Of a DNA stretch of 24,414 bases, positions 1 to 24,414 are shown in pieces. Made by a program: the position numbers and the translations under genes. The DNA comes from a virus (Duplodnaviria > Caudoviricetes): positions 1 to 24,414 of IMG/VR virus record IMGVR_UViG_3300017785_002713; one strand, written 5' to 3'. Position 1 is the first letter of the stretch, and every line of letters starts with the position of its first letter. A model generated the notes under the pieces. That model saw nothing but the letters and a program-made list of their open reading frames with translations. It was not told the DNA's origin and did no database searches.

Positions 1-121
1 AAGATTTATCTTTTAATAATATCCAAAAACCAGTTTCTTCATCACTTAGATAAACTCTACCATCATTACCTAATCCTATCAGTTCTTTTTTATGATTAAT
101 TAATATTTGTATTATTTGCAT
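1..121 (-). CDS. Hypothetical early protein, runs off the window edge (MQIIQILINHKKELIGLGNDGRVYLSDEETGFWILLKDKS...)
   Basis: Manual translation; ATG at 121, 4 nt after the stop of the 126..395 gene; open to position 1. Confidence 0.55.
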   Translation of the reverse strand, partial: MQIIQILINHKKELIGLGNDGRVYLSDEETGFWILLKDKS

Positions 122-125
122 ATAT

Positions 126-395
126 TTAGAATCCGATTTCATCGGCATTATATTCTTCATGAACTTCTGGCTTTGGTTGTGGTTTGAAAGTATCTAATAC
201 TGCATAAGGCATATTTGTCTTTGAAGATATTGGAAACTTTACCTTTACATATCCTTTCTCGTCTACATTTTGGTCAAGGAAGTCTTTAAACTTTTTTACA
301 TTGAAACTTGCATTAGCAAATAAGAAAGACTTTGTCTTTTCGTTAGGTGGGTATATATTCATTCCGTCTGCGAAAACTAATGGTTCTTTATTCAT
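126..395 (-). CDS. Probable small single-stranded DNA-binding protein
   Basis: 89 aa, beta-rich and aromatic, with an acidic C-terminal tail ending in Phe (EEYNADEIGF); lies directly downstream of the ERF recombinase, the usual SSB position. Confidence 0.55.
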   Translation of the reverse strand: MNKEPLVFADGMNIYPPNEKTKSFLFANASFNVKKFKDFLDQNVDEKGYVKVKFPISSKTNMPYAVLDTFKPQPKPEVHEEYNADEIGF

Positions 396-435
396 ATTTT
401 TGTTTTAAATTAATTTATAATTCAGTTTTAGAAAC

Positions 436-605
436 TGGTGGGGAAGCTCAACTAGCTGTTCAATGGGATGCTTCTCATTGAGGCTCTGTTGATTCTATAC
501 AAGCTTCGTAACTTTCCCCCACCAATCCCCAATCATTATTGCCTGAAAGCAGTAGACCTAAACCATATCGAGTGAAAAATCTACTGCTCCCAACCAATAA
601 GTTGG
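436..605. ncRNA. Candidate structured RNA: long nested stem 436-524 plus a second stem 548-588
   Basis: Nested inverted repeats TGGTGGGG/CCCCACCA (436-443/517-524), GAAGCT/AGCTTC (443-448/502-507), TCAAC/GTTGA (448-452/488-492) and TCAATGGGA/TCTCATTGA (460-468/473-481); also AGCAGTAGA/TCTACTGCT (548-556/580-588). Confidence 0.45.
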
Positions 606-1241
606 TTATTCAAAGTCCATAGCCTTATTATCAACTTCACTCATTAGACTTTCAACTTCTTTTGAAGAAAGTATGTGTGAGTTTTTTATTTGTTGTGCTA
701 CCTTTTCAAGTTCCTCTAATGTCTTTGTATCTTCTATTGCCTTTTGTGCTTTCTGTTTAGCATTTAACATGCTGTTATTTGGCTTTATTTGCCCTGTAGT
801 AGCAACTTTAGGTGATGATATGACCCCTTTACTAGCTCCATGATTTCCATCGTCATCTTCGGCTTGTATTTCAAAGTATGACACTAAAGTATATCTTCTG
901 AAATAAGTAATTATTGAACCCATTTTTTGAGGGTCTGTATTTTCAGGTAGTATAGTAACTTCTCTGATTTGCATATCTTTTTCTTTTTCAAAGTTAGGGT
1001 CTGAATCTAGGTCATCAATCACAAGTGCTATAGCAGGTTTCTCACCTACATGGGTTAGAGGTTGAGTAATAGATACTCTATATTTTTCCTCAAGAGGTTT
1101 AATGTTTTCAAGTAATTGGTTTATATCAAGATACTTAGACTTGAAGAATGGGTTTGTCAGGTCTTTAGACATAACACCTATCTCTTGTTTTATCTTAGCT
1201 ATCTTTTCAATAAGTCTTAATGTTGTTTTTGTTGTTGTCAT
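606..1241 (-). CDS. erf: ERF-family ssDNA-annealing (recombination) protein
   Basis: NPFFKSKY, the ERF signature QKMGSIITYFRRYTL, and the following EDDDG motif. Confidence 0.88.
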   Translation of the reverse strand: MTTTKTTLRLIEKIAKIKQEIGVMSKDLTNPFFKSKYLDINQLLENIKPLEEKYRVSITQPLTHVGEKPAIALVIDDLDSDPNFEKEKDMQIREVTILPENTDPQKMGSIITYFRRYTLVSYFEIQAEDDDGNHGASKGVISSPKVATTGQIKPNNSMLNAKQKAQKAIEDTKTLEELEKVAQQIKNSHILSSKEVESLMSEVDNKAMDFE

Positions 1242-1486
1242 TATTTTATTTTTTTATTTCTTAATGTGTAAACAAAGTCATTTTTACCATAGCCTACATT
1301 CTCTATTCTTCCCCAGTAATTACCATTTGGTTTCTTTGAGAAGTTGTGAAATACATAACCATCTGCTATTAAGGTGTTTATAATTGCACCCAGTCTTGTT
1401 AGGTGATTTCTCAAACAATGGTTACGACTGATATATCCATTCTTTTTTAATTCGCTTTTAACGAAGTTGATTTGTGATGTTTTCAT
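1241..1486 (-). CDS. Small winged helix-turn-helix protein (HTH_39-like)
   Basis: LKKNGYISRNHCLRNHLTRLGAIINTLIADG fits the L..G.IT/S......RL.A.I..L...G pattern; TAATG overlap with erf. Confidence 0.65.
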   Translation of the reverse strand: MKTSQINFVKSELKKNGYISRNHCLRNHLTRLGAIINTLIADGYVFHNFSKKPNGNYWGRIENVGYGKNDFVYTLRNKKIK

Positions 1487-1487
1487 A

Positions 1488-1634
1488 TTATTTAATTAAT
1501 TTAATTATGTTGTTAAGTGCCTGCGTGTGGGTATTACCTGTAGCGAAGTATTTATCAAATAGATTTACTGTTGCTATAGCCACATAAGTTCTATGGTCTG
1601 ATATTGTTTTAGGTTCGATTGATATTTTTATCAT
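1488..1634 (-). CDS. 48-aa hypothetical protein, HicB-N-terminal-like
   Basis: Manual translation MIKISIEPKTISDHRTYVAIATVNLFDKYFATGNTHTQALNNIIKLIK; packed tightly between neighbours; ATGNTHTQALNN resembles the HicB-type T.G.T.EEAL.N motif. Confidence 0.55.
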   Translation of the reverse strand: MIKISIEPKTISDHRTYVAIATVNLFDKYFATGNTHTQALNNIIKLIK

Positions 1635-1638
1635 ATAT

Positions 1639-1764
1639 TTATTTTATAGAATAATTAATTGATAATGATTGTAGATAGTTAGCCCAGTTGTTTAATGTTG
1701 TAACTGATGTGATTTTTAGATTGTAAGTCTTATTATCTTTTTTATATGTTAATGTTTTTGGCAT
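1639..1764 (-). CDS. 41-aa hypothetical early protein
   Basis: Manual translation MPKTLTYKKDNKTYNLKITSVTTLNNWANYLQSLSINYSIK; first substantial ORF after the 1821-1849 promoter; 4-nt gap to the next gene. Confidence 0.55.
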   Translation of the reverse strand: MPKTLTYKKDNKTYNLKITSVTTLNNWANYLQSLSINYSIK

Positions 1765-1820
1765 TGTTTTATTTCATAGCCCTATAATGTTATTGATATG
1801 GTTTATCTGGCTATGTCTTA

Positions 1821-1849
1821 ATATTACTTTAACCATAATTAAAAGTCAA
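1821..1849 (-). promoter_or_regulatory. Sigma70-type early promoter
   Basis: Minus strand TTGACT-17 nt-TAATAT in the intergenic gap. Confidence 0.65.
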
Positions 1850-1898
1850 CTATTTACAAATGATAAATTGTGGATTATTCTAGCCTTATAAAATAAGA

Positions 1899-2978
1899 CT
1901 ATTTGAACTCTTTCCTTAATTTGTCTTTTTTCATTATCTCTGCATAAGCACTTGGACCTCCTGCTTTTCTTTCATCCATAGCTTCACTAGGTTCAACCAT
2001 TTCAAGCTCCCAATCCTCATATTTTCCATACATGTTAAACTCTTTTCCGTTGATTCTGTTTTTTTGAAGACTAAACAATGAGTAAGGTGTGTTACTTTCT
2101 TTTACATACTCACCTTTAGTTTCATATTTAATTCTGTAAACTGTTAATACCCAGTTAGCAATTCCTGTAATAGCACCAGTTCCTCTGATGTCATAGATTG
2201 TTGGTTCTCTTTCATAACCACTTGGCTTTCTTGCGTGTGCCATTAAGATAACTGCAACTTTATATTTATTAGCAATCATTTTCAAGCGTGTAACTATCTC
2301 TGCATCTTCTTGGTTTTTATCTTGTATTCTTCTCTTACCACTTTGTAAGAAGTCTAGTAAGTCAAACACTACAACCTTAACACCTTTCTCTCTTGATTTA
2401 ATTATGTGAGCTTCTACCCAGTCCATTGTAGCTGTGGCATAAACTTTAGGAACGTATATTGGCATAGTGCTAGTAATTCCTAGAGCCTGATACTTTCTAT
2501 AAAACTCTGATGGTGGTAACTCAAACTGAAACCATAGGCAAGGTATATTATTTTTAATCATGTGAGATGTTATCTTCATAGCAAACAAAGATTTACCCTC
2601 ACCTGTGTAACCTGATATAACTGCTAGGTTCTCGGCTTGTAAACCTCCCTCTAAAGCATTGTCTAGTTCTTCAACCCCTGTTGCATACTTCTCATCGTTT
2701 AATCCTTTGATGTGTTCTTCTGAACTTTCATACAAAGAAACCAACTCAATAGGGTGCATGATGTTTTCTTTCTCGATGATAGCCTTTAAACTTTCATCTT
2801 CTAATTTCTTAATAAGACCTACACAAGTATCGTTTACAAGTTTTTCAGGTAATCCAAACTCAAGGTTTCTCTCATGAGCAAACTTATAAACATTATTCCA
2901 CTTAGTAAAATCGTTTGTTAGTAGCCAAGATTTAATATTTATTTCAAATACATCTAGGTCTGTGAATATTGTTTCCAT
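1899..2978 (-). CDS. dnaB: DnaB-like (SF4) replicative helicase
   Basis: Walker A GYTGEGKS, FQFELP, Walker B VVVFDLLD, ILMAHARK, DIRGTGAITGIANWVL, KNR. Start placed at 2978 (METIF) because it gives a TAATG overlap with the initiator stop; the ORF track start is 3032. Confidence 0.9.
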   Translation of the reverse strand: METIFTDLDVFEINIKSWLLTNDFTKWNNVYKFAHERNLEFGLPEKLVNDTCVGLIKKLEDESLKAIIEKENIMHPIELVSLYESSEEHIKGLNDEKYATGVEELDNALEGGLQAENLAVISGYTGEGKSLFAMKITSHMIKNNIPCLWFQFELPPSEFYRKYQALGITSTMPIYVPKVYATATMDWVEAHIIKSREKGVKVVVFDLLDFLQSGKRRIQDKNQEDAEIVTRLKMIANKYKVAVILMAHARKPSGYEREPTIYDIRGTGAITGIANWVLTVYRIKYETKGEYVKESNTPYSLFSLQKNRINGKEFNMYGKYEDWELEMVEPSEAMDERKAGGPSAYAEIMKKDKLRKEFK

Positions 2979-3739
2979 TATTTTGTTATTCTGTGGTTGA
3001 TTAGATATTTTGATAATGTTTCTAAAGTCCAAATATCTGGGTATTTATCTTTAACAAACTCAATCGCTTCAATCACATCATCTATCTCAAAGGTCTTCAT
3101 AAGTGTGTTAGCTTCTTTAATATTTCTGGTAATAGCAAACTGGACTTCTTTCTTGGTCTTGAACTTGAGTTTCTTTTCCATGAAGAAAACCCTAATAAGT
3201 TGGATTGCTTTGTTACTATCCTCTTTCATTGTGTTTAGGTAATCTGCATAGTTAAACTCTTCAGAAGACTCCCCCACAACTTTAGTTGTAATGTCTTTTT
3301 TATATGTTTTCTTCTCTTCTATTCTATTCTCTTCTAAAGACTGGTTTCCGTCTGATTTCAGTCTGATTTCAGTCTGAACAGGTAAACCTTGTTTATTATC
3401 AAGGGTATAAGCACCATTTTCTTTAATAAATAACCCTGAAAACTCATCTAAATACTGAGTTCTTTTACAGTTGTGACTATCCCAATTATTATTCATTCTA
3501 TGGTGTTTTATTACTATTACCCCACTTTGAAATCCAATAATAAAGTTTTTTGTTAAAAGTATCTTTAAATCATCATCACTACTACCTATCATTCTCATTA
3601 TCTTCTTAGGATTACCAATAAATCCATCATCGTCTGTTCTCATAGCTAAGTGAAAGTATAATAGTTGTGCTGTTTGGCTCATATCCATAAAAGCATCACT
3701 ATCAATTATCTTCAAGCTAACCATTCTTTTTGTTGCCAT
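2978..3739 (-). CDS. Phage replication initiator (replisome organizer type)
   Basis: N-terminus MATKRMVSLKIIDSDAFMDMSQTAQLLYFHLAMRTDDDGFIGNPK is typical of phage replisome organizers; directly upstream of the helicase; contains internal iterons. Confidence 0.85.
   Translation of the reverse strand: MATKRMVSLKIIDSDAFMDMSQTAQLLYFHLAMRTDDDGFIGNPKKIMRMIGSSDDDLKILLTKNFIIGFQSGVIVIKHHRMNNNWDSHNCKRTQYLDEFSGLFIKENGAYTLDNKQGLPVQTEIRLKSDGNQSLEENRIEEKKTYKKDITTKVVGESSEEFNYADYLNTMKEDSNKAIQLIRVFFMEKKLKFKTKKEVQFAITRNIKEANTLMKTFEIDDVIEAIEFVKDKYPDIWTLETLSKYLINHRITK
3339..3382. repeat. 11-bp tandem iterons, probable replication origin inside the initiator gene
   Basis: GACTGGTTTCC / GTCTGATTTCA / GTCTGATTTCA / GTCTGAACAGG, next to a pyrimidine/AT-rich tract at ~3295-3336. 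Confidence 0.7.
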
Positions 3740-3759
3740 ATATATTTTTATAAATTAAA

Positions 3760-3890
3760 AGCCCAGTTCAGAGAAAGAAAGTTACAAACAGATGACCACT
3801 GGCATCTATGGGTTTCCCCTCTTTCTTTGCTCTGAGCAAGGCTCTTAATAATCAGTGGTGGTAATATTTCAATCGAATATGTTTGTACTT
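3760..3890 (-). promoter_or_regulatory. Structured 5' leader of the replication operon
   Basis: Nested stems 3766-3773/3830-3837, 3774-3781/3821-3828 and 3790-3794/3803-3807; loop ACCACTG complementary to CAGTGGT at 3853-3859; TACAAACA 3783-3790 complementary to TGTTTGTA 3880-3887. Confidence 0.55.
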
Positions 3891-3903
3891 ATCCGATGTC
3901 TTT

Positions 3904-3933
3904 ATTATAATTTATAAATCACCACTAATGCAA
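3904..3933 (-). promoter_or_regulatory. Leftward sigma70 promoter for the replication operon
   Basis: Minus strand TTGCAT-18 nt-TATAAT. Confidence 0.65.
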
Positions 3934-3954
3934 GTTATTTAAAGTTCTAATATA

Positions 3955-3983
3955 ATCATAGCATATTTGTTTTAAATAAGCAA
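3955..3983 (-). promoter_or_regulatory. Second leftward sigma70 promoter
   Basis: Minus strand TTGCTT-17 nt-TATGAT with an extended -10 TG. Confidence 0.5.
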
Positions 3984-3995
3984 GTGTGCTATACT
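3967..3995 (+). promoter_or_regulatory. Rightward sigma70 promoter, overlapping the leftward one
   Basis: TTGTTT-17 nt-TATACT with an extended -10 TG. Confidence 0.6.
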
Positions 3996-4071
3996 GAAAA
4001 TAGTCCTAGACAAATATTAGATTTAGGATTAACTTACGGCATTTTCTCTATACATTCATCGTAAGTGGTGT

Positions 4072-4770
4072 ATGGAGAAGACGCATAATAAAATGCAAGA
4101 ATTAACAAAAGAAGATAGATTAAAACTGTTTATAGAAAGATACCCAGAGCAATACACAAAGTCTTTAGGTGTATATAAACTTAAACCTGAAAAAATAAAA
4201 GACATATATGAAAGAGCTATAAGATTAAAGGAATATAGAAAACAGTATATTAGACAATATAGAATAAAAAACAAAGATAAACTTGAAGAAAAAAGAAAAT
4301 ATTTACAATCTTTGAAACCAAAAAAAATAAAAAAAATACGAGATGAGCTTTACTATGTTGAAAAAAGGAAAAAAAATAACGAAAGAGATAGATTAAAACG
4401 TTTAAATAATCCAGAAAAATATAGAATATTATCTCGTAATAAGTATTGGAGAAATAGAGAAAAACATAAGTTAAAAATTAACAGATATTTACATGACAAT
4501 AAAGAGTCTGTAAAAAAACAACAAAAAAACTATAGGTTTACTTTTCCTGAAAAAACAAAAGCCCGTTATTTATATTCTGTAGAAATAAAAAAGGGTAATG
4601 TAAAAAATTTGCCATGCGAGAATTGTGGAACTTTAAAAACACATGCTCACCATGATGACTATAATTTTCCTTTAAAAGTAAGATACTTATGTTCAAAACA
4701 CCATCATGAATTTCATAGGGAACATACCTATGACACAGAAACTTTCACTTATTTAAAAAAGATTATATAA
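4072..4770 (+). CDS. HNH-type endonuclease with long basic helical N-terminus
   Basis: C-terminal CENCG...HAHHDDY..PLKVRYLCSKHHHEFH; very K/R-rich N-terminal region. Start may be 4093. Confidence 0.75.
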   Translation: MEKTHNKMQELTKEDRLKLFIERYPEQYTKSLGVYKLKPEKIKDIYERAIRLKEYRKQYIRQYRIKNKDKLEEKRKYLQSLKPKKIKKIRDELYYVEKRKKNNERDRLKRLNNPEKYRILSRNKYWRNREKHKLKINRYLHDNKESVKKQQKNYRFTFPEKTKARYLYSVEIKKGNVKNLPCENCGTLKTHAHHDDYNFPLKVRYLCSKHHHEFHREHTYDTETFTYLKKII

Positions 4771-4777
4771 TAATTAT

Positions 4778-4909
4778 ATGACACAAAAAGAAATAGAACT
4801 TAAAGAAATATTCTTAAATGAATACTGGAAGTTCATTGAAAAGTTTGAAATAAAGCACAAGTGTAAGTGGTATGGTAATTTAACTGACTTAAATATTAAA
4901 AGAAAATGA
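4778..4909 (+). CDS. 43-aa hypothetical protein
   Basis: Manual translation MTQKEIELKRIFLNEYWKFIEKFEIKHKCKWYGNLTDLNIKRK; ATGA overlap with ninG. Confidence 0.6.
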   Translation: MTQKEIELKEIFLNEYWKFIEKFEIKHKCKWYGNLTDLNIKRK

Positions 4910-5343
4910 AACGCACACAAATAAAGCGAGGAACTAAAACTTTAAAAAGAAGTCCTCTAAAGAAAAAGACTAAGATAAAGAAGGTTACTAAAACCCCTGT
5001 AGGCTTACTAAAGAGAAAACTATGGACTTTGTTCTCTCTCTACATAAGACAACGTGATAACTTTACATGCTTTACTTGTGGAAGAATAGGAGAAGGTTCA
5101 GGAATACACGCTGGACACTTTATTTCAAAAGCAATAGGTGGAATAGACTTATACTTTGACGAGGAGAATGTACATGCACAATGCTATCACTGCAATATAA
5201 ATCTTGGAGGTAACCAATACGAATACAGTTTAAGACTAGGAGAAAAATCTAAAGAGCTATACCAAAGAAAAAACAAAGACTTTAAAAAATGGACAGAAGA
5301 AGATTATCTTAAGAAGATAGACTACTATAAATCCCTAATATAG
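4906..5343 (+). CDS. ninG: NinG/Rap-family recombination endonuclease
   Basis: FSLYIRQRD..TCFTCG, HAGHFIS, FDEENVHAQCYHCN and GNQYEY match lambda NinG motifs. Confidence 0.85.
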   Translation: MKRTQIKRGTKTLKRSPLKKKTKIKKVTKTPVGLLKRKLWTLFSLYIRQRDNFTCFTCGRIGEGSGIHAGHFISKAIGGIDLYFDEENVHAQCYHCNINLGGNQYEYSLRLGEKSKELYQRKNKDFKKWTEEDYLKKIDYYKSLI

Positions 5344-5373
5344 TTGCAAAATACATTCTTTTTATGGTATAAT
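5344..5373 (+). promoter_or_regulatory. Sigma70 promoter, probably producing a leaderless mRNA
   Basis: TTGCAA-18 nt-TATAAT with TG extension; ATG begins at 5380, the expected +1. Confidence 0.65.
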
Positions 5374-5379
5374 AAACAC

Positions 5380-5598
5380 ATGAAAACAATAATAATAATC
5401 GGTGGGTTGTTAATATCAACAGTAGCTATAGCAGCGGCATTAGACTTAAGAGTAGAAACTACAGAGATATTTGGAACCTTCCAATCACAAAATCAATTAA
5501 CAACATATAAGTTTAAAGATGGTGCTATAACTTGTTATGGACAGGTTATAAAAAGAAATGGACTAGCTGTATCTGAATCATTAAGTTGTATTAAATAA
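5380..5598 (+). CDS. Small exported protein with signal peptide
   Basis: MKTIIIIGGLLISTVAIAAA reads as a Sec signal peptide; two Cys in the mature part. The TTG start at 5344 in the ORF track is the promoter -35. Confidence 0.65.
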   Translation: MKTIIIIGGLLISTVAIAAALDLRVETTEIFGTFQSQNQLTTYKFKDGAITCYGQVIKRNGLAVSESLSCIK

Positions 5599-5599
5599 T

Positions 5600-5980
5600 A
5601 TGGAAATATTACCAGAAGATTTAAATACACCTATGACAGTTGAGGAGTATGAAGCTAAATATGGTTCTATAAAAAGAGAACATGATAACTCATACGCCAG
5701 TGAACTTGTTAGTAGGGGTGAAAAATTTGGAAAAAATAGACATTGGAGTGAGTGTAAGTTTCAAAAAGGTGATAAAGTGTTAATAACAGGAGCATCTATA
5801 TCAGGTGATAATGTTTGGAAAGATAGAAAATGTATTGTTTATGGTACAGGAATAGCACCATTTGACTACTACACAATAGCCAATCCATCAGTTATAGATG
5901 AATCAGGACTTGAAGATTTAGACTTTGCACAAACACTTACTTTCCCAGGTGAATCATTAAAAATGTTAAGAAAAGCATAA
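5600..5980 (+). CDS. Hypothetical protein (possible SH3/KOW-like barrel)
   Basis: 126-aa ORF, tightly coupled to neighbours; FQKGDKVLITG motif. Confidence 0.6.
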   Translation: MEILPEDLNTPMTVEEYEAKYGSIKREHDNSYASELVSRGEKFGKNRHWSECKFQKGDKVLITGASISGDNVWKDRKCIVYGTGIAPFDYYTIANPSVIDESGLEDLDFAQTLTFPGESLKMLRKA

Positions 5981-6834
5981 TGGCAGAAAAAGTAGTTAGA
6001 CCAGAAGATATAAAAATACCAGTTGAGTGTTTTTTATATCAGACAGGAGGACAACAGATACAAAATGAAGGTGGGGAGCATTATCAGATAGAGTCTTTAG
6101 ATTTTAGAGATGATTTTAAAATGTATATAAAAGGTGCAGAGTTTCCATTTGAGGGATATGTTACTAATGATATGCTATGGTCTACTAATCAAGCTAAATC
6201 AGTATTCATTGAAGGAGTAAAGTTATTAACAAAACCATTATTCATAATACCTACTGTTTTAACTCTTATATTCTTTAGAAATCACCTAATACAACCTTTT
6301 ACATGGTTAGGACATAGAATAATGTCGCCTATAATGTTAAAGGATAAACACATATCAAAGTTTGCAAGAGAGCTACAATACATGATATTTGAGTTTCTAA
6401 GACACTTGATACCAGAGGATAAAGCAGATAAGGTGTCAGAGATATTTTGTAGGATAATTGATAATGATGACGCTTATAAGCAAAGGTTAAAAGACTTATT
6501 TTCAATGACAACTAAGAAGAAACTATTAAAACCTAAAGAATTATCACGATTGGTTAATATAATGGATAAAAGGCAAATGAATGGTACATGTTCATGGGTT
6601 AAGAAAGTAAAAGCGGTTGTATTGTTATTAAGATTATCACTACTCATACCAAGTGCTAGAAAGGGCTATAAATCAGCAGTACAGAATATCAATATGGATA
6701 ACTTAATATTACATTGGGAGGATATGTACTGGTCAGTATATAAAAAGGATTATGACTTTGGAGGAATGACCATTGAACAGAGAAAACAGTTAGCAAAGGA
6801 TAAAGGTTGGAAATATCCAAATCAAATGGTATAA
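5980..6834 (+). CDS. Hypothetical protein
   Basis: 284-aa ORF with TAATG overlap; one hydrophobic stretch (LFIIPTVLTLIFF); no family recognised. Confidence 0.7.
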   Translation: MAEKVVRPEDIKIPVECFLYQTGGQQIQNEGGEHYQIESLDFRDDFKMYIKGAEFPFEGYVTNDMLWSTNQAKSVFIEGVKLLTKPLFIIPTVLTLIFFRNHLIQPFTWLGHRIMSPIMLKDKHISKFARELQYMIFEFLRHLIPEDKADKVSEIFCRIIDNDDAYKQRLKDLFSMTTKKKLLKPKELSRLVNIMDKRQMNGTCSWVKKVKAVVLLLRLSLLIPSARKGYKSAVQNINMDNLILHWEDMYWSVYKKDYDFGGMTIEQRKQLAKDKGWKYPNQMV

Positions 6835-6841
6835 TAATATT

Positions 6842-6928
6842 ATGGTATGGAAATTATTAAAAAAAATATTTAATTTTACAGATGAAGAAATCCAAGACAT
6901 TAAAAAAAGATTTGAAGAATACGTTTGA
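6842..6928 (+). CDS. 28-aa peptide, possibly leaderless
   Basis: MVWKLLKKIFNFTDEEIQDIKKRFEEYV; extended -10 TGGTATAAT at 6827-6835 ends 6 nt before the ATG. Confidence 0.4.
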   Translation: MVWKLLKKIFNFTDEEIQDIKKRFEEYV

Positions 6929-6929
6929 G

Positions 6930-7022
6930 ATGAGTCGTAAAGAAACGATTGTACAGTACACAAAATTAATATTTGGATTATATGGATTAATATTACTTAC
7001 CATAATAGCTATAAAAATATGA
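6930..7022 (+). CDS. Small single-pass membrane peptide
   Basis: MSRKETIVQYTKLIFGLYGLILLTIIAIKI; ATGA overlap with the 7019 ORF; alternative in-frame ATG at 6882. Confidence 0.45.
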   Translation: MSRKETIVQYTKLIFGLYGLILLTIIAIKI

Positions 7023-7252
7023 TAATATATAACAAAGAGAAGAAAAAAGGATTTAGAGGTTATAAGTATATAGCTAAAGCATATATTGATGAGCAAGGTA
7101 ATGAGATAACAAAAGATACAAAGGAAGGTACTGATATGATTGAGATAGTTTGTGATATAATATCAACAGATAAAGAAGAAGATGTTTTAAATAAGTTAAA
7201 ACAAAATATTATTAATAAAATAAAAGAATATAAACCTATATGGAAAGGATAG
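7019..7252 (+). CDS. Hypothetical protein
   Basis: 77-aa ORF overlapping the terS start. Confidence 0.6.
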   Translation: MIIYNKEKKKGFRGYKYIAKAYIDEQGNEITKDTKEGTDMIEIVCDIISTDKEEDVLNKLKQNIINKIKEYKPIWKG

Positions 7253-7668
7253 GTAGACCAACAAAATATACTCCCGAGTTAGCGAGTAAAATATGTAAGG
7301 AAATAGCTTTAGGTAAATCACTTAGAGCTGTTTGTCGTGCAGATGATATGCCAGATATATCAACTATTTATGATTGGTTTCCTTTATATGAAGACTTTAC
7401 CAAACAATACGAGAAAGCTTGTAAGGATAGAGCAGAAGCACAGTATGAAGATTTGAATGAAATCAATGAAGAAGCTATACAATATGCAAAAACATCTGAC
7501 TTTAATGTTCAGGCTGTCATGACTGCATACAAAATGAAATCTGATAATATGAAATGGTCTATGTCTAAAATGATACCAAAGAAATATGGAGATAAACTTG
7601 ATGTAGTATCAGACGGAGAAAAATTACAAAGCTCAACTCTATTAGTAAAATTTGATGAAAGAAAATAA
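7240..7668 (+). CDS. terS: Terminase small subunit (Sf6 gp1-like HTH)
   Basis: GRPTKYTPELASKICKEIALGKSLRAVC...MPDISTIYDW and PKKYGDK; immediately upstream of terL. Confidence 0.88.
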   Translation: MERIGRPTKYTPELASKICKEIALGKSLRAVCRADDMPDISTIYDWFPLYEDFTKQYEKACKDRAEAQYEDLNEINEEAIQYAKTSDFNVQAVMTAYKMKSDNMKWSMSKMIPKKYGDKLDVVSDGEKLQSSTLLVKFDERK

Positions 7669-8893
7669 CACTGTTGTTGTAAATATACCTATAGAATACA
7701 AACCATTGTTTGATGACAACTGGCGTGAGGCTGCGATATGGGGAGGTCGTTTCTCATTAAAATCTCATACAGTTGCACGTTATCTTTTAATACAAGCACG
7801 TATGGGGCAAAAACGTATTGGTTGTTTTCGTGAGTTTCAAAACTCTATATCAGAATCATCACACCAACTATTATCTGATTTGATAAATGAATATGGCTTG
7901 ACTGACTTTGAGGTTACTGACAAATCCATTGTAAACAAAATTACAGGTTCAGACTTTCTATTCAAAGGATTACATCACAATGAACAATCAATAAAATCTA
8001 TTGAGGGTATTGATATTGCATGGATTGAGGAGGCACAAACTATTTCAGAGAAGTCTATTGAAATTTTAACACCTACAGTTAGAAAGGAAGGGTCAAAACT
8101 TATTTACACATACAACAGATTGACTGAAACCGACCCAGTACACAGACGTTTAGTTATTGAAGGTAGACCTAATACATTGTTACTTAATTTGAACTATGAC
8201 ATTGCATTGAAATATGGTTACATGCCAGAGGTTATAAGACTTGAAATGGAAGATGATAGACAGAACAGACCATCACTGTATAAACATAAATGGTTAGGTG
8301 AACCACAATCACATGAGCTTAAAATATTTAAAGATTGGAATTTCATTGATGACTTACCACATGAAGCAAGACTTGAATGTTATGGACTAGACTTTGGATA
8401 TACTAATGACCCAACTGCTATTACAGCTATTTACAAATACAATGGGGGTTTTATACTTGATGAGATTACATATTCAAAAGGATTGACTAATGAACGTATT
8501 GCAAAGATATTATTAAACTTACCTCAAGCACTTGTTATGGCTGATAGTGCAGAGCCTAAGAGTATTGATGAGATACGTGTATATGGTGTAAACATATTAC
8601 CAACTGAAAAGGGTGCAGGTTCAGTCTTACAAGGTATACAGTATGTTCAAAATCAAAAGATATCAGTTACAAAGCGTTCACAGAACTTAACAATGGAATA
8701 TCATAACTACATTTGGAAAAGGGACAAGGAGAATAGGATTACAAATATACCAGAGCAAGGTTATGACCATTTGATTGATTCAATTAGGTACGGTTTCAAC
8801 GCAATCAAACCAAGAAGCGATATCACAGAATCAAGACTATCAGAACAATTTAATAAAAATACTCATAGACAAAACTTAAATTCGACAAAATAA
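7652..8893 (+). CDS. terL: Terminase large subunit, PBSX/SPP1-like family
   Basis: Walker A GGRFSLKSH, Walker B IAWIEEAQ, nuclease motifs YGLDFGYTNDPTA, ADSAEPKSI and DHLIDSIRY. Confidence 0.95.
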   Translation: MMKENNTVVVNIPIEYKPLFDDNWREAAIWGGRFSLKSHTVARYLLIQARMGQKRIGCFREFQNSISESSHQLLSDLINEYGLTDFEVTDKSIVNKITGSDFLFKGLHHNEQSIKSIEGIDIAWIEEAQTISEKSIEILTPTVRKEGSKLIYTYNRLTETDPVHRRLVIEGRPNTLLLNLNYDIALKYGYMPEVIRLEMEDDRQNRPSLYKHKWLGEPQSHELKIFKDWNFIDDLPHEARLECYGLDFGYTNDPTAITAIYKYNGGFILDEITYSKGLTNERIAKILLNLPQALVMADSAEPKSIDEIRVYGVNILPTEKGAGSVLQGIQYVQNQKISVTKRSQNLTMEYHNYIWKRDKENRITNIPEQGYDHLIDSIRYGFNAIKPRSDITESRLSEQFNKNTHRQNLNSTK

Positions 8894-8910
8894 AAGTAAT
8901 AAGATATAAT
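8882..8910 (+). promoter_or_regulatory. Sigma70-type promoter for head genes
   Basis: TCGACA-17 nt-TATAAT at the end of terL. Confidence 0.55.
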
Positions 8911-8941
8911 TAAGTTATAATAATTAATTTAAATAAATAAT

Positions 8942-9262
8942 ATGGCAAACATAGCAACAAATGTATTTCAACAGGATGAATCAGGTAACGTGCTTACATC
9001 AGCAGTTCGTTTCTTGAATACAACATCATCAGGGTTGGTAAAGACAGGAAGTGGGTCAGTAAGAGGTGTGATTGTAAACTCTCATACATCAGGAACAGTT
9101 AAGTTCTCAAATGGAACAACAGCTGTAAATGATATAATGGGTACTTTTACTTTCCCTGCAGCAGGTTCTCAAGTTATTAACTTTGGTTCAGGGGTTGTAT
9201 TTAGTACAGGACTATTTGTAACAGTAGGAGGTACTGCTAACATAACAGTTTTATATAATTAA
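8942..9262 (+). CDS. Small beta-rich probable virion protein
   Basis: 106 aa, G/T/S/V-rich alternating strands; located between terL and portal. Confidence 0.55.
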   Translation: MANIATNVFQQDESGNVLTSAVRFLNTTSSGLVKTGSGSVRGVIVNSHTSGTVKFSNGTTAVNDIMGTFTFPAAGSQVINFGSGVVFSTGLFVTVGGTANITVLYN

Positions 9263-9264
9263 TA

Positions 9265-9286
9265 AAAATTCGGTGGGACGAATTTT
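9265..9286 (+). promoter_or_regulatory. GGTGGG-motif hairpin abutting the portal start codon
   Basis: AAAATTCG-GTGGGA-CGAATTTT; ATG 2 nt downstream. Confidence 0.6.
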
Positions 9287-9288
9287 AA

Positions 9289-11067
9289 ATGCAATCAATA
9301 ACACAACTCGTTAAAGAAAGAGAAAACTCATATATCAATGGAGTAGCAAACATATCACAATATGTGGATTTTTCTCAATATGAAACTATTTCAACAATAG
9401 AAGCTTATTTAAACTCTAAACATATATCAGGTTCAACAGACGCTTTAGGTAGAGAGAAACCTTTTTTCAACATAGTAACTGCTGTATCAAATATTTGGAT
9501 GAGAGCAACAGATATTGATAGAAAGAACATAAGATTTCGAGCTACTAAACAAGCAGAGGTTGTACCAGCATTTCTAGCAAACTGCATATTACAAAACTGG
9601 ATGAAAGAAGTTAACTTTGGTTCATTCTTAAATGATTGGGGTAGAACACTTGCTCGTTATGGTAGTGCTGTAACAAAGTTTGTAGAGAAAGATGGAATGT
9701 TGAACATTAATGTTACACCTTGGAATAAGCTAATAACAGACCAGATAGATTTTGAAAACAATGTTAAGATATTTAAGTTCTTTTTAACACCAGCACAGCT
9801 TAGAACAAACCCTATATACAATCAAGAAGTTGTAAAAGGATTATTGGAATCAGTACAAACAAGACAAACAATAGGTAATCAAACTGTTGATACACTAGCA
9901 GACTATATAGAATTGTATGAGGTACAAGGTAATCTTCCTTTATCAATGCTTACAGAGAATGAAAAAGATGATGATACTTATGTAGACCAAATACATATCA
10001 TTTCATTTGTTGGTGACCAAGAGGACTTTACTTTATACAGTGGTAAGATAAAAAAACAACAATATCACAAAGCTGATTTAATAAAAGAAGATGGAAGAGC
10101 TTTGGGTATTGGAGCTGTTGAGCATTTATTTCAAGCACAATGGATGTCAAACCATTCAGTTAAACTTTATAAAGACCAAATGGAACTTATCTCAAAGGTA
10201 ATATTTCAAACTGCTGATAAGAATTATGCAGGGCGTAATGCTTTAACTGCTATTGAGAACGGAGATATCATGATTCATGATGGGAACTCACCTTTGACAC
10301 AAGTAAATAATCAAGGACATGACCTTACATCAATCACAAATTTCATGGTGCAATGGCAGACACAGGCTAAAGAGATAACATCAACTCCTGATGCTATATC
10401 AGGAGCTACAATGCCATCAGGAACTGCATATAGACAGGTTGCAATACTAAATCAAGAATCACATTCATTATTTGAATTGATGACAGAGAATAAAGGATTA
10501 GCACTTGAGGAAATGTTTAGAGAGTGGATTATACCTTACATAAGAAAACAATTAAATAATAAAGATGAAATAGTAGCCATGTTAGATGACGCTGGTATTA
10601 AACAACTTGATACATGGTATATAACAGGAACTGCTAACAAGAAAGTTAATCAGATGATTATTGATAGAGCTTTGGAAGGTGAAATAACAACTCGTGAACA
10701 ACAAGCAGAGATGACAACAGAAGAATCGGCTAATCTTCAAGGTGAACTATCAATGATGGGTAATCAACGCTTTATTAAACCAAGTGAACTAGACGACACA
10801 ACTTGGAAAGATATATTAGATATTAATTGGGACGCCATAGAAGTTGAAATAACTAATGAGCAATCAGACAAAGAAGCTGTGATGACTACATTGACTACTG
10901 TTATGCAAACAGTTGCAGGTAATCCAGCAATACTTCAAGACCCTAATATGAAAATGCTATTTAATAAGATATTAGAGATGACAGGACAAGTTTCAACTAT
11001 TGAGTTATCTACTCAACCTCAAGCTACACCTATGCAACCACAACAAGCACCCCAAGCTATGACATAG
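9289..11067 (+). CDS. Portal protein (podovirus/P22-like)
   Basis: 592 aa after terL; helical; PFFNIV, LARYGSAVTK and TAYRQVAILNQ segments; Q/P-rich C-terminus. Assigned on size, synteny and loose motifs. Confidence 0.8.
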   Translation: MQSITQLVKERENSYINGVANISQYVDFSQYETISTIEAYLNSKHISGSTDALGREKPFFNIVTAVSNIWMRATDIDRKNIRFRATKQAEVVPAFLANCILQNWMKEVNFGSFLNDWGRTLARYGSAVTKFVEKDGMLNINVTPWNKLITDQIDFENNVKIFKFFLTPAQLRTNPIYNQEVVKGLLESVQTRQTIGNQTVDTLADYIELYEVQGNLPLSMLTENEKDDDTYVDQIHIISFVGDQEDFTLYSGKIKKQQYHKADLIKEDGRALGIGAVEHLFQAQWMSNHSVKLYKDQMELISKVIFQTADKNYAGRNALTAIENGDIMIHDGNSPLTQVNNQGHDLTSITNFMVQWQTQAKEITSTPDAISGATMPSGTAYRQVAILNQESHSLFELMTENKGLALEEMFREWIIPYIRKQLNNKDEIVAMLDDAGIKQLDTWYITGTANKKVNQMIIDRALEGEITTREQQAEMTTEESANLQGELSMMGNQRFIKPSELDDTTWKDILDINWDAIEVEITNEQSDKEAVMTTLTTVMQTVAGNPAILQDPNMKMLFNKILEMTGQVSTIELSTQPQATPMQPQQAPQAMT

Positions 11068-11117
11068 CTTTAATATGGTGGGGTATTATTAATTAACGTC
11101 CGAAGTTTACTTTGGAC
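11054..11117 (+). promoter_or_regulatory. Cluster of three inverted repeats after the portal gene, including a GGTGGG-loop hairpin
   Basis: AAGCTATG-A-CATAGCTT (11054-11070), TAATA-TGGTGGGG-TATTA (11071-11088), GTCCGAAG-TTTA-CTTTGGAC (11098-11117). Confidence 0.55.
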
Positions 11118-11130
11118 ATAAAATCAAAAT

Positions 11131-11685
11131 ATGTTTCAAACAGAAAAAGAACAGGCAGAGTTTATGCAAGCAGAATATGATTTGTTTGCACCAACTTTCA
11201 AAGAAAACAAACCTATGCTTAAGGTATTGCGAAAAGTAATACTAGGTATAGACATAACACCAGCTGAAAAAGAATTATTTAAACTAATTCCAACTGCAAT
11301 AATAGATAAGATTGAAACTCTATTATTACCAAAAGTAACTGGTGATGAAGATTTGCATGGAGTAAACGACTTTTGGTTTCAGTTTAACTTAAAAGAAAGA
11401 ACAGAGTATCAAGTACAGAAAGATATAGAATATCTACCTCTTATACTTGATTTCTTTGGAAGTTCAGTATCAAGATTAAAAGGAGAAAAAACAAACCTTA
11501 CAATATCAGATGTTGAATATTCAAAAACTAAAAGTAAAGAGGAAAATATAACTAATGTTATTGCTAGAAATATAATACTAGCAACTACGGAGGGACTTAT
11601 CACTACAATTTATCAGAAAGCAAACAGTAAACCTTTAACAGAGGAAGATATAAAATTAAAAACAAAAGCAAATAGTTCAAAATAA
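11131..11685 (+). CDS. Hypothetical protein in the head module
   Basis: 184-aa ORF between portal and scaffold. Confidence 0.7.
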   Translation: MFQTEKEQAEFMQAEYDLFAPTFKENKPMLKVLRKVILGIDITPAEKELFKLIPTAIIDKIETLLLPKVTGDEDLHGVNDFWFQFNLKERTEYQVQKDIEYLPLILDFFGSSVSRLKGEKTNLTISDVEYSKTKSKEENITNVIARNIILATTEGLITTIYQKANSKPLTEEDIKLKTKANSSK

Positions 11686-11686
11686 T

Positions 11687-11715
11687 TTGACGTTATTTTC
11701 AACTAGGTGTATAAT
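11687..11715 (+). promoter_or_regulatory. Strong sigma70 promoter for the scaffold/capsid operon
   Basis: TTGACG-17 nt-TATAAT, near consensus. Confidence 0.8.
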
Positions 11716-11769
11716 TATAAGTAATGAAGAAGGTATCTAACCTGCTTAAAAAAAATAGATTAAAAAAAT

Positions 11770-12300
11770 ATGCAAGATGATAACAACAGTATTGAGGAAA
11801 CTTTAACTCAAGATACAGATACAGAACTCGAAATAGACTTAGATGACGAAATCGAGAACGACCAAGTCGATTGGAAAGCAGAAGCTGAAAAGAATAAAAA
11901 GGCTTATGAAGACCAAAAGAGAAGAGCAGAAATAGCTGAAAGTAAAAAGACAGTTAAATCTCCAACTCAAACAAGCACTAACACAACCTTAACAGTTAAA
12001 GACGGATTCGCACTTGCAAAAGCAAATGTTAATGATGAAGATATTGATGATGTGCTGGAATATGCCAACTTCAAGAAAATACCAGTAGCAGACGCTTTGA
12101 AAAGTTCAGTTGTTAAAAGTATGTTGGCAGAAAAAGAGGAGTTTAGAACTTCCCAATCTGTTTCAACAACTGCTAATGCTAGACGTGCTAGTCCAAAGAT
12201 AACTGATGATACAATCCTCGACAATGCCAGAAAAGGTAAACTTGATGACAGTGATGAAGGAATAGAAAGGTTGTTTAAGGCAAGAATGGGTCTTAAATAA
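11770..12300 (+). CDS. Capsid scaffolding protein (probable)
   Basis: Acidic N-terminus, coiled coil (DWKAEAEKNKKAYEDQKRRAEIAE), helical C-terminus; directly upstream of the capsid gene. Confidence 0.7.
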   Translation: MQDDNNSIEETLTQDTDTELEIDLDDEIENDQVDWKAEAEKNKKAYEDQKRRAEIAESKKTVKSPTQTSTNTTLTVKDGFALAKANVNDEDIDDVLEYANFKKIPVADALKSSVVKSMLAEKEEFRTSQSVSTTANARRASPKITDDTILDNARKGKLDDSDEGIERLFKARMGLK

Positions 12301-12316
12301 AAACTCGGTGGGGTTT
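12301..12316 (+). promoter_or_regulatory. GGTGGG-motif hairpin in the capsid gene leader
   Basis: AAAC-TCGGTGGG-GTTT; ACTCGGTGGGG (12303-12313) is the exact reverse complement of 13237-13247. Confidence 0.6.
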
Positions 12317-12343
12317 ATAAAATAATTAAAATTAAAAAAACCC

Positions 12344-13198
12344 ATGAACACAATATCGACCTTCACATACAGACAAAAGTATTTTAAAAATACTCTACAG
12401 CAATTACTAAGACGTGCCTTAATCGCAGAAGCAATCTGTGATGTAGACAACTCTGACGTAAAAAGAATTGAAAACCCATACGGTTCTCAACCGACAGCAG
12501 CAGTTACAGGAATTACTGGAACTTATGCAGTTTCAACTTACACAACAACTGACGATACACTGACAGTTGACCAAGAAGTTAAAATCGCAGAACATATCTT
12601 TGACTTTGAGAAAGTTCTTACTTCATTTGATATGTATGCAAACAGAATGAATGAAATGATGTACGCTGTTAAGGATAAAATTGACTACTTTGTAATCAAT
12701 AACCTTACAGAAGATGCAACAGGAGCTTATACAACAGCAGCAGGTGGATTTAACACAGTTGCGAACATTAACAAAATCATAGCAGATTTGAGTGCATTGG
12801 TATCAGGTTACTTCGATGTTTACAAAGGACTATTCCTTGTAATCGAAAACACAGAAGTATCAGGAATACAACAAGCTCAAATGACAAACGGTTTCAGTTT
12901 TGCTGATTCAGCATTGAATAACGGTTTCGGTACTAAATACGGTGGTGTAGATATTTACGTAACTAGAGCTGGAACTTTCGCTGATGCAACAATCGGAACA
13001 AAAACAGTTACAAACCTAGGACACAGAGTATTCGGTGTTAAAAAGTCTGCAACTTACGCATCTCCAAGAGATATAAGATATGAAGAGAAGCCAGTATCAG
13101 GTAAAACTGGTATGGAACTACTAGTATTTGGTTACATAGGATTTAAACTATGGTATTCAAAACTAGCACTAGTTGTTGATATTACTTTAACAGCATAA
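12344..13198 (+). CDS. Major capsid protein (HK97 fold, probable)
   Basis: 284 aa after the scaffold; DDTLTVDQ, GTKYGGVDIYVT and a C-terminal ELLVFGYIGFKLW...VVDITL pattern typical of coat proteins. Confidence 0.8.
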   Translation: MNTISTFTYRQKYFKNTLQQLLRRALIAEAICDVDNSDVKRIENPYGSQPTAAVTGITGTYAVSTYTTTDDTLTVDQEVKIAEHIFDFEKVLTSFDMYANRMNEMMYAVKDKIDYFVINNLTEDATGAYTTAAGGFNTVANINKIIADLSALVSGYFDVYKGLFLVIENTEVSGIQQAQMTNGFSFADSALNNGFGTKYGGVDIYVTRAGTFADATIGTKTVTNLGHRVFGVKKSATYASPRDIRYEEKPVSGKTGMELLVFGYIGFKLWYSKLALVVDITLTA

Positions 13199-13202
13199 AT
13201 AT

Positions 13203-13272
13203 AATCCCCTTGTGTGGGGATTTGGGTAATGTTTCTCCCCACCGAGTCCATTATCCAAACCCTCACATAAGG
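13203..13272 (+). ncRNA. Long hairpin presenting a CCCCACCGAG loop; candidate regulatory RNA element
   Basis: 13208-13231 pairs with 13249-13272 at 23 of 24 positions including three G-U pairs; 17-nt loop TTTCTCCCCACCGAGTC. Confidence 0.65.
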
Positions 13273-13283
13273 AAAACAATATT

Positions 13284-13436
13284 ATGGCAATAAAGAAAAC
13301 ATCAATCGAAGAGGAGGAAATTACACCAGTTGTAATCAACTCTGACTTTGCAAAATTATTAGAAATCTACAAGGTTCAAAATCCTGTTAAGTATGAACTT
13401 AAAAAGGAGGAACTTTTAAAAAAATTAAACAAATAA
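13284..13436 (+). CDS. 50-aa hypothetical protein
   Basis: Manual translation MAIKKTSIEEEEITPVVINSDFAKLLEIYKVQNPVKYELKKEELLKKLNK; 1-nt gap to the next ATG. Confidence 0.65.
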   Translation: MAIKKTSIEEEEITPVVINSDFAKLLEIYKVQNPVKYELKKEELLKKLNK

Positions 13437-13437
13437 T

Positions 13438-13650
13438 ATGGCAGTATCATCAGCATCAAACACAATTCTTGAATCAGGTGCAGTTATTGGTAGTATATCT
13501 ATCAATACAGGTACAGCAGCTCCAACATTAAGTGCAGCCAAAGGTTCATTATTTATAAGACTAGATACTGGAGCTTCAACTACAGCAACTAGACTATACG
13601 TAAACACTACAGGTTCAACTATTTGGTCTGCGATAACCACAGCTTCATAA
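13438..13650 (+). CDS. Small virion protein (decoration/head-fibre-like)
   Basis: GTAAPTLSAAKGSLFIRLDTG...RLYVNTTGSTIW resembles the P.....G.L......LY......W fibre module. Confidence 0.55.
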   Translation: MAVSSASNTILESGAVIGSISINTGTAAPTLSAAKGSLFIRLDTGASTTATRLYVNTTGSTIWSAITTAS

Positions 13651-13655
13651 AGAAT

Positions 13656-13709
13656 AACTAACCTTTATTGGTTGGTTTCAGGGCTATCCTTGAAATCAGT
13701 CCGTAATAA
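13656..13709 (+). promoter_or_regulatory. Intergenic stem-loop with an alternative overlapping hairpin
   Basis: 14-bp stem 13670-13683/13688-13701 with four G-U pairs and no U-tract; alternative AACTAACC/GGTTGGTT (13656-13663/13670-13677). Confidence 0.55.
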
Positions 13710-13723
13710 TATAAAAAAACATC

Positions 13724-14455
13724 ATGGCATTACCATTTAACGATACATCATCATCAAAATCAGGTATTCTTCAAGAATGCGAAATCACCTTATTCGGTGA
13801 TGAGGGTTATGGTTCTATAACTAGTGATACAAACAGACTTTCTCAATTTACCAATAGAGCAAACAGAGCATTGGATAGATTTGTATTCCTTGCAATGACA
13901 GCAGATGAGAAATGGCAATTTGATGATAACAACTACACAGACCTTGCTATTGCAGTTACAAACATAGTTACAACACAAAGAGATTATCAATTTGCACTAG
14001 ACCATTTAGAAATAGAGAGAGTATTGATATTAAGACCTGATAATACTTGGGTAGAAATAAAACCATTATCACAAACAGAAAATCAAAATACTTATTACGA
14101 GAATAATACTGGTAATGACGGAATACCAACAAGATATGAGAAAAGAGGTTCAACTATCTTTTTAGATGTTGTGCCTAATTATTCTGTAACAAATGGACTT
14201 AAAATATACTTCTCAAGAGGTGCTTCATACTTTGCTACAACTGATACAACTAAAGCACCAGGTTTTGCATCTAACTTTCATAAGTTTGTACCACTACACA
14301 TGAAAGCTAATTATGCTATAGACAGACAAATGCCTATAGCTAAAAACCTATTTGATTTACTTATGTCAGAAGAACAGTCTATCAGAGATTTCTATTCAAA
14401 TAGAGCAAAAGATGTTAGACCAAAATTATCCGTTTTAGCACAAAATAATAAATAA
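13724..14455 (+). CDS. Head-tail adaptor (tail tubular protein A-like), probable
   Basis: 243 aa; helical N-terminus, beta middle (GIPTRYEK...IFLDVVP...LKIYF), helical end; first tail-module position. Confidence 0.6.
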   Translation: MALPFNDTSSSKSGILQECEITLFGDEGYGSITSDTNRLSQFTNRANRALDRFVFLAMTADEKWQFDDNNYTDLAIAVTNIVTTQRDYQFALDHLEIERVLILRPDNTWVEIKPLSQTENQNTYYENNTGNDGIPTRYEKRGSTIFLDVVPNYSVTNGLKIYFSRGASYFATTDTTKAPGFASNFHKFVPLHMKANYAIDRQMPIAKNLFDLLMSEEQSIRDFYSNRAKDVRPKLSVLAQNNK

Positions 14456-14456
14456 T

Positions 14457-14696
14457 ATGACAACTTGGACTAATGAAAACAAAGAAACAACAACATGGAC
14501 TGGTGAAAATAAAACAGTCATGACTGATACATGGGAAAATTTAGAGAAGCCTGGAATAATAAATGATGGTGGTTGGGATTATGAAGAACAAGATTTAGAT
14601 TATGACCAGATATTAGATTTAGACACAGGTAACACAGTTTTTTATGAAGGATTAGGAGTATCAACAGATTGGACTAATTTAAATAAAACAGTATAA
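14457..14696 (+). CDS. Small acidic protein with W-x-N/G-x-N/E-K repeats
   Basis: WTNENK, WTGENK, WENLEK and WTNLNK in 79 aa. Confidence 0.65.
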   Translation: MTTWTNENKETTTWTGENKTVMTDTWENLEKPGIINDGGWDYEEQDLDYDQILDLDTGNTVFYEGLGVSTDWTNLNKTV

Positions 14697-14700
14697 ATAT

Positions 14701-16101
14701 ATGGCAACAAACTTTCCAACATCATTAGATTCATTATCTAACCCAATAGGAACAGACAAGGTGGCAAATGCCGACCCTTTGTTAAAACATGCTACACAAC
14801 ACTCAAACGCTAATGATGCTATAGAGGCTCTAGAGGCTAAAGTAGGTGCTAATGGTTCAGCAGTTACAACATCACATGATTATAAACTAGGTGAAGTTAC
14901 AGGTTCTGATAAAGCAGTATCAAAGACAGCTACACAAACTTTAACTAACAAGACTTTAACAAGTCCAACTATAACAAACAAGACTTCAACGGGTACTGAT
15001 AATGGGACAGAAACACTTGTTAATAAAACTTTAACAAGTCCAACACTTACAACACCAACTATAGCTTCTTTTGTAAATGCACAACATGACCATTTAGATG
15101 CAGATGATGGAGGTCAATTAACAGAAGGGGCATTAAACTTGGCTGATGTTACTACAAACGATGTTTCTATAACAAAACATGGATTTGTACCAAAAGCACC
15201 AAACAATACATCTACATATTTAAGAGGCGATGCTACATGGGCATCAATAGGTGGAACAGGTAAATTTGGAGGTACAGGTGCAGACGGAGCTTTAACTCAA
15301 TCAGTAGGAGCTTTTAATATTGATTTAGGAGGTGCTCAAGTATTTGTTAAAAATTACACATCTATTTCAATTACAGGAACTGGATATATAACTTTTACAA
15401 ATAAACATGTTAATGGAACTCAAGTAATTTTTAAATCACAAGGAAATGTAACTATAACATCATCAGCAACGAGAGCTATTGATTTAATAGGGTTAGGTGG
15501 AAATGGTGGTGCTGATAAGACTGGTGGTGGTGCACCATTTCCAATTAATAGTGTTGGTGGTTCAGGAGCAAGTGTTGCAAATGATGGAGCTGGTGGAGGT
15601 AGTAGTACTGTTATATACGGATTACCAAATCCTGGTCAAAATACTTATGGAATATTAGGTCTTATTGAAGGTGGTAAAAATAGTGGTACTGATTATACAA
15701 ATGCAAAAGGAAAAGGTATATTAAGTGGTTTTAATTGTATTGTATCAAAAGCGTTACCATTACAGTGTGGTGCAGGTGGGTCAAGTGCTTATGCAGCAGC
15801 TTCATTACAAGGTCGTGCAGGAGGTGCAGGTGGGGGTGCTTTATATATAGAATGTAATGGTGCATATTCTGTTAGTGGAACATTAGATGCTAGTGGTGTT
15901 GCAGGTACAAATGCTACAGGAGGTGATAGGTCAGGGCATGGTGGAGGAGGAGGAACAATAATTGCATTATATACAACACTTACATCAGATACAGGGACTT
16001 ATAACGTAGCAGGTGGAGCAGGAGGCACTGGTGGTGCAGCATCAGGTTCAGCAGGAGGTAACGGTTATCAATATAGAGGTCTTAACACAGAATTTCAATA
16101 A
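14701..16101 (+). CDS. Glycine-rich tail fibre / receptor-binding-like protein
   Basis: MATNFPTSLD start, TL(T/V)NKTLTSPT repeats (DNA repeat 14953-14969 = 15028-15044), YLRGDATW module, GGAGGG-rich C-terminal domain. Confidence 0.7.
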   Translation: MATNFPTSLDSLSNPIGTDKVANADPLLKHATQHSNANDAIEALEAKVGANGSAVTTSHDYKLGEVTGSDKAVSKTATQTLTNKTLTSPTITNKTSTGTDNGTETLVNKTLTSPTLTTPTIASFVNAQHDHLDADDGGQLTEGALNLADVTTNDVSITKHGFVPKAPNNTSTYLRGDATWASIGGTGKFGGTGADGALTQSVGAFNIDLGGAQVFVKNYTSISITGTGYITFTNKHVNGTQVIFKSQGNVTITSSATRAIDLIGLGGNGGADKTGGGAPFPINSVGGSGASVANDGAGGGSSTVIYGLPNPGQNTYGILGLIEGGKNSGTDYTNAKGKGILSGFNCIVSKALPLQCGAGGSSAYAAASLQGRAGGAGGGALYIECNGAYSVSGTLDASGVAGTNATGGDRSGHGGGGGTIIALYTTLTSDTGTYNVAGGAGGTGGAASGSAGGNGYQYRGLNTEFQ

Positions 16102-16107
16102 AATATA

Positions 16108-16365
16108 ATGCAACAACAAATAGACAATCTACAAAGACAAATAGACGAGTTAAAACAATCTTTGAACAACAAGGATATGTCTATGGATTTGCGAGAAACT
16201 ATGCGTAATGAGGTTGTGAAAGATGTTACAGGTGGTGTTTACGAACAAGCACCAATAAACATTGCAGCAGTACCAGTGGCTATAACAGGAGTACCAGCAT
16301 TAAATGACGGCACAATAATTATCAAATGGAGAGGTAAAGAATATAAAATACCATATTATGTATAA
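16108..16365 (+). CDS. Small tail-associated protein with N-terminal coiled coil
   Basis: MQQQIDNLQRQIDELKQSL heptads; C-terminal YKIPYY. Confidence 0.6.
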   Translation: MQQQIDNLQRQIDELKQSLNNKDMSMDLRETMRNEVVKDVTGGVYEQAPINIAAVPVAITGVPALNDGTIIIKWRGKEYKIPYYV

Positions 16366-18094
16366 ATTATTTCAAAACAATATAAAACAATTAAATGTGG
16401 GAGATGTACAAGGTACACTCTATAACTCTTTTAACTGTGATTTATCATACAACAAAGGCAAACTATCCATTGCACCAAGAACACGTATTACAACTAATAC
16501 GATTACAAACATGGGGACACCATGTGCTTATGCATTTTACAACGGATTATATTATGCAGTTATGGGTACAAGATTATTCAAAGCTAGTAACCCTCAAGGT
16601 GCGTTCGCAGAAGTTACAGCAGGGGGTGGGTCAATTTATACAGCACCAACAGATTGTGATTCAAGATACTCTGATTTAACTGTTTTCAATGGGCAACTTA
16701 TTATTTCAACACAAGGTGCAATTTATAGAATGAACACATCAGAGCAGTTTGAAAAGATAGATGGTGTTTCTCCATTAACAAACAATGTTGTTAGACCAGT
16801 AGTTGTTTATAATAATCGCCTTTATTGGACTAGATTACCTTATACAATAGTTTCATGTGATACATCTTATGCTATATCAGACACATCATCAGCTTCATAT
16901 AATATTACTATTTCTCCACTTGCTGTTATTACATTTATTAAACCTCATTCTGTAGGATTATATATTGGAACAACAAGAACAGATGCAACAGAGGGGTTTG
17001 TTATTGATTGGAATGGTGAAACTAAAAATACACCTAGAGCGGAGTACAATGTATATGCACAAGGAGCTTTATCAGCTTATGTAGATAACAGATTGTTTTA
17101 TATAATGAATAGTGATGCAATATTACTACAGTTTAACGGAGGTAAATTTGTTGAGGTTGCTCGATTACCAGTTAGACGAAATGCTTTATACAACGCCAAC
17201 GCTACAGGTTCATCAGGTAATGATAGATTTATTCACCCTAATGGTATGACATTGATTGATAATAACTTATCTCTTTTAATTAAAGCTACAAACAATGATG
17301 GAACTGCTACACAAGATGAAAACATACATTCAGGTATATGGGAGTTTTTACCAGAAACTAATAGTTTATATCATAAGTATTCAATGTCATATAATACTAT
17401 TGGAGGTACACAATATGATAATGGACAAATAATATTAAAAGGAGTAGGTGCTTTAATTAACACACCAGACTTTCTATCATATACAAATGCACAAAAGGGG
17501 AACTTTTTAGCAGGTGCATCATTTTATAGTGATGCTACAACAGTAGGGTATGGAGTTTTCACTGATAACTATTATGATGATGAACAAAAAGCAGGATTCT
17601 TTTCAACAGTACAAATAAGAGCTTCAAACTTTGAAGATATGTGGCAAAGGATAAATACATTATATACACCAAGTGATGAACTTAATTTTGTATGGAAATA
17701 TAGAACAAGAAGAACAGAACCTATTGATTTTACAATAACATGGACTTCAACAACTACATTTACAACAACACAGGTTGGAATAGTAGAGGGTGATGAAATA
17801 ACTATCATACAAGGTAAAGGAAGTGGGCGTGTAGCTCATGTAGTGGGTACTCCGACCTTCTCATCACCTAACTATACAGTTACACTTGACGAGGCAATTA
17901 TCAACGTTACAGGCACAGCTAAAGCTAGATTGCAGAAGTGGAAAAAGATTGGTATAATTAATAATATAAATAGGTTTTATCAAGAGGTGGTTATTGGTAA
18001 TCCTAGTACATTAATAGAATTAAAATGTGCAATGGTAGCAACTGGTGAAGCAACCATTGACGAATTAATACTAGATAATAAATTAAACAAATAA
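16358..18094 (+). CDS. Tail nozzle/stabilisation protein (P22 gp10 / T7 gp12-like beta-propeller), probable
   Basis: 578 aa all-beta with blade-like repeats (FYNGLYY, VFNGQLI, VYNNRLYW, VDNRLFY); synteny. Confidence 0.6.
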   Translation: MYKLFQNNIKQLNVGDVQGTLYNSFNCDLSYNKGKLSIAPRTRITTNTITNMGTPCAYAFYNGLYYAVMGTRLFKASNPQGAFAEVTAGGGSIYTAPTDCDSRYSDLTVFNGQLIISTQGAIYRMNTSEQFEKIDGVSPLTNNVVRPVVVYNNRLYWTRLPYTIVSCDTSYAISDTSSASYNITISPLAVITFIKPHSVGLYIGTTRTDATEGFVIDWNGETKNTPRAEYNVYAQGALSAYVDNRLFYIMNSDAILLQFNGGKFVEVARLPVRRNALYNANATGSSGNDRFIHPNGMTLIDNNLSLLIKATNNDGTATQDENIHSGIWEFLPETNSLYHKYSMSYNTIGGTQYDNGQIILKGVGALINTPDFLSYTNAQKGNFLAGASFYSDATTVGYGVFTDNYYDDEQKAGFFSTVQIRASNFEDMWQRINTLYTPSDELNFVWKYRTRRTEPIDFTITWTSTTTFTTTQVGIVEGDEITIIQGKGSGRVAHVVGTPTFSSPNYTVTLDEAIINVTGTAKARLQKWKKIGIINNINRFYQEVVIGNPSTLIELKCAMVATGEATIDELILDNKLNK

Positions 18095-18095
18095 A

Positions 18096-19679
18096 ATGCA
18101 ACCAACCACACAAGTAAGTCAAACAGATTATAATAAAATGGCAGATTGGGCTAAACCTAGTTATGAGGTACAACAATCTCCTAATCCGATTGCAAGTAGT
18201 GTACCTTTACAACAACCACAAGGTGCTATTCCGTCAACAGCTTTGCAACCAGTTGCAGCTATAAAGATTCCTCAAACAGCTACACCTGACACAACAAGTG
18301 CTGGTATTATTGGTGGTACACAACCAAGCGTTGATATGGCTTTACAGAATTTTGACCAAGCTAAAGGAGCAGTTGGAACTCAAGCAGAAGATTCAAGAAG
18401 TGCATTGACTAAAATGGCAGAGAATATCTTTGGACAAAAGGCAGATGCACAAGCTAATCAAGTCAATTTAGAAAATCAACTAGGACTACAAGAGCAACAA
18501 AAAGCTTTGTCTAGTATAAATACGGAGATTGCTAGTGAACAGATTGCTTTAAGAGGTGAACAAGAGAGAATAAGACAGGGATATGGTACAGAAGCGCAAA
18601 AACAAATATCAAACAATACTTTAAATGATACCTATGGTAGACGTTTAGCTGACCTTGCTATCAGACAAAGTGCAGCCAATCAAAACATTAGTGCTATACA
18701 ATCAAACGCAGAACGTCAAACTAAGCTTTTAACAGCTCCACTTGATACAAAAATACAATACCTATCAACATTTGCCAAAGACAATGTGGATTATTTGGAT
18801 AAAAAGCAAACTGAAAAACTTAACTTTATTGTTGATGATTTGAAGACACAGAAAGCTGATATACAAGCATTACAAAATGCAAAGACTCAAATGATAACAG
18901 AGATTGCAAACAATGGTGGTGGTACTAACACTGCATTAATAGCAAGAATACAAAATGCTAAAGATATGGGTGAGGTTACAACAATAGGTGCTTCATCAGG
19001 TTATATAGGTAAAGAAACAAGATTAAATAACGCACTTGATAGACAATACAAACAAGCTCAAATTGGTAAGATATATCAAGATATGGCAGAAAGTAGAGCT
19101 ACAGCAGAAGCTAAAAAAGCAGGATTAACATTAACACCAGTTTCAGCAGCAAGAATACAAACAGAGGTATCAGGTATATCTAACCTTGCACAAAGTAATG
19201 GTATTAAATCAGCTGTAGGAACAAGTATATTCTCAAGACAGGCTGATGGTTTCTTAGGAAAAACATTTAAAGCTTTGACTTTGACAGGAGTAGGTGATGC
19301 AAAAAGAAAACTTACAGGAGAAACACAAAACTTTATTGCTGGTGTTGAACAATTAAGACAACAATCAACACTTGATAAATTAACAGAAGCTAAAGCAAAC
19401 GGTGCTACGTTTGGAGCATTGTCAGACGGTGAAAGACAAACATTGGCTGCAGCTGCTACCAAACTTGGTACATGGGCTGTTAAAGATAAAAATGAGAATG
19501 TTATAGGTTATAACACAAGTGAGGCTAACTTTAAGAAAGAACTTGATACAATTAATAACTTTAAGAAACTTGACTATCTATATCGTGGAGGTAATCCACT
19601 AGATGTTGGGGTTATAAAAACACCAGACGGACAATATGCAACACAAAATTCAGATGGTACTTATTCAATATTACAATAA
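18096..19679 (+). CDS. Internal virion / DNA ejection protein, probable
   Basis: 527 aa, Q/A-rich helical coiled coil, no Cys; contains GATFGALSDGE; follows the tail genes. Confidence 0.6.
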   Translation: MQPTTQVSQTDYNKMADWAKPSYEVQQSPNPIASSVPLQQPQGAIPSTALQPVAAIKIPQTATPDTTSAGIIGGTQPSVDMALQNFDQAKGAVGTQAEDSRSALTKMAENIFGQKADAQANQVNLENQLGLQEQQKALSSINTEIASEQIALRGEQERIRQGYGTEAQKQISNNTLNDTYGRRLADLAIRQSAANQNISAIQSNAERQTKLLTAPLDTKIQYLSTFAKDNVDYLDKKQTEKLNFIVDDLKTQKADIQALQNAKTQMITEIANNGGGTNTALIARIQNAKDMGEVTTIGASSGYIGKETRLNNALDRQYKQAQIGKIYQDMAESRATAEAKKAGLTLTPVSAARIQTEVSGISNLAQSNGIKSAVGTSIFSRQADGFLGKTFKALTLTGVGDAKRKLTGETQNFIAGVEQLRQQSTLDKLTEAKANGATFGALSDGERQTLAAAATKLGTWAVKDKNENVIGYNTSEANFKKELDTINNFKKLDYLYRGGNPLDVGVIKTPDGQYATQNSDGTYSILQ

Positions 19680-19684
19680 ACAAT

Positions 19685-21649
19685 ATGAAAACATACACAA
19701 AAGAAGAATTTGAAAAACTATACGGAACTACAACTGTAAATCAGTTTAAAAGTATAAAACCATCAGGTGAACTTCCTCAACCATCACTAGGTAGTAAATT
19801 AAGTACAACTTTTTCACAAGGAAGTGAGCAGTTTACTAATACTATAAATGATAACACTAGAACACCTACAGAAAGAGGTTTTAGTGCTGTTGGGGGTTCA
19901 TTTGGTACAGCAGGAAAAGCAATAGGTAATGTTTTTGGTTCTATACCAGGTGTTCAAAGTTTAAAACCTGTAGGTGAAGCTGTAGGAAGTGCTGTAGGAG
20001 GAGTGGTAAATAAAATTGCTAGTAATCCTGTTGTAGAAGTATTTTCACAAGACTTGGCAAAAACATTACAAGCTATGTACCCAAATTTAGGTGCAGAAGC
20101 GGCTTTAAGAATTGCACAAGACACGGGTAATATTGCTATGAGTACATTAGGTTCAGAAGCAGGGGTAAAACAATTTGGTGGAGCGTTGGAACTAAGTGCT
20201 AACGTAGCTAATAAAGCTAGACAAGGTGTTACGAAAACTATTGAAGCAATACCAAATATAAAAGCTGTACCAAATGCTATGCTTGATAGAATTGCAACAG
20301 AAAATCCAGTTAAACTTGCAAAGATAAAAACAGGAGTGGCAAAGAACTTAAATGAATATGCAGATGAATTTTCACGTTCAAGAAATGCTATATCGGGAGC
20401 TACAAATAAAATAGATGGTTTTGATTATGGAACACATATTGCAGAAAGAAACCTATTACCAGATGTTACTGATAGTGGTCGTTTTGATGGTAGAAATATC
20501 ATAAAAGGATTACAAGATGAAAATAAACAACTTGGTACATTTGTGTCTTCCAAACTTGATGATTCAACTAGGGTTACAAACCTTGATGAGTTTAAAGCAG
20601 GATTAATGGAAGATATAACTAAAAGAGGTGGTATAGCTGATGCAGAAAGTATGAGAGGTTTTGTCGATAGATATGTTAATGAAATAAGAACAAGATATGG
20701 TTCTGATTTAACTGATAAGGTTTTATATGCAATAAAATCAGATGCAGATAATGGTTATAATTATATATCTTCAAATGCTGATATAAATGCAAGTAAACTT
20801 ATTGCAGACAGAGCAAGACAATCAATACGTTCAAGTGATGAAGAAATAGCAAAAGCATTAGACGCACAAACAAAAAACTATGAAGCTATAAGAATAACAC
20901 AATCACTAGAGCCTTATAAAGTAAAATCAGGTAACTTAACAACAAGATTGGCACAACTAGGGGGTTCTCTACTTGGTGCAAATGCTATAGAAGGTGGTAT
21001 TATACAAAAAACACTAGGTGCTACTATTGGAGCTTTGACAGGTCAAAAATTAGTAAAAGCATTACAACAGGCAGCGTTTATTTCACCAGCTTCAAGACGT
21101 GCTATTGAAAAAGAATTAATTAGAAAAGTAAAACCAGAAGCTGTTAAAACAATACTAAAGAAACTAGACAATGGTGTTAATTTAAGTGAAGTAGAAACAA
21201 AGGCATTAGAAAGAGCAGGTAATCAACTAAAAAACAGTTCTATTATTACAAATGACAAGATGACTGCTACTAATACTTCCATACCTAAAAGTATATCACC
21301 TATTGAAAAAAAAAGTAATCAAGCAGGTATCATAAAGATAAGTGATAATGAAAGAGATGTGATTACTAAAGATTTATTAAGTATTGATACTTTACCTGTA
21401 AAAGTTAATGGAAAATTAGAGTTTGGAAATACTGATGATTATTTTAGAATACAGCAACTACAAGATAAAGTTGATAAAAAGATACTAACAGACGCTGAAT
21501 ATATAGAAGCAAAGAACTTAATTAATAAAGTTTTAAATAGAAAATCAAATACTAAAAAGGGTGCGACAGCAATCAATCCCCTAACAGTAGGTGCAGGTGT
21601 AACAGCAATTGGGGCAGGTGCTATGTCAATTAAAAATAAGAAAAAATAA
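19685..21649 (+). CDS. Internal virion / DNA ejection protein, probable
   Basis: 654 aa helical, no Cys, with Gly/Ala-rich membrane-seeking segments and a hydrophobic C-terminal tail. Confidence 0.6.
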   Translation: MKTYTKEEFEKLYGTTTVNQFKSIKPSGELPQPSLGSKLSTTFSQGSEQFTNTINDNTRTPTERGFSAVGGSFGTAGKAIGNVFGSIPGVQSLKPVGEAVGSAVGGVVNKIASNPVVEVFSQDLAKTLQAMYPNLGAEAALRIAQDTGNIAMSTLGSEAGVKQFGGALELSANVANKARQGVTKTIEAIPNIKAVPNAMLDRIATENPVKLAKIKTGVAKNLNEYADEFSRSRNAISGATNKIDGFDYGTHIAERNLLPDVTDSGRFDGRNIIKGLQDENKQLGTFVSSKLDDSTRVTNLDEFKAGLMEDITKRGGIADAESMRGFVDRYVNEIRTRYGSDLTDKVLYAIKSDADNGYNYISSNADINASKLIADRARQSIRSSDEEIAKALDAQTKNYEAIRITQSLEPYKVKSGNLTTRLAQLGGSLLGANAIEGGIIQKTLGATIGALTGQKLVKALQQAAFISPASRRAIEKELIRKVKPEAVKTILKKLDNGVNLSEVETKALERAGNQLKNSSIITNDKMTATNTSIPKSISPIEKKSNQAGIIKISDNERDVITKDLLSIDTLPVKVNGKLEFGNTDDYFRIQQLQDKVDKKILTDAEYIEAKNLINKVLNRKSNTKKGATAINPLTVGAGVTAIGAGAMSIKNKKK

Positions 21650-22890
21650 TGCAAATAACTCCTCAACAAGAAAAGAAACTGAAAAAGATTATCGCTCTTG
21701 GAGAGCAAGGTCTTCCAGCTCTTTTGGAGTACTTGTTTGAACTTGAGGAAAAGATGGATAAAGACATTCCTACAATCAAAGGACTTATAGCTAAAGTAAA
21801 AGGTGATAAAGGTGATGAATACAAAATAACTGAAAAGGATTATAAAGAAATTGCATCTATTGTCAGAGCCTTAATAAATGATGATAAGATAGCAGATAAA
21901 GTATTATCAATGATAGATATTGATTATGATGTTATTGCTAAAAAGGCTAGTGAGTATATAACAGTACCAAAGATTGACTATGATAAAATCATATCAAGTA
22001 TTGAGGTTGAAAATGGAAAAGATGCAGATGAGGAGGTTATAAAAGACAAGGTTGTTAATACACTAGAGTCTAAACTACCACAATTTGGTGATAAGTTCCG
22101 TGATGGACTAGAGTTGTTAAATGGTGATGATAGATTGGATAAATCAGCTATAAAAGGTATTGATGACTATGAAGAAATATCAAGACTTGCAAGAGAACCT
22201 CGTGGCAGAGTTGGAGGTGTAATGGGTATTAAAGAAATAGTAGCAGGTACAAACATAACTGTTGATAATACAAATCTAGGATATCCTGTTATATCTTCAA
22301 CGGGTGGGGGTGGTGGTTCAGGTAATGTAACTAAAGTTGGTACACCTGTTAATAACCAAGTAGGTGTGTGGACAGGGGATGGAACTTTAGAGGGTGATGC
22401 AACATTAACATACGATGGTTTTAATTTAACTACACCTAGTTTAATTGCAGGAGGTTTATATTACCCAACAGGTGATGGGACACCAGCTCAAACAATAATT
22501 ACTGATGGTGGTGGTAACTTATCTTGGTATTCACAACCACTACCTTTTATTTGGTACAACAGAACAACAAGTCCACCATCAGGGATTATAAATACTGGTT
22601 TTGTAGCTAACGATACATCTATTATAACAGTAAGATTACCAACTACAGCTCCTGTAGGTAGTACAATGAGAGTTGCAGGTTCAGGTTCAGGAGGATGGCA
22701 AGTTACACAAAATGCAGGTGAACAGATTATTTGGAATAGTGGAGGTGTGGTTGGTACTAACTGTACAACTGTTGGAACAGGAGGGTATTTAGCTTCAACA
22801 GACCAATATGATGCAGTTGAATTAGTTTGTATTGTGGCAGATACCGTGTGGTCTGTAATATCATCAAAAGGTAATATATCAATAACATAA
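21649..22890 (+). CDS. Tail-fibre-like protein, paralog A (helical N-domain plus beta/Gly-rich C-domain)
   Basis: IVAGTNITVD, GTPVNNQVGVWTG, YYPTGDGTPAQTIITDGGGNLSW and ITVRLPTTAPVG fibre modules. Confidence 0.65.
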   Translation: MQITPQQEKKLKKIIALGEQGLPALLEYLFELEEKMDKDIPTIKGLIAKVKGDKGDEYKITEKDYKEIASIVRALINDDKIADKVLSMIDIDYDVIAKKASEYITVPKIDYDKIISSIEVENGKDADEEVIKDKVVNTLESKLPQFGDKFRDGLELLNGDDRLDKSAIKGIDDYEEISRLAREPRGRVGGVMGIKEIVAGTNITVDNTNLGYPVISSTGGGGGSGNVTKVGTPVNNQVGVWTGDGTLEGDATLTYDGFNLTTPSLIAGGLYYPTGDGTPAQTIITDGGGNLSWYSQPLPFIWYNRTTSPPSGIINTGFVANDTSIITVRLPTTAPVGSTMRVAGSGSGGWQVTQNAGEQIIWNSGGVVGTNCTTVGTGGYLASTDQYDAVELVCIVADTVWSVISSKGNISIT

Positions 22891-22891
22891 A

Positions 22892-23743
22892 ATGGCAACC
22901 AAAAACTCAACAAACTCTATAGCGACTTTAACAGAAATGAATTATCTTTCTGGTGTGACTTCTGCTATACAAACACAGATAAACTCTAAACAAGCTACAC
23001 TTAGTGGTACTGGTTTTGTTAAATCAACAGCTGGTACTATTTCTTATGACACCTCAACTTACTTAACTACAGCTTCTGCTTCTTCAACATATCAACCATT
23101 AGATTCAGACCTTACAGTAATAGCTTCTTTAGTTGCCACAACTGATAACTTCATTCAATCAAAAGGTAGCGCATGGTCATCAAGAACAGTTGCACAAGTA
23201 AAAACTGATTTAGGTATTAGTAATGTTGATAACACATCAGATGTAAACAAACCTATTTCAACAGCTACTCAAACAGCTTTAGATACAAAATTAGGTATAC
23301 AAATTGCTATCTTTAGAGATGAAAAAACATCAGGAACTGCAGGTGGTACATCAACAGCTGGTACAACTGCTGCACGAACATTAAACACTACACATACAAA
23401 TACAATCACAGGGTGTTCACTAGCATCTAATCAAATAACATTAACAGCTGGTACATATCGTATTAGAGCATCAGCTCCTGCATTTATTTGTGATAAACAT
23501 AAATTAAGATGGTATAATGTAACTGATGCAGCGTATAGTGTTGAGGGTACAAGTTCATATAGTGATGCAGCAACTAATGTAGTACAAACAGATGCTAATT
23601 TAGTTGGAAGATTTACTATTGCAGGTACAAAAGTATTTGAACTTAGACATTATATTCAATCAGGTAGAGCGACAAACGGATTGGGTGTAACTATAGGGCA
23701 GGGTACTGAGGTATATGCACAAGTAGAAATAATAAAAGAATAA
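22892..23743 (+). CDS. Tail fibre protein
   Basis: LSGVTSAIQTQINSKQ, YQPLDSDLT, LGISNVDNTSDVNKPISTATQTAL repeats typical of phage fibres; beta-sandwich C-terminus (ITLTAGTYRIRA). Confidence 0.7.
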   Translation: MATKNSTNSIATLTEMNYLSGVTSAIQTQINSKQATLSGTGFVKSTAGTISYDTSTYLTTASASSTYQPLDSDLTVIASLVATTDNFIQSKGSAWSSRTVAQVKTDLGISNVDNTSDVNKPISTATQTALDTKLGIQIAIFRDEKTSGTAGGTSTAGTTAARTLNTTHTNTITGCSLASNQITLTAGTYRIRASAPAFICDKHKLRWYNVTDAAYSVEGTSSYSDAATNVVQTDANLVGRFTIAGTKVFELRHYIQSGRATNGLGVTIGQGTEVYAQVEIIKE

Positions 23744-23747
23744 AATA

Positions 23748-24414
23748 ATGGAAAACATAACACCACAACAAAGAAGAAAACTAGAGAAACTGTTAAAACT
23801 TGGACAAGAGGGTTTACCAGCTCTTTTAGAGTACATATTTGAGATAGAAGAAAAACTAGATGTTGAAATGCCAGCAATAATGGAAGTTATCAATCGTATA
23901 ACAGCAGAAACAGATGACAATGCTTTACTTAGTAAAATAGAAGAAGCTGTTAAAAGATTAACGCCTGAACCTGAAGAAATAGATTATGATAAGATTGCTA
24001 AATTAGTTACAGTTAAAGACGGTAAAGATTATATCTTAACTGAAAAAGATAAAAAAGAAATAGCTAGTAAAATAACAGTTCCTAAACCACAACCTGATAA
24101 GATAATTGAAAAGACTGAAACAATAATAAAGGAGCAACCTATAGAGATAATCAAAGAAGTTGCAGTTATAACAGATGAGGAGATAACATCTCGTGGTGAA
24201 GCTATCAGAGATGGATTAGAGCTACTACAAGACGAGGAAAGACTTGATAAGAAAGCAATTAAGGGATTAGATGATTATGATGAAGTTTCAAGATTGGCTA
24301 GAACACAAAGACAAGGTGGAGGTGGTAAACAAAACCTATATCAATTAAATGATGTTAATATTCAAGCACCAGTAGCAGGTCAGGTTTTAGTTTATAATGA
24401 TGAAAATGGTTTAT
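23748..24414 (+). CDS. Tail-fibre-like protein, paralog B (truncated by the window edge)
   Basis: Manual translation MENITPQQRRKLEKLLKLGQEGLPALLEYIFEIEEKLD...RDGLELLQDEERLDKKAIKGLDDYDEVSRLAR...LNDVNIQAPVAGQVLVYN; open to the window end. Confidence 0.8.
   Translation, partial: MENITPQQRRKLEKLLKLGQEGLPALLEYIFEIEEKLDVEMPAIMEVINRITAETDDNALLSKIEEAVKRLTPEPEEIDYDKIAKLVTVKDGKDYILTEKDKKEIASKITVPKPQPDKIIEKTETIIKEQPIEIIKEVAVITDEEITSRGEAIRDGLELLQDEERLDKKAIKGLDDYDEVSRLARTQRQGGGGKQNLYQLNDVNIQAPVAGQVLVYNDENGL

Follow-up and report, generated by a model that had tools for sequence, protein, structure and literature searches.

A hairpin loop directly behind the major capsid gene of this phage has co-evolved with complementary sites before the capsid gene, the portal gene and neighbouring head genes, as judged from comparison of related sequences. 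The capsid gene is likely both the main target of this guide sequence and the transcript from which it originates. The timing and proportion of scaffold, portal and capsid in tailed phages are usually explained by promoters and proteins; here, one short RNA loop of the capsid message would address several genes of the head module, across well over a hundred lineages of uncultured phages and with an unusually rich record of natural compensatory changes in the loop/site pairs. If the pairing is activating, it would constitute a natural toehold-type switch with a ready library of orthogonal guide/target pairs. The system also offers a tangible way into gene regulation in Patescibacteria-type cells without Shine-Dalgarno (SD) initiation.

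The window is the whole analysed stretch of 24,414 nt (Caudoviricetes, IMG/VR record IMGVR_UViG_3300017785_002713), and its relevant features are collected in Table 1.

Table 1. Features of the head gene region, in order of position.
Feature	Positions	Strand	Remarks
Sigma-70-like promoter before 106-aa gene and portal	8882..8910	+	11/12 match
106-aa gene before portal	8942..9262	+	without site in this genome
Portal-leader hairpin	9265..9286	+	ends 2 nt before ATG
Portal target site	9268..9277	+	spans 5' arm and loop of the 9265..9286 hairpin
Portal protein, 592 aa, target gene	9289..11067	+	feature scores 0.96-0.98 to portal clusters; gene order
Leader of 184-aa gene	11071..11117	+	site 11076-11083 within weak hairpin
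184-aa protein, target gene	11131..11685	+	function without assignment
Sigma-70-like promoter before scaffold gene	11687..11715	+	11/12 match; would drive scaffold, capsid and hairpin
Probable scaffolding protein, 176 aa	11770..12300	+	position and acidic composition; leader without site
Capsid-leader target site	12303..12313	+	3 nt past scaffold stop; 11-bp match to loop
Capsid-leader hairpin H1	12311..12343	+	strong in most relatives but weak here
Major capsid protein, 284 aa	12344..13198	+	phrog_267, E 9e-9
Short alternative hairpin	13203..13222	+	-11.0 kcal/mol; 5 nt past capsid stop
Post-capsid long RNA hairpin, guide carrier	13208..13272	+	z -5.5 in window
Guide (antisense) sequence in apical loop, CCCCACCGAGT	13237..13247	+	co-varies with leader sites

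The post-capsid hairpin and its partners in the window

The folding energy of the long hairpin was -35.7 kcal/mol, and equal stability was reached in 0/200 shuffled sequences. The initial annotation had described a 24-bp stem with three G-U pairs; the three G-U pairs were confirmed, but the stem consists of 12 + 11 = 23 bp with one 1x1 mismatch and three extra weak apical pairs, and its apex of about 17 nt is predicted to be flexible. The long hairpin had been recognised correctly, but the conserved short hairpin, which excludes the outer part of the long stem and vice versa, had been overlooked. A hairpin with at least 20 nested pairs was found behind the capsid gene in 98/106 non-redundant relatives (clusters), with a median z of -7.9 (n = 93) and a median of 27 nested pairs, and the short alternative with at least six pairs was found in 89/98 relatives. 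The post-capsid hairpin remains at a stop codon despite insertions in relatives.

Neither the long nor the short hairpin is followed by the U run of an intrinsic terminator, and no plus-strand terminator-like sites were detected within positions 6800-14800. A sigma-70 match of 11/12 at 13176-13205 was considered as the hairpin's own promoter and rejected, as it was kept in only 1/92 relatives; the lack of a conserved promoter of its own fits a processed or a cis element. A stop readthrough signal was ruled out, given that a further stop codon lies downstream in the same frame in the window. With a stem of about two duplex turns and a known host enzyme (RNase III is present in 40/41 genomes of the host's family), the sequence predicts an RNase III site. 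A hairpin behind the ERF gene on the early strand, similar in build, was examined as a second guide system and rejected; no leader partner exceeded a score of 18, and the different loop carried by a close relative also counts against it.

The four motifs were located where they had first been reported (TCGGTGGG at 9270-9277, TGGTGGGG at 11076-11083, ACTCGGTGGGG at 12303-12313 and CCCCACCGAGT at 13237-13247), and re-measurement of the motif-to-ATG distances gave the same 11, 47 and 30 nt. Recurrence of GGTGGG was also borne out, with 13 copies in the window, several of them within coding sequence, against 2.85 +/- 1.63 expected and 0/100 shuffles reaching 13. The portal pairing, previously given as 8 bp, was found to extend over 10 nt with one G-U. 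The motif, described as part of small leader hairpins in a loop-loop system, is displayed in a loop only before the portal and 184-aa genes; in the capsid leader, most often, it overlaps a hairpin's 5' arm, and the matching 3' arm stops beside the start codon. As predicted folds the leader hairpins are individually weak (z = -2.2, -1.6 and -0.9); the 184-aa leader contains a second one at 11098-11117, with 13 nt between its 3' end and the ATG. When every leader in the window was scored, the three best partners of the loop were those of the capsid (score 30), portal (25) and 184-aa (21) genes.

For the 592-aa portal protein there were no Pfam or PHROG matches, no family match was found for the 184-aa protein, whose predicted structure (pLDDT 38) was too poor for use, and the capsid protein additionally gave a weak T7-like capsid match (E 0.016). 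No capsid relative was present among 50,697 deposited phages. Promoter scores of at least 10 were obtained before the 106-aa gene in 39% of 28 relatives, before the portal gene in 29% of 70 and before the scaffold gene in 29% of 85, and in 0/91 capsid leaders.

Co-variation of loop and leader sites among relatives

Sites complementary to the phage's own loop were found in 77/92 capsid leaders, 18/70 portal leaders, 8/28 leaders of the 106-aa gene and 26/74 leaders of the gene after the portal, compared with a background of about 1% in shuffled sequences. Only 1/86 scaffold leaders had a site. Strong leader sites were mostly confined to the head module; only 34/70 complete head modules had sites at two or more genes and 7/70 had none at the threshold. 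When loci were instead chosen by the leader pattern alone, the hairpin was found downstream in 7/8.

The own loop-leader duplex had a mean predicted energy of -17.5 kcal/mol, compared with -14.05 +/- 0.27 kcal/mol for permuted combinations. In informative sister pairs the own partner was better than the swapped one in 28/33 cases and worse in 5 (p = 7e-5), a replicate set of sister comparisons gave 27/36, and double-sided compensatory changes of loop and site were seen in many separate clades. Loops and sites that were anchored independently also showed a surplus of Watson-Crick pairs at variable positions, in an analysis that used a quick version of the tree and in which anchoring by position weight matrix put several loops out of register and lost 17/106 loci. 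The covariance model R1 covers only 3 pairs because the plain alignment was poor, and it served as a sequence profile only. Motif and loop are co-conserved with compensatory changes, and the comparative data support the original proposal of RNA loop pairing with several head-gene leaders.

The position of the sites differed between genes. The capsid site lies 14-73 nt from the start, with the duplex end mostly 19-30 nt upstream, and it is held more tightly to the scaffold stop (IQR 6.5-14.5 nt; site centre at a median of 8 nt downstream) than to the start (IQR 28-43 nt). The portal-type sites track the start codon and not the upstream stop, and in the portal and 106-aa leaders 7-12 nt separate the end of the duplex from the AUG. 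For the gene after the portal the median distance between site and start is 50 nt, with the sites often inside the portal reading frame, and the site of the 184-aa gene was the least consistent in position across relatives.

That the motif is not a Shine-Dalgarno sequence was upheld, on better ground than spacing, because the site tracks the phage's own loop and the genomes do not use SD motifs: SD enrichment was seen genome-wide neither in the phage nor in one Paceibacterota host. An SD is a fixed 16S complement at 5-10 nt spacing, and here the sequence varies with the loop, although portal-type sites do fall at SD distance.

Leader folds, a proposed switch and its alternatives

H1 brings together the 3' half of the capsid site and the six bases that immediately precede the ATG, and the pair types vary among relatives while pairing is retained. 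A start-covering fold is predicted in most relatives' capsid leaders and is weak in that of the window. Since the site lies partly in the 5' arm of H1 and changes together with the loop, the putative regulator would bind the inhibitory strand, as antisense activators of the IsrK and DsrA type do. Predicted pairing and opening energies take no account of loop topology limits; on this basis net loop-site pairing in the window was -10.9, -5.4 and -9.5, and blocking the site lowered the opening energy of the start region (-15 to +12) from 8.9 to 3.9 kcal/mol in 65 capsid leaders and from 4.6 to 1.8 in 20 portal leaders, compared with 4.8 to 4.5 in 285 control leaders. The predicted gain exceeded 2 kcal in 58/65 capsid and 43/285 control leaders. 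Several observations count against unmasking: the window's own capsid leader gained almost nothing (2.7 to 2.6 kcal/mol), leaders with a second hairpin H2 still had a covered start after opening of H1, and a strict clearance measure moved the capsid median only from 3 to 4.5 nt, with site-less scaffold leaders also at a median of 3. The leader hairpin ends a median of 3 nt from the start in capsid genes that begin with AUG and 8 nt in those with a non-AUG start (27/149; p = 3e-4, uncorrected for kinship), and 12/149 have no AUG, GUG or UUG at the aligned start. In both cases the default start of the most abundant protein is weak, and an activator would be needed.

On balance we slightly favour the reading in which the capsid 3'-UTR loop activates head-gene translation by opening start-covering leader hairpins, which would amount to a natural toehold-like switch with positive feedback on head genes. 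In a host initiating on unstructured A-rich leaders, the hairpins would hold capsid and portal low by default, and the scaffold gene, which lacks a site, would be translated freely, with ribosomes ending at the scaffold stop leaking the first capsid synthesis. The loop would kiss the exposed part of each site and then displace the leader hairpin over the start region; this action would probably be in cis for its own capsid leader and in trans for leaders of the portal type. Given that the loop would be made only by transcripts running through the capsid gene, binding would give a switch-like positive feedback by which capsid and portal come on later than scaffold. Host RNase III may cut the stem, and the short alternative hairpin would then cap the capsid message.

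The same pairing could act with opposite sign, with the accumulating loop damping translation of portal, needed at few copies, and eventually of capsid; such negative feedback on head stoichiometry we regard as rather unlikely. The portal and 106-aa duplexes lie within the normal 30S footprint and could block instead, 3'-to-5' pairing represses icaR (PMC3868564), and distantly placed 8-mers that resemble an anti-SD are repressive in B. subtilis (PMC12697547); both precedents cover an SD, however, and there is no SD use here, the capsid duplex mostly lies beyond the footprint, in competition with a hairpin close to the start, and the site is best conserved at the gene that needs most protein. 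Alternatively, the kiss might position ribosomes, either by tethering the capsid 3' end and its terminating ribosomes to head starts (closed-loop reinitiation) or by a helix 7-10 nt before the start that replaces the SD/anti-SD duplex on anti-SD-less ribosomes. The ends of portal-type duplexes and of H2 hairpins alike fall about 7-12 nt ahead of the start, and the aligned capsid starts without a standard codon, the hairpin's persistence at a stop codon and leader-inserted HNH genes that inverted repeats of about 28 bp loop out, so that the site stays near the start (L142, L031), are in line with this, as is the missing anti-SD that PMC9297842 describes for a Parcubacteria subgroup. On the other hand, alignment A2 of the hairpins (42% column identity) showed no conserved ribosome-binding sequence beyond the loop, stop proximity may merely reflect compact genomes, the host 16S 3' end was found neither in 5 genomes with the Rfam model nor in 61 by pattern, and the strong flanking repeat was absent from two of four leader insertions. 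We consider positioning improbable, and it is similarly doubtful that the phage RNA replaces SD recognition on such ribosomes with the capsid 3' loop as a phage-private address; if this were true, the closed message would place the helix or a recycled ribosome on the starts of head genes so precisely that AUA, ACG and AUU start the capsid.

Pairing might instead set message levels, by guiding or blocking nuclease cuts after upstream stops or by affecting termination as P4 CI RNA does. The tighter hold of the capsid site on the scaffold stop, the clustering of sites near the portal 3' end and the RNase III-like long stems agree with such a role, which nevertheless seems quite improbable given that duplexes of 8-12 bp are short for RNase III, U-tract terminators are absent after the sites and portal-type sites follow the start. 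A protein-binding DNA site used in both orientations with incidental hairpins, an alternative raised in the initial annotation, would also let a phage-specific protein shift all sites of one genome together. However, in every case the inverted copy occupies the apex of a long stem (371 G-U against 45 A-C), mismatches favour G-U (40/81, 26 expected; A-C 39/88, 33 expected), and the core varies to a degree well beyond what a protein site would allow. This G-U bias on the sense strand indicates RNA pairing and makes a DNA site very unlikely.

Relation to known systems

A search of Rfam 15 gave no matches at E <= 5 in the window and none in 9 related loci, including none to P4 CI or P1 C4, and a further search returned generic hairpin matches only (10-19 bits, against gathering thresholds of 35-94); the system had not been recognised as a described one, and this agrees with the absence of an Rfam family. 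In plant RNA viruses, 3' cap-independent translation enhancers carry a hairpin loop that kisses the 5' leader and favours translation; they belong to RNA genomes and recruit eukaryotic initiation factors, whereas no factor-binding domain is evident here. Among the sequencing runs listed there was no RNA run with such sequences. The literature search found no description of a post-capsid loop element; the loop motifs were absent from three supplements of PMC10690425, whose other files might hold the hairpin as an unannotated candidate.

In S. aureus icaR, a C-rich 3'-UTR motif and the leader of one and the same message pair with each other, but there the duplex masks the SD, is repressive and gives rise to an RNase III site (PMC3868564), whereas the present site, which is not an SD, is free to co-vary and is common to several genes. 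IsrK of Gifsy-1 is described in PMC4825925 as a prophage RNA of the same transcription unit that binds in trans to an inactive message and makes its ribosome-binding region accessible, as is predicted here. IsrK arises by termination from the 5' end, and its single target leads to an antiterminator, whereas here the guide is located 3' of the capsid gene, pairs through an 8-12 nt loop and has several head targets without SD. The P4 CI and P1/P7 C4 RNAs (treated in PMC4825925 and PMC5499578) are likewise phage antisense RNAs with exposed loops, processed from a longer transcript and directed at sites on the same transcript. They are RNase P substrates that repress for immunity by termination or translation block, in contrast to the virion-gene targets, single long stem and predicted activation here. 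A further parallel is with synthetic toehold switches and loop-initiated activators, in which, as PMC10132225 describes, a trigger whose sequence is free to vary binds an unpaired 5' extension and invades a start-hiding hairpin. The present system differs in being natural, in a toehold of about 4-6 nt instead of 12 (estimated from pair profiles), in its looped trigger and in a start codon that lies beside the stem and not inside it.

The phages and their post-capsid hairpin

The window is a 24.4-kb phage fragment whose plus strand carries the genes for the small and large terminase, a 106-aa protein, portal, a 184-aa protein, a probable scaffold and the major capsid protein. Relatives of the capsid numbered 2,810 in the protein collection; 50,697 deposited phages contained none. 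One relative locus (L174) is a prophage in a 356-kb contig with the record label Candidatus Paceibacterota, with housekeeping genes on both flanks (identities read from translations). Record labels of other relatives were Saccharibacteria (3), Peribacteria (1) and other (6, as recorded, with mis-binning possible for these), and the host of the window phage is likely a member of the Patescibacteria.

Capsid-alignment scans gave 171 loci, to which 3 found earlier were added; 7 without a standard start were dropped, and clustering at 90% DNA identity yielded 106 clusters with enough flank. A hairpin of at least 20 nested pairs, no more than 190 nt from the capsid stop, was present in 98/106 clusters (in a few of the 98 the script took another hairpin instead), and most of the remaining clusters regained the element by profile search; in three of these the insertion of a 205-210-aa gene has moved it about 620 nt downstream. 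Genes of 175-210 aa with Cys motifs sit between capsid stop and hairpin at four loci (Table), and the three tested had no Pfam match; at another locus (L159) a short tandem repeat array lies there. In L001, with two tandem capsid-like genes bearing Ser/Pro-rich tails, guide loop (the apical loop of the hairpin) and leader site are both absent. Sequence conservation of the stem is low (42% column identity) and its folding is retained (median z -7.9 in 93 loci). The 2,762 stem pairs include 371 G-U pairs versus 45 A-C mismatches, which indicates that the element is a plus-strand RNA.

Features and their positions
Feature	Locus	Position	Strand
Portal leader motif	window	9270-9277	
184-aa gene leader site	window	11076-11083	
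Capsid leader site	window	12303-12313	
Post-capsid hairpin	window	13208-13272	
Guide sequence in apical loop	window	13237-13247	
Hairpin after 70-aa gene	window	13655-13705	+
Intergenic fold after ERF gene	window	395-610	-
Long hairpin of post-ERF fold	window	600-536	
Branched-stem strand GGTGGGGG	window	~523-516	
Branched-stem strand CCCCACCA	window	~443-436	
Hairpins before replication gene	window	3761-3930, 4026-4096	
Loop CAGTGGT	window	~3800	-
HNH/NUMOD3 gene in capsid leader	L142	2650-3470	
HNH/NUMOD3 gene in capsid leader	L031	6350-7010	
HNH/NUMOD3 gene in capsid leader	L045		
HNH/NUMOD3 gene in capsid leader	L061		
175-210-aa gene	L061	7916-8533	
175-210-aa gene	L091	2587-3213	
175-210-aa gene	L162	7864-8496	
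175-210-aa gene	L138	4111-4635	
Tandem capsid-like genes	L001	1550-3479	

Co-variation of loop and leader sites

The four motifs reported by the initial annotation were all found at the positions it gave. In the window the recurring hexamer GGTGGG is enriched (13 copies vs 2.85 expected), the post-capsid hairpin is stable (z = -5.5) and the top three leader partners of the loop are those of capsid, portal and the 184-aa gene. The proposed RNA pairing of loop and leaders was supported by co-variation in relatives. The duplex of the loop with its own capsid leader averaged -17.5 kcal/mol versus -14.05 +/- 0.27 for foreign combinations, and the best of 10,000 permutations reached -15.05 kcal/mol. 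With loop and leader anchored independently (89/106 loci retained), 61, 78, 73 and 60 Watson-Crick pairs were counted at the four variable positions against shuffled means of 40.5, 59.0, 61.3 and 42.3, and none of 2,000 shuffles equalled the observed counts. The core had changed on both sides in separate clades (CCGTC/GACGG, CCGCC/GGCGG, CCACT/AGTGG, CCATC/GATGG, CTGCC/GGCAG, TCACCTAT/ATAGGTGA), with further double-sided changes to CCCAGCG/CGCTGGG and CCATGTGG/CCACATGG. When kinship was controlled by dividing 93 loci into 46 nearest-neighbour pairs, the own partner was better than the swapped one in 28, tied in 13 and worse in 5 (p = 7e-5). A further set of 36 loci had a stem of at least 18 pairs in 35 and a matching site in 27; seven of them came from eight loci picked solely by leader pattern. 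Seven of these eight had the hairpin, at E < 1e-7 in six and at E = 0.06 in another, and the sequence of the eighth was too short. Site mismatches favour G-U (40/81 vs 26 expected) and not A-C (39/88 vs 33 expected). RNA-RNA pairing of loop and leader sites is very probably real.

In the 92 loci to which a loop was assigned, sites preceded capsid in 77/92, portal in 18/70, the 106-aa gene in 8/28, the gene after portal in 26/74, scaffold in 1/86 and large terminase in 1/19, against a shuffled-leader background of about 1%. Complete head modules (n = 70) had sites at two or more genes in 34 cases and none in 7. In the window and 14 whole or near-whole genomes, strong leader sites were concentrated in the head module and some lay outside it, and 133 coding-sequence matches of equal strength on either strand are probably largely chance. 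Tandem duplicated target sites were seen in the capsid leaders of loci L100, L138, L140, L159, L161, L236, L251, L257, L268 and L286.

The window holds other folds. After the ERF gene a strong fold (-73 kcal/mol, z -7.3) comprises a long hairpin, a short one at the stop that competes with it and, beyond these, a branched stem whose two paired strands (Table), if unfolded, could each pair with the head-gene system; it was not kept as such in the relative L176. Upstream of the replication gene, the divergent region has hairpins with short complementary G/C motifs, and one loop there complements ACCACTG about 50 nt upstream.

Predicted leader folds, initiation and possible processing

The capsid site is centred a median 8 nt 3' of the scaffold stop. 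Its 5' part tends to be unpaired and its 3' part is the 5' arm of a predicted hairpin with varying pair types; the 3' arm of this hairpin stops 0-8 nt away from the start. When the site was barred from pairing, the predicted energy needed to open -15..+12 fell from 8.9 to 3.9 kcal/mol for capsid leaders (n = 65), compared with 4.8 to 4.5 kcal/mol for control leaders in which the same position was blocked (n = 285). The portal leader has a predicted hairpin that stops about 2 nt short of the AUG; the site takes in its loop and 5' arm, and the predicted duplex with the guide loop would end 7-12 nt from the AUG. Counting against unmasking are the window's own capsid leader, with almost no gain in one measure (2.7 to 2.6), the small median gain by clearance, the similarly occluded scaffold leaders and the variable position of sites before the gene after portal.

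SD words showed no enrichment over controls, either in the phages (7.0% of 356 genes, control 8.1%) or in the Paceibacterota host (7.4% of 54, control 7.4%), and occurred in 0/21 window genes, in agreement with the earlier view that the motif is not a Shine-Dalgarno; leaders are A-rich. The literature gives the anti-SD as found in only 48% of Parcubacteria (PMC9297842).

Sigma-70-like promoters recur upstream of scaffold and upstream of the 106-aa or portal gene. None was found before capsid (0/91), and no promoter is conserved for the hairpin itself, suggesting that it forms the 3' end of the capsid transcript. Given that a short hairpin about 5 nt 3' of the capsid stop competes with the outer long stem in 89/98 loci, and that RNase III is present in 40/41 genomes of the Paceibacterota host's family, it is plausible that RNase III would cut the stem and the short hairpin re-cap the message. 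A third hairpin with the same short-versus-long build follows the 70-aa gene in the window, hinting at a module of general use in this phage for processing or end protection.

Function of the pairing and known systems

We lean towards a function in which the pairing activates translation by strand displacement and feeds back positively. Repression is an unlikely alternative, and positioning or ribosome delivery, also unlikely, ranks after it. Positioning draws on two features of the relatives. AUG is missing at the aligned start in 27/149 capsid clusters, apparently replaced by GUG (9), UUG (6) or near-cognate codons (12); apparent starts are ATA, ACG, ATT or AGG in L031, L045, L066, L077, L158, L174, L234, L250, L278, L280, L284 and L292, and ATC in L142. 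The median gap from start to nearest hairpin is 8 nt in non-AUG versus 3 nt in AUG capsid genes. In addition, HNH/NUMOD3 genes are inserted in some capsid leaders, and in L142 and L031 inverted repeats of about 28 bp bracket the gene (-49 and -47 kcal/mol) and would, by looping it out, hold the site close to the start. Both features fit a positive element and also exceed simple unmasking, so positioning stays alive. An effect on RNA fate is improbable, and a DNA site highly improbable since the stem's excess of G-U over A-C marks RNA.

The Rfam check proposed in the initial annotation placed the element in no catalogued family, and no description of it was found in the literature searched. If looped out, the HNH inserts of L142 and L031 would resemble intervening sequences, here in an mRNA leader. 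In its proposed activating mode the post-capsid element would work like IsrK (PMC4825925) or a toehold switch (PMC10132225), and in its build it is like 3'-UTR/5'-UTR pairing (PMC3868564).
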